Part shown: positions 1-64,000 of the stretch, one piece after another
Position numbering within the stretch: the stretch's first letter is position 1
Layout of the letters: the number at the start of each line of letters is the position of its first letter
DNA from: Nitrospinaceae bacterium
GTDB taxonomy: Bacteria > Nitrospinota > Nitrospinia > Nitrospinales > Nitrospinaceae
Assembly: GCA_965237905.1 (NCBI GenBank)
Contig: OZ250172.1
Location: forward strand, 1,920,001 to 1,984,000
Length of the DNA: 64,000 nucleotides
Direction: 5' to 3'
Notes under the pieces: generated by a model
Database searches by the model: none
What the model saw: the letters and a program-made list of their open reading frames with translations, nothing else
Told to the model about the DNA's origin: nothing
Made by a program: the position numbers and the translations under genes

Positions 1-309
1 AAGAGTATGCACAACATCACTCTACTTTCCGGCGGCGAAAAAACGATGACCGCCATCGCCCTCATGTTTGCCATCCTCAAAGTCCGGCCCAGCCCGTTCT
101 GCCTGCTGGATGAAGTCGACGCACCACTGGACGAGGCCAACGTCGTCCGCTTTCAGGAAATGCTGAAAGAGATGTCCGACAAAACCCAGTTCATCCTCAT
201 CACCCACAACCAGAAAACCATGTCCTTCGCCGACACCCTGTATGGCGTGACCATGGAAGAACGCGGCGTCTCCAAAGTCGTCTCCGTCCACTTGAACCAA
301 GCGGCCTAA
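1..309 (+). CDS. smc: Chromosome segregation protein SMC, C-terminal fragment (gene begins before the window)
   Basis: LSGGEK signature, [19 protein letters not shown]alker B/D-loop and QFILITH; frame is open from position 1. Confidence 0.95.
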
Positions 310-362
310 CGCGGTAAGCTTATTTAGTTCCTCTCTCTATCTGTAGATCCATTGTAAATGGA

Positions 363-1016
363 GTGTTTATGCGTAACGCAGTGATTCCTTTTCTGCTTTT
401 TATTAGTCTTTTCCTGTCGTCCTGCGCGGTGACCTCACGGTTTCCCCTTTCGCAACTCGAAGAGCATGAGCCTGATCCCCGGCTTACAAGCATATGGTTA
501 TTAAAAGCGGATAAAGAAGAACTATATTTTCATTTCTCGTCTGAGAAAGATGGGAAAAGAGGATTAGCCTTAGTTTCTTATGGTGTGGATGGGAGATTTG
601 GTTTTTATATTTTCGATGTGATTACCACTCCCATTGGGAATCACCGATTTATGAATATCAGAATTTTGCAGATAGGCCATTATGATACTAAAGAAGATGT
701 TCCTTCCTATGTCCTGGCAGAATATGAAATCAATGGTAACGATGAACTTTTTATACGTATGATGTCGCCTGAAGAAGTAGCGGATAAAATTAAGGATGGC
801 ACTCTTCAAGGAACAATTAAAAGTCGAAAAAAGACCGAGGTTTATATTACAGATACTTCAGAAAATTTAATTAAATTTATTGAAAGCTCGGATATCGATC
901 AATTATTCGGCTATCCGCCGATTGAGGAAAAACAATGGCGGGGGCCCTACCAGAAAATAATCCAACCCTTTGCTGATTCTCCGACTGAACAACTCCCCTC
1001 AAAAGAACCTAATTAG
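363..1016 (+). CDS. Hypothetical lipoprotein
   Basis: 217 aa ORF; hydrophobic N-terminus ending in lipobox LSSC; GGAG immediately upstream. Confidence 0.7.
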   Translation: MFMRNAVIPFLLFISLFLSSCAVTSRFPLSQLEEHEPDPRLTSIWLLKADKEELYFHFSSEKDGKRGLALVSYGVDGRFGFYIFDVITTPIGNHRFMNIRILQIGHYDTKEDVPSYVLAEYEINGNDELFIRMMSPEEVADKIKDGTLQGTIKSRKKTEVYITDTSENLIKFIESSDIDQLFGYPPIEEKQWRGPYQKIIQPFADSPTEQLPSKEPN

Positions 1017-1096
1017 TTCCTTTTCCGCGGTTCCCTCCCTCTCAGACAATGCTATAATGCGCCTCATCCCAATCAGCCCGAGGCTCTGGTACTGCT

Positions 1097-2449
1097 ATGG
1101 CAGAAGCGAAGGATATCAACGACAGTCTGGAGTTTCTCCGGTATTTTGAGAAATACACGGAGTCGGAAGACCTGTTGAGCGTGATTCAGCACAAGATGGA
1201 GCAAAACTCCGAAATGCTGGACCTGATCCGTCATGAATTGTCCGAGGACGATTGCAAGCTGTTGGCCGACCTGGCCCCGCTCGCACGCTTGAAGGTGCTC
1301 AATTTAAGGGAAACCAGCCTCACCACCAGCGGCCTGCAACATTTATGCATGTCGCCTCATCTGACCGGCCTCGACGAGTTCATCATCGACAACAACAACG
1401 TGGATGACGACGGGTTGTTCTTCATCTCCAAAGTCAAAACGTTCAGCCAACTCAAAAAACTGAGTGTCGTCAGCAACGAGATCGGTCCGGTGGGACTGAA
1501 AGCGCTGGCGCTCAGCCAGACGTTAACCGGGCTCGAACACCTGGACGTGTCTTATAACCGGGTGGAGGCGATCGGGATCAAGGCGCTGGCTGGCTCCGAT
1601 TTTGGATCGCGTTTAAAAGGGTTGAATTTGACCGACACTGGAATCGGCGACGAGGGCCTCCAGAAAATCGCCGAGGGAACGCCGATGCCACAATTGGAAT
1701 CCCTCAACCTTTCGGACAATCACCTGACGGACCAGGGGCTTGAAGCTTTGGCGCGCTCCGAGGTCTTCCCCAATTTAAAGAACCTCAATCTCGATAGTAA
1801 TCATGTGGGAGACGACGGGGTCTATGCCCTGGCCGAATCCAACCTGAGTGTTCAGCTGGAAGTGCTGAATTTGAAGTGCAACGGATTGACGACGGACAGC
1901 GCACTATCCATTGCGCAATCGAAAACACTTACCCGGCTTATCTCGCTGGATCTCAACAATAACGATCTCCGAGCCGAAGGCACGGCCGCGCTGGCGCAAT
2001 CGGAAAATAGCCAGCACCTGGAGCGGCTTGATCTCGGTGAAAACCAATTGAATGCAGAGGGTGCCGAGGCCATCGCCCAAAGCCCATACCTGACCCGGCT
2101 CAAATATCTCCGTTTAAACGACAACAACATTGCTGACCAAGGGGTGAAGGCTCTCGCTTACAGCAAGACTCTGACGCAGATGGAAGAGTTGCATCTGGAG
2201 CAGGACAATTGGATTCACGCGCAGGGAGCGAAGGCCATAGCGGAATCCACCGCCTTATCCAGCCTGCAGACTCTGGTTCTGGGCTTGAATCAGATTGGAG
2301 ATGAGGGGGCGCATTATTTGGCGGATTCGAAGGTTCTGACTAAGTTGGCCTTTCTCAATGTAATTGGAAACAAGCTGACGGCCGCAGGGGAAGATGCGCT
2401 TCGATATTCCCCCAATTTCCCTAAATTAAAAACGCTGGAGTTAGTGTAA
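1097..2449 (+). CDS. Leucine-rich repeat protein (RI/GALA-like, ~27-aa repeats)
   Basis: About 14-15 repeats of LxxLxxLxLxxNxIGxxGxxALAxS. Confidence 0.9.
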   Translation: MAEAKDINDSLEFLRYFEKYTESEDLLSVIQHKMEQNSEMLDLIRHELSEDDCKLLADLAPLARLKVLNLRETSLTTSGLQHLCMSPHLTGLDEFIIDNNNVDDDGLFFISKVKTFSQLKKLSVVSNEIGPVGLKALALSQTLTGLEHLDVSYNRVEAIGIKALAGSDFGSRLKGLNLTDTGIGDEGLQKIAEGTPMPQLESLNLSDNHLTDQGLEALARSEVFPNLKNLNLDSNHVGDDGVYALAESNLSVQLEVLNLKCNGLTTDSALSIAQSKTLTRLISLDLNNNDLRAEGTAALAQSENSQHLERLDLGENQLNAEGAEAIAQSPYLTRLKYLRLNDNNIADQGVKALAYSKTLTQMEELHLEQDNWIHAQGAKAIAESTALSSLQTLVLGLNQIGDEGAHYLADSKVLTKLAFLNVIGNKLTAAGEDALRYSPNFPKLKTLELV

Positions 2450-2476
2450 TAAATACCCCACTAGGGGTATTTATTA
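2447..2476. terminator. Perfect 13-bp inverted repeat; likely terminator or operator
   Basis: TAATAAATACCCC-ACTA-GGGGTATTTATTA, overlapping the LRR stop codon. Confidence 0.6.
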
Positions 2477-2673
2477 TTGGGTGCGTTATTCTATATACTC
2501 CAATTCTGTTACACCTGATTCGAGTGATGACCATCTAAGAGCAAGGTGCATCATGGAGGGTCAGGACACCAGCTCGCGGCATTATTTTTGGATATTCAGA
2601 ATTTAAGCCAGCCTGAATGGATCAATAGTATTTCTAATTCTTGTTTGCAATTTTCGAGTGAACCACTTTCCTT

Positions 2674-3864
2674 ATGATAGATAAAACTGTTCAGCACGTC
2701 GAAAATATCCAGCCCCTGCGGGAATCCATTATTGGGTTCATGAAAAACCATGGGGAGGATGAAGAAAAATTTTTGCAGGAACTGGAGCACATTGCACAGT
2801 CGGAAGGAGATTTAATGTTCCCGGTGTTGCTGAATGTTTTTACTCAGCTGGACTTCAGCCAGGACGAGGCCAAGGAAATCTGGGGAGGCATATTGAAGCA
2901 CCGCAAGGAAATGAGCGATTCTTTCAAGCGGCAGGTCAATTTGCTGACCGCGATTTGCGATTATTTTTTGACCGTTAAAAAATCCTTTAATTACCCCAAG
3001 GTGGTCGAGCTCAAGGTCTTTGAGGAGGCCAACCATTTCTCCAAATGTGATTCGTTAACCGGCCTGTACAACCGGGGTTACTTCGAAGACGCCCTGAGCG
3101 GCGAAATTTCCCGGGCACGACGCTACGATACGGAATTTTCCATTCTGTTCCTGGATCTGGATGATTTCAAAAAAGTGAATGACACCATGGGACATCTCGC
3201 CGGAGATTTTGTACTCAAGAAAGTGGCGAATCTCATCATCAATGAGAAGCGGGAAGAGGACGTGGTCGTCCGTTACGGTGGCGAGGAATTGGTGGTTATT
3301 CTGCCCGAGACCCACAAAGTCAACACGATCATCAAGGCCGAGCGGATACGAAAGAAAATTCAGGATATGCCTCTCGTTTTCGACGGCAAGGAAATTAAGA
3401 TTTCAGTGAGTGGCGGGATCGCGACCTTTCCGCAGGATGCGGTAGAAGCCGATAAACTGATCCATTGCGCCGACCAGGCTTTATACCGCGCCAAAGCGGA
3501 AGGTAAAAACCGGATTTGTTTATTCTCCATCGACAAGCGCCAGTACGTACGTATTGATTTCGCCGGTGAAATCAAGGTTCAGCCTTTGGGAAAATGGGTC
3601 GGCCAGAGTCAGATCTTTGCCAAAGGCAGGGATCTCAGCCTTTCGGGCATCTTGTTTGAATCTGAAAATCCCATTGAAATGGGAACCAAGATTCAGTTGG
3701 AAGTCCCCATCCCCAGTAAGGACAACCCTATTATTCTGGTCGGAACCGTGGCGCGCGTGGAAGTTTTCGAGGATCACTACGATATCGGCGTTAGCTTTGT
3801 TCAATTGCAAGGGGCCGACCGCAGAGAGCTGAGCTCCTTTCTGAAGGTGATGCCTGTATCCTGA
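2674..3864 (+). CDS. Diguanylate cyclase with C-terminal PilZ domain
   Basis: DSLTGLYNR, DLDDFKKVND, I-site REED, RYGGEEL; PilZ motifs RQYVR and DLSLSG. Confidence 0.9.
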   Translation: MIDKTVQHVENIQPLRESIIGFMKNHGEDEEKFLQELEHIAQSEGDLMFPVLLNVFTQLDFSQDEAKEIWGGILKHRKEMSDSFKRQVNLLTAICDYFLTVKKSFNYPKVVELKVFEEANHFSKCDSLTGLYNRGYFEDALSGEISRARRYDTEFSILFLDLDDFKKVNDTMGHLAGDFVLKKVANLIINEKREEDVVVRYGGEELVVILPETHKVNTIIKAERIRKKIQDMPLVFDGKEIKISVSGGIATFPQDAVEADKLIHCADQALYRAKAEGKNRICLFSIDKRQYVRIDFAGEIKVQPLGKWVGQSQIFAKGRDLSLSGILFESENPIEMGTKIQLEVPIPSKDNPIILVGTVARVEVFEDHYDIGVSFVQLQGADRRELSSFLKVMPVS

Positions 3865-4023
3865 ATCCAGCCGGATTCTCAGGACTCTATTCCAATTTCA
3901 ATCCAATAGCCACTATACACTTGTACCGGTATCCGTCAAAAACTCCGTCGTCGGGTCCAAGTTTTTTGACTCTTTCACACCAGCCAACCCAGCTCGAACT
4001 TCAAACTAATCCCCTAACTGTAA

Positions 4024-4036
4024 TAAAAAATTGATT
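4024..4036 (-). promoter_or_regulatory. Candidate IHF site
   Basis: Minus strand AATCAATTTTTTA matches WATCAANNNNTTR, just upstream of a sigma54 motif. Confidence 0.5.
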
Positions 4037-4069
4037 TTAATGGGTTTATGAGTTCACCTCGATTTTGTT

Positions 4070-4085
4070 TGGCACTCATTTTGCT
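4070..4085 (+). promoter_or_regulatory. Sigma54 (-24/-12) promoter
   Basis: TGGCAC-TCATT-TTGCT with GG-N10-GC spacing, ~50 nt upstream of ATG 4137. Confidence 0.7.
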
Positions 4086-4136
4086 TTAAATAAAAGAGGA
4101 ACCCAATTTACAACCGCTGGAGGTCAACTCACGGTC

Positions 4137-5333
4137 ATGAATATATTGCAGGACCACTCAAGGGAAACTTTAAGGGCTTCCCTGATTCAACAACTCAGTG
4201 CTTATTCACAGAATGAGGATGAATTTTTGCGCCATGTGGATTACCTGGCAGGAACCCAGGGCGAAAAAATTTACCCCGTTCTGCTGAATATCTTCAGCCA
4301 GTTGGATTTTAAGGATGACGAAGCCCAATCCATTTGGCAGGACATGGTTCAGCATCGACAACAGATGATGGACTCCATGGGTCGGCCGGTCAACCTCACC
4401 ACGGCCATTTGCGATTATATGTTGACCGTTCGCCGAGAGTTGATCCATCCCAAAGTGGTGGAGTTGAATCTGTTTGAAGAAACCAGCCATTATTGCAAAT
4501 GCGACCGCCTGACCGGTCTTTATAACCGATCGTATTTTGAGGAGGCTCTCAAGAGCGAGGCGTCACGGTGCAAACGTTATCAAACGGAATTTTCACTCGC
4601 TTTTTTTGATCTCGATCACTTCAAAACAATCAACGATACTTTTGGCCACCAGGCCGGGGATATGGTTTTAAAATCCGTCGCCAAACTGATTCAATCAGAA
4701 AAACGAACCGAGGACATTGCGGCCCGTTTCGGCGGAGAGGAAATCATCCTGATTCTTCCCGGAACTCCAAAATACAATGCTTTGATTATTGCCGAGCGCA
4801 TCCGGCATAAAATCGAATATATGAATTTGAATTTTGAAGGGGAGAAGATGGAAGTTACAGTTACCGGTGGAATCGCCACATTTCCGCTGGATACCGATAT
4901 CGAAACGGAAATGGTGGAGTGTGCCGACCGGGCCCTGTATCGGGCCAAAAGCCAGGGTCGGAACCAGATCGTCCTGTTTTCGGAAGACAAACGCCACAAC
5001 TATCGAATGGGTTTGATCGGTCCCATCAAAGTTCAGGAACTTGGAATGAAAACCAGTCAATTGCCTTCGTTGGGCCGCATCAAAGATCTCAGTCTTTCGG
5101 GTGTGTTGTTTGAATCGCAGAAACCCCTGGATATGGGAAGCCGCATTCAAGTGGAGGTGCCTCTCTCCTCCCGTGATAAACCGTTGGTGATGGTGGGGCG
5201 GGTGACCCGTTTACAGCCGTCGGGTTCCTCTTATGATGTGGGCGCCACGTTTCTGCACTTTGGAGAGCAGGATCGGGTGGACATCAGTAAGCATTTTACC
5301 AGCCTGCTTCGCACTTCCTCTGCCACACATTAA
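4137..5333 (+). CDS. Diguanylate cyclase with C-terminal PilZ domain (paralog of 2674..3864)
   Basis: DRLTGLYNR, RTED I-site, RFGGEEI, RHNYR, DLSLSG; start moved to ATG 4137 (GGAGGT upstream). Confidence 0.9.
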   Translation: MNILQDHSRETLRASLIQQLSAYSQNEDEFLRHVDYLAGTQGEKIYPVLLNIFSQLDFKDDEAQSIWQDMVQHRQQMMDSMGRPVNLTTAICDYMLTVRRELIHPKVVELNLFEETSHYCKCDRLTGLYNRSYFEEALKSEASRCKRYQTEFSLAFFDLDHFKTINDTFGHQAGDMVLKSVAKLIQSEKRTEDIAARFGGEEIILILPGTPKYNALIIAERIRHKIEYMNLNFEGEKMEVTVTGGIATFPLDTDIETEMVECADRALYRAKSQGRNQIVLFSEDKRHNYRMGLIGPIKVQELGMKTSQLPSLGRIKDLSLSGVLFESQKPLDMGSRIQVEVPLSSRDKPLVMVGRVTRLQPSGSSYDVGATFLHFGEQDRVDISKHFTSLLRTSSATH

Positions 5334-5550
5334 CACCCCTTCTATTTCCAAGTATTGTCATTAAGTAACTAATTGTGCGACCATAGGGTATGAGTACTAT
5401 CAAGAATCCCTATATCCGTCATGGTTTCCCACCCGCAGTCATCCGCCCTGCTGTATGGTTTGATCACCGTTTTACTTCAAGTTTTCGTGACATTGGAGAC
5501 TACCCGCCATCCGGGGTATTCAAGCCTCCTATGAATAGAGACTTGAAAGA

Positions 5551-6783
5551 ATGATAGACAAACAACGTCAATCAAGCACCTCGCCCCAAATGGATAAATA
5601 CCAGGGTGTTCTGCTCTGCCCGCAATGCAACCACGATTACCCTGACCTGGCAAATTACAAAATGGTCCCCGATCAAAATGACCCCCTGGCTCAAAACAAA
5701 GGGCCCAACCGGTTTGTAAAATTCCAATGCGTCAAATGCGGAACGATGCTCAAGAAAACCTTGCCGCTGTGGCTAACATATCTTTCAGGACTGGCAATTA
5801 TTCCTGGTTGCATAATTTTTGCTTATATACTTAGTTATTATGCTGGAAATGCGCCTCTTGGATTTGGAGTAAATCAATTTTATGCAGGGCAATATCTTGA
5901 TTCTTACGGAATGGTGATTTCGCTTGTGCTTCCTCCTCTTATTCTAGTATTACTGGCCATATTACTTGAGAGGCCCTACCAACGCCTGGAAAAGTATGAT
6001 CAAAAGTTTATAAGGACTCAAATCATGCATTCCGTTTTTGGTGTAGGGATTATAGCGATCTTTATCTCTGCATATTTTTTGGTTATTTCATTAAATTTGA
6101 TCAAAGATTTCGTCGCCTCCTCGTCAAAACCAGAATACCAAAAGAGAATTGAATATATCCTGAAATACACTCCGCTATGGAAGGGCCCCTTTTATGTCAT
6201 GCATGGTCAGGGTTATTTATTGAACGCTGATTTTGACGCGGCAATAAAAAACTTTGATCTGGGAATCGAAACCATACAGGATCATTCGTACCCTTATTTT
6301 TACCGTGGAATTGCACACCTGTATTCAAAAAATTACGATCAAGCCGAAGTCGATTTAAACACCGCAATCAAAATAAATACCGGGAAGTGGGAACCGGATG
6401 ATATGTATAAAAGGTTGTGGGTTTACCTGGCCAGGGAGAGAAAAAATGGGTCGGGGCAGGAATATCTTGAGACCCTCCAGAACGATTTAAAACCGGGCCA
6501 ATGGCCTGATTCACTTCTCCTGTTGTTTCTTGGAAAAACAGACCCGCAAGAACTTCAAAAAACTTTCGGAAAGAAAGATAAAATTAAAAAATGCAAAATA
6601 TTTTTCTATTCCGCAGTCTATTTAAAAATGAAAGGCCATGATAAAAAGGCTCGGATTGAATTCGAACGCGCCAAAGAAACTCATGCTTCAGGTTGCTTTG
6701 AACTGCATGCCGCCGGGTTTGAATTGGCTGATCTCACTAATAATAAAACCACTATGGATTCATCAAATAACGGAGGCCTATGA
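5551..6783 (+). CDS. Membrane protein: CxxC..CxxC Zn-ribbon, ~3 TM helices, NlpI-like TPR C-terminus
   Basis: CPQC...CVKC; hydrophobic segments; TPR pattern YFYRGIAHLY..YDQAEVDLNTAI. Confidence 0.75.
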   Translation: MIDKQRQSSTSPQMDKYQGVLLCPQCNHDYPDLANYKMVPDQNDPLAQNKGPNRFVKFQCVKCGTMLKKTLPLWLTYLSGLAIIPGCIIFAYILSYYAGNAPLGFGVNQFYAGQYLDSYGMVISLVLPPLILVLLAILLERPYQRLEKYDQKFIRTQIMHSVFGVGIIAIFISAYFLVISLNLIKDFVASSSKPEYQKRIEYILKYTPLWKGPFYVMHGQGYLLNADFDAAIKNFDLGIETIQDHSYPYFYRGIAHLYSKNYDQAEVDLNTAIKINTGKWEPDDMYKRLWVYLARERKNGSGQEYLETLQNDLKPGQWPDSLLLLFLGKTDPQELQKTFGKKDKIKKCKIFFYSAVYLKMKGHDKKARIEFERAKETHASGCFELHAAGFELADLTNNKTTMDSSNNGGL

Positions 6784-8141
6784 ATTTATTTCCGTTCGTC
6801 TATCTTCGCCGGAATGAAATAATAAGACCGGTCCAAAGGTCCCACCTCAAATCTTTGATAAAAATAGGGAATATATTCGCTACCGATCAATTTTCAACCA
6901 ACAAAAAAAACTGGGTGCGATTTGATCAGGCCCCGGAGTATGCAGAATATTTTAAGCACTCTCAATCTGCCGTTTTTCCGGAGGAAAAGGAATTTCAGGG
7001 TGTTTTGGTCTGCCCTCAATGCAAACAGGATTACCCTGATCTGACGGATTACAAGCCATCAGCTACAGAACGCGGGATATCGAACTTTGTACGGCCTAAA
7101 AGATTCAAACCGTTTCCTTGCGTTCAATGCGGAACTTTATTAAAAAAAACATTAGGACCGTTGGCCCCCTACCTGAGAGCCGGAGTTGTTTTCTTCAGCT
7201 TCACGATTTTTACTTATATGTTTAATCTATTTTTGGACCATGAGCCTCTTGGGCTTGGTTTTGACATGTATTACGAAAATCAATATCTGGACAATCCAGC
7301 CATGTTCTTCGTTATGATGATGTCTTGTGTTACTTATTTAATCCCGACAATGGCCATGGAGAAATATTCTCAACGTCTGGAATATGGCGAATATGACAAA
7401 AATCCAGGGCGCGTCCATCATCAATACGCCGCTACCGTTATGGCGGTTATTGTATTGATATTTTTTTCCCTTGGGCTTTACCTTAATATCTGCAAGGATC
7501 TGACCACATTTCAGATCAAACCAACGTTTCACCACAACACCCAAAAAATTCTCGAATGGACGCCTTTATGGAAGAGTCCCTATTACACGGTTCAAGGCCA
7601 GGGCCATTTGTTGAATGGGGAGTTTACCGAAGCGGTTAAAAACTTTGATCACTCCATTGAACTCAAAAAGGACCATTCCTATCCATATTTCTATCGAGGC
7701 ATCGCTCACTATTATCTGGATCAATACGACCTTGCCGAATCAGATTTAAACAAGGCGACAGAGATCGATAGCGGCAAATGGGAGCCAGACGATTTATATA
7801 AAAAACTTTGGATATTTTTAGCCAGAGAGAAGCAAGATAAATCAGGTCAAGCTTATATAAAATCCATCCGCAGCGAATTGACGATGAGTCATTGGCCGGA
7901 TTCTCTATTTTTACTATTTACTGGAGAGATAAAAGCAGACCGTTTAAAAAGTATTCCCAGAAAAAGAGAACGGACCAAAAAATGCCAATCGAATTTCTAT
8001 ACAGGAATGTTTTATAAAATGGAGAAGCGTTACGAAGAAGCCAGGGCGGCTTTCGAGCGCGCACAAGAGACCAAAGCTGAAGATTGTATCGAAATTCATG
8101 CTGCCGAATTTGAATTAGCCGACTTGCCCGATAGTCACTAG
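6780..8141 (+). CDS. Paralogous Zn-ribbon/TM/TPR membrane protein with an extra N-terminal GYF_2-like segment
   Basis: CPQC...CVQC; shares DHSYPYFYRGIAH and GKWEPDD with the upstream ORF; ATGA overlap. Confidence 0.75.
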   Translation: MNLFPFVYLRRNEIIRPVQRSHLKSLIKIGNIFATDQFSTNKKNWVRFDQAPEYAEYFKHSQSAVFPEEKEFQGVLVCPQCKQDYPDLTDYKPSATERGISNFVRPKRFKPFPCVQCGTLLKKTLGPLAPYLRAGVVFFSFTIFTYMFNLFLDHEPLGLGFDMYYENQYLDNPAMFFVMMMSCVTYLIPTMAMEKYSQRLEYGEYDKNPGRVHHQYAATVMAVIVLIFFSLGLYLNICKDLTTFQIKPTFHHNTQKILEWTPLWKSPYYTVQGQGHLLNGEFTEAVKNFDHSIELKKDHSYPYFYRGIAHYYLDQYDLAESDLNKATEIDSGKWEPDDLYKKLWIFLAREKQDKSGQAYIKSIRSELTMSHWPDSLFLLFTGEIKADRLKSIPRKRERTKKCQSNFYTGMFYKMEKRYEEARAAFERAQETKAEDCIEIHAAEFELADLPDSH

Positions 8142-8204
8142 GAAATAGTCATGCAAAGATTCTCTTCACTTACTCGATGTGACATTACCATCCCGAGAGG
8201 TGGC

Positions 8205-9143
8205 TTAACGGCGTCGAAAATACTGAGCGCTTGGCCTGGGGCTGTAGATAAAATTCGCTAGAATCGGCAGGGCTTCCCGGTCGATGGTGACAGGAAAGGG
8301 ATAGTAAGGAGCGGCAGATTTAACCGCCTGGAGCGCCGCCTCATCCAGAACGTTGTACCCGGAACCATTGATCAACTTGACATTCATCAGGTTGCCGTCC
8401 CTGGAAATCTGAAAACGGAGTGTCAGTTGTCCGGTAATTCCCTTGCGCTGGGCTTCGTTCGGGTAATTCCACGCCAGTTCGATCTGTCGCTTGATACGCG
8501 CAAAATAGGAAGCATACTTGGATTCTCGTGTATCCAGGGGAATCGCTTCGCCATCATCCTCAACGGTGTCGGATTCCGTATCCATTGCGGCGTATTTTTC
8601 AGCATCGAATCCATCCAGAAGCGCCAGCGTTCCTCCAGTAATTTTTTTCGGTGACGAGTTGTTGGAAACTTCTCCTTTGTTTTTGGGAAGAGCAAATCCC
8701 TTTTCATACGGACGAAACGGTTTTTTAATTGCTGTAGAGTTGGATTGCGGTGCCGTTTTCTTTTTGGGAGTGGGTTGCGGTCTTTTAGAAACGGACTTTT
8801 TGGTTTTGGGGATCACCGTTTTTTTGCCCTGATGACGCGGGTCCTTTTGGATTTTTCGATTGGAGTGCGCCCGGCTGTCGTAACGCGCAATCAGCTCGGA
8901 ACTTTTAGGCGTTTCCACCTTACGCGGTTTTGGAATTTCCGCAAGGGTCGGAACTTTTTGAGGAGGTGGTTTTTTCTCCGGCGGCAAGTATTTGACTTTC
9001 ACCGCAGGCAATTTGGTCGCGGTTTTCTTTTCATCCGGCATCAACCCCTGGGCCACCATGACGGTGATATGAAGGCACACGGAAAGAAGCACAAACCACT
9101 TGAGCGGTGGGGCCTCCAGAATTTCAAACCGATCGATCGACAT
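8205..9143 (-). CDS. TonB-family energy transducer
   Basis: TM SVCLH motif, Pro/Lys-rich linker, C-terminal WNYPNEAQRKGITG...SGYNVLDEAAL; start chosen at ATG 9143 (GAGG upstream). Confidence 0.8.
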   Translation of the reverse strand: MSIDRFEILEAPPLKWFVLLSVCLHITVMVAQGLMPDEKKTATKLPAVKVKYLPPEKKPPPQKVPTLAEIPKPRKVETPKSSELIARYDSRAHSNRKIQKDPRHQGKKTVIPKTKKSVSKRPQPTPKKKTAPQSNSTAIKKPFRPYEKGFALPKNKGEVSNNSSPKKITGGTLALLDGFDAEKYAAMDTESDTVEDDGEAIPLDTRESKYASYFARIKRQIELAWNYPNEAQRKGITGQLTLRFQISRDGNLMNVKLINGSGYNVLDEAALQAVKSAAPYYPFPVTIDREALPILANFIYSPRPSAQYFRRR

Positions 9144-9443
9144 AACCTCAATATCCTTGACCCAGCGATGTGCGGGGGGCCAAGCATCCTTCATAGATTA
9201 AAATGGGGCCGTATTGCCCTCTCTCCACTGTATAGCATCCCTCCCACCGGGAGCAAATAAAAACTCTGCGAAGTTTCAACAGCAGGAAAAGGATTGAAAT
9301 TTGTGGGCTTAATTATGACCAGTGAGGTAGGGTAGGTCCTGTCGGAGAGAGATAGGGCTGGGCGTCAGGGTGCAATCCTTGAGTTATTTTGCCACAAAGG
9401 TTTTAAATTACCCGTGGCGGTTCGCCACCCAGGTTTTGCCCGG

Positions 9444-10739
9444 TCAAGCTATTCTTTGGGCAAAATGCAGGGTTTTATCCGCGTACCAGCGGTACGCTGT
9501 TTCGATTTGCGGGGTGTGCAGGTTGGGGGTGTCGTACCGGCCCGCTTCATCGAAGGGCACATACTGCATTTCCATCGAACGATAAAGCTGGTTGAGGTAA
9601 CCCTGAAAATCGGCGTACATCGGAATAAGTTTTTTCAGCTTGGGCATGGCCTGTTCTTTAAACCGCAACAACTCTCTGCCGAAGGGATGAATGGCCGCAA
9701 GCCCGTCACTGCCGTGCCGCTCCTCCGCACAATGCACCAGCGATTCGAAATCCTCCCAATCCTCCAGCGCGTCCACATCCGAAACAAACGCCGGGTCGTC
9801 GTTGAATTTGGCGAGAAACGGGGTATCCAGAAGAATCGAGGCCCCCTGGTTGAAATTCTTGAGATGGGCTCCGAATTTGAAATCGTCGTCCAGGCGGAAT
9901 TGTTTCAAATCTGAATCAAAGTGCCGGAAGTGTTTCGCCAGAACCGGTAACAGCATCAACATGCGGGCCGGCGAACGCAAGGCCTTGCTCAATCCCGCGT
10001 TGAGGATTTTTCCGTCCTTACGGGTTTGGTGCAGGAGTTCAATAATATCTTCCTCGATCGCTGACAAATTGATGGGGTAGACGTTAGGCTCTTTCACATC
10101 GTGAAGCTGTTTGGCCTTTTCAGCGATGACACGGTAATGGTAATTGCGTATTACGAATTCGCTGTCGGGGTTTTCCTTGAAATGCGGGAACATGGCTTGG
10201 CGTGAATTCACCCAGAGAATCAGGTTGTGATGTTTGAGGTCTGCATCCCGCAACACGTTTTCCAGGTCGTACATGAAAGGCAGGTCGCCCGGTTGGAACA
10301 ACACCAGTTCATTGGCGGCGAGGGAGAGTTGGTTGCGCCCGAGGATCATCGTGTTGATCAGCATCAGGTTGTCCGGGTCTTCGTGGACGAACATCACTTT
10401 TTTGCCGCGGGTGTCGATTACATCCAGAAAATGCTCCAGAATGATTTTCACTTCGGTCGAACCCACCACGACGATTTCTTTCAGGCTCGACATCAGCAGG
10501 TTGCCGAGGGCGTAGCACATGATGGGGATGCCCCGGACCAGAAACAGAAATTTGAGACGGTCGATTTCCTCCCCCGCGGCTCGCAGGATGAGGTGGCTCA
10601 CACCTTTTTTCTTCTGGGCAATTTCCCGCCGCGCTTTTTCCAGGGCGAATTTGTCCGCCAAGCTCCGGCTTTCGTAACAGTTGTGGCTGAAGCTGACGAT
10701 GCACTTATCGATTACTGGTTTGTTATTGACGCGGAACAT
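9444..10739 (-). CDS. Hypothetical protein with a divergent MobA/NTP-transferase-like fold
   Basis: ILRAAG, LKFLFLVRGIPI, EIVVVG, PGDLP and DVDALEDWE resemble nucleotidyltransferase motifs. Confidence 0.55.
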   Translation of the reverse strand: MFRVNNKPVIDKCIVSFSHNCYESRSLADKFALEKARREIAQKKKGVSHLILRAAGEEIDRLKFLFLVRGIPIMCYALGNLLMSSLKEIVVVGSTEVKIILEHFLDVIDTRGKKVMFVHEDPDNLMLINTMILGRNQLSLAANELVLFQPGDLPFMYDLENVLRDADLKHHNLILWVNSRQAMFPHFKENPDSEFVIRNYHYRVIAEKAKQLHDVKEPNVYPINLSAIEEDIIELLHQTRKDGKILNAGLSKALRSPARMLMLLPVLAKHFRHFDSDLKQFRLDDDFKFGAHLKNFNQGASILLDTPFLAKFNDDPAFVSDVDALEDWEDFESLVHCAEERHGSDGLAAIHPFGRELLRFKEQAMPKLKKLIPMYADFQGYLNQLYRSMEMQYVPFDEAGRYDTPNLHTPQIETAYRWYADKTLHFAQRIA

Positions 10740-11050
10740 GGCTTGTTTCGGGAACCCGCAAATGTGCCTCCTGAGCGAGGTCCGCCGAGATATCTCCCTG
10801 AGAAATTTTGAATCTTTTAAGTTATTGTAATTTAAAAACTAACCCCATTTCTACCAATTTTTGTTTGAAATCAAATAGTTAGTTAAACCTCATGCTACAG
10901 GGCCGCAGTGGCTCCTTTAAGCTTTCTTTCGAAAGGCGTTTAAATGCGGGTTTTCCAGCTCACCGGCCAACCTCCCAACTCTGCGAAATGACTTGATTTA
11001 TTGAGTTTATTATTCATACAATTAGTAAATACCCCTCATCAAGGTGCCGC

Positions 11051-12661
11051 ATGGGAGACCCAACCCATATTATAGAATTGATCGATCAAATGCTGGAGGA
11101 AACGGCGGATAGGCCGGACCTTCAGGAGAAAATATTCGATCTGCGCGACGCCCTTCTGCAGGCCCAGCAGTCTGCTCAACAGTATAATCTTAAAATCAAA
11201 ACGCTGGAAGAAACCATTCGCCAGCTCAAACTGCCGGCCCATCGCATCGGAACCATTCTCGGCAAGGGACAAGACGACTTGTACCGCCTGAATGTGGGCG
11301 GGACCGACTACCAGGCGGCCGTCTCTCCCGAGATTCTCGAAGACGGAGAATTGCAGGTAGGGGATCAAGTTGCGGTCAACGAAGGATTTGTCGCGATCGC
11401 CAAACTTCCCCGGCCCGAAAGAGGCCCGATATCCCGCATTGTGTCACGTTTGGACGATGGCCATTGGCTGGTCGGCGGCGGCGCCAACACTTCCGAATCC
11501 ATGGTGATTCCCTGCACCGAGTTGGAACAGGAAACCTTTAAGGAAGGGGATGAAGTCGTTCTCGATCCCACACAGAAGGTGATTATGAAGCGCCTCCCCA
11601 AACGCCAGTCCAAATCGCTGGTGGAGGACGATTACGTTCCGGTTACCTGGAAGCAGGTCGGGGGACAGGAGAAAGTAATCAAAGAAGTCCGCAAGGTCAT
11701 CGAGTACCCCATTCTACACGAAGAGATTCTTAATAAGATGGAATACCGCATGCCCAAGGGGTTCCTGTTTTACGGCCCGCCCGGTTGCGGCAAAACGCTG
11801 ATCGGCAAGGCGATCCTGTCCGACGTGGTTTCCCAGCTCAAGTCCAAGGATGAAGGCAGTAGGAATTTGGAAGGCCGGTTTATCCACGTCAAGGGTCCGG
11901 AAATTCTCAACATGTGGCTCGGTGAATCGGAACGCAAAGTCCGCGAAATTTTCAAACGGGCGCGCGAGTATAAAGAAAAGGGGAAACTCCCTTTCATCTT
12001 CATCGACGAAGCCGAATCCGTACTCGGTACGCGCCAGGCCATGCGTGGCAACAATATTTCCAATACCCTGGTCCCGATGTTCTGCGCGGAGATGGACGGC
12101 ATTCAGTCGGTGCGCGAAATGGTGGTGATCCTCGCAACCAACCGGCCCGATTTGATGGACCCCGCGATTTTAAGACCGGGACGCATCGACCGCAAAATTA
12201 AAGTGGGACGGCCCAGCCGTGAAGATTGCGAAGCCATTTTAAAAGTGTACCTCAAGCTGGAACTCCCGACCGAAGGCGACCTGATCAACCCGTTCCTTGA
12301 TCAACTGTTCAAGAGGACACCGGAGCAGGAAGCGCTGGTTTTGACACTCCGTAGCGGCGGGTTCAAAAAACTGTATTGGAAAGATTTCATTTCCGGCGCT
12401 ATTCTGGAGGGCATCGTTTTGCGTGCCAAGGAGCGCGCCATCGAGCGGGCCATTACCGGAGAAGAATTGCAGATCAAGAGTGACGACATGACGCAGGCTC
12501 TGCACAACGAGTTCACCGAGAACAGCGTTCTGCCGGCCGATTCCAATATGGAAGACTGGCTCCGGCTGCTCGACTTTGACCCGAAGAACGTGGCACGGGT
12601 ACGGCGGCCCAACGATTCCGATCAGGCCGCATCCGATACCCTTAGCCGGTCGATCATATGA
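11051..12661 (+). CDS. arc: Proteasome-associated AAA+ ATPase (ARC/Mpa)
   Basis: N-terminal coiled coil, GPPGCGKT, IFIDE, ATNRPDLMDPAILRPGRIDRKI, KDFISGA; operon context. Confidence 0.92.
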   Translation: MGDPTHIIELIDQMLEETADRPDLQEKIFDLRDALLQAQQSAQQYNLKIKTLEETIRQLKLPAHRIGTILGKGQDDLYRLNVGGTDYQAAVSPEILEDGELQVGDQVAVNEGFVAIAKLPRPERGPISRIVSRLDDGHWLVGGGANTSESMVIPCTELEQETFKEGDEVVLDPTQKVIMKRLPKRQSKSLVEDDYVPVTWKQVGGQEKVIKEVRKVIEYPILHEEILNKMEYRMPKGFLFYGPPGCGKTLIGKAILSDVVSQLKSKDEGSRNLEGRFIHVKGPEILNMWLGESERKVREIFKRAREYKEKGKLPFIFIDEAESVLGTRQAMRGNNISNTLVPMFCAEMDGIQSVREMVVILATNRPDLMDPAILRPGRIDRKIKVGRPSREDCEAILKVYLKLELPTEGDLINPFLDQLFKRTPEQEALVLTLRSGGFKKLYWKDFISGAILEGIVLRAKERAIERAITGEELQIKSDDMTQALHNEFTENSVLPADSNMEDWLRLLDFDPKNVARVRRPNDSDQAASDTLSRSII

Positions 12662-14148
12662 ACGAAATTGTACCTCTGCTGGGGATCGAAACGGAATACG
12701 GTATCATCCGGGAAGATCAAGGGGAATCTGACCCGGTCGAAGAGTCGATGCGCCTGCTGGCCCGCTGTGAAGCGAAAAGTGTTTTCAAGGCCTGGGCTTA
12801 TAACCGCGAGCGCACGCATCAGGATATGCGCGGGTTTCAGGTGTCCCGGCTGGCGCAGGATGAAGAGGAAGACGAATTTTGCGAACAGGACCGCCAGCGG
12901 CCCTATTCGTATTGGGAAATGAAAAGCGACCGGGTGCTGACCAACGGTGCGCGTTTTTACAACGATCACACGCACCCGGAATACAGCACCCCGGAATGCC
13001 GAACCGTGTTCGATCTGGTCGCACACGATCTGGCCGGCGAAACCATCGTCGGTGAATGTGTCCGCCTCCGCAACCAGGATTTGGGCGGCGACTATTTGCA
13101 GTTGTTTAAAAACAACACGGATTACAGCGGCCACAGTTACGGCACGCATGACAATTATCTGATTCCGCGCAAACTGCCGTTCGATGTCTGGGTCCAGCAT
13201 CTGGTCCCGTTTCTGGTGACGCGGCAATTGTACGCTGGGGCGGGAAAAGTCGGCGCGGAACGAAAAAACGAAGACGGGTTCACCGGTCTCCAGCTGGCGC
13301 AACGCGCCGATTTTATCGACTGCGTTCTCAGTATCGAAACCATGACCCAGCGGCCCATCATCAACACCCGCGATGAGCCGCATGCGACTCAGGATTACCG
13401 ACGTCTGCATTTGATATTGGGGGACGCCAACATGTCGCCCTACGCGACGGCGTTGAAGGTGGGGACTACCCGATTGGTGTTAACCTTGATCGGCGCCCAG
13501 AAAATGGACTCGCCGTTTGAATTGGCGGACCCGGTGGCGGACGTCCAGCGTGTGTCGCGGGATACTACCGGCAAGATTCCCCTGAAATTGCAATCGGGGA
13601 AAACTGTCACCCCGCTGGAAATCCAGGAATGGTATCTGGAGCAGGCGCTCAAGCAAACCGGTCTTTCCGGCGATACGGAAGAATGGGACTGGGTCACCCG
13701 CGAGTGGGGACGGACGTTGAACGACCTGAGGCATCACCGGGAAAACCTGGCCGACCGTATCGATTGGGCGATCAAAGAAAGCCTTTTCAAGGATTTTATG
13801 GAAGCGGAAGGCTTGCAATGGGAAGACCCGATTTTACAAAGTCTCGATTTGGAGTATCATAACCTTAACCCGGAACGTGGGCTGTATTACAGTTTGCGCG
13901 ACCAAGGCAGTGTGGCCGGGTTGATCGAGCAAAACAAAATCGACGCTGCCGTCCACCAGGCCCCGCAGGATACACGGGCCCGGATTCGAGGGCAGGCGGT
14001 CGAGCGGGAGCGTGACCATATTAAAAACATCCATTGGACGGGAATCGAATTCAACAATGGTGAGTATTTAGATCTGTCCGGACTCATCACTAAAGAAGAT
14101 GTCGTTCAGGTCCTGGATTCACACAAGGAGCAGTTTGCATGGAAATGA
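12658..14148 (+). CDS. dop: Dop-family deamidase/depupylase
   Basis: GIETEYG, LTNGARFYNDHTHPEYSTPEC, KNNTD, RPIINTRDEPHA, YRRLHLILGDAN. Confidence 0.9.
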   Translation: MNEIVPLLGIETEYGIIREDQGESDPVEESMRLLARCEAKSVFKAWAYNRERTHQDMRGFQVSRLAQDEEEDEFCEQDRQRPYSYWEMKSDRVLTNGARFYNDHTHPEYSTPECRTVFDLVAHDLAGETIVGECVRLRNQDLGGDYLQLFKNNTDYSGHSYGTHDNYLIPRKLPFDVWVQHLVPFLVTRQLYAGAGKVGAERKNEDGFTGLQLAQRADFIDCVLSIETMTQRPIINTRDEPHATQDYRRLHLILGDANMSPYATALKVGTTRLVLTLIGAQKMDSPFELADPVADVQRVSRDTTGKIPLKLQSGKTVTPLEIQEWYLEQALKQTGLSGDTEEWDWVTREWGRTLNDLRHHRENLADRIDWAIKESLFKDFMEAEGLQWEDPILQSLDLEYHNLNPERGLYYSLRDQGSVAGLIEQNKIDAAVHQAPQDTRARIRGQAVERERDHIKNIHWTGIEFNNGEYLDLSGLITKEDVVQVLDSHKEQFAWK

Positions 14149-14315
14149 ATGATCCCTTGCGGCGGGAAGAGAAGAAAGAGTCCACCCCGGACAGGAAGGA
14201 CAGTGGTCCTTCCAAACCCGATGTGAATCGGCCGGGGCGCGATGATCTTCTCAAGCGAATGAAAAAAGTCGACCCCAAGCAATCTGAAAAATACAAACAG
14301 CGAACGGGTCAATGA
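14139..14315 (+). CDS. ubact: UBact (Pup-like ubiquitin-analog tag), 58 aa, not in the supplied ORF track
   Basis: MEMNDPLRREEKKESTPDRKDSGPSKPDVNRPGRDDLLKRMKKVDPKQSEKYKQRTGQ; AAGGAG RBS at 14125-14130; overlaps the dop stop and prcB start (ATGA). Confidence 0.92.
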   Translation: MEMNDPLRREEKKESTPDRKDSGPSKPDVNRPGRDDLLKRMKKVDPKQSEKYKQRTGQ

Positions 14316-15112
14316 GCGATAAACCGGATAATTTTAATGGGCCGGGAGATTTTATCGATCTCCTGGAGCGGTCGGGTTATTCCTGGCCCAAAGCGATTGC
14401 AGGTTTGACCGCCATCGACAAGGCCAGTCTGCCCCAGGGCACCACCGTGCTGGCTTTTCATTTCAAGGATGGCGTGATCGTTGCCGGAGACCGCCGTGCC
14501 ACCGCGGGCAATGCCATTATGTACGAGCGGTGCGACAAGGTGATTCCCATCGACGACTATTCCCTGATGGCCATCGCCGGGGTTCCCGCCACGGCGTTCG
14601 AGATGGCCCGCGTCCTTTCGCACAACTTCGAATATTACCGCCGGTCGCAACTGCAACCCTTAAGCACCGAAGGCAAAATCCGCGCCCTGTCCAAACTTTT
14701 GAAGGACAACATGGGACTCGCCCTGCAGGGTGTCGGCGCGGTCAGCCCCCTCTTTGCGTCCTACGACAAAAAAGAAGATAAGCCCTATCTTTATTATTAC
14801 GATCTTCTGGGAGCGCAGTTTGAAATTCAGACCCACACCGCCACCGGTTCCGGGTCGCCGGTGATTCGCGGTATCCTCGAATACGAAGATCTCTGGGGAA
14901 CTCAAAAGCTGGTGCAAAGGGATATGAAGGGAGCCGCCAAACTGGCCATACGGCTTTTGCAAACTGCCGGGCAGTTCGACAGCGCCACCGGGCAGGCCCG
15001 TCCCGAAGACAAAATTTATCCGATTATTGCCAGCGTTACCGATCAAGGTTACCAATTCATGCCGGAAGAGGAACTGGCGGGACTGTTTCAGGAATCCACT
15101 AAAAGGAAATAA
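14312..15112 (+). CDS. prcB: 20S proteasome beta subunit
   Basis: 43-aa propeptide then QG|TTVLA, AGDRRATAG, GSGS, DSATG. Confidence 0.93.
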   Translation: MSDKPDNFNGPGDFIDLLERSGYSWPKAIAGLTAIDKASLPQGTTVLAFHFKDGVIVAGDRRATAGNAIMYERCDKVIPIDDYSLMAIAGVPATAFEMARVLSHNFEYYRRSQLQPLSTEGKIRALSKLLKDNMGLALQGVGAVSPLFASYDKKEDKPYLYYYDLLGAQFEIQTHTATGSGSPVIRGILEYEDLWGTQKLVQRDMKGAAKLAIRLLQTAGQFDSATGQARPEDKIYPIIASVTDQGYQFMPEEELAGLFQESTKRK

Positions 15113-15114
15113 CC

Positions 15115-15861
15115 ATGTTTGATGAACCGTTTCGCTGGATGGAGGCCATTTCCACCCGCCACAGTTACGTCCAGGAGAAACTGAAAAAAGGCCAGCCGGT
15201 GCTTGCGGTGCCTTATAAAGAAGGCTCGCTGGTGATGGGATTTACCGCCCAGCCCGGAAAAATTTTTGAAGTGTATGACCGCATCGCGCTGGGTAGTCTC
15301 GGACATCCTGCCGACGTCGAACGTCTGCGCATGACTCTCTTGGACATGGCGCACGTGGAAGGATTCAACCGGTCGGACAAAGATGTGACCATTGCCCGGC
15401 TCCTCCAGTTCGGCATCGCTCCCGCCATGAAACAGAACTTTGAAGAAGTGATGCGGGCGCCGTATCTGGTCAAACTGTTGTTCGCCGAAATCGATTTCGA
15501 TAACCGACCGTTATTCTTCCGGCTCAATTACGACGGGCACTGGGAGATGTTCAAAAAGGGAGCGGTGATTTCCGGCAACGATAAGGAATCGAAATGGATT
15601 CAAAAACAAATTGAGCAGACCGATTTTGCCTCGCTTTCGCTGAAGCAAGCATTGAAGGAAGCGTGCCGCCTGTGGGAAGAGGGCAAGAAGCAAGCTTCGC
15701 CCGAATCTGAAGACGCCGAGGAACAACCGATGACCCTGTCCGAGGCGTTCGACCGGTGGACACTGGAGGCAGCGGTGCTCTCCACCAAAACAGAGCGTAA
15801 GGCCTTGTACCGGGTGCTGACTCCGGATGAAATTGAACCCTTGAAAGCGGCGGCCAAATAA
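15115..15861 (+). CDS. prcA: 20S proteasome alpha subunit
   Basis: KIFEVYDRIA motif; lies directly after prcB. Confidence 0.88.
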   Translation: MFDEPFRWMEAISTRHSYVQEKLKKGQPVLAVPYKEGSLVMGFTAQPGKIFEVYDRIALGSLGHPADVERLRMTLLDMAHVEGFNRSDKDVTIARLLQFGIAPAMKQNFEEVMRAPYLVKLLFAEIDFDNRPLFFRLNYDGHWEMFKKGAVISGNDKESKWIQKQIEQTDFASLSLKQALKEACRLWEEGKKQASPESEDAEEQPMTLSEAFDRWTLEAAVLSTKTERKALYRVLTPDEIEPLKAAAK

Positions 15862-15863
15862 AT

Positions 15864-17321
15864 ATGAAACGCAGAATATACGGGATTGAAACGGAGTACG
15901 GCCTCTTGATCAAGGAGGATGATTTCAAATACGGTCCCATTGACGTCGCGGTTCGCATCAAAAATCATATCTTCGACCAGAAGCAGGGTGTGCTCGATTT
16001 GCATTACCGCGCCAACGACGAGCCGCCCGGCAACGGTGGATTCCTCGCCAACGGCGGCCGGATTTATCTCGACATGGGCCATCTCGAATACGCCTCGCCG
16101 GAATGTTCCAATCTGGTGGACCTGGTCACGTTCGACCGCGCCGGGGACAATATTGTGCAAAAAGCACTGGAGGAATTGGGTTGGGCGGACCAGGTGGCGT
16201 TTATTAAAAACAATGTCGATCTGGAAACCAACGCCACCTTCGGGTGCCATGAGAATTATCTGGTCAGCCGCGCGTTCCAGTTTGATAACCGCGAAAACCT
16301 GCGGCTTCTGGCGTCGTTTCTGGTAACCCGGCAGATTTATGCCGGCACCGGACGAACCGGTGCCTGCAACCCGCAACCGTTCCGCGATTGGGATGATGTT
16401 CACCAGACGCGTAAAGATACCGAAGAGGTCAATTTCCAGATATCCCAGCGTGCGGATCATATCCCCAACGAGTTTTACCGATGGGTGCAATACAACCGCG
16501 CCATCGTCAACACCCGCGACGAACCGTTGTCCGATCCCAGCAAGTACCGGCGCATTCATTTGTTGGTCGGTGATTCCAACATGAGTGATTTCGCCTGCGC
16601 CCTCAAGATGGGCACCACGTCCCTGATGATGGAGCTGATCGAGTTGGGAGTGGCGGACCCGGCATGGATTCTATCCGATTCCGTGAATGCCATGCGGGAT
16701 ATCTCCCGGGATCAGGAGTTCAAGTGGGAAATCACTCTGCGGGACGGTAACCAAAGCACCGCGCTGGAGTTGCAATGGGAAATGATGCAGGTTGGGAAAA
16801 AATACCTGGCGGGATCTTCGAGTGACGCTGATTGGGTGTTGGGAGCTTGGGAATCGGTGCTGACCGATATGCCCAAAGGACCGGAAGCGCTCATCGGACG
16901 GGTGGACTGGGCCAGCAAATACTGGATGCTCACCGAATTCATGAAGTCGGAAAATGTGGGATGGCAGGATCCCTGGATTAAAAGTCTCGACCTGGAGTTT
17001 CATAATCTCAATAAAGCGCACGGACTGTATTGGGGACTGGAAGAAAACGGAGACGCCCATCGCAAAACCTCCGATGAAGCCATCCTGTTCGCGCAGTCCA
17101 ACGCACCCAAGGGCACCCGCGCCGACGGTCGCGGCGAATTGGTAAAAACATTATTGGAATGCCAGACCGGTTATCTGATCGACTGGATCGGTTTCCGCCT
17201 GAATAAAGAAGAACCCTTCCTTATGCTGGACCCCTTCATTTCCTACAAAAAAGAAATTCAAGACTACCTGCGAAGTATGGATTTGCAGGACCCCTTCGGC
17301 GGTAAAAATTATTTTAGTTAA
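15864..17321 (+). CDS. pafA: PafA-family tag-protein ligase
   Basis: RRIYGIETEYG, FLANGGRIYLDMGHLEYASPEC, FGCHENY, NTRDEP, YRRIHLLVGDSNMS. Confidence 0.9.
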   Translation: MKRRIYGIETEYGLLIKEDDFKYGPIDVAVRIKNHIFDQKQGVLDLHYRANDEPPGNGGFLANGGRIYLDMGHLEYASPECSNLVDLVTFDRAGDNIVQKALEELGWADQVAFIKNNVDLETNATFGCHENYLVSRAFQFDNRENLRLLASFLVTRQIYAGTGRTGACNPQPFRDWDDVHQTRKDTEEVNFQISQRADHIPNEFYRWVQYNRAIVNTRDEPLSDPSKYRRIHLLVGDSNMSDFACALKMGTTSLMMELIELGVADPAWILSDSVNAMRDISRDQEFKWEITLRDGNQSTALELQWEMMQVGKKYLAGSSSDADWVLGAWESVLTDMPKGPEALIGRVDWASKYWMLTEFMKSENVGWQDPWIKSLDLEFHNLNKAHGLYWGLEENGDAHRKTSDEAILFAQSNAPKGTRADGRGELVKTLLECQTGYLIDWIGFRLNKEEPFLMLDPFISYKKEIQDYLRSMDLQDPFGGKNYFS

Positions 17322-17485
17322 AAACGGACTATCGGACTGATTGATTTTCCCCTTGCTACCAAACGGTTATCCGGTCCACAGGGTGTCGTTTCACGCAGTG
17401 GGTTTTTGGTTGGCTTCGTTGGGAGGCAGGAGTATATTAAAGCAAATGGGAGTGATTTTTTTATTCATCTTGTAAGGAGGGTGCT

Positions 17486-17833
17486 TTGGAGGACAATTGT
17501 CTGTTTTGCAAAATTGCCAGTGGAAAGATGGATTCCGAAACAGTTTATAATGATGGGAATTTGATAGCTATTAAAGACATCAATCCGCAGGCCCCAACGC
17601 ATCTGTTGATCATTCCTAAAAAGCATTTTGGAACTCTCATGGATATTGAGGATTCGGACAAGGAGCTGATGGGGTCCGTGTGTACCTTGGCCAAATTCCT
17701 GGCCCAGGAAAACGATCTGGAGGCATCCGGCTTCCGTTTGGTGCTCAATTGCGGGTCGGGCGCCGGGCAGTCGGTGTTTCATATTCATTTTCATCTGTTG
17801 GGCGGAAGGCCCATGAAGTGGCCTCCCGGTTAA
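17486..17833 (+). CDS. hinT: HIT-family nucleotide-binding protein
   Basis: CLFCKI, DINPQAPTH, GQSVFHIHFH triad; AAGGAGG RBS with TTG start. Confidence 0.9.
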   Translation: MEDNCLFCKIASGKMDSETVYNDGNLIAIKDINPQAPTHLLIIPKKHFGTLMDIEDSDKELMGSVCTLAKFLAQENDLEASGFRLVLNCGSGAGQSVFHIHFHLLGGRPMKWPPG

Positions 17834-17837
17834 TCGC

Positions 17838-18863
17838 ATGATCACAGTCGAACAATTATATGAAAAACTAAAACCGATTAAGGTCGGCAGTCCCCTGTGC
17901 GAATTTACGCTCGAGCATTGTCAGCGGATTTATCCCATCATCAGCCGCATCGAAGAACTCAAGCGGAAGAAGAACGCCATCATCCTGGCGCACAATTATG
18001 TCGCGCCGGAAATTTTGTATGGAGTCGCCGACCACACTGGAGATTCCTACGGCCTGGCCAAGATCGCCCGCGATTCCGATGCGGAAGTGATCGTCTTTCC
18101 CGCCGTGCGGTTCATGGCGGAAACCGCAAAAATTTTAAATCCCAATAAAACGGTCCTCGATCCCAATCCCGACGGCGGTTGTTCCCTGGCGGATGGTATT
18201 ACCGCCGCCGATGTCCGGCGCCTGCGGAAGGAATTTCCCGATCACACCTTTGTCTGCTATATCAACACCACCGCCGAAGTAAAGGCTTTGTGTGACGTGT
18301 GCGTGACGTCCTCCAATGTGTATCACATTGTGGAAACCATCGATAATGACAATATCTATTTTCTGCCCGACAAGTTGATGGCCATGAATGTGGTTCATTA
18401 TTTGCAGGATCGGGGAATCAAAAAAAATATTTCCTGGTACGACGGCACCTGTTATGTGCACGAGGAATACGCGCCCGACGCCATCGACTTTGTCCGCACC
18501 GGCAATCCGAATGTCGATGTGCTGGTGCATCCGGAATGCCATCCCGCAGTGGTCCAGAAGGCGGATTTCGTGGGGAGTACCACGAGTATGCTCAACCACG
18601 TTCGCGAATCCAGTGGCGATACGTTTTTCCTGCTTACGGAGTGCGGGCTGACCGGTATTTTACAATCCGAGTTTCCCGAAAAGCGGTTCGTGGGTTCCTG
18701 TACCATGTGCAAATACATGAAGTCCAATTCCCTGCAGGATGTTTTGCAAGCCTTGGAGAATCCGCGTCCGGATCAGATCATTGAGCTTTCCCCTGAAGTC
18801 CGGCAGAACGCGCTGCGTTGTGTCGAACGCATGTTCGAATACACGGAACAAATCTCTTCCTGA
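17838..18863 (+). CDS. nadA: Quinolinate synthase
   Basis: AHNY, GDSY, RFMAET, GCSLAD, CYVH, HPEC, CKYMK. Confidence 0.93.
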   Translation: MITVEQLYEKLKPIKVGSPLCEFTLEHCQRIYPIISRIEELKRKKNAIILAHNYVAPEILYGVADHTGDSYGLAKIARDSDAEVIVFPAVRFMAETAKILNPNKTVLDPNPDGGCSLADGITAADVRRLRKEFPDHTFVCYINTTAEVKALCDVCVTSSNVYHIVETIDNDNIYFLPDKLMAMNVVHYLQDRGIKKNISWYDGTCYVHEEYAPDAIDFVRTGNPNVDVLVHPECHPAVVQKADFVGSTTSMLNHVRESSGDTFFLLTECGLTGILQSEFPEKRFVGSCTMCKYMKSNSLQDVLQALENPRPDQIIELSPEVRQNALRCVERMFEYTEQISS

Positions 18864-18870
18864 ACGCCCT

Positions 18871-22056
<3,186 letters not shown>

Positions 22057-23865
22057 TTAATGGTCGTGCGTGGCTGCGGATTTGCCGATCTCCGCCTTCA
22101 CCACAAAACTGTTTTTGTGCACGTACTCGCTTCCCGGTTCGATGCCGCTGAGCACTTCCACATGGACGCCGTCGTTTTCGCCCAGCTCCAGCGGGCGGGC
22201 TTCGTAACGGTTATCGACCTTAATGAACACCACCGACCAGTCGCGTATCGTCTGAATCGCGTCCACCGGCACTGCCAGCGGCACCTTCCGCGAGGCCTGA
22301 ACCAGTTTCACCGTAACGTACATGCCGGGCCGCCACAGGCGTTGTTTGTTGGGAATGACCACCCGCCCGGTCACGGTACGGCTCTTCTTATCGATCAATG
22401 CTCCCAGGTAAGTGAGTTTCCCTTTGGCCTCCAGGCCCAGCTTGTCAGCCCGGACGGTGACTTGCTGGCCCAGTCGCACCACGTTCAGGTGCTTGGCCGG
22501 AACGGCGATATTGACCCAGACTTCGGACAAGTCAGCCAGCACGAACACATCGAAATCTTTTTTAACCGACTCCCCAACGGCGATGTGCTTTTGAATCACT
22601 TCCCCGTTAATTTCAGAGCGCAATTCGAATCGAGTGAATCGCCGCTTCTGCTCATGAGACAAATTATTGACTTCCCGTGAGGTCAACCCCAATGCTCGCA
22701 GTTTCTGCGCCAGGGTTTTGATTTCAAGGTTGGCCTGTTCCACGTTCTTTTGTTTTTCGAGCAGAGCCAGTTTGTTGCCATACGCGATTTTTTCACGCAG
22801 AGAAATGTACCTGGCCTCGGCGCTTTTATATTCCTCCATCGCCAGCAGGTATTCCGACCGGGAGGAAATTTTCTTTTGGTACAGCGAGAGCTCACGTTCA
22901 TAAACGGCCTTGGACCGAATCAGTCGTCCATAAGCCGGAACGATCTGCGCGCGCGATTCACCCAGTACCAGTGCGTTGATCTTTTCGTAAAGCGTATCCA
23001 GGTCCAATCCCTGTTGCAGAAGGTCGAGCATGACCCGGTTATTTTTGTTGATCAGTTTCTGCCGTTCGAGTTCGACGCGCACCGGTTCGGCCTGCTTGAC
23101 AGCCGTTAAATATTCGGTTTTGGCGTCGGCCAACTCGCGTGAATCCAGAATCGCCAGAATGTCGCCTTTTTTCACTGGGTCACCCAGATCCTTGTGAACG
23201 CGGGTGACCATGGCATCCAGCCGCGGCACGACGTGCGCCACGCGCTTTTCATGCAGGCCGATCTCGCCGTTGAGTTGCACGACCTGATGAATTTCGGCGG
23301 GTCCGGCCCGCGTGGTTTCGATGCCGGCGTTCTTCGCCGCTTCTTCGGAAATCTGGGCGCGCGCTTCTATCTGCGAGTATTCCCACTGATAATTTTTCCC
23401 ATGCCATCCGGCTTTTATTTTTACGTCGAAAGAATGCGGTTCGACCACGATCCGGTCACCCAACAGGTAATCGCCGGAAGGGCGGAATTTGATAGTGTCC
23501 ACGCGCTCCAGCCGGTGCAGGTCGATGTTCAGTTTGATATGATCGAGCAAGATATTGTTACCCTCCGCGTCCGTTGCGTAGATGCGGAATTGCGGCGGCA
23601 CGTTGCGTTCGTAAATGGTGACCTCCAAATTCAAATCGTCCTTGGAAAATATGCGGCCGCCGTGCGGTCCTTTGTCTTCTGCATGTTCTTCGCCTGCGGT
23701 TTCCTCGCCTTCGGAGTGGCCCTGTTCTCCTTCCTCCATATGACCGGCGGGTTCGTCATGTCCATGTTGATCGTGGATTCCCGGGGGCTCGGTTTGCAGA
23801 ATCATGACCGCCAGCACGGCGCCTACCGCCAGGATGATCAGGATGGATAAGGATTTACGGTTCAT
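22057..23865 (-). CDS. czcB: CzcB-type periplasmic adaptor with His/Glu-rich N-terminus
   Basis: N-terminal TM, GPHGGR, WRPGMYV, C-terminal KSAATHDH. Confidence 0.88.
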   Translation of the reverse strand: MNRKSLSILIILAVGAVLAVMILQTEPPGIHDQHGHDEPAGHMEEGEQGHSEGEETAGEEHAEDKGPHGGRIFSKDDLNLEVTIYERNVPPQFRIYATDAEGNNILLDHIKLNIDLHRLERVDTIKFRPSGDYLLGDRIVVEPHSFDVKIKAGWHGKNYQWEYSQIEARAQISEEAAKNAGIETTRAGPAEIHQVVQLNGEIGLHEKRVAHVVPRLDAMVTRVHKDLGDPVKKGDILAILDSRELADAKTEYLTAVKQAEPVRVELERQKLINKNNRVMLDLLQQGLDLDTLYEKINALVLGESRAQIVPAYGRLIRSKAVYERELSLYQKKISSRSEYLLAMEEYKSAEARYISLREKIAYGNKLALLEKQKNVEQANLEIKTLAQKLRALGLTSREVNNLSHEQKRRFTRFELRSEINGEVIQKHIAVGESVKKDFDVFVLADLSEVWVNIAVPAKHLNVVRLGQQVTVRADKLGLEAKGKLTYLGALIDKKSRTVTGRVVIPNKQRLWRPGMYVTVKLVQASRKVPLAVPVDAIQTIRDWSVVFIKVDNRYEARPLELGENDGVHVEVLSGIEPGSEYVHKNSFVVKAEIGKSAATHDH

Positions 23866-25220
23866 CGTCGTTTCTCCCTTTGTTTCGGCTGAGGGCGGGG
23901 CTCGGGTAAAGGAGACACCGCCTGCCCGGTCAACCGCTCCACGTCGGCGACCGCTTTATGGTATTCCGCCAGTGCATCGAGAAACTGCGACCGCGCGTTG
24001 AACCAGGTCCGCTGGCTGTCCAGCACTTCGAGATAACCGAATTTGCCGAAGCGGTATCCCTCGTTGACCGCTTCAAACGCGGTTCGCGCGCCCGGCAGGA
24101 TTTTGGTTTTGAGCGATGTCACCTGGCTGTGGGCGTTGGCCAGGCGGGTGTACCCGGTGGCCAGCGCCGCGTTCAGTTTCAATGCGACCGCCCTTCGCTC
24201 AGCCTTGGCCTTTGCGAGACGGTGCCGCGCTTCGGCGATAGCGCCCTGGTTGCGGTCGAACAGTTGAATGGGAATCGAGAATTCAACAATGAAGGAGTTG
24301 TCGTTGGTCTCCTCGAACCAGCGCGCCCCGGCACCGACTCTGAGGTTGGGAACGGCGTTGGCTTGTTCCAGATCAACTGCGGCTGTGCGTTGCGCCATCT
24401 CCGTGGCCCAGCGGGCGAGATCGGGGTTGCTTTGCATCCGTTCCGCCAGAGTGTTAAACGGCGGCACGGACCTGATCAGGTAAAGGCGTCCCGTCACTCT
24501 TTTGAAGTGCGGCGTCATGCTGGCCCAGAACGAAGCCAGCCGCCGGTACGCCGCCATCAGATTATTCTTGGACTGCTGGAATTGAATCTGCGTGGTGGAC
24601 AGCGCGACCTGTGCTTTGACCTCGTGGATGGGAGATACCTTGCCCGCAGTCACCCGCGCTTTGACTGCGTTGTAGGAATTTTTGGAAAGTTGCACCAGCT
24701 CCCGCGCCAGGCTCAGCTTTTCCTGGGCGGTCAGGGCGTCGGTGTACGCCTTCGCCACCCGCGTCAGAATATCCATCCGCGCGGTTTCGTAATCCCAGAA
24801 CGCGAGGTCTTTGTGCGACAACGCTTCTTTCTCCCGCTTGGTGCGCTTGCCGCCTAGTTCGATCACCTGGCTGAGCACGAGGGTGGACTGCGACTGCTGG
24901 ACATCCCTGAAGCCGCCGGAGCCGAACACATCCTGCACGTCAAATAGGAGGTTGGGATTTTTATACAGGCCGGCCTGTAGAGCCCGCGCCTCGCGTGCAC
25001 GCACTTCCAGCGAGAACGCTTCCAGCTCCGGATTGTGGAGCAGGACCTGCGCGATCACTTCCCGCAGGGTCAGCACTCCGCCAGCTGGCTTCTGCAGGGT
25101 GATCTCTCCGGACGGGCCGGTGGATTTCTTTATCGGAATTTTTGGGTTCGCCCCGAAGGAGATTGAAGGCAATAGTATCAACAATGCCACCAGGACAAGT
25201 CGTTTGATAACGGGTTTCAT
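23862..25220 (-). CDS. czcC: CzcC/TolC-family outer membrane factor
   Basis: Signal peptide, IELGGKR, LFDRNQG, GYRFGKFGYLEVLDSQR. Confidence 0.88.
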   Translation of the reverse strand: MKPVIKRLVLVALLILLPSISFGANPKIPIKKSTGPSGEITLQKPAGGVLTLREVIAQVLLHNPELEAFSLEVRAREARALQAGLYKNPNLLFDVQDVFGSGGFRDVQQSQSTLVLSQVIELGGKRTKREKEALSHKDLAFWDYETARMDILTRVAKAYTDALTAQEKLSLARELVQLSKNSYNAVKARVTAGKVSPIHEVKAQVALSTTQIQFQQSKNNLMAAYRRLASFWASMTPHFKRVTGRLYLIRSVPPFNTLAERMQSNPDLARWATEMAQRTAAVDLEQANAVPNLRVGAGARWFEETNDNSFIVEFSIPIQLFDRNQGAIAEARHRLAKAKAERRAVALKLNAALATGYTRLANAHSQVTSLKTKILPGARTAFEAVNEGYRFGKFGYLEVLDSQRTWFNARSQFLDALAEYHKAVADVERLTGQAVSPLPEPRPQPKQREKRR

Positions 25221-25304
25221 AGTGTTTGAGTCACCGGAACGGCGGAACAGGCTCCGCGATTCCGAATGGATTTATTTTAAGTTTTTAAATGGGTGGAGAC
25301 GGGA

Positions 25305-25778
25305 TTACGCGCGCAGGGGCGGCGATCGTTCGGAATGGTTTTGCGGACACAGGAGAATTCGGTTGGCGTCGGGTGAAATTTGCTGAGAATGAGAGGATTC
25401 CAATTGCACCGGGATAGAGGAAACCACTGTGGCAGCGGGGTGGAACTCCAACGCCAGCTTGATGACCTTGGTGACGCCGGATTGGTTGAAATCGTATTGC
25501 ACCGTTGCGGCATCGCTGCCCGGCATATTTTCGGAGTGGTGATGCGTCTCACCGGGGCGCAGGGGCTGATGGTCGGGCTCGATAAAGCGCGCCAGCAGGG
25601 TATCCAACTCCAGCGAATGGAAATGCCCGCTGTGCTGGTGCGCCTGCAGTTCGCCGTCGTGCGCGTGGACGTATTCGGGATGATAATGATAGAACATCCC
25701 GAAACTGAAGTGGAACGTCCATAGCAGGACGAACATAAAAGTCAGCGCCGGACGGTTATTTGTGAATCTGCGAATCAC
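25305..25778 (-). CDS. His-rich upstream ORF of czcCBA with C-terminal RSPP motif
   Basis: Hydrophobic N-terminus, 16 His in 157 aa, ends ERSPPLRA. Confidence 0.7.
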   Translation of the reverse strand: MIRRFTNNRPALTFMFVLLWTFHFSFGMFYHYHPEYVHAHDGELQAHQHSGHFHSLELDTLLARFIEPDHQPLRPGETHHHSENMPGSDAATVQYDFNQSGVTKVIKLALEFHPAATVVSSIPVQLESSHSQQISPDANRILLCPQNHSERSPPLRA

Positions 25779-25881
25779 AGTACTCTCACTCCCGGAAAAG
25801 GGGTCGCAACTCTCTATCGGTGTAATATAGGCCCAGTATAAGCAAATTCAAGGATTTATAGCAAGTATTTTCCGCCCGGCG

Positions 25882-27270
25882 CTACGCCGGGCCGATCATG
25901 TTTTTCGGTTGGACTTTCTGGTCGAATTCTTCGGCAGTGAGCAGGCCGAGGGCCACGGCGGCTTCTTTGAGTGTGCTGTGGTCTTCGAAGGCTTTCTTGG
26001 CGACTTTGGCGGCGTTGTCGTAACCGATGTGCGGGTTGAGCGCGGTGACCAGCATCAATGAGTTCTTGAGGTTCTTTTCGATATTTTCCTTGTTGGGTTG
26101 GATACCGACGGCGCAGTGTTCGTTGAACGATTTGCAGGCGTCGGCCAGGAGGCGGATGGATTGCAGGAGGTTGTAGATCATCACTGGCTTAAATACATTA
26201 AGCTCGAAGTTGCCGGACGCGCCGCCGACGTTGACGGCGGTGTCGTTACCGATCACTTGCGCCGCGACCATGGTGAGCGCTTCGCATTGAGTCGGGTTCA
26301 CCTTGCCGGGCATGATGGACGAGCCGGGTTCGTTGGCGGGCAGGGCGAGCTCGCCGATGCCACAGCGCGGTCCTGACCCCAGCCAGCGGATGTCGTTGCC
26401 GATCTTCATGAGCGAGCAGGCGATGGTTTTCATGACGCCGCTGGCTTCGACGATGGCGTCGTGCGCCGCCAGCGCCTCGAACTTGTTAGGCGCGGTGATG
26501 AACGGGTGTTTGGTGATATTCGCGATTTCCTTCGCCACTTTCACCGGGAAATCCGCATGCGTGTTGATGCCGGTGCCGACGGCGGTGCCGCCGAGGGCGA
26601 TCTGGTACAGGCGCGGCAGACAGGAGTCGATGCGCTGGATGGCGTTGTCGAGTTGCGCGGCGTAACCGCTGAACTCCTGCCCCAGCGTGAGCGGGGTGGC
26701 GTCCATCAAATGCGTCCTGCCGATCTTGATAATGCTTTTGAATTCCTCCGATTTCTTTTTCAGCGTGTCGCGCAGGGCGGAGACGTCGGGGATGAGCCGG
26801 TTATGAATCTGCTCGACCGCCGAGATGTGCATGGCCGTGGGGAAAGTGTCGTTGGAGGACTGGCCTTTGTTGACGTCGTCGTTGGGATGGATCGGTTGCT
26901 TGCTTCCCAGTTCGCCGCCGGCGATTTCGATGGCGCGGTTGGCGATGACTTCGTTGGTGTTCATGTTGGTCTGGGTGCCGGAGCCGGTCTGCCACACGTA
27001 CAAGGGGAAATGCAAATCGAGGGTGCCGGAGATCACTTCGTCCGCCGCCTGGACGATGAGGTCTTTTTTGTCGGCGGGTAATACGTGAAGGTCGGCGTTG
27101 ACGATGGCGGCGGCTTTTTTGAGGATGCCCATGGCCCGGATGATCTCGCGCGGCATGGTTTCCCATCCGATGTTGAAATTGATGAGCGACCGCGCGGTCT
27201 GTGCGCCGTAATATTTATCGGCGGGAACCTTGATCTCCCCCATGCTGTCCGATTCCATCCGGTATTTCAT
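25882..27270 (-). CDS. fumC: Class II fumarate hydratase
   Basis: [27 protein letters not shown]. Confidence 0.97.
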
Positions 27271-27316
27271 AATTGTTCCCCTCTGAACGATGATATTGAA
27301 AAATTAGAATCTGTAT

Positions 27317-27355
27317 TTTAACCACAGATGAACACAGATAAACACCGATGAAACC
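27317..27355 (+). repeat. Solo copy of the CACAGAT repeat (family A)
   Basis: TTTAACCACAGATGAACACAGATAAACACCGATGAAACC; 38/39 identical to 40761..40799. Confidence 0.9.
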
Positions 27356-27383
27356 GAGATCCTTCGCTGGCGCTCAGGATGAC
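27356..27383 (-). repeat. REP-like (YGTC-tagged) palindromic unit
   Basis: GAGATCCTTCGCTGGCGCTCAGGATGAC; related units at 32998..33045 and 33062..33098. Confidence 0.7.
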
Positions 27384-27536
27384 CGGCGAGCCGCCGGTGG
27401 CAAATTTATCCTGTTAACCCTATCATCCTGTTATTCGTTCCTCCAAGACGTTGATGGTTATCACCTGTTTGGGAGGACCTGTCTGCCTTTGGTTCGGGCA
27501 AGGCCCGGAGCAAAATTGGGTCCAGCCTCAGGCTGG

Positions 27537-28580
27537 TTAACGCATGAAATAGTGTTCCGCTTCCGGTAAGTGTTCTGTTATATACGTTTTGAATTTTTTG
27601 AGCAAGCGTTGTTCCGTCTGTCGGACGGCTTCGCGGGTAATGTTATAGTGTTCGCCGATTTCTTTCAACGAGGTTGGGTCCTCGGACAGGATGCGGGTGG
27701 CAAACAGTTCTTTTTCAATGGGTTTCAGGTCTTCGAGGAAGGCCTCGATTTTCTCGTGGAGGGCTTCATGGAACTGGCTTTTTTCGATGGCCTGGGCCGG
27801 GTTCTTGCCGTCGCTCAGTGATGCGCCGGGGGTCATATCGCTGTCCGGGTGGCTGGGGGTATCCATCGAGACGTCGTAGGCGCCGAGGCTGGCCTGCACG
27901 TCGATGACGTCTTTTTCCGCGACGCCAAAATGCTCGGCGAGTTTCTTGGGCGAAGCGGTGAAGCCCTGCTCCTCCAGCTTGGCTTTTTCCTTTTGTAAAT
28001 TATAGAGCAGCTTGCGGCGGGCGTTGGTGGTGCCGACGCGCACCAGCCGCCAGTTGTCGAGGATGTATTTCAGGATATAGGCCTTGATCCACCAGCTGGC
28101 GTAGGCGGGCAGGCGCACGCCGCGGAACGGGTCGAAGTTCTTCACCGCTTTCATGAGGCCGACGTTGCCCTCCTGGATGAGGTCCATCACGTTCTGCCAT
28201 TCGCGCCGGAAGGTCATGGCGATTTTGACCACCAGCATGAGGTTGTTGGTGATGAGTTTGTAGGCGGCCTGGGCGTCGCCGGTTTCCTGATAGTGGAGGG
28301 CGAGTTCTTTTTCCTCGTCCTCGGACAGTTCCGTGTATTGCCGGATTTCGTTGATGTAGGCGGTCAGCGGGTCGAGCGGCGCCAGCGCGTCCGATCCACG
28401 CAGGACGGGCAGGGAACGAGAATCCTCCTCCTCTGGGCTCTCGTCGTCGAGTTCGTCGTCCAGCACTTCCGGTTCCAGCGGGAGAGGTTTCTCCTCCTCG
28501 TCACCGGGATGGGAATCGTCTGCTTCCTGGAGTTCCGATTTATGCTTTAAAGGCTCGTTCATAATCAACCATTTGTCCAT
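27537..28580 (-). CDS. rpoH: Sigma32/RpoH-family sigma factor
   Basis: DLIQEGNVGLMKAVKNFDP, RpoH-box-like RRKLLYNL, region 4 ITREAVRQ; start may be 28562. Confidence 0.8.
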   Translation of the reverse strand: MDKWLIMNEPLKHKSELQEADDSHPGDEEEKPLPLEPEVLDDELDDESPEEEDSRSLPVLRGSDALAPLDPLTAYINEIRQYTELSEDEEKELALHYQETGDAQAAYKLITNNLMLVVKIAMTFRREWQNVMDLIQEGNVGLMKAVKNFDPFRGVRLPAYASWWIKAYILKYILDNWRLVRVGTTNARRKLLYNLQKEKAKLEEQGFTASPKKLAEHFGVAEKDVIDVQASLGAYDVSMDTPSHPDSDMTPGASLSDGKNPAQAIEKSQFHEALHEKIEAFLEDLKPIEKELFATRILSEDPTSLKEIGEHYNITREAVRQTEQRLLKKFKTYITEHLPEAEHYFMR

Positions 28581-28655
28581 TTAGCCGATTCCGCACCCAT
28601 ATTTGAGGGAATAGGAGCCGTTGAATGTCGCTCTTATACAAAGTACAATGGCGGC

Positions 28656-28895
28656 ATGCGAATAGATATTTTTATAATACTCCTGGTAGGGGCGATTTTA
28701 CTGTACCGCTGGTCCCAGAAGGCCTCTAAAGAAAAAGGCGACGGGCCTTCTTCCACGGAGATGGTCATGGACCCCAATTGCGAGATCTACATTCCGGAGA
28801 CGGAAGCGATCCGGGCCACCATTGGCGGCAGGGACCATTTTTTTTGCAGTGAAAAATGCGCCGCTGAATACCGGAAATGGCACAGCACCGTATGA
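28656..28895 (+). CDS. Small membrane-anchored YHS/TRASH-domain protein
   Basis: N-terminal TM; DPNC...HFFCSEKC. Confidence 0.8.
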   Translation: MRIDIFIILLVGAILLYRWSQKASKEKGDGPSSTEMVMDPNCEIYIPETEAIRATIGGRDHFFCSEKCAAEYRKWHSTV

Positions 28896-29048
28896 GATCG
28901 GTCCGAAAAGCCCCACATTTACCCATATTGTACCATAACCCGCAGGCAAACCCGGTTGGGGCGGGAGCCGCCGAAACGGGCCCGGGAGGACGCCGAAGCG
29001 GGCCCGGGACGCCGGGAGCGGGAGGCTGGAACCAGGAAAGGAAGCCTT

Positions 29049-29603
29049 GTGACGTATAAATCTGGATGGATGAAGGGGGTCGCTGTTGGCCTGATGTTAG
29101 GGGTGGCGGGGACCGCCCAGGCGGCGGAAGCGCCCAAGCCGTGCGAGCCGGTGGAGACGAAGGGGGTCAAGGTCGAGGGCTATATCTCGAAAAAATTCAA
29201 GCGGCAGAAGCGGGCGATCATCAAGGAGTTCAAGGAAATGGGATACACGCGAGCGGCGATCCGTCCGTTTCCCATGGGGAAGACCGCCAAGGTGATCGGT
29301 ATCGGGCGCTGCGTTCCGGCTTACATTGCGCGTCATGTGATGGCGAAGGCGTTGAAGTACACCAGCGGTATTGAGAGCCTCGTCAACCAGACGTTTCTGC
29401 ACACACACTGGATCGGTATCGGCACCACGACGTTTGATGAACCGTCCCAGCAGTTGGTGACGCAGGAGCAGGTCAAGCAGTTGATGAATCCTGCGTTGGG
29501 CGATGAGGAGTTTCATGCCTTGTACCGCAAATTTTCGGTGCAGGATGAAACCGTGCCTTACTTTGGGCTGACACCGAAGAACGCGAAGAAAGTGACCGAG
29601 TGA
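29049..29603 (+). CDS. Secreted hypothetical protein
   Basis: GTG 29049 after AAGGAAG gives a signal peptide ending AQA|AEA. Confidence 0.7.
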   Translation: MTYKSGWMKGVAVGLMLGVAGTAQAAEAPKPCEPVETKGVKVEGYISKKFKRQKRAIIKEFKEMGYTRAAIRPFPMGKTAKVIGIGRCVPAYIARHVMAKALKYTSGIESLVNQTFLHTHWIGIGTTTFDEPSQQLVTQEQVKQLMNPALGDEEFHALYRKFSVQDETVPYFGLTPKNAKKVTE

Positions 29604-29624
29604 GGTGAGTCCTCCGGCCTCAAC

Positions 29625-30113
29625 TTAGAAAGCGCGAAACTCCTTGACCAGAAAAATCGGGGTTTTCCCTGTCGTGCCGATATACACCATAAACAGCATG
29701 ACCTCGCCATTCTTTTTGACGTCTCTTTTGAGATGGGCGACCAGGATTTCCTGAATGGGAAGCCAATAGGTCTGGCCTTTCTCCCTCACCTTGATTTCCT
29801 TTTTGTAGGTCTTGGCCAGCAGGGCGGTATCTTTTTTCGCTGCTTCGCCCCACATTTTGATGAAAGAGCGACGGTCCCGCTTCATATTGCGCACCTTCCC
29901 CAGAAATAGAGCGGTAGATCGAAGGGGGTCTCCCTTGGGATGGAGATTGATGGCCACCACGCCCTTGGGAACTTTGCGGTTGCTGAGAGGGCTTGCGTGC
30001 TTTGCGGTGATGTCCGCCAGGGTTGCAGGATCGTAATCATTCCAACCGGCCCAGGCGGTTCCGGTGAGGGTGGTGCACAGCAGGCCGATCAGGATTTTGA
30101 TGCGCCACTTCAT
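29625..30113 (-). CDS. Secreted hypothetical protein
   Basis: AGGAG RBS; signal peptide ending AWA. Confidence 0.7.
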   Translation of the reverse strand: MKWRIKILIGLLCTTLTGTAWAGWNDYDPATLADITAKHASPLSNRKVPKGVVAINLHPKGDPLRSTALFLGKVRNMKRDRRSFIKMWGEAAKKDTALLAKTYKKEIKVREKGQTYWLPIQEILVAHLKRDVKKNGEVMLFMVYIGTTGKTPIFLVKEFRAF

Positions 30114-30312
30114 GATACGTTGCTCCTAATAAAATGAAATTGTTCCAATAGTAATAGTGTAATAGGTAGGGCTGAAGGGTCAATCGGATAATTAAAGCAT
30201 CCCGACTCATTTTCTGGCACTGGCAGAGAAGCGCTGTTAAGATGGTGCTGACAATCTGATTTTGGAACCGATGTCCCAATGCTCCCCAACCTCAAACTCA
30301 TACAATAACCGG

Positions 30313-31554
30313 ATGACCACTCTCGACCTCATCGCCTGGCTGATGTTCATCACCGCCGGGTTCAGTTACCTCAACCACCGTTTCCTCAAGTTTCCCACCA
30401 GCATCGGGCTGATGGCGATTGCCCTCGTGTTTTCGATGATCTTGCTCGCGCTGGGAGAATTAAAATGGATTCCCGGGCTGGAGGATTCCGCGCGGGCGCT
30501 GTTGGAGTCCATTGACTTCAACCAACTGGTTCTGCACGGGATTTTGGGGGCGCTTCTGTTTGCCGGCGCCTTGCACATCAATCTGGAAGATCTGGCGAAA
30601 CAGAAATGGATCATCACCCTGCTGGCATCCGTCGGCGTGGTGTTGTCGACGACCATCGTCGCCGGGTTGATGTACTTTGTGTTGGGATGGCTGGGCATTG
30701 GCATCCCCTTCATCTATTGTCTCGTGTTTGGCGCGTTGATCTCGCCGACCGATCCCATCGCAGTGATGGCCATTTTAAAAACCGTTGGCGCGCCCAAGGC
30801 GTTGGAAACTAAAATCGCCGGCGAGTCGTTGTTCAATGATGGCGTGGCGGTGGTGATCTTCATCGTGCTTCTGGATATTGCCATCGGTACCCACGAGCCG
30901 TCGTTTGTTTCGATCACGGTTTTGTTTTTGAAGGAAGCAGTGGGCGGCGCGTTGTTCGGTCTGGCGGCGGGTTACGGAGCATACCGTATGTTGCGCACGG
31001 TGGACAATTATCAGGTCGAGGTCTTGATCACAATCGCGCTGGTGTTTGCCAGCTATGCCGCGGCGGAGGCGATACACGTCTCTGCACCCATCGCGGCGGT
31101 GGCGGCGGGATTGCTGATCGGCAACCACGGCCGGACGCTGGCCATGTCCGAGAAAACCATCGAACATGTCGATATGTTCTGGGAGCTGGTGGATGAAATT
31201 TTAAATGGGATATTGTTTGTTCTGTTGGGATTTGAGCTGTTGATCGTGACGTTCGACCTGTCCAGTTTCAAGGCCGCTGTGATAGCGATACCCGTTGTCC
31301 TGCTGGCGCGGTTGATCGGGGTGAGCCTGCCCATCTGGCTCATGAAATTCAAGCGTGAGTTCAGTCCGAACGCCATCAAGGTGTTGACGTGGGGCGGGCT
31401 GCGGGGAGGTATTTCCGTGGCGCTGGCGTTATCGCTGCCCGCATCTCCCGAACGCGAACTGATTTTAATGATGACCTATGTGGTGGTCGTGTTTTCCATC
31501 CTCGTTCAGGGATTGACCATCGGCAAACTGGTCCAGCGGGGACTAAAAAATTGA
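30313..31554 (+). CDS. CPA1-family Na+/H+ antiporter
   Basis: FGALISPTDPIAV, GESLFNDG, WGGLRGGIS; many TM helices. Confidence 0.92.
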   Translation: MTTLDLIAWLMFITAGFSYLNHRFLKFPTSIGLMAIALVFSMILLALGELKWIPGLEDSARALLESIDFNQLVLHGILGALLFAGALHINLEDLAKQKWIITLLASVGVVLSTTIVAGLMYFVLGWLGIGIPFIYCLVFGALISPTDPIAVMAILKTVGAPKALETKIAGESLFNDGVAVVIFIVLLDIAIGTHEPSFVSITVLFLKEAVGGALFGLAAGYGAYRMLRTVDNYQVEVLITIALVFASYAAAEAIHVSAPIAAVAAGLLIGNHGRTLAMSEKTIEHVDMFWELVDEILNGILFVLLGFELLIVTFDLSSFKAAVIAIPVVLLARLIGVSLPIWLMKFKREFSPNAIKVLTWGGLRGGISVALALSLPASPERELILMMTYVVVVFSILVQGLTIGKLVQRGLKN

Positions 31555-31588
31555 CGGCGCCCCGGCACGTTGGATTTCCTTCTTATGA

Positions 31589-32014
31589 TTATCCCCGTCG
31601 GACGAGACGGGCGGCGTGGGAAATGGTTTTATCGTTTTTGTCGTACCAGTAGGGACAACCGTTGAGGTAAAAAACGATCTGGCCTTCGGAGCCGCGTTCG
31701 TCGCTGGTCCAGGAGCAGTTGCCCGCTCCCGGTGGAAACACCGCATCGATCTTGATATCTCCCCCCTTGAAATCCTTGTTCAGTTTTTGCTCGTCGTACA
31801 GGGAAGAGGCTTCGTGGATGGTCGGCAGTCGCCAGTCCGAATGTCCTGCGAATTTTTTCTCGTTCATTTCCTTTGCATACTCATTGGCTTCATCCCAGGA
31901 CAACTCCTTGTCCTTGTCCAGGCGGGAATCGTTGGCCATCCACATGAGGCTGGTCAGGGAATCGTATATGGTGTTGTCGTCGGTTTTGATAAAACGTGAT
32001 TTGGGTTTTTCCAT
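31589..32014 (-). CDS. DUF1566 (Lcl C-terminal) domain protein
   Basis: DSLTSLMW, SWDEA, GHSDWRLPTIHE, C-terminal ARLVR. Confidence 0.8.
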   Translation of the reverse strand: MEKPKSRFIKTDDNTIYDSLTSLMWMANDSRLDKDKELSWDEANEYAKEMNEKKFAGHSDWRLPTIHEASSLYDEQKLNKDFKGGDIKIDAVFPPGAGNCSWTSDERGSEGQIVFYLNGCPYWYDKNDKTISHAARLVRRG

Positions 32015-32097
32015 GATCGTCTCACTTGCAATAATAAAACGCCCAGCTGACAGACACCGCCGGACGGATATTTTTAATAGGATTGTGGAGGGCTATC

Positions 32098-32913
32098 TTA
32101 ACCTTTCCCGCCGACCCTGTAAAGGTCTTCCCGCCGGTCGGCAAACAGGTCGTTGTGCCCGTTGATTCGCTTGTTCCGGGCCTTTGCGAGGTCGATTTCC
32201 ACCACGTGGGCTTCCTCCCGGTCCTCAGAGGCGCGGACCAGAACCGTGCCGTCCGGGTCGACCACCTGGCTCTGGCCGATAAATTTCAGGGATTCTCCAG
32301 GAATGCGTTTTTCAGTGCCCACACGGTCGGAGGTTACGGCGTATACCCGGTTTTCCAGGCACCGGGTGATCATGGCCTGCGGGCAGTGGGGGAGCACCAG
32401 GTTGGCCGGGTGGGCGATGATATCCGCCCCCTGCAGGGCCAGTGTGCGGGCTGTTTCCGGGAACCGCCAGTCGAAGCAGATCATGATCCCGATCTTCGCG
32501 AACCCGGCATCGAACACAGTGAACGGTAGATCTCCCGGTTGAAAGAAATTATTTTCGGAATCGAAAATGTGAGCTTTCCGGAATTTCCCGATGAAACCTT
32601 TGGGGCCTACGATCACTGCTGAATTATAGAGGGTTTCGCTATCCCGTTCCGCCAGCCCAGCAACCATCACCATCCCCGTATCACGGCCCCAGTCCATCAG
32701 AAACCGGGTGGTGGGTCCGTCGGGGATGGATTCGGAAAGATTCTGCGCTTCGTTCAGGGACTTAAACTGGTAACCGGTATTGAATAATTCGGGGAGGACC
32801 AGCAGGTCGGCCTTGCGTTCTCCCCAGAGTTTTTTCGCATGGCTGAGGTTCGCCTCCATGGCCCCGAATTCAGGGTTGGTTTGGACAAAACCTACTTTGA
32901 TATTGGATAACAT
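32098..32913 (-). CDS. Carbon-nitrogen hydrolase (nitrilase superfamily)
   Basis: E-K-C triad: LPELF, FRKAH, ICFDWRFPE. Confidence 0.9.
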   Translation of the reverse strand: MLSNIKVGFVQTNPEFGAMEANLSHAKKLWGERKADLLVLPELFNTGYQFKSLNEAQNLSESIPDGPTTRFLMDWGRDTGMVMVAGLAERDSETLYNSAVIVGPKGFIGKFRKAHIFDSENNFFQPGDLPFTVFDAGFAKIGIMICFDWRFPETARTLALQGADIIAHPANLVLPHCPQAMITRCLENRVYAVTSDRVGTEKRIPGESLKFIGQSQVVDPDGTVLVRASEDREEAHVVEIDLAKARNKRINGHNDLFADRREDLYRVGGKG

Positions 32914-32952
32914 AGTTTATTGTACAACAGAAACACCGGGCAAACCTATTTA

Positions 32953-33155
32953 GACAGGATCACAGGATAAAATCGGGAAAAGAATCAGGGCAAACAAAGA
33001 TCCTTCACGGAGTTTATCTTGAGCCTGCCGAAGGGTTCAGGATGATAAATTGAATGTGTTTTGTCATTCTGAGCGGAATGGAATGGAGCGAAGAATCTGT
33101 ATTTTCTCTAAGAGAGAAGAGGAATTATTATCAGATTTTATCCTGTTATCCTGTC
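32953..33155. repeat. ~200-bp nested inverted-repeat element: outer ACAGGAT arms (family B) enclosing an inverted REP-like pair
   Basis: GACAGGATCACAGGATAAAATC (32953-32974) vs GATTTTATCCTGTTATCCTGTC (33134-33155), 21/22 complementary. Confidence 0.8.
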
Positions 33156-33194
33156 AATGGTTTTTCTGTGCCCTCTGTGGTGAGAGGGGTTTGG

Positions 33195-34262
33195 TCAGAG
33201 ACGAGAGTTCTGGTTGCGGAGCAGGTGGTCGATCAGAACCAGCGCGACCATGGCTTCGGCCATGGGCACGGCGCGGGGCGCGACGCAGGGATCGTGCCGT
33301 CCTTCGACCCGGATTTTGGTTTTTTTGCCTTTCTGGGTGACGGTGTCCTGCTCGCGGTTGATGGAGGATGTGGGTTTCACCACCATGCGTACCACGACAT
33401 CGTTGCCGTTCGAAATACCGCCGAGGATGCCGCCGGCGTTGTTGGTTTTCGTGGTGATCTTTTTACCTTTGGTGGTGAAGACGTCGTTGCATTCCGATCC
33501 TTTAAGCCGCGCGGCTTCGAATCCGATACCGACTTCCACGCCCTTGACGGCCGGTAGGCACATCAGGGCTTTGGCGAGGTCGGCGTCCAGCCGGTCGAAC
33601 ACCGGCTCGCCGAGTCCGGACGGAACTCCCTGTGCCACCACTTCGATCACTCCACCCAGCGAATCGCCTTCTTTCCTGGCCTGCATGATGGCCTCCACCA
33701 TCTGCTCCGCCACTTTTTTATCCGGGCAACGGACGATATTTTTTTCAATTTCTTTCTGGCTGAAGGTTTGCGCGACGTATTCGCCGATCTGGCGGGTGAA
33801 GGCGAAGACCTTGATTTTGTGCCGGGCCAGAAGCTTTTTGGCGACAGCTCCGGCGGCCACACGGCCCACCGTTTCGCGCGCACTGGAGCGTCCTCCGCCG
33901 CGGTAATCGCGGAAGCCGTATTTCTGGTCATAGGTGAAATCAGCATGACCGGGCCGGTACAGGTGCTTGATCAATTCGTATTTGGAGGAATCGGCGTCCG
34001 AGTTTTCCACCATCATGGCCAGCGGGGTGCCGGTGGTTTTACCGTTGAAGATTCCGGACAGGAATCGAATTTGATCCGGTTCTTTACGGGTGGTGGTGAC
34101 TTTGCTTTGTCCGGTACGGCGGCGGTCGAGCTCGACTTGAATATCTTTTTCGGAAAGGGGCAGGCCGGCGGGACAGCCGTCCACCACGACACCGATGCCA
34201 GGGCCATGCGATTCGCCCCAGGTGGTTATTCTGAATAATTGTCCAAATGTGTTGCCGGGCAT
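33195..34262 (-). CDS. aroC: Chorismate synthase
   Basis: [30 protein letters not shown]. Confidence 0.97.
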
Positions 34263-34354
34263 GACGATATTTTGAGTAAGGGGTGTAACAACAGACGTTC
34301 ACCAACCGGCGGGAAGGAGATAGAAATCAACCGGTTAAGAATGGGCCAGGAAAT

Positions 34355-34379
34355 AAAAAAAGCAGGGGAAACCCTGCTT
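34355..34379 (-). terminator. Intrinsic terminator after ihfB
   Basis: Minus strand AAGCAGGG-TTTC-CCCTGC followed by a T-run. Confidence 0.8.
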
Positions 34380-34436
34380 GTTCGGCGCTCCGGAATTTCC
34401 GGGAAACCCGAGAAAAACCTTTATTTGAAAAGGGTT

Positions 34437-34733
34437 TTAATCGGCGGAGATTTCCAGTTCACCGTCCACCAACTCCCGCAGTTCCTTGCCCGCTTTAAAA
34501 AAGGGCACCCTTTTGGCGGGGACATCCACCCGATCTCCGGATTTTGGGTTCCTTCCGATGCGTGCATTTCTGCTTCGGACTCGAAAACTGCCAAACCCCC
34601 TCAATTCAACCTTTTTTCCTTGCGCCAGAGACTCGGTAATACTTTGAAAGACAGTATTGACCACAACCTCAGCCTGCTTTTTGGTCAGGTTGATCTGCCC
34701 CGCAACCTTTTCTACCAATTCCGCTTTGGTCAT
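34437..34733 (-). CDS. ihfB: Integration host factor beta / HU family
   Basis: VELRGFGSF, GRNPKSG, PFFKAGKELRE; located after rpsA-sppA. Confidence 0.85.
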   Translation of the reverse strand: MTKAELVEKVAGQINLTKKQAEVVVNTVFQSITESLAQGKKVELRGFGSFRVRSRNARIGRNPKSGDRVDVPAKRVPFFKAGKELRELVDGELEISAD

Positions 34734-34767
34734 TTAAGTGAGTCCCCCCCTTAGAAAAGTTTGGGCG

Positions 34768-34795
34768 AGTATATCATTAACTCTATGCAAGTCAA
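34768..34795 (-). promoter_or_regulatory. Candidate sigma70 promoter for ihfB
   Basis: TTGACT-N16-TATACT with extended -10 TG. Confidence 0.5.
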
Positions 34796-34992
34796 GCGTT
34801 TTGAAGATTTGGGACGGTGCATTTGTGACCTGTTCGGATAGGAAACACCAAGTGAAATTCCGGCGATCAAGGGCCCTAATTTTTTGAATTTTTACGGTTT
34901 ATGGAGTTGTGGCAAACCTCAAAGAGGTTTTCAAAGGTAAAACTCCTGAGCCAGAAAATCGTCGGTATAGGAATTTTATTGAAAAAAATGGT

Positions 34993-35907
34993 CTAACTTG
35001 GCAACCAAAGAAATTGCAGGGAAGGAAACTGCGACGGCATCCAATTGGCCTTGAACTCTTTGGGGAGGGAACTCCCCATGAACCATTCCATGAATCCTTT
35101 AGGGGGCTCTTCCCACATCACCTTGGGTCGGCCTTCGATGCCCACGGCTTCTCCCAATTTGGCAATCACGTCTTCGAGTCCACCCATTTCATCAACCATC
35201 TTCAATTCAAGGGCTTGTCGTCCGGTGAATACCCGGCCATCGGCCAGTTTTCGGGCTTCCTTGGTGGTGATGTTGCGGCCTTGAGCGACGGCATCAACAA
35301 ATTGCTGGTGAACATCATCCACCACGCGTTGCAGGTAGACCCGTTCTGCGGCGGTCATTTTACGGGCGGGCGAGCCGACATCCTTATACTTCCCGCTTTT
35401 GACCACCTGCGGCTCCAACCCGATTTTTTCCATCAATTTCTCAGCGTTACCGAACGCCATAATCACACCGATACTGCCGGTCAGGGTGCCGGGGTTGGCA
35501 AAAATCCGGTCGGCCGCCACCGCGATGTAATAACCGCCGGAAGCGGCGAGACTGCCCATGGACGCGTAGATTTTCTTATTATCCGCCCGGACCCTGAGGA
35601 CCTCGTCGTAAATTTCCTGTGAGGGTCCCACGGCACCTCCCGGCGAATCAATCCTCAAAATGATGGCCTTGATTTCATCGTCGCGGCGGTATTTGGAAAG
35701 CTGGCGAACGATGTTCCTGGAGTCCATGATTTGTCCACTGATTTCCACCAAAGCGATTTTTTCCTTGCCGTCGTCGAATCCTCCGTCCGAAAGATAACGG
35801 CCGAATACTGAGGATAAAACCAGTAGGGCGACCAGACCTAATGTGAAATAAAGCAAGGTACGGCCAAACGATTTTTTCGGTTTTTCTACAGGCGGTATGG
35901 GTTGCAT
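34993..35907 (-). CDS. sppA: Signal peptide peptidase SppA (S49)
   Basis: RIDSPGG, AASGGYY, TGSIGV, KSGKYKD. Confidence 0.93.
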   Translation of the reverse strand: MQPIPPVEKPKKSFGRTLLYFTLGLVALLVLSSVFGRYLSDGGFDDGKEKIALVEISGQIMDSRNIVRQLSKYRRDDEIKAIILRIDSPGGAVGPSQEIYDEVLRVRADNKKIYASMGSLAASGGYYIAVAADRIFANPGTLTGSIGVIMAFGNAEKLMEKIGLEPQVVKSGKYKDVGSPARKMTAAERVYLQRVVDDVHQQFVDAVAQGRNITTKEARKLADGRVFTGRQALELKMVDEMGGLEDVIAKLGEAVGIEGRPKVMWEEPPKGFMEWFMGSSLPKEFKANWMPSQFPSLQFLWLPS

Positions 35908-35922
35908 TCAGAACCTCTGAGT

Positions 35923-37638
35923 TTATTCTTCGGTTTTAGTTTCCTCCTCATCCTCTGAAGGGATATCTAATTGTACCTCTTCCAGATCGATCTGTGAAGG
36001 ATCCAGGTTCTCTTTGTAAGCTTTAATGCTGAGGCCGATTTTTTTGCTGGTGGTATCGACCTTGATCACCTTGGCCGTGATTTCGTCTCCCACCTTGACC
36101 ACTTTCTCCGGATGTGTCACTTTTTCAGAACTCAGTTGGGAGACGTGGATCAAACCTTCCAGGCCGTCGTCGAACTCCGCGAAGGCTCCAAAACCGGTAA
36201 CCTTGATAATGATGCCGGTGACTTCTTTCCCAATAGGATACTGATCGGGAATATTTTCCCAGGGATCGGCTTCGAGTTGCTTGATGCCCAGGGAAATGCG
36301 GCAGGCGTCCTTATCGATGTTCAGCACTGCGGCGGTGACTTTATCCTTCTTCTTGAGTACTTCAGAAGGATGCTTGATCTTCTTGTTCCAGGACAAGTCG
36401 GAGATGTGGATCAATCCGTCCACTCCGTCTTCCAGCTCGATAAACGCACCGAAATCGGTCAGGTTCCGTACCAGCCCTTCGACCTCGGTACCGATGGGAT
36501 ATTTCTGTTCGATACTGTCCCACGGGTTGGGCTCGATCTGCTTCATGCCCAGGGAAATCCGTTTCTTTTCTTTGTCCAGCGTCAGCACCACCGCTTCCAC
36601 CGTATCGCCGATGCTCACCATCTTGCTGGGATGTTTGACATGGCGGCTCCATGACATTTCGGAAACGTGGACCAGGCCCTCGATGCCTTTTTCCAACTCC
36701 ACGAAAGCGCCGTAGTCGGTGATGCTCACCACTTTGCCGGAGATGCGGGTTTTGACCGGGTACTTGTTGTCCACGTCCACCCATGGGTCCGGAGTGATTT
36801 GTTTGAGGCCCAGGGAGACGCGCTCTTTTTCCTTGTCGTATTTGAGGACCATTACCGTCACCTTGTCGCCGATAGCGAACATTTCGGAGGGATGGTTGAC
36901 GCGTCCCCAGGACATGTCGGTGATGTGAAGCAGGCCGTCGATGCCGCCCAAGTCGATGAACACTCCGTAATCGGTGATGTTCTTGACGATGCCCTCCACT
37001 TGGTTGCCTTCTTCCATCTTGGTCAGGGTACCGGCGCGAGCCTGTTTGCGTTCCTCCTCGAGCAGGATACGGCGCGAAAGCACGATGTTGCCGCGCTTTT
37101 TGTTCATCTTGATGATTTTCATCTGGAACTTTTCGCCGATCAGTTTTTCCAGGTTGCGTACCGGGCGCAGATCGATTTGCGAGCCGGGTAGAAATGATTT
37201 GAGTCCAATGTCGACCGTCAAGCCGCCTTTGGCTTTGGCCACCACGATGCCTTCGATAATTTCCTCCGCCTCGAAGGCCGTGACCAGTTTTTCCCAGATT
37301 TTGATCTTGTTGGCTTTTTCTTTGGACAGAACGACAATGCCGTTGTTGTCTTCTACGCGCTCGAGAAAGACTTCTATCTCATCCCCGACTTTTAGATCCT
37401 TTTCCGCTTCGGGGAATTCGCTGTGGCTGATCATGCCCTCGGATTTAAAGCCGACGTCGACGGTGACCAATCCCTTGGACAGCCCCAATACTTTGCCTAT
37501 GATGATTTCGCCTCCCCGGAAATTCTTGAGGCTCTTGTCGAAATACGCCTCCATTTCCGCATGCGCGGCTTTTTCTTCCTTCGTTAATTCCTCTTCCATT
37601 TCCATTGTGTCGTCAAGATCAAAAACTGCTTTTACCAC
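35923..37638 (-). CDS. rpsA: 30S ribosomal protein S1
   Basis: Six S1 repeats (e.g. YGVFIDLGGIDGLLHITDMSW). Confidence 0.97.
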   Translation of the reverse strand: MVKAVFDLDDTMEMEEELTKEEKAAHAEMEAYFDKSLKNFRGGEIIIGKVLGLSKGLVTVDVGFKSEGMISHSEFPEAEKDLKVGDEIEVFLERVEDNNGIVVLSKEKANKIKIWEKLVTAFEAEEIIEGIVVAKAKGGLTVDIGLKSFLPGSQIDLRPVRNLEKLIGEKFQMKIIKMNKKRGNIVLSRRILLEEERKQARAGTLTKMEEGNQVEGIVKNITDYGVFIDLGGIDGLLHITDMSWGRVNHPSEMFAIGDKVTVMVLKYDKEKERVSLGLKQITPDPWVDVDNKYPVKTRISGKVVSITDYGAFVELEKGIEGLVHVSEMSWSRHVKHPSKMVSIGDTVEAVVLTLDKEKKRISLGMKQIEPNPWDSIEQKYPIGTEVEGLVRNLTDFGAFIELEDGVDGLIHISDLSWNKKIKHPSEVLKKKDKVTAAVLNIDKDACRISLGIKQLEADPWENIPDQYPIGKEVTGIIIKVTGFGAFAEFDDGLEGLIHVSQLSSEKVTHPEKVVKVGDEITAKVIKVDTTSKKIGLSIKAYKENLDPSQIDLEEVQLDIPSEDEEETKTEE

Positions 37639-37683
37639 GTTACTTCTCCTTCATATTTCAGGTTAAGGTTAATAAAATTAACT

Positions 37684-38349
37684 TCACTGTGAATGGACCG
37701 GACCGATCATTTCGATCATATAAGCCACCACGTCGTCGATGTTCATTTGGGTGGTGTCCAGCCGAATCGAGTCCTTCGCCGGTACCAATGGCGATACTTC
37801 CCGATTCTCATCTTCATAATCCCGTTGTTGCAATTGCTCGTAAATTTTTTCAAATGTCACTTCAGGAGACTTGGCTTTGATTTCTTCGTGGCGCCGTTGG
37901 GCCCGCTCTTTCTGGTCGGCGACCAGAAAAAACTTTTTATCTGCATCGGGAAAGACCACTGTCCCGATATCCCGGCCGTCCATGACCACGTTGCCGTTGC
38001 GTCCCATATCCTGTTGTTGCGCGACCATGACCTCGCGCACCGCTTTGTTCGCGGCGACGATAGCGGCCAGCTGCCCGATGGTTTCCGTCTTCAGGACCGG
38101 AGTCAAATCCTCTCCGTCGACCATCACCTTTTGGCGCTCGGTTCCCGGTTGAAACTCGAGAGAAATGTTACGGGCCACCTCGGCGATCCGCTCCGCGTCT
38201 CCTGGATCGATTCCTGCCTGTTGAGATTTCCACGCCACCGCACGGTACATCGAGCCGGTTTCAATATATTTAAAATTCAGGCGCGAGGCGATGAGCCGGG
38301 CTACGGTGCTTTTGCCGCTCCCCGCCGGCCCGTCAATGGCGATGATCAT
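37684..38349 (-). CDS. cmk: Cytidylate kinase
   Basis: IDGPAGSGKST, TGSMYR, MDGRDIGTVVFPDA. Confidence 0.96.
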   Translation of the reverse strand: MIIAIDGPAGSGKSTVARLIASRLNFKYIETGSMYRAVAWKSQQAGIDPGDAERIAEVARNISLEFQPGTERQKVMVDGEDLTPVLKTETIGQLAAIVAANKAVREVMVAQQQDMGRNGNVVMDGRDIGTVVFPDADKKFFLVADQKERAQRRHEEIKAKSPEVTFEKIYEQLQQRDYEDENREVSPLVPAKDSIRLDTTQMNIDDVVAYMIEMIGPVHSQ

Positions 38350-39221
38350 GTATTGGTTTCCACCAGCTTGCCCCGGTGAACGTTCGCATTGGCGAAGGTT
38401 TCCTGCAAGGCATCGGCCTGATCCTGTTCGATCAGAGTTTTAATGTTTTCCAGCGCATCTTGGAATTGATCTATCAGTTTAACAACCGGAAGCTTGTTTG
38501 CCAGACAAATATCACGCCACATCACCGGATCGCTGGAAGCAATGCGGGTAATGTCCTTCAACCCTCCGCCCGACATCGAGAGAATATCTCCGTAACTTTC
38601 GGTTTTAACGTTCGCTACCGTGTTCATGAGTGCATACGCCACGACATGCGGCAAATGGCTGAGCGCTCCGAATACTGTGTCATGTTCATGAGCGTCCATC
38701 GTCAGGGTTTGCATCCCCACCTCGGTCCACAATTCGGTCACCCGCTGAAGGGCTTCGGTCTGGGTGTTCGCGGTGGGCGTAATGATGCATTTCGCGCCGG
38801 TCAGCAAGTCCGCGCTGGCGGCTTCCAGGCCGGATTGTTCTCCGCCTGCGATCGGGTGCGCCCCCACGTAATAAATAGAATCGGGCATCAGGGCATCGAC
38901 TTCCTCGACCAACCGGCCCTTGACCGACCCGGCGTCGGTAATGATGCATCCGTCCTGGAGAAACGGAATCATCTCCCGGACACGCTCCGCCAGAACGCCC
39001 ACTGGTGTGCACAGGACGATGAGATCGGAACCTGCGACGGCGGTTTTCAGATCCGTCGATCCGGAATCGATGACGTTCTTCTTCTGCGCTTGCTTGAGGT
39101 TGTCGGCATTTCTACCGAACCCGACAATCTTTTTCACCAGCTTGCGTTGCCGGCAGGATTGCGCCAGCGACGCGCCGATCAGCCCCACGCCCAGGATAGT
39201 CATTTGTTGAAACGGTTTCAT
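38346..39221 (-). CDS. tyrA: Prephenate/arogenate dehydrogenase
   Basis: GVGLIGAS, DAGSVK, HPIAG, SHLPH, TRIASSDP; start set at ATG 39221. Confidence 0.92.
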   Translation of the reverse strand: MKPFQQMTILGVGLIGASLAQSCRQRKLVKKIVGFGRNADNLKQAQKKNVIDSGSTDLKTAVAGSDLIVLCTPVGVLAERVREMIPFLQDGCIITDAGSVKGRLVEEVDALMPDSIYYVGAHPIAGGEQSGLEAASADLLTGAKCIITPTANTQTEALQRVTELWTEVGMQTLTMDAHEHDTVFGALSHLPHVVAYALMNTVANVKTESYGDILSMSGGGLKDITRIASSDPVMWRDICLANKLPVVKLIDQFQDALENIKTLIEQDQADALQETFANANVHRGKLVETNT

Positions 39222-39226
39222 ATCGT

Positions 39227-40300
39227 CTAATCGTGGTTGGGGTACGATCCCAGCACCCGGAGGAAAATGCAACGTTTGCCCACCGAGCGAATCACTTTAT
39301 CAATATGAGGGTCATCCATATGGCCCTCGAAATCTACAAAGAACAGGTATTCCCACGACCGATTTCTCAGCGGTCGGGATTGTATTTTGGTCAGGTTGAT
39401 CTGGTTGCGCGCGAACAACTGCAGAACCTTCAGGAGCGAACCGGCTTCGTCCTCGATGGAGAACATGACCGACGTTTTATTGCGTTTGGCTTTCTTCGCT
39501 TTTTCCCGGCTGATGACGAGAAAGCGGGTGGTGTTTTTCGAGCGGTCCTCTATTCTTTCGGCGATGATTTTGAGGTCATAACATTCCGCCGCCAGTTTCC
39601 CGGCCACCGCCGCGGCCTGGTCGTCTTTGCTGGCGAGTGCCGCCGCCACCGCCGTGCTGGAGGTGGTCACCTGTTCGATGCCGGCCGCGTTCTGGTTGAG
39701 CCAGTTGCGGCACTGGGCGAGCGGTTGCGGATGCGAATAAATCTGGCGGACCTTTTTAGGGTCGCCGGACCTGGATAAATAATAAAGGGAGATCCCCAAT
39801 TTCACCTCATCGCAAATCACCAGGGGCGAATCGACGAAACAATCCAGCGTCAGGTTGACCACGCCTTCGGTGGAATTTTCAATAGGCACCACACCGTAAT
39901 CGGCATGGCCCTGCTCGACTTCGTAAAAAATGGATTCAATGCCGCTGGTTGGAACGAAGACGGAGGAATGGCCGAACTGCTTGATCGCCGCCTGATGTGA
40001 GAAGGTGGTTTCCGGACCGAGATAAGCGATGTTGAGCGGTTTTTCCAGGGCGAGGGTGGCGGAGAAAATCTCACGGAAAATACATTCCACCGCCTCTTCG
40101 GGAAGGGGACCCGGATTGGCCTGCTTCATGCGCTCGATGATCTCCCGCTCACGATGCGGAACGTGGAAATGGTTCGAGTCGTTTTTTTTGGATTTTTCCT
40201 GGCCGATTTGGATGGCCAGATTGGCGCGCCGGTTGAACAGTTGCAGTAATTTTTCGTCTATCTTGTCGATCTGGTCGCGAATCTCATCAATTTTTGGCAA
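39227..40300 (-). CDS. pheA: Chorismate mutase/prephenate dehydratase
   Basis: N-terminal CM domain, PIENSTEG, NTTRF, ACT domain INLTKIQSRP. Confidence 0.95.
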   Translation of the reverse strand: MPKIDEIRDQIDKIDEKLLQLFNRRANLAIQIGQEKSKKNDSNHFHVPHREREIIERMKQANPGPLPEEAVECIFREIFSATLALEKPLNIAYLGPETTFSHQAAIKQFGHSSVFVPTSGIESIFYEVEQGHADYGVVPIENSTEGVVNLTLDCFVDSPLVICDEVKLGISLYYLSRSGDPKKVRQIYSHPQPLAQCRNWLNQNAAGIEQVTTSSTAVAAALASKDDQAAAVAGKLAAECYDLKIIAERIEDRSKNTTRFLVISREKAKKAKRNKTSVMFSIEDEAGSLLKVLQLFARNQINLTKIQSRPLRNRSWEYLFFVDFEGHMDDPHIDKVIRSVGKRCIFLRVLGSYPNHD

Positions 40301-40445
40301 TGCAAAAGGTACCGCCCTTTCGTAGGATTTCCGAAAAACCGTTAGGTTTTCAATGGATAAGGTTGATCATTCCATAGGTTGGCCCTAGAATGCAAGCACT
40401 AATTAAAGCCAACCGCTTGTTTTTAAACTTTATGAGGGGGAAATC

Positions 40446-40754
40446 ATGATTCTTCTGGAATTCAGCATGTCACCGATGGACAAGGGCGAAAGCGTCAGCC
40501 CGTACGTCAGCCGGTCTTTGGATATCATCTCGAACAGCGGGGTGCCGTACCGCCTGGGTCCTATGGGCACCTGCCTGGAAGGGGAATGGGACGAGGTCAT
40601 GGGCGTCATCAAGCAATGTCTGGATAAGATGAGTTCAGACTGTGATCGCATTACCTGTTCCATCAAGATCGATTACCGCAAGGGGAAAAGCGGCCGGCTC
40701 GAATCGAAAATGGCCTCCGTCGAAGCCAAACTGGGGAAGAAGTTGAATACTTAA
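40446..40754 (+). CDS. MTH1187/YkoF-family thiamine-binding protein
   Basis: SVSPYV, GPMGTCLEGEWDEV, KIDYR. Confidence 0.85.
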   Translation: MILLEFSMSPMDKGESVSPYVSRSLDIISNSGVPYRLGPMGTCLEGEWDEVMGVIKQCLDKMSSDCDRITCSIKIDYRKGKSGRLESKMASVEAKLGKKLNT

Positions 40755-40760
40755 AACAAA

Positions 40761-40799
40761 TTTAACCACAGATGAACACAGATAGACACCGATGAAACC
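40761..40799 (+). repeat. Solo copy of the CACAGAT repeat (family A)
   Basis: TTTAACCACAGATGAACACAGATAGACACCGATGAAACC. Confidence 0.9.
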
Positions 40800-40868
40800 C
40801 GGAGCAGGGAGGAGGGAACACGGAGAAAATTTGCTACGGGCCTTGCCTGGTCGGCCGTTCACCGGCGT

Positions 40869-41255
40869 TTATTTTGATCCACAACTCTTTTTCAGCCAAT
40901 GGGCGAATTCAGCTTCGGTCATTTTTCCGGCGGTGAGGTCGAGGATGGCCTGGGTGGTTTCGGCTTCGGGGGCGTTCATCAATTTTCCGTTGCGGGTCAG
41001 GAATACGAAACCGGTCATGAAGGCGGTGCGCTTGTTGCCGTCGACAAAGGGATGGTTTTTGAGGATGCCGTAGATGTAGACTGTCGCCAAGGTGAAGAGA
41101 TCGGGGTCTTCGTAATGGAATATTTGTTGGGGCCGGGACAAGGCAGAATCGAGCAGCGCTTCGTCCCGGATGCCGGCAGGGCCGCCGAATTCCGCCAGCA
41201 GGACATCGTGCAGGGTCAACACCACCTCGCGCAGGACCCAGACGGGTTCCTTCAT
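40869..41255 (-). CDS. doc: Doc/Fic-family toxin
   Basis: HPFVDGNKRTA Doc motif. Confidence 0.92.
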   Translation of the reverse strand: MKEPVWVLREVVLTLHDVLLAEFGGPAGIRDEALLDSALSRPQQIFHYEDPDLFTLATVYIYGILKNHPFVDGNKRTAFMTGFVFLTRNGKLMNAPEAETTQAILDLTAGKMTEAEFAHWLKKSCGSK

Positions 41256-41482
41256 TCGGCCAAGGCGCGCAAGGTGTTGCGGTAATGACTCATGCCTTCT
41301 TCGGCCAACCGCATCTGTTTTTCAAATTCGGGGTCGTAAGGGGTGATCCGGTAACTGCCATCCGGGGTCTCGACCAGAAAAATCTTATCCCCGTCCTTTA
41401 AATGCAGACGTTTAAGCACTTCCCGGGGCAGTGTCACCCCCAGTGAGTTGCCGACTTTCCTGACTTTCAAATCCAACATCAT
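41252..41482 (-). CDS. AbrB/MazE-family antitoxin
   Basis: RKVGNSLGVTLP; 4-nt overlap with the toxin gene; GGAG RBS supports ATG 41482 or 41479. Confidence 0.9.
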   Translation of the reverse strand: MMLDLKVRKVGNSLGVTLPREVLKRLHLKDGDKIFLVETPDGSYRITPYDPEFEKQMRLAEEGMSHYRNTLRALAE

Positions 41483-41490
41483 GCTCTCCA

Positions 41491-41516
41491 AATGTTATTA
41501 CATTAGTAATAACATT
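41491..41516. promoter_or_regulatory. TA autorepression operator
   Basis: AATGTTATTAC-N4-GTAATAACATT perfect inverted repeat, downstream of a minus-strand TTGACA (41529-41534). Confidence 0.75.
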
Positions 41517-41537
41517 GCTTGAGTGATATGTCAATTC

Positions 41538-42179
41538 CTATTTCTGCAGTGACTTTTTAACCTTTTGCGGGCAGGCTTTATGTTTTCTGATATGGTCCCG
41601 AATATTCTCCGCCATGATGGGGTCCGGGTCCAGAAAGGATAACTTGACCAGTTTGATGAATTGGTCTTCGGTGAGTTCCCTAGATAACCAATAATGAAAT
41701 GTTTCGTTTCTTTCGTTTTCGGAGTCGGACTCGTTTCCCGGTTGGAATAGCTTTCTATGCGCTAAAAACATCTCATCCGGATACAGACCCCATGCCAGCC
41801 ATTCTTTCGGGAAATGCAATAGTTCCGCCAATCTGTTTTTAGTGAACTTCGGAATTTCATGTTTGGTGTAGCCGAAGAGTTCCATTCTAAGAGATTCCGT
41901 GCAGTCCTTGTGCCGGTTAATCGAGCTTCTCATGTATTTCCCGGACTTTTCAAATAAAGACAACTGGAACAATTTTTTTATTTGTACTTCGGTTAAACTC
42001 CCTTCCAGCCAATAGAAAAAGGCATCCAGTCTGAAATTCCTGTAACTTCCCTCATCGGCAGCCGTTTCATAGAATTTGTATAATTCCTCCAGCATTGCGT
42101 CTGGAAGCATATCCCATTCCTGCCACTCTTTTGGAAAGCGGCACTTATCCAAAAATTCATTTTTATTCATCAAATCCAT
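41538..42179 (-). CDS. Hypothetical protein with an internal two-fold repeat
   Basis: FPKEW..W..PD / F.YWL...LTE.Q..KL..LS occurs twice; GAGGG RBS. Confidence 0.7.
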   Translation of the reverse strand: MDLMNKNEFLDKCRFPKEWQEWDMLPDAMLEELYKFYETAADEGSYRNFRLDAFFYWLEGSLTEVQIKKLFQLSLFEKSGKYMRSSINRHKDCTESLRMELFGYTKHEIPKFTKNRLAELLHFPKEWLAWGLYPDEMFLAHRKLFQPGNESDSENERNETFHYWLSRELTEDQFIKLVKLSFLDPDPIMAENIRDHIRKHKACPQKVKKSLQK

Positions 42180-42287
42180 CACAGTAAATCCCTCAATATT
42201 AACCGATGTAAGAGTTGTGGAAGTTCCTTTATAGGATAAAGGGGCCAAGCCGGAAGGGGTAGCAAAAATTAGGAGTATAATGGGGGT

Positions 42288-42527
42288 ATGCCTAAACCCG
42301 ATGTGTCAAAGCGGCTGCGCTTTTGGAGCCGATTCACCCTTTTTGTGGGAATGGTCGCTCTGGGGCTCTATTTTGTATTTGATCCAACTACGCCTAAACT
42401 TTACAAATTGTTGATGACCCTTGGTGTGCTGGGATTCCTGCTGTTTTTCTTTATGGGAAGCGGCGGCGGAAAAGGCGGGCCGTTGGGAGGCAAAGCTCCG
42501 CCGACAAGATGGTTTGGCGGACATTAA
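42288..42527 (+). CDS. Small two-TM membrane protein
   Basis: Two hydrophobic helices and a Gly-rich tail. Confidence 0.55.
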   Translation: MPKPDVSKRLRFWSRFTLFVGMVALGLYFVFDPTTPKLYKLLMTLGVLGFLLFFFMGSGGGKGGPLGGKAPPTRWFGGH

Positions 42528-42560
42528 AACCTTCCCTGCATTTCCCTTCGACTTTATAAC

Positions 42561-42591
42561 AAAAGCCCCACGCCTGCTGGCATGGGGCTTT
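42561..42591. terminator. Bidirectional intrinsic terminator (icd and the convergent small ORF)
   Basis: AAAAGCCCCACGCC-TGCT-GGCATGGGGCTTT. Confidence 0.75.
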
Positions 42592-42651
42592 CAATTAATA
42601 GAGCGTGATCTATACTTCCGCCTTTTAAACCGCAGGTTACTTGTTATGCGG

Positions 42652-44922
<2,271 letters not shown>

Positions 44923-45103
44923 TTACTTAAGAATATACAATGTATCAATCAGCCCGACAGCCGAACTCATTGAAAGTCGCTAAATTTAGTTTTCCAAATT
45001 GCGCATAATATAGCCTAAGTTAAGACAAAACTCATCAATTTTTTGGCTCTCCACGGGGAAATTGGGCCTCAAAAACAGCCTGGTTTTTCTTTTTCTGGGC
45101 TGA

Positions 45104-47845
45104 TCACTCCAAATCCTCCAGTTTTTTGACCAGGAGGGTGTTGATCAGGCGTTCTTTCACCCGCTGAATCAGCGGCGGAAAGTTCAGTTTGCGTCCATCC
45201 AGTGACACCGAAAATACATCGATGCCTCGACCGCCCCGGGTGGCGATTTTGGCGCGGTGGGGCCGGATGCCGAAGTTCCGGAACGTGTGGGCAATTTTAT
45301 ACAGCATGCCGGGATGGTCGCACGCTTCGATGCGGATCAGGGTAAAGGGGTTTTCCGAGTAGTTTTCGACCTGGATTTGAGGTTCGATGGCCGCCTCACC
45401 GAGTGTCTCGTTCAACAGCCGGGTACGTTCCTTAAGCAAAGCGCCCAGGGTTTTGGTTTGGTCCAACAGGTCTTTGAGATTGCTTTCAATTTCCTTCCAC
45501 ACGTTTTCGACACTGCCAAAAATATTGATAGCCTTCTGACTGCCCACCTGAACGACGATGATGACGAGGCCATCCTGCCTCGAAAAAATTTGCGCGGAGA
45601 GAATGTTCAATGCCCGCGCGGTCAGGGTGCCCACCAGGTCCTTGAACAGGCCGGCATTGCTTTGGCCGCACAGGGTCAAATCGAAAAATTCCCCAGAGGG
45701 ATGGTCGACGAATTGAATTGCAAAGTCCTCGTCTCCTTTTTTCTCCACCAGTCGGATGTGGTCCACGATATCGCTGGAGTCCGCGGTATGCAGATAATCG
45801 TCCGGCATGGTCTCCAGATGCTGGTCGATGGCTTCTTTAGATAGTTGATCGGCCAGTTTGGAATAGACCGCCTGACGGGTGGTCTGGGGTTTTTCGTCTA
45901 AAGATTCCGGCCGCACCAGATAGTTGTGGGTGCGTTGGTACGCCTCGGTCAGTAGGATTTTTTTCCAGGAGGTCCAGGTTCCCGGCGCCACCGCGTTCAG
46001 CTCAGCGTAACTCAACAGCAGCAGGAGGCCGAGTTTCTGCGGCGTTTCGGCGATTTGACCCAGTTTGCGGATGATCGTTGGATTATGAATGTCCTCATGA
46101 AAGGCAATTTCATTCAGGGTGTGCAATTCACTGATCAGAAAAACCAGAAGCTCACGTTGTTCCGGGGTCAACGTTAAATCCTTGAACACGCGGGATAGCG
46201 ATTCGCGGGTTTGTGCAGTTGTTGATTCCTCTCCTTCCTTTTCCAGAGAATGCAGAAGACACGCCAGTTTGAGAATCACCCGGTGATCCGTTGCGTCGTA
46301 CAGTTCCTGAAATTTTTTCAGACCCTCGTCCGGCCGGTCAGGTAGGTTTTCCAGAAAATGGACCATGCGCAGGGCATGTTCGTCTGCGGTGGAGCGGTGA
46401 TAGAAATCGTAACTGATCCGGTACTGCGATTGACCGAATTCGGGAACCAGCAGGGCCAGCAGGTTGACCTCGTGCATCAGGTCCAAAACATTTTCCGAGT
46501 GTGGATGATCCAGAATGTCGAATAGAAATTCCGCCACCTTGGGGCTTGCAATGTAATGGGAATCCACGAGATCCACGTTTTGGCGAATCAGGCGATTCAG
46601 TTGCGTGTCCGGTTGCAATCCATACTGCTGGCACAGTTGGAATGCTTTGAGAAATAACGACAGATCGTTTTTAAACAAGTCCTCATTCAAATCCTGCGCG
46701 GACAGTTTGTTTTTTTTGATAATGAATCCGTTTTCCAGGTTGGTCTGTTGCAGTTGCGTCAGGATATTTTGGAGCGTCGGTTTGACTTCGAGGCATCGGT
46801 GGAATATATCTGCGCTTATATGCCGTATCCGGGTGGTGTGCATGAAATAATTGCGCATGAGGGATTCGGCATCGCCTTCACCCTCTTCCCCGCGGTAACC
46901 CAGGTGTGCCGCCAGTTCCTTTTGAATGCCCATCTCCAGCACATCGGACTTCTTGCCTTTCTGGTAATGCAACTCGTTGCGGACCCTCAGTAGAAAATCC
47001 ACCGATTCCCCCAGTTGATTCAGCTCCTCCGGGGTGACCACATCGGTCCGTTGAATTTCCTGAAGAGAGATGCCGTCGAAGGACACCGCCACCGCCCACA
47101 GCGCCGCATGGTAATCCCGCAAACCTCCCGGACCGTTTTTGATGTCCGGTTCCGGATGGCTGGTCACGCCTTCGCGGGTTTCCGAAGACTCAAAAATTAT
47201 TTTTAGATTTTCGTTGAGAAACTCTTTGGCTCTCTTCTTAAGGACGTTTTTGCGGACCGAGTTCCATAGCTTCTGGTAGAGCGGGTAGGTGCCGGTCAGG
47301 AACCGGGTTTCGATCATAGACGTACGGATGGTGGGGTCGTCCAGCGCCAACAGTTGGCACTCCTTGATCGTTCGGCAACTCTGTCCAATTTCCAGTCCGA
47401 TGCCCCACAGGACGGAAATAATATCCTGAATGAACCGGTCCAGGGTCTTGTCCATTTTTTTCTGCAGGAGAAACAACAGGTCGATATCGGAGCCGGGGTT
47501 GAGTTCCCCCCGACCGTATCCTCCCACCGCTACCAACGCGAACTTATCCGGTAGATTTTTGTTTTGATACTCTTCCAATTCGGAGAGCGTCGTGACCACA
47601 TGCCGGATGACCTCATCCATAAGCCCGGTCAGCGCCTGGATGACTTCTCTTCCTCCAGCGCCGGCCCGGTGCCAATCTTTTATTTTTTCGTGCTCCTGCT
47701 GGATCAGGTCCTTGAATTTGTGGAAATAGTCCAGGCGCACCTTGGGATCCGCCGGAATCTGCCGGACCGAAGAGAAATCGGGGTCGAACTGATGGAAGAG
47801 AGCTTTGGGACTCATAGTTCGTGATGGGATCTCAAAAAAAGACAA
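45104..47845 (-). CDS. glnD: PII uridylyltransferase/uridylyl-removing enzyme
   Basis: AVGGYGRGELNPGSDIDLL, KNGPGGLRD, two C-terminal ACT domains; HD motif reads HS. Confidence 0.88.
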   Translation of the reverse strand: MSFFEIPSRTMSPKALFHQFDPDFSSVRQIPADPKVRLDYFHKFKDLIQQEHEKIKDWHRAGAGGREVIQALTGLMDEVIRHVVTTLSELEEYQNKNLPDKFALVAVGGYGRGELNPGSDIDLLFLLQKKMDKTLDRFIQDIISVLWGIGLEIGQSCRTIKECQLLALDDPTIRTSMIETRFLTGTYPLYQKLWNSVRKNVLKKRAKEFLNENLKIIFESSETREGVTSHPEPDIKNGPGGLRDYHAALWAVAVSFDGISLQEIQRTDVVTPEELNQLGESVDFLLRVRNELHYQKGKKSDVLEMGIQKELAAHLGYRGEEGEGDAESLMRNYFMHTTRIRHISADIFHRCLEVKPTLQNILTQLQQTNLENGFIIKKNKLSAQDLNEDLFKNDLSLFLKAFQLCQQYGLQPDTQLNRLIRQNVDLVDSHYIASPKVAEFLFDILDHPHSENVLDLMHEVNLLALLVPEFGQSQYRISYDFYHRSTADEHALRMVHFLENLPDRPDEGLKKFQELYDATDHRVILKLACLLHSLEKEGEESTTAQTRESLSRVFKDLTLTPEQRELLVFLISELHTLNEIAFHEDIHNPTIIRKLGQIAETPQKLGLLLLLSYAELNAVAPGTWTSWKKILLTEAYQRTHNYLVRPESLDEKPQTTRQAVYSKLADQLSKEAIDQHLETMPDDYLHTADSSDIVDHIRLVEKKGDEDFAIQFVDHPSGEFFDLTLCGQSNAGLFKDLVGTLTARALNILSAQIFSRQDGLVIIVVQVGSQKAINIFGSVENVWKEIESNLKDLLDQTKTLGALLKERTRLLNETLGEAAIEPQIQVENYSENPFTLIRIEACDHPGMLYKIAHTFRNFGIRPHRAKIATRGGRGIDVFSVSLDGRKLNFPPLIQRVKERLINTLLVKKLEDLE

Positions 47846-48002
47846 TTTATGGGTGTGTATTGGGTTCTGCTAATTGAATCCTGTATTTTAAGGAAAACAA
47901 AAGAATATGGAAGGTTTAATTGTCCGGGCCGGAACCGGGATTCAGACCTTTTTTGGAGGTGGCCGTTTTCCTGTTCCCCGGAGTGAATCCGGCCAAATTT
48001 GC

Positions 48003-48032
48003 TTGACAAAACGGGGGTTAATCTTATACGTT
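48003..48032 (+). promoter_or_regulatory. Candidate sigma70 promoter for mdh
   Basis: TTGACA-N18-TACGTT. Confidence 0.45.
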
Positions 48033-48160
48033 ACTTTTTCTCACAGTTGATTATCACCAAAATGCTTGCCGGTTTGAATACCAATTTATATCATTACGAT
48101 TATTCAAATAATCGAGAGCTCATTTCTTCTGTTTGATCTTTTTACTTTGCGAGGACGCGA

Positions 48161-49111
48161 ATGGGACTTATGCGAAAGAAGATCACCATAGTCGGCGCGG
48201 GTCAGGTCGGTACCACGGTGGCTCAGTTGGTGGCCTACAAGAATCTAGGTAACATTGTGCTGGTGGATATTGTTGAAGGGGTTCCCCAGGGGAAAGCCCT
48301 CGACCTCCAGCAGTCCGGTTGTCTGCAGGCGTTTGACAGTATTGTCACCGGCACCAATGACTACAAGGACACGGCCAATTCAGATATCGTGGTGATCACT
48401 GCGGGTTTGCCCAGAAAACCGGGGCAGGACCGGTCCGATTTGCTCCGCATCAACGCCAAAATTGTAAAGAGCGTGACCGAGCAGATCATGAAGTATTCCA
48501 CCGATCCCATTATCATTGTGGTGTCGAATCCGCTCGATGCCATGGTGTATCTCGCCAAACAAGTTTCCGGCCTGTCGAGAAATCATGTCCTCGGTATGGC
48601 GGGCGTTTTGGACTCCGCGCGGTTCCGCACCTTTGTGTCGCTGGAGCTGTCCTGTTCCCTGGTGGATGTCGATGCCATGGTCCTGGGCGGGCACGGCGAT
48701 TCCATGGTCCCGATGCCGCGCTACACCACCGTCTCCGGTATTTCCATCACCGACCTGATGACGCAGGAGCAAATCGACCGGCTGGTGGAGCGCACGCGTA
48801 AAGGCGGCGCGGAAATCGTCGGCCTCCTGAAAAACGGGAGCGCCTTCTCTGCGCCCGGTGCCTCGGCGGTCAAGATGATCGAAGCGATCCTGCAAGACAA
48901 GCGAAGAATCCTGCCGTGCACCGCGTATCTGGATGGGGAATACGGTTGGAGTAATATTTTCTTCGGGGTGCCGGTGGAGTTGGGTGCGTTGGGCATCGAC
49001 AAAATCATCGAACTGAACCTGACCCCGGACGAAAAGAAAGCGCTCGATACATCCGCCGCCGATGTGAAAGTGATGATCGACGAAGTTGATGCCTTCCTGA
49101 AAGAAAAGTAA
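48161..49111 (+). CDS. mdh: Malate dehydrogenase (LDH-like)
   Basis: GAGQVG, AGLPRKPG, SNPLDAM, LDSARF, VLGGHGD. Confidence 0.95.
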   Translation: MGLMRKKITIVGAGQVGTTVAQLVAYKNLGNIVLVDIVEGVPQGKALDLQQSGCLQAFDSIVTGTNDYKDTANSDIVVITAGLPRKPGQDRSDLLRINAKIVKSVTEQIMKYSTDPIIIVVSNPLDAMVYLAKQVSGLSRNHVLGMAGVLDSARFRTFVSLELSCSLVDVDAMVLGGHGDSMVPMPRYTTVSGISITDLMTQEQIDRLVERTRKGGAEIVGLLKNGSAFSAPGASAVKMIEAILQDKRRILPCTAYLDGEYGWSNIFFGVPVELGALGIDKIIELNLTPDEKKALDTSAADVKVMIDEVDAFLKEK

Positions 49112-49157
49112 GGCGCTCATTTGACCTACCGCATAATTTCAAACGGATTGAATACGA

Positions 49158-49784
49158 CTATTCCGGAATTTTGCCAATGCGCTCCCAGCGAATGGTGCTT
49201 TCCTCATTGTTCCACGACCAGTAAATAATTTTAACCTCCCGCACTATATCTTTTACTTCCAAAGGACCAAACAGCCTGCTGTCGATACTGTTTTCACGAT
49301 TGTCTCCGAGCACAAAAAAATATTCATCGGGAATCATCACAGGACCAAAGTCATCCCGAGGGAACACAGGTGTAGCTTTCGGTGGTTCTGTGTGTTGGGC
49401 ATAGGGTTCGTCCAAGGTTTTGTCATTGATATAAACTTTTTGTTTGCGGATTTTCAGTTTCTCTCCCGGCAACCCCACCACACGTTTAACGAATTCCTTT
49501 TGCCTGTCGTCCGGATACGGAAAAACAACGATATCTCCTCTATCAGGTTTTTGGTCGGCGAAAAACCTAAGCGTAATGATGTGATCACCTATGAGCAAAG
49601 CGGGTTCCATGCTAGCCGCGGGAATTTTGTATGCTTTATACGAATAAAGACCATAAATCACCATTAGGCCCATCCCAATAGCCACAACCAATAATCCGGC
49701 GTTAGTTAAAAACAGATGCCAGCGTTTGGTGGGTTTGGCTGGAGGTGAATTCTGCTTATGTTGGATTTGTGGAGACTCCGTCAT
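49158..49784 (-). CDS. lepB: Signal peptidase I
   Basis: SMEPAL (Ser), VKRVVGLPGE (Lys), GDNRENSIDSR. Confidence 0.9.
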   Translation of the reverse strand: MTESPQIQHKQNSPPAKPTKRWHLFLTNAGLLVVAIGMGLMVIYGLYSYKAYKIPAASMEPALLIGDHIITLRFFADQKPDRGDIVVFPYPDDRQKEFVKRVVGLPGEKLKIRKQKVYINDKTLDEPYAQHTEPPKATPVFPRDDFGPVMIPDEYFFVLGDNRENSIDSRLFGPLEVKDIVREVKIIYWSWNNEESTIRWERIGKIPE

Positions 49785-49926
49785 GATTTTTCCATATTTT
49801 CTGTGTCTTTGGTTTATCTTCGGATTTCAAATGGATCGAATACCGTCTTGATGGATTTGGCCTCGTGCGCGCCCAGAGGAGAGGAACAATAAAATAGAAA
49901 TTAATAGAATAAATATTCGCATGACG

Positions 49927-50223
49927 TTATCCGAAACTTTTGGTTAATTCGATAACGATCCCTTTGGCCAGAATGTACAGACCCATCGATCCCGCGATCA
50001 GGGTGCTGAACCACAGGTTGTTCACCGGCTCTTTTTTCTTTTTAGCGTCTACGATTAACACCAGGCCCAGGATTCCCATCAGCAGGCTGAGCAGAAAGGG
50101 ACCGAGAAAAAGAACGGCTCCGGCTGATCGACCCCACGCATCGAATTGCCTGATGTAGATCGACAATCCCCAGAACATCAGCAGGGGCAGGGGGCTCGTC
50201 CATATAAAAATCTTCCGGATCAC
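49927..50223 (-). CDS. Small membrane protein
   Basis: Three hydrophobic segments; GTGA overlap with arsC. Confidence 0.6.
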   Translation of the reverse strand: MIRKIFIWTSPLPLLMFWGLSIYIRQFDAWGRSAGAVLFLGPFLLSLLMGILGLVLIVDAKKKKEPVNNLWFSTLIAGSMGLYILAKGIVIELTKSFG

Positions 50224-50666
50224 GCCGCCGTCTCCGGTTCAATATTGTCGGGCAGTCCCGATACAAATACTTGGATCTCGTCCCGCACCCGCCGGTAATG
50301 GGACAATGCTTCATCTTCCGTCGCGGCTCCCTGTGCCAGTTTCGGTGGGTCGTCGAATCCCACATGCACCACGCGCGTTTTGCCGGGGAACACCGGGCAG
50401 GTCTCGTCAGCGTGACCGCACACGGTGACCACATAGTCGAATGGCACGTACATCACGTCATCGACGTGCTTGGACGTGTGTTTAGAAATATCGATGCCCG
50501 CTTCATCCATGACTTTGATGGCGCGCGTGTTCATCCCGTGCGGATTGATACCCGCCGAATGCGGTTCGATCACGTCGCCCTTCAACGCCTGCGCCCAGCC
50601 CTCCGCCATCTGGCTCCGGCACGAATTCCCCGTACATAAAAACAATATTTTGAGCTTATCAGCCAT
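50220..50666 (-). CDS. arsC: Thioredoxin-coupled arsenate reductase (LMW-PTP fold)
   Basis: CTGNSCRSQMAE, VC..ADETCP, DDP. Confidence 0.9.
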   Translation of the reverse strand: MADKLKILFLCTGNSCRSQMAEGWAQALKGDVIEPHSAGINPHGMNTRAIKVMDEAGIDISKHTSKHVDDVMYVPFDYVVTVCGHADETCPVFPGKTRVVHVGFDDPPKLAQGAATEDEALSHYRRVRDEIQVFVSGLPDNIEPETAA

Positions 50667-50870
50667 GACCTATCAAGTGTAACATAAGCCTCCAGAAGGC
50701 GGTTTGCCGCTTGATTTTTGCTATATTTTCGCCTATGATAAGCGCAATTGAATCGACCCTGAATCAGGTGGGTAACTGCGGAGTCCCAGCGACCCCAATG
50801 TCCGCCGTCCGCGCAGGACTCGCCTATGATGGGCCGACAATTCTAGCAACCCATTTATAGGCGGAGGACT

Positions 50871-51467
50871 ATGTATCTGACCAAACGCCAGAAGGAGATT
50901 TACCAGTTTCTCAAGGAGCATATCCAGTCGATGGGCTACGCGCCGAGCATCATGGAGATCTGCGCGAAGTTCAACCTGTCGTCACCGGCCACGGTGCACA
51001 AGCACCTCAGCCATATCGAGGAGAAAGGGCTCATCCGCCGCGAGCAGAACCTGAGCCGCGCCATCGAATTGGTGGAAGAGACAGCGGCGGCCCTGCCGGA
51101 GTTTCAACTGCTCGGACACATCATGGCGGGTAAACCGATCGAGGTGATCGAGGCGCGCGAGATGATGTCGCTCATGCCCGACCCGTCGGGTAAGGACATC
51201 TTCGTGCTGAAGGTCAAGGGTCAGTCGATGATCGACGACCATATCCAGGACGGTGATTACGTTATCGTTGAACGGCGCGACCAGGCGGAAAACGGCGAGA
51301 CCGTTGTTGCTCTGCTTAATAACGAATCGGCCACACTCAAACGCTTTTACCGGGAGAAGGATCACATCCGCCTGCAACCCGCCAATGCGGATATGGAACC
51401 CATCATTGTGAAAGAAGGTGACTTCAAAATCCAGGGCGTGGTCATCGGCGTCCTCCGAAAATTCTAA
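50871..51467 (+). CDS. lexA: SOS repressor LexA
   Basis: wHTH (LTKRQ..PSIMEI..SPATV), Ala-Gly site AGKP, GQSM Ser, TLKR Lys. Confidence 0.95.
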   Translation: MYLTKRQKEIYQFLKEHIQSMGYAPSIMEICAKFNLSSPATVHKHLSHIEEKGLIRREQNLSRAIELVEETAAALPEFQLLGHIMAGKPIEVIEAREMMSLMPDPSGKDIFVLKVKGQSMIDDHIQDGDYVIVERRDQAENGETVVALLNNESATLKRFYREKDHIRLQPANADMEPIIVKEGDFKIQGVVIGVLRKF

Positions 51468-51475
51468 ACCATTTA

Positions 51476-51888
51476 ATTAACCACAGATGAACACAGATGC
51501 ACACAGATAAGGTCACGGAATCAATCATCAGTTGCGGTATGAAGGTGAGCAACACTTTGGATGCGGGTTTTTTGGAAAAGGTTTATGAAAACGCATTGGT
51601 TTTGGAATTGAATAAGGCTGGGTTAAAAGCGGAGCAACAAAAGAAAATCGCAGTCATGTATGAAGGTACGGTGGTTGGCGATTACTTTGCAGATGTTTTA
51701 GTCAATGATCAGGTCATAATTGAAGTGAAAGCACTAAAGGCAATTGATGAATCCCATCAAGCCCAACTTTTAAATTATCTGAAAGCGACACAAATGCGAG
51801 TGGGATTGATTCTCAATTTCGGAACGTCACGCATGGGCATCAAAAGAATGGTTTTATGATTTCCCATCTGTGTTCATCTGTGGTTAAT
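51476..51888. mobile_element. Candidate element: GxxExxY gene bounded by perfect 24-bp inverted repeats
   Basis: ATTAACCACAGATGAACACAGATG (51476-51499) and CATCTGTGTTCATCTGTGGTTAAT (51865-51888); mobility is inferred. Confidence 0.6.
51497..51859 (+). CDS. GxxExxY protein (PD-(D/E)XK nuclease-like)
   Basis: GFLEKVY, ADVLV..IIEVKA, AQLLNYLKAT, GLILNFG. Confidence 0.93.
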   Translation: MHTDKVTESIISCGMKVSNTLDAGFLEKVYENALVLELNKAGLKAEQQKKIAVMYEGTVVGDYFADVLVNDQVIIEVKALKAIDESHQAQLLNYLKATQMRVGLILNFGTSRMGIKRMVL

Positions 51889-51900
51889 AGGGTTTGATTA

Positions 51901-53076
51901 ATGGGGTTTATGGTTAGAAATATTTTACATATCGACATGGACGCGTTTTTTGTTTCGGTGGAACAGGTACGCGATCCGTCCCTCAAAGGCAAGCCGGTGA
52001 TCGTCGGTGGCGATCCGGACGGAGGACGCGGCGTGGTCGCGGCCGCATCCTATGAAGCGCGCAAGTATGGCATCCATTCCGCGATGCCCGTTACCCGCGC
52101 CAAACGGTTGTGTCCTCATGCCATCTTCCTGCGTGGGACGCATGGACTCTACAGCGAATTTTCGGCGCGCATCTTCGCCATCCTCGATCGCTACTCGCCG
52201 CTGGTAGAACCGATGTCCCTCGACGAGGCGTACGTCGACTTGACCGGGTGCGAGCGCCTGCACGGTCCCATCACCGAAACGGCGGTGCGGATGCATGACG
52301 AGATCAAAAACCAGGTGGGTATCAATGCTTCGGTCGGCATGGCGGCCAACAAGCTGATGGCGAAGATCGCCTCCGGAATGTCGAAGCCCGACGGACTCCT
52401 GCGCATCCTGCCGGGCCACGAGGCGGCGTTCCTGGCGCCGCTTTCTATCGGGCGCATTCCGGGCATCGGACCCAAAAGCGTTGAGGAGTTCAAGCGCATG
52501 GGCATTCATACCGTGCGCGATCTTTCAGCACTTCCGCTGGAGTTACTGGAGGAGGCACATGGCGAATGGGGGCACCGTCTTTATGAAAAAGCGCGCGGCA
52601 TCAGTCATTCGCCGGTGATGAAGCGCGACGACACCCGCTCGATCAGTCGCGAGACGACGCTGGACGAGGACTCAACCGACCCGGCGTTTCTGGAATCGAC
52701 GCTCAGCTGGCTGGTGGAGAAGGCGGCGTCGCAACTGCGCGAGGAAGGCCTCCGCGCCCGGTGCGTGTCGCTGAAACTACGCGACTCGAATTTCAAGACG
52801 GTCACCCGCTCGCACACGTTGAACGAAGCCGCTTGCGAAGACCACGTCATCTTTGATACGGTAGCAGGCTTGTTCCGCAAATTGTTCACGCAAAAGACGC
52901 GCGTGCGGTTGGTCGGCGTGGCGCTCACGTCGCTCACCTCCGGCACGTCGCCGCAGATGGAGTTGTTCGAAAACCTAGACGCCGAGCAGTGGCAGAAACT
53001 GTATCAGGGCATCGACCGCATCCGCGACAAATACGGTTTCCGTTCCATCTTAAGAGGATCGAGCGTTATCAATTAA
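51901..53076 (+). CDS. dinB: DNA polymerase IV
   Basis: HIDMDAFFVSVE, AASYEAR, SLDEAY; start may be 51910. Confidence 0.95.
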   Translation: MGFMVRNILHIDMDAFFVSVEQVRDPSLKGKPVIVGGDPDGGRGVVAAASYEARKYGIHSAMPVTRAKRLCPHAIFLRGTHGLYSEFSARIFAILDRYSPLVEPMSLDEAYVDLTGCERLHGPITETAVRMHDEIKNQVGINASVGMAANKLMAKIASGMSKPDGLLRILPGHEAAFLAPLSIGRIPGIGPKSVEEFKRMGIHTVRDLSALPLELLEEAHGEWGHRLYEKARGISHSPVMKRDDTRSISRETTLDEDSTDPAFLESTLSWLVEKAASQLREEGLRARCVSLKLRDSNFKTVTRSHTLNEAACEDHVIFDTVAGLFRKLFTQKTRVRLVGVALTSLTSGTSPQMELFENLDAEQWQKLYQGIDRIRDKYGFRSILRGSSVIN

Positions 53077-53078
53077 TT

Positions 53079-54212
53079 ATGGACATAGAAAAAATACGCA
53101 AAGAGTTTCCGGTGACGGATCATCGGCTGTTCATGGATCACGCTCGCGTCGCGCCATTGCCGCGGCCGGTGCAGGCGGCTATTACCGCTTTCGCCGAGGA
53201 AGCGTGCGAGCAGGGCACGGCGCATTACGGTGAATGGTTGAAGGAAGTGGAAATCGTCCGCGCCCGCTTCGCGAAGCTCATCAACGCCGAGCCGGGGGAA
53301 GTGGCGTTCGTCAAGAATACGTCGGAAGGACTCTCCATCGTCGCCAACGGCATCGATTGGAAAGAAGGCGACAACGTGGTGATCCCGGACATCGAGTTTC
53401 CCGCCAACGTCTACCCGTGGATGAACCTGAAACGCCGGGGCGTGGGAGTCCGCTTCGTAAAGGCCGTGCGCGGTCGCGTGCCGTTCGAGCAGATCACCGC
53501 CCAGGTCAATTCCCGGACGCGCGTCCTCTCGATCAGTTCGGTCGAGTTCAATAGTGGTTTTCGTAACGACCTCAAACGTATCGGCGAATTCTGCAAGGAA
53601 AAAAATATTTACTTCTGCGTCGATGCCATACAATCGCTCGGCGTGATCCCCATGGACGTGAAGGAGTGTAATATTGATTTCCTGGCGGCTGACGGCCACA
53701 AATGGATGCTGAGCGTCGAAGGGTTGGGCGGGTTCTACATTTCCAAACGGGTACTGGACGACATCCATCCCGCCGTAGTGGGATGGGACAGCGTCGTCAA
53801 TTCCGCCGATTACGGCAACTATGACTTTACGCTGAAGCCGGATGCCAGCCGCTTTGAGGAAGGATCGTTCAACACTCTAAGCATCTACGCCTTCGGTGCC
53901 GCGCTGGCACTTTTGGAAGAAGAGGGCATCGATCACATCGAGAAACGCGTCCTGCATCTGGGCGACTGCATTCTTGAATACCTGCGCCACGGCAAGTTCA
54001 AAATCCTCAGTTCCACCGAACCGGGCGAACGTTCCGGCAGTGTCTGTTTCGCGGGAGACATGGACTATAAAAAACTGGCCCCGTATTTAAGGGAGCGGAA
54101 GGTCATCGTTTCCGTGCGCGACAATTTTGTGCGCCTGTCCCCGCACTTCTACAACACCGAAGAGGAAATAGACCGCTTCTTCACCCTCCTTGACGAGTTT
54201 CTGAAACAATAA
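53079..54212 (+). CDS. Class V PLP aminotransferase / lyase
   Basis: KNTSEG, VDAIQ, DGHKW, RLSPHFYN; no SufS-type RxGHHC motif. Confidence 0.88.
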   Translation: MDIEKIRKEFPVTDHRLFMDHARVAPLPRPVQAAITAFAEEACEQGTAHYGEWLKEVEIVRARFAKLINAEPGEVAFVKNTSEGLSIVANGIDWKEGDNVVIPDIEFPANVYPWMNLKRRGVGVRFVKAVRGRVPFEQITAQVNSRTRVLSISSVEFNSGFRNDLKRIGEFCKEKNIYFCVDAIQSLGVIPMDVKECNIDFLAADGHKWMLSVEGLGGFYISKRVLDDIHPAVVGWDSVVNSADYGNYDFTLKPDASRFEEGSFNTLSIYAFGAALALLEEEGIDHIEKRVLHLGDCILEYLRHGKFKILSSTEPGERSGSVCFAGDMDYKKLAPYLRERKVIVSVRDNFVRLSPHFYNTEEEIDRFFTLLDEFLKQ

Positions 54213-54319
54213 AATTTATTTAACGGTCAAGCGGACTCTGGAGAGGCAGGCCAATGCCCTTTGGACACCTTGGCGTACGCTCCAGCTTTAAATTGATAAA
54301 GGGTTAACGTATTGTTACA

Positions 54320-55027
54320 ATGGAGATTGTGTCAGATCTGAAAACAATTGCTATTACTCAATCCAATTATATTCCCTGGAAGGGGTATTTTGATGTCATT
54401 CATTCGGTTGACGAACTGGTTTTGTATGATGACGTTCAGTTTACCAAAGGGGATTGGCGAAACCGAAACCGAATCAAAACCCAGGGGGGGTTGAAGTGGT
54501 TAACAGTTCCGGTTGAAGTGAAGGGGAAATATACCCAGAAAATCATGGATACGCGTATTAGCGACCCACGTTGGGCCAGGAAACACTGGGAAGCCATTCG
54601 CCACAGCTATTCGAAGGCCGAGTTTTTTAAGGATTACCGGGAGTTATTCGAGGAATTGTACCTCACTTGTAATGAGGAATTTTTAAGCCGGGTCAATCTT
54701 CGTTTTCTTGAGGCGGTCAACCAGGTGTTGGACATCAAGACCGCGATCCGCTGGTCCAGTGATTTTAAACTACCGGAAGGAAAAAATGAGCGGTTGATTT
54801 CGATATGCCGGGAAGCAGGGGCGACGAAATATATTTCAGGGCCTGCCGCTAAGGAGTATTTGGATGAATCCGTTTTTCGGCAGGAGGGCATCGAGGTGGA
54901 ATGGATGGATTATTCGAATTATCCGGAGTACCGTCAATTATTCCCCCCGTTTGAGCATGGGGTGTCAGTTCTGGATCTTTTATTTAACGAAGGCTCCGAT
55001 GCGAAAACCTTTATGAAGAGTTTTTGA
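54320..55027 (+). CDS. wbqC: WbqC-family protein
   Basis: QSNYIPWKGYF, DDVQF, WRNRNRIK, WLTVPV, SVLDLLFNEG. Confidence 0.9.
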   Translation: MEIVSDLKTIAITQSNYIPWKGYFDVIHSVDELVLYDDVQFTKGDWRNRNRIKTQGGLKWLTVPVEVKGKYTQKIMDTRISDPRWARKHWEAIRHSYSKAEFFKDYRELFEELYLTCNEEFLSRVNLRFLEAVNQVLDIKTAIRWSSDFKLPEGKNERLISICREAGATKYISGPAAKEYLDESVFRQEGIEVEWMDYSNYPEYRQLFPPFEHGVSVLDLLFNEGSDAKTFMKSF

Positions 55028-55035
55028 TTGCGATC

Positions 55036-55971
55036 ATGCGTCTTTCCCTTGTAACTACTTTATACAATTCTGAATCCCACCTCCAGGAGTTTTACGATCG
55101 GATCAGCAAGTGCGCGCAGGATATCACGCACGACTATGAGTTGATCCTGGTTAATGACGGTTCGCCGGACAACTCCCTTGAATTAGCCATTTCTCTCCAT
55201 GAAAAAGACCAGCGAGTGAAGGTCGTCGACTTATCCCGAAATTTTGGACATCATAAAGCCATCATGACGGGTCTTTCCTATGCGCAATCGGATTATGTAT
55301 TTCTGATTGACAGCGATTTGGAAGAGCCTCCAGAAACCCTGAAATCCTTTTGGGAGGAAATTCAGAGTTCAAAAGATCTGGATATGGTTTTCGGGGTTCA
55401 GGGAAAACGAAAAGGCGGGTGGTTTGAAAAGATTTCCGGTTCTATTTTCTACGGATTCATTAATTTGCTCAGTGATATTAAAATACCCAGAAATTTCCTG
55501 ACGGTTCGATTAATGACTGCCAGATATAATGAAAACCTCATTCGTTGCAAAGAACGTGAAATTAATTTTAGTACCTTGACCGAGTTGACCGGGTTCGAAC
55601 AAAAAGCTGTGGCGATTGAAAAGGATAGCGGTAGCCCTTCCACATATTCACTTCTTATGAAATTTTCAATTCTGGTTAATGCCCTCACTTCTTCCACCAT
55701 AAGGCCACTATGGATTATATTTTATTTGGGTTTGGGAATAACTTTGATCTCCTCGGTTTTTATTTTAAAATTATTAATTGACAGAGGAGTGTATGGTGTC
55801 GGGTTGGAGGGGTGGACCTCGGTGATTGTCTCGATTTTCTTTTTTGGCGGGTTGATAATTTTTGTACTGGGAGTTATTGGGATATATTTATCCAAAATTT
55901 TTATTGAATCCAAGCATCGGCCTTACACTGTGATCAAAAAATTATATGGGTTGAATGAAGGCATCCTGTAA
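55036..55971 (+). CDS. GT2 polyprenol-phosphate glycosyltransferase (GtrB/ArnC-like)
   Basis: VNDGSPD, SRNFGHH, DSDLEEPP, two C-terminal TMs; alternative start TTG 55024. Confidence 0.9.
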   Translation: MRLSLVTTLYNSESHLQEFYDRISKCAQDITHDYELILVNDGSPDNSLELAISLHEKDQRVKVVDLSRNFGHHKAIMTGLSYAQSDYVFLIDSDLEEPPETLKSFWEEIQSSKDLDMVFGVQGKRKGGWFEKISGSIFYGFINLLSDIKIPRNFLTVRLMTARYNENLIRCKEREINFSTLTELTGFEQKAVAIEKDSGSPSTYSLLMKFSILVNALTSSTIRPLWIIFYLGLGITLISSVFILKLLIDRGVYGVGLEGWTSVIVSIFFFGGLIIFVLGVIGIYLSKIFIESKHRPYTVIKKLYGLNEGIL

Positions 55972-56039
55972 TTTCTCAATCTTCCCAGGCACGACAGCCC
56001 TGAGTTTTTGCTTATTTTTGTTTGAATTTTGGACACCCT

Positions 56040-56843
56040 ATGGAATTCGTGAAGATTGATCCTCCTGGAGCCTTTTGTTTTAATGAAGCGGTATTGGATA
56101 TCCTGCAAAGGAAGCTGGGTGGTTGGGATCCCGATGTTCATTTTATAGAGGTGGGGTGTGGTGGTGGCGGATTATCCAAAATTCTATGTGAAAAGGGCTT
56201 GCGGGGTGTGGGGATTGATTTTTCGATTCAAGCCATCGAAATTGCGAAGGAAAATCTCAGTCAGTTTATTGCGTCGGGGCAATATCAATTAACCCAAGCG
56301 GATTTTATGAAGGAAAACGAGTTGGTTGAATGGAATCACCAGGCCGACCTGGTGTTCAGCATGATGGTAATGGAGCATGTTAAAGATGAAGACCTTTTCA
56401 TAGAAAACCTGTTGCGGTTAGTGAAGCCTGGAGGGTATTGCCTGCTTGCGGTTCCTGGCAGAAAAGACCATTGGGGTTACGAGGACGAAACAGTGGGGCA
56501 TCTCAGGCGTTACGACAACGGCGATTTGAAGCAGGTTATGGAAAAGGGTGGATTGGCCCAAGTGGAAATCCTGTCAGTAGGGGTTCCCGTTGTTAATTTA
56601 TTGTATGGCATTGGAAATTTTATTATCAAAAGAAGTGACGATAGGAAAAAGCTGAAATGGTCAACCCGCCAGCAGACGGAAGCCAGCGGTATCCGGGGAA
56701 TTCCTTTCAAAACGGTGTTCCCTTCCTTTTTTAAAATTATCCTGAACCGCGTAACCCTTTACCCGTTATTTATTTTGCAGCGACTTTTTTATAATACCAA
56801 CCTGGGTTTGACCATGCTCGGGATAGGAAAGGTAAAGGAGTAA
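56040..56843 (+). CDS. Class I SAM methyltransferase
   Basis: EVGCGGG, VMEH, GHLRRY. Confidence 0.85.
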   Translation: MEFVKIDPPGAFCFNEAVLDILQRKLGGWDPDVHFIEVGCGGGGLSKILCEKGLRGVGIDFSIQAIEIAKENLSQFIASGQYQLTQADFMKENELVEWNHQADLVFSMMVMEHVKDEDLFIENLLRLVKPGGYCLLAVPGRKDHWGYEDETVGHLRRYDNGDLKQVMEKGGLAQVEILSVGVPVVNLLYGIGNFIIKRSDDRKKLKWSTRQQTEASGIRGIPFKTVFPSFFKIILNRVTLYPLFILQRLFYNTNLGLTMLGIGKVKE

Positions 56844-56896
56844 GACCTTATTTGATTTTAAAATATCAAAAATCCTGTTTTTCAGATAATCAATTG

Positions 56897-57523
56897 ATGA
56901 AATCGACAGAAATTAAAATTAAAGTTTCCGAATATTATACGGAAAAATTGAATCAATGGGGCGCTACTTCCCAAGGCGTGGATTGGAATTCCAAGGAATC
57001 CCATGAAATCCGTTTTGAGCAATTGTTAAAGGTTTGTGATTTCTCAAAGCCATTTTCTATCAACGATTTGGGATGTGGTTATGGTGCCTTGTATGGTTAT
57101 ATGGCCGAACGAGGGTATGATTTCGAATATCATGGATATGATCTGTCAGAAGCCATGATTGAAAAGGCCCGATCTCTATACGGAGAAGGAGAAAACGGTC
57201 GTTTTGATCAAAGCGATGTCCTTGAGAAGGCGGATTACACCACAGCCTGCGGGCTGTTCAATGTCAAGATGGATGTTGATCCTAAGGATTGGGGGGAATA
57301 TATTCTCGGCGTTCTGGATAAAATCAACCAGGCCAGCCATAAAGGGTTTTCTTTTAATGCTCTGACTCGCTATTCGGACAAGGAGTATATGAAAGATAAT
57401 CTTTATTATTCCGATCCCTGTTTTTATTTTGATTATTGCAAAAGAAATTTCTCTTCCCATGTCGCGCTATTGCATGATTATCCTTTATATGAGTTTTCCA
57501 TCCTCGTCAGGAAGGACACTTAA
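56897..57523 (+). CDS. Class I SAM methyltransferase
   Basis: NDLGCGYG, GYDLS. Confidence 0.85.
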   Translation: MKSTEIKIKVSEYYTEKLNQWGATSQGVDWNSKESHEIRFEQLLKVCDFSKPFSINDLGCGYGALYGYMAERGYDFEYHGYDLSEAMIEKARSLYGEGENGRFDQSDVLEKADYTTACGLFNVKMDVDPKDWGEYILGVLDKINQASHKGFSFNALTRYSDKEYMKDNLYYSDPCFYFDYCKRNFSSHVALLHDYPLYEFSILVRKDT

Positions 57524-58185
57524 TGGCAAATATTGTAATATTTGGAGCAGGAGAGATCGCGGAAATCGCGCATTTTTACTTCAAGCACGATAGCGATCAC
57601 CATATTTCTGCATTTTGTGTGGACCGGGACTATCTGGAAAGCGACCAAATTTGCGGTCTGCCGGTGGTTCCCTTCGAGGAAATTGACACGCATTATCCAC
57701 CGGCGGACCATCAAATGTTTGTGGCGCTGAGTTACTCTAAAGTCAACGCCCTCCGAGCGGAAAAGTATCAGGCGGTTAAAGCCAAAGGTTATCAAGTGGT
57801 CAGTTATGTCAGTAGTAAGGCGACGGTCTGGCCAGGACTTAAGGTGGGAGAAAACTGTTTTATTCTGGAGGACAATACCATTCAACCGTTTGTCACTATT
57901 GGAAACAATGTGACGTTGTGGAGCGGAAATCACATTGGGCATCACTCCTGTATCCAGGATAATTGTTTTATCGCATCCCATGTGGTCGTATCGGGGGGCG
58001 TGACGATTGAAGAAAATTGTTTCCTGGGAGTGAACGTCACTTTGCGTGATCATATTACTTTGGGGCGGAACTGCGTTATCGGCGCAGGAGCTCTGATCCT
58101 TCAAGACACGGAAGAAAATGGCGTGTATTTAGGTACAGCGGGAGAACGTTCCCGGGTTCCCAGCAATCGGTTAAAAAAAATATAA
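57523..58185 (+). CDS. NeuD/PglD-like hexapeptide sugar acetyltransferase
   Basis: IFGAG N-domain, hexapeptide repeats, HIGHHS. Confidence 0.88.
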   Translation: MANIVIFGAGEIAEIAHFYFKHDSDHHISAFCVDRDYLESDQICGLPVVPFEEIDTHYPPADHQMFVALSYSKVNALRAEKYQAVKAKGYQVVSYVSSKATVWPGLKVGENCFILEDNTIQPFVTIGNNVTLWSGNHIGHHSCIQDNCFIASHVVVSGGVTIEENCFLGVNVTLRDHITLGRNCVIGAGALILQDTEENGVYLGTAGERSRVPSNRLKKI

Positions 58186-58198
58186 GTTGTAAGGCGAT

Positions 58199-59032
58199 GT
58201 GATGACACCCAAAAATAAATTTTATGGAAATACTCGCCAAGCTGAAGTCCATGATGAGATGGAGCGTTGTGTAGAGGAAATCAAGGCGGTTGGGTATTCC
58301 GTTCTTGGAAAGGTTACGCCCGAAAGCGAATTAAAGAAATACAGAAGCAAGATTGATGAAGTTTATCGCCGGCAGGAGGAAGAATTAGGGCGCGATTACC
58401 TGACTGAAATTAATGAATTACATATAGCGCGGGCTTTGTTGGCTTATGATGATTATTTTTTAAGGCTTGTGACGCATGACAACACTTTGGGAATCGTTGA
58501 AAAAATATTAGGTAATTATTTTATTATCAATCTTCAGAATGCCATCATTAGTTTGCCGGATCAGGAACATCACCAAAGTGCCTGGCATCGGGATTTGCCT
58601 TATCAAAATTTTGTCATCAGTAATCCCATTGCCCTAAACGTATTTTATTGCATTGACGAATTTTCTGAGAAGACTGGGGGAACGGAACTTGTTCCGTTTA
58701 CGCATCGAATGGACAGTATTCCTTCTGAGGAATATATAAACAAGCATAAGGTTATGCTCCATTGTCCTGCGGGTTCGGTAGTGATTTTCGATTCGATGTT
58801 GTTGCACAAGGCTGGATACAATTCATCTGAAAATATCCGCCGAGGTGTGAATCATATTTTTTCTGTTCCCATTATGAAGCAACAATATGATTTCCCCGCC
58901 ATGTTGAAGGGAAAGTTTAGTGAAGACCCCTTTCTCAATCGATTGCTGGGTTATGACAGTCAGGTTCCTTCCAGCATCGTTGAATGGAGACAGCTTCGTT
59001 ATCAAAAAATCAAACAGAGACAGCAAGGATGA
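58199..59032 (+). CDS. PhyH-family 2OG-Fe(II) dioxygenase
   Basis: WHRD, GGTELVPFTH, LLHKAGYN..RR. Confidence 0.88.
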   Translation: MMTPKNKFYGNTRQAEVHDEMERCVEEIKAVGYSVLGKVTPESELKKYRSKIDEVYRRQEEELGRDYLTEINELHIARALLAYDDYFLRLVTHDNTLGIVEKILGNYFIINLQNAIISLPDQEHHQSAWHRDLPYQNFVISNPIALNVFYCIDEFSEKTGGTELVPFTHRMDSIPSEEYINKHKVMLHCPAGSVVIFDSMLLHKAGYNSSENIRRGVNHIFSVPIMKQQYDFPAMLKGKFSEDPFLNRLLGYDSQVPSSIVEWRQLRYQKIKQRQQG

Positions 59033-59937
59033 GATGGAAGAAGCTGGGTCAGGTGTTTGTGCCCGATAACCACCATCCCTGGATGCGAACCCATGCCGCC
59101 AATACCGTTGCCGAGCATTTGGCGGACGACTTGTTTCGAGTCTATTTCAGTTGCCGGGATGAAAAAAATCGATCCAGTATCGGATCCATCGACGTGAATA
59201 TCAACCCTCCCTTTAAAGTTAAAAGAATTTCCGAGAAGCCGGTTTTGGTCCGGGGAGAGGCAGGGTTGTTCGATGACAGCGGGGTATCCCTTTCGTGTAT
59301 TACAACCGTCAGTGGTAAAAAATTCATGTATTACCTGGGATGGAATCTGGGGGTAACGGTTCCCTGGAGAAACAGCATCGGTTTGGCTGTTTATAAGGAA
59401 CAGTCGGGTGAATACGGAAAATATGGAAAGGCGCCACTGCTGGACCGGTGTGAGGTGGATCCCTATTCGATATCGTATCCATTTGTCATGAAAGACGGGG
59501 GTGTATACCGGATGTGGTACGGGTCCAACTTGGCTTGGGGGAAAGATCAAAAGGAGATGGCGCATGTCATAAAATATGCCGAATCGAACGACGGGATTGA
59601 TTGGAAACGCGATGGAAGCATCGCGCTCAACTTTAAAAACGATCAGGAATATGCCATGTCCCGGCCTTATGTGATCAAGGAAGAGGGAATTTACAAAATG
59701 TGGTATTCCTACCGGGGAGAGGCTTATCGCATTGGTTATGCAGAGTCTTCAGATGGAGTTCAATGGATTCGAAAGGACGAACTTGTGGGGATCGATGTCT
59801 CCTCTGAGGGATGGGACAGCGAATCGGTGGAATACCCGTTTATCTTTGATCATAGAGGGCAACGGTACATGCTCTATAATGGAAACGGCTATGGGAAAAC
59901 GGGGTTCGGGCTGGCGGTTCTCGAGCAAAACCATTAA
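59029..59937 (+). CDS. Beta-propeller glycoside hydrolase-like protein
   Basis: Repeated P.V..dG.Y.MWY / YAESxDGxxW blades; ATGA overlap. Confidence 0.75.
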   Translation: MRWKKLGQVFVPDNHHPWMRTHAANTVAEHLADDLFRVYFSCRDEKNRSSIGSIDVNINPPFKVKRISEKPVLVRGEAGLFDDSGVSLSCITTVSGKKFMYYLGWNLGVTVPWRNSIGLAVYKEQSGEYGKYGKAPLLDRCEVDPYSISYPFVMKDGGVYRMWYGSNLAWGKDQKEMAHVIKYAESNDGIDWKRDGSIALNFKNDQEYAMSRPYVIKEEGIYKMWYSYRGEAYRIGYAESSDGVQWIRKDELVGIDVSSEGWDSESVEYPFIFDHRGQRYMLYNGNGYGKTGFGLAVLEQNH

Positions 59938-59954
59938 CCGGAAAGAGGTTGGGC

Positions 59955-60317
59955 ATGCATTACCTTTATATTTTGATTACCATTGTTTTGACGGTCTACG
60001 GACAGCTGGTGGTGAAATGGCAGGTCAGTCTGGCCGGCGCCCTTCCCGCTTCCAACTGGGAAAAGATTCTATTCCTGAGTAAACTGTTGATCAATCCTTG
60101 GGTGATAAGCGCAATGGCGGCTGCCCTTCTGGCGGGTATGGCTTGGATGGCCGCAATGACCAAACTCCACCTTTCTTATGCCTATCCGTTTATGGGATTA
60201 ACTTTTATACTGGTTCTGATATTGAGCGGAGTTTTCTTTGACGAGCCCATGAATTGGCAGAAGACAGTGGGTGTTTTGTTGATAATGGGCGGCATTGCTT
60301 TGAGTAGCCAGGGATGA
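59955..60317 (+). CDS. EamA/SMR-like (ArnE/F-type) small transporter or flippase
   Basis: 4 TMs, GQLVVK, LSYAYPF, FFDEP. Confidence 0.8.
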   Translation: MHYLYILITIVLTVYGQLVVKWQVSLAGALPASNWEKILFLSKLLINPWVISAMAAALLAGMAWMAAMTKLHLSYAYPFMGLTFILVLILSGVFFDEPMNWQKTVGVLLIMGGIALSSQG

Positions 60318-61192
60318 GGGTTTGCCCGCAGTGCCAACAGAGTCCGTTGGCGGAAAACTGGAGGTGTCCTTCCTGCCACTATCAGCCTCTCCATAAAGAT
60401 GGATTTGTGTTGTTTGCTCCCGACTTGGTGGAAGAGTACAAAGGTTTTCCTCCAGAAAGATATCCTTTATTGGCCAAGCATGAGTCCGATAATTTCTGGT
60501 TCCGTTCCAGAAACAAATTGGTTCTCTGGGTTCTAAAACGTCACTTTCAAAATATGGAAAATTTTCTGGAGATTGGATGTGGAACCGGATTTGTCTTGTC
60601 GGGAGTGGCTTCCGCTTTTTCTGAAGTGAGCTTGAGCGCCAGTGAAATCGACTCCGCCGGTCTTCCATTCGTACGTCAAAAAGTGCAGAGCGCCGACATA
60701 TTTCAAATGGACGCCCGGCAAATTCCATTTAAAGAAGAATTTGATGTGATTGGTGCTTTTGATGTGATTGAGCATATTGAAGAAGACGAAAAGGTGTTGG
60801 GTCAAATTTATAACGCATGCAAGCCAGGAGGTGGGGTGGTCATTACAGTGCCCCAACATCCCTGGCTGTGGAGTGAAGTGGATGTCTTTTCCCATCACAA
60901 GAGACGATACACGAGAAAAGAGTTGGTTGGCAAAATGAAAGAGGCCGGTTTCGAAATTATAGAAACGATCTCTTTTATGTCTCTCCTGCTGCCTGCGATG
61001 TTATTGTCACGTTTAAAAAACACATCCAAAAATGATTTTGATCCCATGCGGGAATTTTCAATGCCAAAATTCATCAATCGGGTACTGGAAAAAATAATGG
61101 ATATCGAGCGGGTTTTAATTCAGGTGGGCCTGGGTTTTCCAGGTGGGGGCTCTCTCCTTTGCGTGGGAATAAAGAATAAAAACTATGACTGA
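60314..61192 (+). CDS. Class I SAM methyltransferase with N-terminal CxxC pair
   Basis: CPQC..CPSC, EIGCGTG, FDVIEH, HKRRY. Confidence 0.88.
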   Translation: MRVCPQCQQSPLAENWRCPSCHYQPLHKDGFVLFAPDLVEEYKGFPPERYPLLAKHESDNFWFRSRNKLVLWVLKRHFQNMENFLEIGCGTGFVLSGVASAFSEVSLSASEIDSAGLPFVRQKVQSADIFQMDARQIPFKEEFDVIGAFDVIEHIEEDEKVLGQIYNACKPGGGVVITVPQHPWLWSEVDVFSHHKRRYTRKELVGKMKEAGFEIIETISFMSLLLPAMLLSRLKNTSKNDFDPMREFSMPKFINRVLEKIMDIERVLIQVGLGFPGGGSLLCVGIKNKNYD

Positions 61193-62330
61193 AGACAGTA
61201 AGATTCCATACAATCGGCCTTTTATCGTCGGTAAGGAGCTAGAGTATATCTCGCAAGCGGTGATGGAGCACGGCCATATTTCCGGCAACGGTCCATTTAC
61301 CAAAAAATGCCAGACGTGGTTGGAGCAAAACCTGGGTTGTCCTAAAGCATTGCTCACCCATTCTTGTACGGCAGCATTGGAAATGGCCGCAATTTTGTGT
61401 GATATCCAACCGGGGGATGAAGTGATTATGCCTTCCTTCACTTTTGTTTCCACCGCCAATGCTTTTGTTCTGCGTGGAGGGGTGCCTGTGTTTGTCGATA
61501 TCCGTCCCGATACTTTGAACTTGAATGAAGAGCGGATTGCCTCCTCCATCACTGCTAAAACAAAGGCCGTCGTTCCGGTACATTACGCGGGTATCCCCTG
61601 TGCGATAGATGAAATCCTGGGTATCGCCGAGAAAAATAAATTGTTGGTGATAGAAGATGCCGCTCAAGCTTATTTGTCCCGGTACAAAGGCCGGTCCTTG
61701 GGAACCCTGGGTCACCTGGGATGTCTCAGTTTTCATGAGACCAAAAATATTATCAGCGGAGAAGGTGGAGCTCTGTTGATTAACGATGAACGGTTGATGG
61801 ATCGGGCTGAAATCATCTGGGAAAAAGGAACCGATCGCAACCAGTTCCTTCGAGGAGAAGTAGATAAATACTCATGGCAGGATATCGGGTCTTCCTATCT
61901 TCCAAGCGAATTGGTCAGCGCCTTCCTCTATGCACAGCTGGAAAAGGCGGCGTCTATAATTTCAAAACGTTCCAAGGTGTTTTTTATTTATTATGAAGGT
62001 TTAAAAGATCTCCAGGACAAAGGATGTATTCAACTGCCCCGCCTGCAGGAGGGAACGGATGGCAATGCGCACATTTTTTTCATTGTGGGCTCAGATGTCG
62101 AACAAAGCCGCCGCCTGCTCGAGCACCTCAGATCGAAAAACATTGATGCCATTACCCATTATGTTCCACTCCACTCCTCGAAAGCCGGTAAAAAGTATGG
62201 AAAGGTCTCAGGAAAGATGACGGTAACGGATGATATGAGTCGGAGGGTAATCCGGCTCCCCTTATTTTACGGCATACAGGAAAAAGAGGTGGACCGAGTG
62301 GCCCAAGCCATCAGGGATTTTTTCAGTTAG
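61185..62330 (+). CDS. wecE: dTDP-4-amino-4,6-dideoxygalactose transaminase
   Basis: SCTAALEM, EDAAQ, SFHETKN, EKGTDR, GSSYLPSE. Confidence 0.92.
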   Translation: MTEDSKIPYNRPFIVGKELEYISQAVMEHGHISGNGPFTKKCQTWLEQNLGCPKALLTHSCTAALEMAAILCDIQPGDEVIMPSFTFVSTANAFVLRGGVPVFVDIRPDTLNLNEERIASSITAKTKAVVPVHYAGIPCAIDEILGIAEKNKLLVIEDAAQAYLSRYKGRSLGTLGHLGCLSFHETKNIISGEGGALLINDERLMDRAEIIWEKGTDRNQFLRGEVDKYSWQDIGSSYLPSELVSAFLYAQLEKAASIISKRSKVFFIYYEGLKDLQDKGCIQLPRLQEGTDGNAHIFFIVGSDVEQSRRLLEHLRSKNIDAITHYVPLHSSKAGKKYGKVSGKMTVTDDMSRRVIRLPLFYGIQEKEVDRVAQAIRDFFS

Positions 62331-62353
62331 TTTTGCTGGGGAGAGTTGTTTCC

Positions 62354-63688
62354 TTAATGGAGAGGGGCGGCAGATTCGGAAGAGGCTGATTGAGACGGAT
62401 TGAGGGAAGCAAACGGCAGAGCCATGATGAAATACATGAGAATAATGGTTTCCGAATCGTAAAAATTATTTTCAAACATTCCTGCCACCAGGAATGCAAT
62501 GACTGCCGCGGCCGATCCGAAGACCACCCAACGTTCGTTTGCGTCAGGTGGGATTTGCCTGGATCGCCGAATCAACTGCACAAAGTAAACCACCCAAATA
62601 GAAAGCCAGGCGCATAAGCCGATGGCCCCGGTATCTACGGCAATTTGTTCGATATTGTTGTGCAGGTGCTTGTATTTTTGGAGTATCGGATGTTCCGGAT
62701 ATTGATCGGCGACGACAAACAAACATTTGAATCCACACCCTGTTAGTGGATAATCTTTGAAAACATCCCACCCGGCTTTCAACAGCATAATACGCTCACT
62801 ATTGGAAGTTTCCTGAAAGTTGGTTATGCTTTTTAAGCGTTCCGCAAGAGTGTGGGGACCAAAAATAAAAATCAAGCCGACCAGTAAAATAGGAACCAGA
62901 ACAAGCACTTTTTTCCTTATAAATAAAAGAAAGATCGCCGCCACAAATAAACCGAGCCAGGCTTGCCGGATCAGGGTCAGAACCATCGCTCCTCCCAAAA
63001 ACACTAAAGCTCCAATCAAAAAAGTTTTGGAAGCTCGGGAATCGAAAAGAATCCGGGCCAGGACCAGCGAGGCGGTCAACATAATTATCACGGAATAGGT
63101 CATGATATTGCTTAAAGAACCATGGACGCCAATACGACTCCAGATACCTTCTGGGTGAGTGAGTCCCTGAAAAATTCCGTAAGCCGCCGACACAATGCCT
63201 GCTGCAATCATAATATCCACAAGAAAATTCAGTGAGCTGACGTTTTTTAGGAAACGGATTCGGGTTTCAATGAAATTCCGTATCTTTGGAATTTTTAATC
63301 GTTGCGACAAGTCAGTGAGGAAGTCCATGGGTCGTGTCAAGGCCAGCGCATTCATTACCCAGAAAAAAACAATCGCCTTGAGGAGTTTTTTCAGGCCCGA
63401 AAGACTGAGTTCAGAATCAACTGCGGTCACTACCGATAACACACCAGCCAGAAAGAACAGTGCTATCGGCCAGATCAGAATAAATCTTGTTTTGTTCCAG
63501 GAATGGGTGAGATGTGTCTGGACCAACCATGCGGCGACCCCGGCATAGGCGGCGGCTTGGGTGATACTGATAGAAAAGGTGTAAGCCAGAGTGAATAGAA
63601 TAAAACAGAAGGTCAATAGTGCATTCGCAATCCGTAATATTGTGCTGGAGGTTTTCGAGGTAATGGCGGGCGTTTGTTTTGAAGTCAA
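62354..63688 (-). CDS. O-antigen ligase family membrane protein
   Basis: Multiple TMs, RQAWLG, PLTGCG, HLHN. Confidence 0.82.
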   Translation of the reverse strand: MTSKQTPAITSKTSSTILRIANALLTFCFILFTLAYTFSISITQAAAYAGVAAWLVQTHLTHSWNKTRFILIWPIALFFLAGVLSVVTAVDSELSLSGLKKLLKAIVFFWVMNALALTRPMDFLTDLSQRLKIPKIRNFIETRIRFLKNVSSLNFLVDIMIAAGIVSAAYGIFQGLTHPEGIWSRIGVHGSLSNIMTYSVIIMLTASLVLARILFDSRASKTFLIGALVFLGGAMVLTLIRQAWLGLFVAAIFLLFIRKKVLVLVPILLVGLIFIFGPHTLAERLKSITNFQETSNSERIMLLKAGWDVFKDYPLTGCGFKCLFVVADQYPEHPILQKYKHLHNNIEQIAVDTGAIGLCAWLSIWVVYFVQLIRRSRQIPPDANERWVVFGSAAAVIAFLVAGMFENNFYDSETIILMYFIMALPFASLNPSQSASSESAAPLH

Positions 63689-64000
63689 TGGGAAATCCCC
63701 TTCCTTTTTCCTACTGAAAAAAGAGTTTTCCAGAGAATTTTCAGATCGAACCAGAATGAGCGGTGGTTTAAGTAATAAACTTCAAGCTCAACCTTATCGG
63801 GAATGGACAGTTCATCTCTCCCGTTGATTTGCGCCCACCCCGTAATCCCCGGAGTCAGACGATGAAGATTATTCTGGGTTCTAAGCGCAACGAGGTCGTC
63901 CTGATTGTGCAAGGCGGGCCGGGGTCCGACAAAAACCATATCGCCTTTGAGTATGCTCCATAGCTGGGGAAGTTCGTCCAAGCTGGTCTTTCTTAGAATT
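63685..64000 (-). CDS. Undecaprenyl-phosphate sugar transferase, C-terminal part (begins beyond the window)
   Basis: LDELPQL, GDMVFVGPRP, PGITGWAQINGR. Confidence 0.92.
   Translation of the reverse strand, partial: ILRKTSLDELPQLWSILKGDMVFVGPRPALHNQDDLVALRTQNNLHRLTPGITGWAQINGRDELSIPDKVELEVYYLNHRSFWFDLKILWKTLFSVGKRKGISH

What the first reader, a model, noticed from the sequence alone, without database searches (positions are those of the whole stretch)
11051..17321. Complete UBact-proteasome operon in a Gram-negative genome, with an easily missed tag gene
Seen: arc-dop-(58-aa ORF)-prcB-prcA-pafA with overlapping or 2-nt junctions. The small ORF is charged, likely disordered, and ends RTGQ. Known: Pup ends GG[E/Q]; UBact, reported in some Gram-negative phyla, ends R[T/S]G[E/Q] and has had little biochemical characterisation as far as I know. 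Inference: the terminal Gln needs Dop deamidation before PafA ligation; substrates are unknown. The system is described, but under-studied.
Basis: partly seen in the sequence, partly recalled or inferred. Interest (0 to 1): 0.75.

Follow-up and report, generated by a model that had tools for sequence, protein, structure and literature searches.

The report
UBact proteasome operon, tyrosine-free ATPase tail
This is an intact copy, in a Nitrospinaceae bacterium, of an already described six-gene cluster that likely tags proteins with the small protein UBact and destroys them in a bacterial proteasome; it is ordinary for its lineage, except that its unfolding motor lacks the tyrosine tail that studied proteasome motors dock with, so it likely docks in a different, untested way.

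Summary
Confirmed: arc-dop-ubact-prcB-prcA-pafA, all intact, with junctions of -4, -10, -4, +2 and +2 nt. The 58-aa ORF scores 74.7 bits against NCBIfam UBact (cut-off 35), is under purifying selection and has a conserved ribosome-binding site. The host is Nitrospinaceae. UBact is in 94 of 102 genomes of the order, and relatives already carry that name, so this is a new copy of a known, apparently untested system. The tag gene is not overlooked.

Best reading (inferred): Dop turns the terminal Gln into Glu, the PafA-like enzyme ligates the tag to lysines, and ARC feeds tagged proteins to the 20S core.

Differences from Pup systems: ARC ends RS[IVM][IL] with no tyrosine (78 of 78 Nitrospinota-type loci). 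The alpha-subunit glutamate that binds that tyrosine in mycobacteria is hydrophobic (76 of 76), while the pocket lysine is kept. The tag is basic, not acidic. Poribacteria carry both system types, and each keeps its own pattern. This reflects one ancestral split, so it is not independent proof of co-adaptation. I found no paper on the tail, but could not read the 2017 UBact paper. This scan has noted both the operon and the tail before, on other DNA.

The parts
11051..12661 (+). arc: Mpa/ARC-type AAA+ unfoldase, 536 aa (N-terminal helices, two OB domains, Walker A GPPGCGKT, Walker B FIDE, pore loop MWLG)
   Evidence: TIGR03689 373 bits, below its actinobacterial cut-off of 504.75; PF17758, PF16450, PF00004; best Foldseek match mycobacterial Mpa 7pxc, E 1e-34
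12647..12658 (+). ARC C-terminal tetrapeptide RSII, in place of GQYL/HbYX; predicted proteasome-docking tail
   Evidence: RS[IVM][IL] in 78 of 78 Nitrospinota-type loci with a complete end; docking role inferred, untested
12658..14148 (+). dop: predicted deamidase/deconjugase, 496 aa, with GIETE motif, Dop-loop and D103-H104
   Evidence: TIGR03688 420 bits versus PafA model 373; A. cellulolyticus Dop 4b0r E 1.5e-95; residues conserved in 35 of 35 orthologues
14125..14130 (+). AAGGAG ribosome-binding site of ubact, inside the dop 3' end
   Evidence: sequence; similar site before the start in most of 40 orthologous loci
14139..14315 (+). ubact: 58-aa basic, predicted disordered tag ending RTGQ
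   Evidence: NF033388 74.7 bits, PF20513 74.6 bits; composition; synonymous excess; no BLASTP alignment to a Poribacteria Pup
14312..15112 (+). prcB: 20S beta subunit, 43-aa propeptide, Thr1 at residue 44 (14441-14443), with D60 and K76
   Evidence: residue 44 aligns with residue 1 of mature beta chains; T44, D60, K76 in 36 of 36 orthologues
15115..15861 (+). prcA: 20S alpha subunit; K49 (15259-15261) matches mycobacterial Lys52, L118 (15466-15468) sits at mycobacterial Glu119
   Evidence: alignment to 3h6f, E 1.3e-7; column counts
15864..17321 (+). pafA-like: predicted UBact-protein ligase, 485 aa, catalytic D70, no Dop His, divergent alpha-loop
   Evidence: TIGR03686 329 bits versus Dop model 303; C. 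glutamicum PafA 4b0t E 1.9e-72; column counts

Best explanation
The six intact genes form a UBact tag-and-proteasome operon that likely marks proteins for destruction: Dop would convert the tag's terminal Gln to Glu, the PafA-like enzyme would join that Glu to lysines of target proteins using ATP, and ARC would capture and unfold tagged proteins and likely feed them into the PrcA/PrcB core by docking a tyrosine-free Ile/Val tail. Shown here: the genes, their coupling, the tag family, the catalytic residues, the conserved tail RS[IVM][IL], the kept pocket lysine (K49) and the Glu-to-hydrophobic change (L118). Inferred from the mycobacterial system: every reaction step, and that the tail's terminal carboxylate pairs with K49 while its aliphatic side chains pack where the tyrosine would sit. 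Also inferred: the basic tag is read by the more acidic N-terminal helices of this ARC. Substrates and trigger conditions are not known; a housekeeping or stress-recycling role is a guess from near-universal retention in the order.
For: Family hits and intact frames. Single copy in the genome, no second ARC, ligase pair or 20S gene by tblastn; no Pup in 120 of 120 phylum genomes, with a ringing control. UBact in 94 of 102 genomes of the order; Pup-ligase family in 49 of 58 genomes of at least 90% completeness. Catalytic residues kept in Dop, ligase and beta subunit. Tag ends toggle Q/E. ARC tail has no aromatic residue in 78 of 78 Nitrospinota-type loci, 21 of 21 Poribacteria UBact-clade ARCs and 73 of 74 complete metagenome ARCs, whereas 21 of 21 Pup-linked ARCs of Poribacteria end Gx[YF]L. 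Alpha position 118 is L/I/M/V in 76 of 76 UBact-type and E in 21 of 21 Pup-type subunits; K49 is invariant in all 97. In mycobacteria Glu119 binds the tail tyrosine and Lys52 the terminal carboxylate (PMC9599533 section 6). Last 30 tag residues average +6.5 and +6.2 for UBact versus -10.9 for Pup; ARC N-terminal 61 residues average -5.0 and -3.2 versus +0.9.
Against: No biochemistry or expression was shown here. All tyrosine-free ARCs next to UBact fall in one clade (37 rows, SH-aLRT 98, quick tree), so tail, pocket and charge differences are one ancestral event and any clade-specific residue would show the same pattern. Only the last one or two tail residues are similar across lineages (RSII, SPVI, SGIV, RTIE), a weak motif. 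The mycobacterial Arg26 position does not separate the two types: it varies in Pup-type Poribacteria too (Q 12, K 5, R 2, Y 2 of 21). The mycobacterial E119A mutant was inactive apparently through failed propeptide processing, so that residue may matter for assembly rather than docking. ARC charge ranges touch (-6 to 0 versus -1 to +4). The ligase alpha-loop matches neither Dop nor actinobacterial PafA signatures, and P79 is Dop-like. Several metagenome loci hold arc-dop or arc with no tag or 20S gene in up to 9 kb downstream.
Confidence: 0.72

Rival explanations
1. Tagging works as above, but ARC does not dock through its tail. It unfolds or disassembles tagged proteins on its own, or binds the core only through its beta-hairpin surface or an unknown adaptor, and the 20S core works largely uncapped.
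For: The GQYL motif is called essential for gate opening in mycobacteria (PMC12288473) and is absent here. A second, hairpin-to-H0 contact exists in Mpa (PMC9599533; PMC8755798). The alpha N-terminus differs (M[FL][DE]EP[FY]RW). arc-dop loci without adjacent 20S genes occur. ARC acting without a proteasome in Corynebacterium is recalled, not checked.
Against: The terminal Ile is invariant in 33 of 33 aligned UBact-type ARCs (I536), and tail length past the last strand is similar, whereas tail-less Pup-clade ARCs end variably. K49 is invariant. arc and the 20S genes share one coupled operon. No other long ORF in the genome ends in a plausible GxYL or RS[IVM][IL] tail.
Confidence: 0.17
2. The two Pup-ligase-family enzymes do not divide the work as in mycobacteria. 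The gene-6 enzyme might use UBact-Gln directly or act with gene 2 as a heterodimer, so the Dop step would not be obligatory.
For: Gene 6 has a mixed signature: about 14 extra residues where Dop has its loop, a Dop-length DMGH segment, Dop-like P79, and an alpha-loop unlike either enzyme. An engineered Dop-to-PafA hybrid ligated Pup-Gln directly (PMC7947786). A heterodimer was once proposed (PMC2588565).
Against: Gene 6 lacks Dop's His next to the catalytic Asp and keeps PafA-type L69, G72, A77 and H199; gene 2 keeps D103-H104, STP and the Dop-loop. Each scores best on its expected model.
Confidence: 0.09
3. The small ORF is a spurious or dead frame, and the locus is a decaying relic.
For: None beyond the lack of peptide data.
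Against: Curated family hits, synonymous excess and conserved ribosome-binding site, presence in 94 of 102 genomes of the order, intact partners.
Confidence: 0.02

Closest known systems
UBact conjugation-proteasome loci of Gram-negative bacteria (NCBIfam NF033388, Pfam PF20513; Lehmann et al. 2017, BBRC 483:946, title seen only in a reference list; content recalled)
   Same: Tag family above cut-off, R-T-G-Q end, Dop and PafA homologues, ARC and both 20S genes, order arc-dop-ubact-prcB-prcA-pafA. Tags of N. watsonii (88%) and N. gracilis (85%) are already named UBact.
   Different: Nothing specific to this copy. The tyrosine-free tail, hydrophobic alpha 118 and basic tag are shared by the family members examined.
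Actinobacterial Pup-proteasome system (Mpa/ARC, Dop, Pup, PrcB, PrcA, PafA)
   Same: Homologous enzymes with catalytic residues kept; ARC fold matches Mpa; disordered tag ending G-[EQ]; pocket lysine kept.
   Different: All five actinobacterial equivalog cut-offs are missed. The tag has no alignable similarity to a Pup and opposite charge. ARC lacks GQYL and has pore loop MWLG where Pup-type ARCs have KYVG and Mpa has K340-F341-V342-G343. Alpha Glu119 is Leu. The ligase alpha-loop differs.
Pup-type operon of Poribacteria (same gene order, second system beside a UBact operon)
   Same: Same six-gene order; about 34-40% identity to the window's ARC, Dop, beta subunit and ligase.
   Different: Acidic tag ending RGG[EQ], ARC ending Gx[YF]L, alpha Glu at 118.

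Membership tests
UBact-proteasome system | Small protein matching the UBact family model | tested here: met
   NF033388 74.7 bits (cut-off 35); PF20513 74.6 (27.8)
   RTGQ; RTGQ 36, RTGE 4 of 40 orthologues
UBact-proteasome system | Adjacent Dop and PafA homologues with catalytic residues | tested here: met
UBact-proteasome system | Adjacent ARC ATPase and 20S alpha and beta genes | tested here: met
UBact-proteasome system | Covalent attachment of the tag to lysines and proteasomal degradation | not testable with these tools
   needs biochemistry; no report found in the searches
Actinobacterial Pup-proteasome system | Pup (PF05639, GG[EQ] end) | tested here: not met
   0 of 120 phylum genomes, control C. 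glutamicum rings; no alignment to a Pup
Actinobacterial Pup-proteasome system | ARC/Mpa ending in GQYL with penultimate Tyr | tested here: not met
   ends RSII; 78 of 78 relatives RS[IVM][IL]
Actinobacterial Pup-proteasome system | Equivalog cut-offs of TIGR03686, 03688, 03689, 03690, 03691 | tested here: not met
   329/551, 420/492, 373/505, 165/192, 53/139 bits
Actinobacterial Pup-proteasome system | Beta subunit with propeptide and Thr1; alpha pocket lysine | tested here: met
   T44, D60, K76; K49
Actinobacterial Pup-proteasome system | Accessory activator Bpa/PafE | tested here: inconclusive
   no match in the genome, but no control rang

The most novel reading that the evidence does not exclude
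UBact systems are a chemically orthogonal second bacterial proteasome pathway: a basic tag read by acidic ARC helices, and an ATPase that opens its 20S core with a tyrosine-free Ile/Val tail in a pocket remodelled from Glu to Leu/Ile. That would be a proteasomal ATPase ring gating its core with no HbYX tyrosine on any subunit, and it would let Pup and UBact proteasomes run side by side in one cell without cross-talk, as in Poribacteria.
Probability: 0.45. Interest if true: 0.6.

Novelty: new member of a known kind. Interest (0 to 1): 0.32.

Why it matters
As a locus it adds little: it is the standard copy in its order. As a test case it is useful. Nitrospinaceae carry UBact alone, with no Pup, in one compact operon, and the family includes named species, so any tagged proteome can be assigned to this system. 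Reviews of 2025 and 2026 (passages read) treat the GQYL/HbYX tyrosine as the key to gate opening and bacterial proteasomes as mainly actinobacterial. If this ARC opens its core without the tyrosine, the general rule for proteasome activation needs widening, and the Pup/UBact pair gives a natural experiment in how two tag systems stay separate.

Tried and rejected
Complex prediction of three alpha subunits with ARC residues 507-536: verdict 'no answer', score 0.00, controls not folded; not used as evidence either way. Sequencing runs: no RNA holder listed, so no reads were laid; no evidence on expression. Bpa search: nothing rang, control included. Promoter and terminator scan: 10 and 15 sites against 5.9 and 11.8 expected; one consensus site at 10993-11022 lies before arc but is weak, and no convincing terminator follows pafA. 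No solved structure resembles the tag (best E 1.2). Idea that PafA's C-terminus (…NYFS) supplies a docking motif: rejected, the end is not conserved. Idea that loss of the Arg26 equivalent marks UBact-type alpha subunits: rejected, Pup-type Poribacteria lack it too. Alternative tag start at 14145 (56 aa): less likely, the ribosome-binding site spacing fits 14139. The careful tree did not finish; the quick tree is used. A planned count of neighbour conservation and of pore-loop residues over all loci was not obtained; the pore loop rests on 33 and 7 aligned sequences. The 2017 UBact paper was not held by DOI or PubMed id. PMC8665760 gave no hit for six terms. PMC7203096 lists two UBact mentions but none in the first 300,000 characters held.
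Full report
Observation. Junctions are -4, -10, -4, +2, +2 nt. The small protein is half charged residues, net +5, FoldIndex -0.49, and ends RTGQ. It passes both curated UBact models by a wide margin (74.7 bits against 35; 74.6 against 27.8). Across 40 orthologous loci (38 distinct sequences) its last 30 codons show 448 synonymous against 139 non-synonymous codon differences from the window, and an AAGGAG precedes the start. It is a real, conserved gene.

Host and distribution. The closest ARC relatives (88-96% identity) come from records labelled Nitrospinaceae, Nitrospina or Nitrospinota, and two labelled Nitrospirota/Nitrospirae. The genome is one contig of 3.09 Mb, 96% complete, and holds one copy of each gene; the other AAA hits are weak and partial. 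UBact was found in 94 of 120 genomes of the phylum: 94 of 102 in the window's order and 0 of 18 in the other orders. Pup was found in 0 of 120, with the control ringing. The Pup-ligase family was found in 49 of 58 genomes of at least 90% completeness, the same order again. Of 40 loci fetched (chosen for contig length from the 94 hits), 12 have prcA moved ahead of ubact; the window has the commoner order. Tags of N. watsonii and N. gracilis already bear the name UBact. The locus is therefore ordinary for its lineage.

Enzymes. Gene 2 scores best on the Dop model and aligns to A. cellulolyticus Dop with the Dop-loop, Asp-His (D103-H104) and STP present. These are Dop-type positions in Table 1 of PMC7947786 (parts 1-3 of 8 read). 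Gene 6 scores best on PafA, has the catalytic Asp (D70), lacks Dop's neighbouring His, and keeps PafA-type L69, G72, A77 and H199. Its alpha-loop (residues 199-212) is near-invariant in 38 orthologues but matches neither actinobacterial enzyme, and P79 is Dop-like. That loop was reported to contact substrates, so substrate choice may differ. The beta subunit has a 43-residue propeptide, Thr1, D60 and K76. The ARC model (mean pLDDT 73, tail 523-536 under 50) matches mycobacterial Mpa best. None of the five large proteins reaches the actinobacterial equivalog cut-off.

The ARC tail. Mpa docks on the core with a C-terminal GQYL motif (passages of PMC8142254, PMC8755798; part 1 of 4 of PMC12288473). 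This ARC ends RSII. Of 80 loci, 79 held the ARC end: 78 Nitrospinota-type ended RSII (58), RSVI (13), RSMI (6) or RSIL (1), and one Poribacteria ARC ended SPVI. These overlap the genomes and are not a second sample. In a sample of 61 genomes from the phylum of that Poribacteria record, 56 carry two ARC genes. I fetched 21 loci of each kind. The 21 high-scoring ARCs all sit with a Pup (RGG[EQ]) and end GxYL (18) or GxFL (3). The 21 lower-scoring ARCs have no aromatic residue in the last four positions, and 19 have a UBact downstream; two show arc-dop only in the stretch fetched. A metagenome scan seeded with this clade gave 80 loci: 74 with a complete ARC, of which 73 end in a small or aliphatic pair; the other is split into two frames. 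UBact was seen in 26 and Pup in none; many loci are short. That set was selected by the clade's own motifs.

The pocket. In the mycobacterial complex the tail tyrosine bonds to alpha Arg26 or Glu119 and the terminal carboxylate to Lys52 (PMC9599533, passages and section 6). The window's K49 aligns to Lys52 and L118 to Glu119. K49 is invariant in all 97 alpha subunits aligned. Position 118 is L/I/M/V in 76 of 76 UBact-type subunits (window, 38 Nitrospinota, 19 Poribacteria, 18 metagenome) and Glu in 21 of 21 Pup-type. Against this: the Arg26 position does not separate the types, and E119A in mycobacteria seemed to block propeptide processing, so the residue may serve assembly.

Charge. The last 30 residues average +6.5 (40 Nitrospinota UBact), +6.2 (19 Poribacteria UBact) and -10.9 (21 Pup). 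The 61 ARC residues before the first OB domain average -5.0 (36), -3.2 (21) and +0.9 (21), with touching ranges. The pore loop is MWLG in 33 of 33 aligned UBact-type ARCs and KYVG in the three Pup-type ARCs aligned; Mpa has a conserved lysine there (PMC8755798 passages). These fit a basic tag but do not prove the contact.

How far this goes. A quick maximum-likelihood tree of 75 ARC-like proteins puts 36 aliphatic-tail ARCs and one long-branch protein ending AGLT in one clade (SH-aLRT 98), and all 20 tyrosine/phenylalanine-tail ARCs in another of 31 rows (99). Two unrelated rows also matched my loose 'aliphatic' label. Tail, pocket and charge thus changed along one branch. The pattern is structurally sensible but is a single contrast, not a test of co-evolution.

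Mechanism. Most likely (0.72): deamidation by Dop, ligation by the PafA-like enzyme, capture and unfolding by ARC, tail docking through the terminal carboxylate and K49, and degradation by the Thr1 core. All reaction steps are inferred from the Pup system. Rivals: ARC acts without tail docking (0.17); the two enzymes share work differently (0.09); dead ORF (0.02).

What is known. UBact was named in Lehmann et al. 2017, of which I saw only the title in a reference list; the paper and its supplements were not held and may bear on the tail. Dop/PafA homologues in Nitrospinae are noted in PMC7947786, Pup-like tags outside Actinobacteria in PMC2588565 (passages), a separate Gram-negative 20S cluster in PMC5666114 (passages), and PMC11354881 names UBact once. 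Nine searches of the open library showed no biochemical study of UBact and no remark on its ARC tail in the listings and passages I read; most subscription journals are not covered. Earlier AI notes of this scan list 189 findings with both words, and several already describe the tyrosine-free tail, the matching pocket, the Poribacteria pair and the rearranged order. I had the tail before reading them and counted it here myself; they are not support.

Verdict. Real, correctly read, and a new copy of a known kind. Interest 0.32: low for the locus, raised by a testable, apparently unpublished departure from the tyrosine docking rule that holds across the family members examined.

Noticed in passing
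window 14309-14315; L031-L070: The last base of the tag's final codon is the first base of the prcB start codon. 35 of 40 loci have ATGA and 5 GTGA; final codons are CAA 35, GAG 4, CAG 1, so the Q/E toggle goes with the choice of start codon.
   Followed up: partly
L041, L043, L045-L047, L051-L054, L056, L061, L064: Order arc-dop-prcA-ubact-prcB-pafA in 12 of 40 loci, all from one family of the order.
   Followed up: partly
G120-G180; L151-L192: 56 of 61 sampled Poribacteria genomes carry two ARC genes, and fetched loci show one Pup and one UBact operon.
   Followed up: yes
L247, L248, L249, L251, L252, L253, L259, just after dop: In these arc-dop loci the place of the tag holds a similar ORF of about 110-170 codons starting MKSAY, with no G[EQ] end and no 20S gene seen. 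Identity unknown.
   Followed up: no
L213, L219, L226, L236, L260, L263 (arc-dop); L214, L223, L240 (arc only): UBact-clade ARC with no tag or 20S gene in 5-9 kb downstream: split loci or reduced systems.
   Followed up: no
window 17486-18863: A HIT-family hydrolase and nadA follow pafA on the same strand after 164 nt. Link to the operon not tested.
   Followed up: no
window 9444-10739 (-): Divergent 431-aa gene with only a weak MobA-like NTP transferase hit (E 0.00088, under the cut-off).
   Followed up: no
P0122: An 894-aa protein with two ARC-matching stretches and tail EGSI: tandem fusion or assembly artefact.
   Followed up: no
P0206, P0254, P0256, P0247, P0252, P0228, P0241: ARC-like proteins outside both the Pup and UBact clades, with unrelated tails.
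   Followed up: no
L050 (G015:C3:183991-185306): The pafA-like gene is in two pieces with a TAG inside: assembly error or pseudogene.
   Followed up: no
window 18871-22041 (-): 1056-aa ORF that looks like a CzcA/CusA-type RND efflux pump (recalled resemblance, not tested).
   Followed up: no

Follow-up and report, generated by a model that had tools for sequence, protein, structure and literature searches.

GxxExxY genes and their flanking repeat arrays: a likely nuclease-repeat system with an old resident copy between lexA and dinB

Introduction

Two described systems in which a bacterial gene is partnered with dispersed repeats come closest to the locus analyzed here, a GxxExxY gene enclosed by inverted repeat arms between lexA and dinB. 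The first is the Ssn/NTS (SRM) system, in which a small GIY-YIG nuclease acts site-specifically on single-stranded DNA and has cognate repeats, as described in the accessible text of PMC11893778. As far as that text goes, the two are alike in having a small single-domain nuclease gene with a repeat on both sides and further gene-less, dispersed copies of the repeat. Both also occur across phyla, with repeat variants that pair with protein variants and no known joining chemistry. They differ in the enzyme, which is GIY-YIG there and a predicted PD-(D/E)XK here, and in the repeats: each NTS is described in the same text as a hairpin, whereas a GxxExxY arm consists of 10-nt words arrayed in direct orientation and has only the opposite arm as its pairing partner. 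The main text of PMC11893778 contains neither "GxxExxY" nor "PDDEXK".

The second is the REPIN-RAYT system. Judging from the accessible text of 10.1101/2021.07.10.451892, it shares with our cassette the conserved inverted arms around a variable spacer, the extragenic position and the multiple copies, as well as a single gene per word type, which at lexA-dinB stays at a fixed site and appears to be inherited with its neighbours. Both are rare on plasmids and not found in phages; GxxExxY homologs occurred on 8/72,556 plasmid records and in 0/50,697 phage records, and no relatives were found in viral contigs. In contrast to RAYTs, the GxxExxY protein belongs to PF13366 and is without HUH/tyrosine chemistry, its arms are direct 10-nt arrays and not short palindromes, and its gene lies inside one arm pair with the start codon in the arm. 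Moreover, near-identical GxxExxY cassettes are found at different sites elsewhere (5/20 pairs), whereas the accessible text of the same source describes RAYTs as non-jumping.

The nearest solved folds are those of Cas4, lambda exonuclease and AddAB (RecB-like), and the D, ExK and QxxxY residues are invariant; unlike Cas4, GxxExxY is only 120 aa long, with one cysteine and no CRISPR context. Unlike insertion sequences with terminal inverted repeats and TTAA-specific transposons, the cassette has neither a target duplication nor a transposase. The query protein is a member of the GxxExxY/PDDEXK_3 family (TIGR04256, PF13366). In the accessible part of PMC3424549 the function of PF13366 is listed as "Unknown", with multiple transfers, and the GxxExxY passage in the accessible part of 10.1101/2021.01.26.428298 deals with a gene that a different tool had named cas4. 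A literature search, with most subscription papers and supplements outside its reach, returned no description of a pairing between GxxExxY genes and repeats. The best reading is that the cassette would function in the manner of Ssn/NTS or RAYT/REPIN, though with another enzyme; enzyme and repeat shape set it apart from both. New here are the history of the site and the refutation of a TTAA target duplication.

Results

The window, a 64,000-nt stretch of a Nitrospinaceae genome (G000), carries the cassette within the lexA-dinB spacer, co-directional with both host genes and with its arm head starting 14 nt behind the lexA stop codon (Table 1). The original prediction, made from the same DNA, had described a 120-aa GxxExxY ORF with intact D..ExK residues, bracketed by perfect 24-bp inverted repeats, more AT-rich than lexA and dinB and lacking a transposase, and had treated gene and arms as a unit. 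Our analysis bears out this description. The arms (51476-51499 and 51865-51888) are complementary at 24/24 nt (100%), with 365 nt between them, and TTAA does stand at the outer end of each (51477-80 and 51884-87). Rather than a simple 24-bp terminal repeat, each proved to be an array of 10-nt units, with three units in the left arm and two in the right. In G010, the other carrier of the same family (f1), which we used for comparison, the right arm has three words. The start codon, at 51497, falls within the left arm, which encodes M-H-T-D; in the query's clade the arm likewise contains the start codon. When the strand was folded, the two arms paired (z -4.6, DNA parameters). The GC content of the gene is 0.40, versus 0.556 for lexA and 0.595 for dinB, and its GC3 is 0.44, versus 0.76 and 0.75. 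Allowing up to 3 mismatches, the arm 19-mer matched 6 times in the window, with 0.01 matches expected by chance.

Table 1. Features of the lexA-dinB locus and related loci (bare coordinates are positions in the window)
Feature	Location	Strand	Remarks
lexA, upstream host gene	50871..51467	+	TIGR00498, 204.6 bits vs cut-off 110.95
Left arm: AATTAAC head and three CACAGAT words at 51482, 51492, 51502	51475..51509	+	
GxxExxY gene, 120 aa, predicted PD-(D/E)XK nuclease, Cas4/lambda-exonuclease-like fold	51497..51859	+	
Right arm, inverted: head and two CACAGAT words	51865..51888	-	
dinB-like DNA polymerase IV, downstream host gene	51910..53076	+	NF002677, 342.8 bits vs cut-off 256; start set from relatives
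Solo arm without gene, TTAAC head and three words	27318..27349	+	Same repeat family as cassette arms
Solo arm without gene, TTAAC head and three words	40762..40793	+	Same repeat family; stop codon 13 nt before
Promoter-like motif (TTGA-TT ... TATGAT) overlapping TT(C/T)G-N7-TTCG direct repeat, upstream of lexA	50711..50739	+	Predicted LexA operator
Gene-less arm pairs nesting several other repeat families	G000:C1:749719-749974, 753084-753350, 2543900-2544145, 2587342-2587595, 2823195-2823390		
Second GxxExxY paralog, 47% identity, inverted CAGGAT arms	G000:C1:590656-591012	-	Same site in G010
Cargo ORF, 197 aa, inside arms, downstream of GxxExxY gene	L208:1560-2153 (G033)	-	

An ORF scan places the dinB start at 51901, whereas relatives use an ATG matching 51910. 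The 26-nt lexA-dinB remainder that had been calculated for a locus without the cassette is arithmetically right for the ATG at 51901. The right end of the cassette shows a 12-nt imperfect direct duplication (11/12; 51884-51895 and 51898-51909), absent from G010, which created this extra ATG. Upstream of lexA, the TTCG-N7-TTCG direct repeat that overlaps the promoter (50711-50739) is conserved across most of the order and is a candidate LexA box for the group; the combined motif was seen by eye in most relatives compared and not in family f3. Scanning the genome with LexA operator patterns gave 11 and 5 matches, among which, besides lexA, there were no clear SOS genes. The lexA leader (50740-50870) contains a GC-rich insert that is missing in several relatives and variable in others, with no Rfam match, and no Rfam match was found anywhere at 50600-52000.

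The protein scored 143 bits against TIGR04256 (cut-off, 35) and 137.3 bits against PF13366 (cut-off, 22). With regard to a transposase, only PF13366 passed its cut-off in the protein, and no transposase fold was found. D66, E76, K78, Q90 and Y94 are invariant in 60/60 aligned homologs; we take D...ExK and Q90xxxY94 to be the nuclease motifs of PD-(D/E)XK and Cas4-type enzymes. A structure model built from the 60-sequence alignment reached a pLDDT of 95.9, and its closest solved folds in Foldseek were Cas4 SSO0001 (E 5e-4, TM 0.60) and then lambda exonuclease. In a wide structure search (VIA), SSO0001 (Z 8.4, rmsd 3.7, 99 aligned) was tied with BpuSI and others. A sequence search for a solved relative found none (best E 0.2). 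We predict the protein to be a hydrolytic PD-(D/E)XK nuclease with a Cas4/lambda-exonuclease-like fold, the fold match itself being modest and showing no function. Cas4 proper has four cysteines for an iron-sulphur cluster. With its single cysteine, and with a score of 16.8 bits against the Cas_Cas4 profile (below the cut-off of 22.7), the GxxExxY protein appears to lack such a cluster and not to be Cas4 proper.

To place the cassette in its family, we collected 140 distinct homologs, 133 of them with enough flank. At a threshold of our own setting (inverted-match score of at least 14; match +1, mismatch -2), inverted arms were present around 98/133 homologs, versus 1/249 shifted controls, while 35/133 fell below the threshold. 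In an added metagenome set (80 homologs, 61 scored) the corresponding counts were 46/61 and 0/82. Across many phyla, several GxxExxY clades are each bracketed by a word of their own. Mapped on the protein tree, word class changed 21 times, compared with 50.8 times after shuffling (five word classes and 14 unclassed rows), the tree being a quick one of 120 columns with 65/137 branches open and a sample biased to the query's clade. Such clustering is also expected from simple linkage alone. Both the enrichment for flanking inverted repeats and the covariation of repeat word with protein clade had been anticipated in the original prediction.

Among 20 homolog pairs of at least 90% identity, compared by tblastx, 14 share their flank (some of these may be one organism represented twice) and 5 have unrelated flanks on both sides; the last pair was testable on one side only. 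By eye, the likeness between near-identical cassettes stops a few bases outside the arm heads. As judged from these flanks, near-identical cassettes at unrelated sites show relocation in other lineages. Position relative to host genes was counted by ORF heuristics in 70 cassettes with long flanks, shared sites not being merged: in 42/70 the left head had a co-directional stop codon no more than 30 nt away (mirror control, 14/70), and in 44/70 the right head had a co-directional start at that distance or less (mirror, 12). A general link between GxxExxY and SOS genes was considered and rejected, since lexA or dinB neighbours were found in only 3/79 and 2/80 homolog loci; three named records in this tally, which were not counted separately, may duplicate genomes already included. 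Acidobacteria-labelled and metagenome records (L061, L064 and L307) contain cassettes with 67-71% identity to the query, at one further intra-operon site that looks shared.

CACAGAT-type arrays are numerous in the genome of the window. We counted 37, of which 35 lie away from the GxxExxY gene at lexA-dinB, compared with 0 in a reversed-sequence control, and 27/37 start with TTAAC. These gene-less copies fit the analogy with RAYT/REP pairs drawn in the original prediction. Five gene-less facing pairs among the 37 arrays enclose mosaics of other repeats. Two such sites were compared in 6 genomes: arms come and go, and the interior differs in every relative. In G008 both sites lack an arm and have the A/T-rich flank, which ends in AATT; this suggests that TTAA may be the junction of flank and arm. 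The CAGGAT word of the second GxxExxY paralog (Table 1) forms 26 arrays in the same genome. Another word, CACAGAG/CGCAAAG, forms 14 arrays there, though it is carried by neither of the two GxxExxY genes. A search of this genome for Y1 transposases (RAYT/IS200; PF01797) gave no match, while the control was positive in 6/14.

Across the order, the array pattern was present in 57/102 genomes. The median number of array matches was 11 in carriers (7 genomes, own arms subtracted) versus 1 in non-carriers (95 genomes; p 0.005, with kinship ignored). At least 10 matches were nevertheless found in 15/95 genomes without a lexA-dinB cassette, and the carrier G060 had zero besides its own arms. A search for TIGR04256/GxxExxY found no match in two array-rich genomes, G020 (one contig, 96% complete, 35 array matches) and G002 (97% complete, 51 array matches). 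This is the chief finding against the strict dependence of repeat on gene; recent gene loss or incomplete assembly could explain it.

The history of the lexA-dinB site was followed by scoring the spacers in all 74 lexA loci returned by an order-wide search of 102 genomes, with dinB in reach in 69. The full cassette is present in 7/74, namely, in G000 and G010 of family f1 and in G033, G060, G074, G080 and G105 of family f2, and the best seven protein matches in 120 genomes of the phylum (68-100% identity) all lie between lexA and dinB. The G080 gene has an in-frame TGA. G033 and G105 hold extra cargo inside the arms: the G033 ORF (Table 1) matched no family above cut-off, and G105 has a related stretch that is shorter, with a deletion. 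Twelve of the 67 non-carriers matched a carrier spacer by blastn, through 2 gene fragments (the 5' end in G039 and the 3' end in G049), 4 left stubs and 6 right stubs; a motif scan of non-carriers flagged four further right stubs and missed two of those found by blastn. Within the genus of the window (8 genomes) there are 2 full cassettes, 4 right stubs, 1 left stub and 1 locus without a trace. Spacers of at most 40 nt occurred in 21/69 loci, 4 with a left-arm stub, and none aligns as a one-TTAA allele, the relatives being too diverged for a base-precise call.

Between G000 and G010, the gene has a dS of 0.64 and a dN of 0.060, compared with a dS of 0.52 for both lexA and dinB; its dN/dS of about 0.09 indicates purifying selection. 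Between the two families its dN is about 0.21, like that of lexA. The left arm is identical in G000 and G010 for 37 nt from its start, 22 of them non-coding, while 43% of synonymous sites differ. The host tree was not rejected for the gene (p-AU 0.13), and a single origin of the seven lexA-site copies was neither rejected nor shown (p-AU 0.46); conceivably, an arm-like stub at lexA-dinB was targeted repeatedly. For G033 and G105, a gene dS of 0.80 versus 2.2 for lexA, together with the shared cargo, is no more than suggestive of a lateral swap of the cassette, given that the host topology was not rejected. Contigs of the best-covered sequencing run, perhaps the very source of the window, contained no joint skipping the cassette, although contigs drop rare variants. 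In another run, lexA and dinB are joined by contigs that span the cassette with unknown letters, which gives no information beyond the spacer scores. The cassette is an old resident at lexA-dinB that has mostly been lost piecemeal and has diverged in step with lexA and dinB. The perfect match of its arms is thus no sign of recent arrival.

This history lends no support to a recent insertion with a clean empty site, and TTAA as the possible target duplication of the original prediction fails as well. Stubs and fragments persist in non-carriers, and the gene is no younger than its neighbours by dS. Both heads could be placed in 55/87 cassettes of the CACAGAT word class, and TTAA was found at both ends in 3/55. 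Direct repeats of 3-5 nt at the cassette ends were at shuffle level for every offset from 0 to 4. In 44/55 cassettes the two arms matched at their outermost two bases in inverted orientation, versus 20.6 when shuffled. The one excess of direct matches, in 2-mers (7 vs 0.7), we attribute to the AT, itself self-complementary, that some heads contain. At lexA-dinB itself, the cassettes of relatives end in GAAAC, TGCAC or ATAGC. A TTAA target duplication with recent insertion is contradicted by the scarcity of double TTAA, the inverted flank match, the varied ends at the same site and dS.

Discussion

Our preferred explanation, on which we put even weight for and against, is that the cassette is a gene-bearing member of a nuclease-repeat family, whose predicted nuclease would recognise its own 10-nt arrays and which would be spread or maintained by cutting and host repair. 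This is favoured by the arms around homologs, the clustering of words with clades, the separate words of the paralogs and the conservation of arm and gene relative to G010. The 5/20 close pairs with unrelated flanks, the frequent placement just behind a co-directional stop codon, the turnover of arms and interiors, the cargo and the higher number of arrays in carriers point the same way, as do the lack of a RAYT/IS200 match in G000, the Cas4/lambda-exonuclease-like fold and the Ssn/NTS precedent. The array-rich genomes without the gene, the lack of extra arrays in G060, linkage and the quick tree, the modest fold match, the 35/133 sub-threshold homologs and the lack of a cassette-skipping joint in the best-covered run weaken it.

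A hydrolytic nuclease forms no covalent link with DNA and cannot join DNA, and for this reason cutting and repair fits better than transposition. The cassette, apparently without a promoter of its own, would be transcribed with lexA under the predicted operator and hence come under DNA-damage control. Several protomers may bind the words, which are spaced by about one helical turn, on duplex DNA or on a single-stranded foldback stem. The predicted PD-(D/E)XK nuclease would then cut at or inside the arm and, being hydrolytic, would not rejoin strands by itself; host recombination would repair the break from another arm elsewhere, copying its interior. At lexA-dinB the cassette has been lost mostly piecemeal, with the stubs and fragments as its remains. 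Cutting and repair from another arm would explain why there are solo arms, differing interiors, captured cargo, rare moves of whole cassettes and no target duplication.

The gene might instead be a passenger, an ancient cargo with some other function, and the arms be moved by host recombination or by an enzyme acting in trans. The persistence of arrays in G020 and G002 and the enclosure of other repeats and another ORF by the arms agree with this, and linkage alone suffices for the clustering of words with clades. However, several words each bracket their own clade across many phyla, the start codon lies inside the arm in the query's clade, no Y1 transposase was found in G000, and carriers have more arrays, all of which makes a mere passenger unlikely. 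We consider it quite improbable that the gene is a domesticated SOS accessory, a nuclease kept for the host under DNA damage, for example, to resolve foldbacks at dispersed arms or to restrict incoming single-stranded DNA, with the arms as operators or relics. All 7 matches of at least 68% identity in 120 phylum genomes do lie at lexA-dinB, the gene is under purifying selection, the host tree is not rejected, and SsnA modulates transformation according to the accessible text of PMC11893778; but the full cassette occupies only 7/74 lexA loci, one with an in-frame stop, and SOS neighbours are scarce around homologs in general. An SOS accessory role is in any case compatible with the nuclease-repeat explanation.

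Two other accounts concern the arms themselves. They could act in RNA, as a long stem in the operon transcript from which the cassette is cut out or stabilised like an intervening sequence, making the insertion harmless to dinB. Such a role would suit the co-directional, intra-operon placement, the pairing of the arms in the folded strand and the inverted match of their outer bases, yet 27/37 G000 arrays lie outside facing pairs within 600 nt (with the 5 gene-less pairs set aside) and 25 are solo, a stem does not need a 10-nt periodic word, and Rfam gave no match; we regard it as very unlikely. That the cassette is a recent cut-and-paste element, with its 24-bp arms as terminal inverted repeats and TTAA as target duplication, is hardly credible: the perfect 24-nt match, the TTAA at both ends, the AT-rich interior and the TTAAC start of most G000 arrays invite it, but double TTAA is rare, direct 3-5 nt duplications are at chance at all offsets tried, dS exceeds that of both neighbours, the same site is occupied in two families with stubs and fragments in non-carriers, and there is no transposase fold.

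It is likely that GxxExxY cassettes form a widespread nuclease-plus-repeat system, one that would give a large family its first testable DNA target. For this widespread family, listed as of unknown function, the putative cognate substrate can be read off the gene's own flanks and differs by clade, so that the Ssn assays could be applied to test its function directly; the G000 paralogs with different words (CACAGAT and CAGGAT) provide a built-in specificity control, and the lexA-dinB locus adds a site history across an order. If true, dispersed repeats of bacteria would have a third enzyme chemistry as partner, after HUH and GIY-YIG, and no strand-joining enzyme would be needed for repeats to spread. 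A bolder idea, which we offer tentatively and with some doubt, is that these cassettes constitute a new class of autonomous mobile element of minimal size. Having neither transposase nor recombinase, its Cas4-like nuclease of 120 aa would read helically phased arrays, land behind stop codons to borrow host transcription, promote its own homing and also drive the gene-less arm pairs through which other repeats and cargo are shuffled. Activity of the copy at lexA-dinB would then coincide with the SOS response and its abundant single-stranded DNA and RecA, and nature would offer, in this family, a collection of small nucleases that each read a word of their own.

G000 also carries two DUF559 genes (G000:C1:2957452-2957760 and 2708248-2708562), each adjoining C-rich/G-rich hairpin repeats. 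The DUF559-type hairpin repeat has 196 matches in this genome, versus 40 in the control, and the genes and hairpins are possibly another nuclease-repeat pair.
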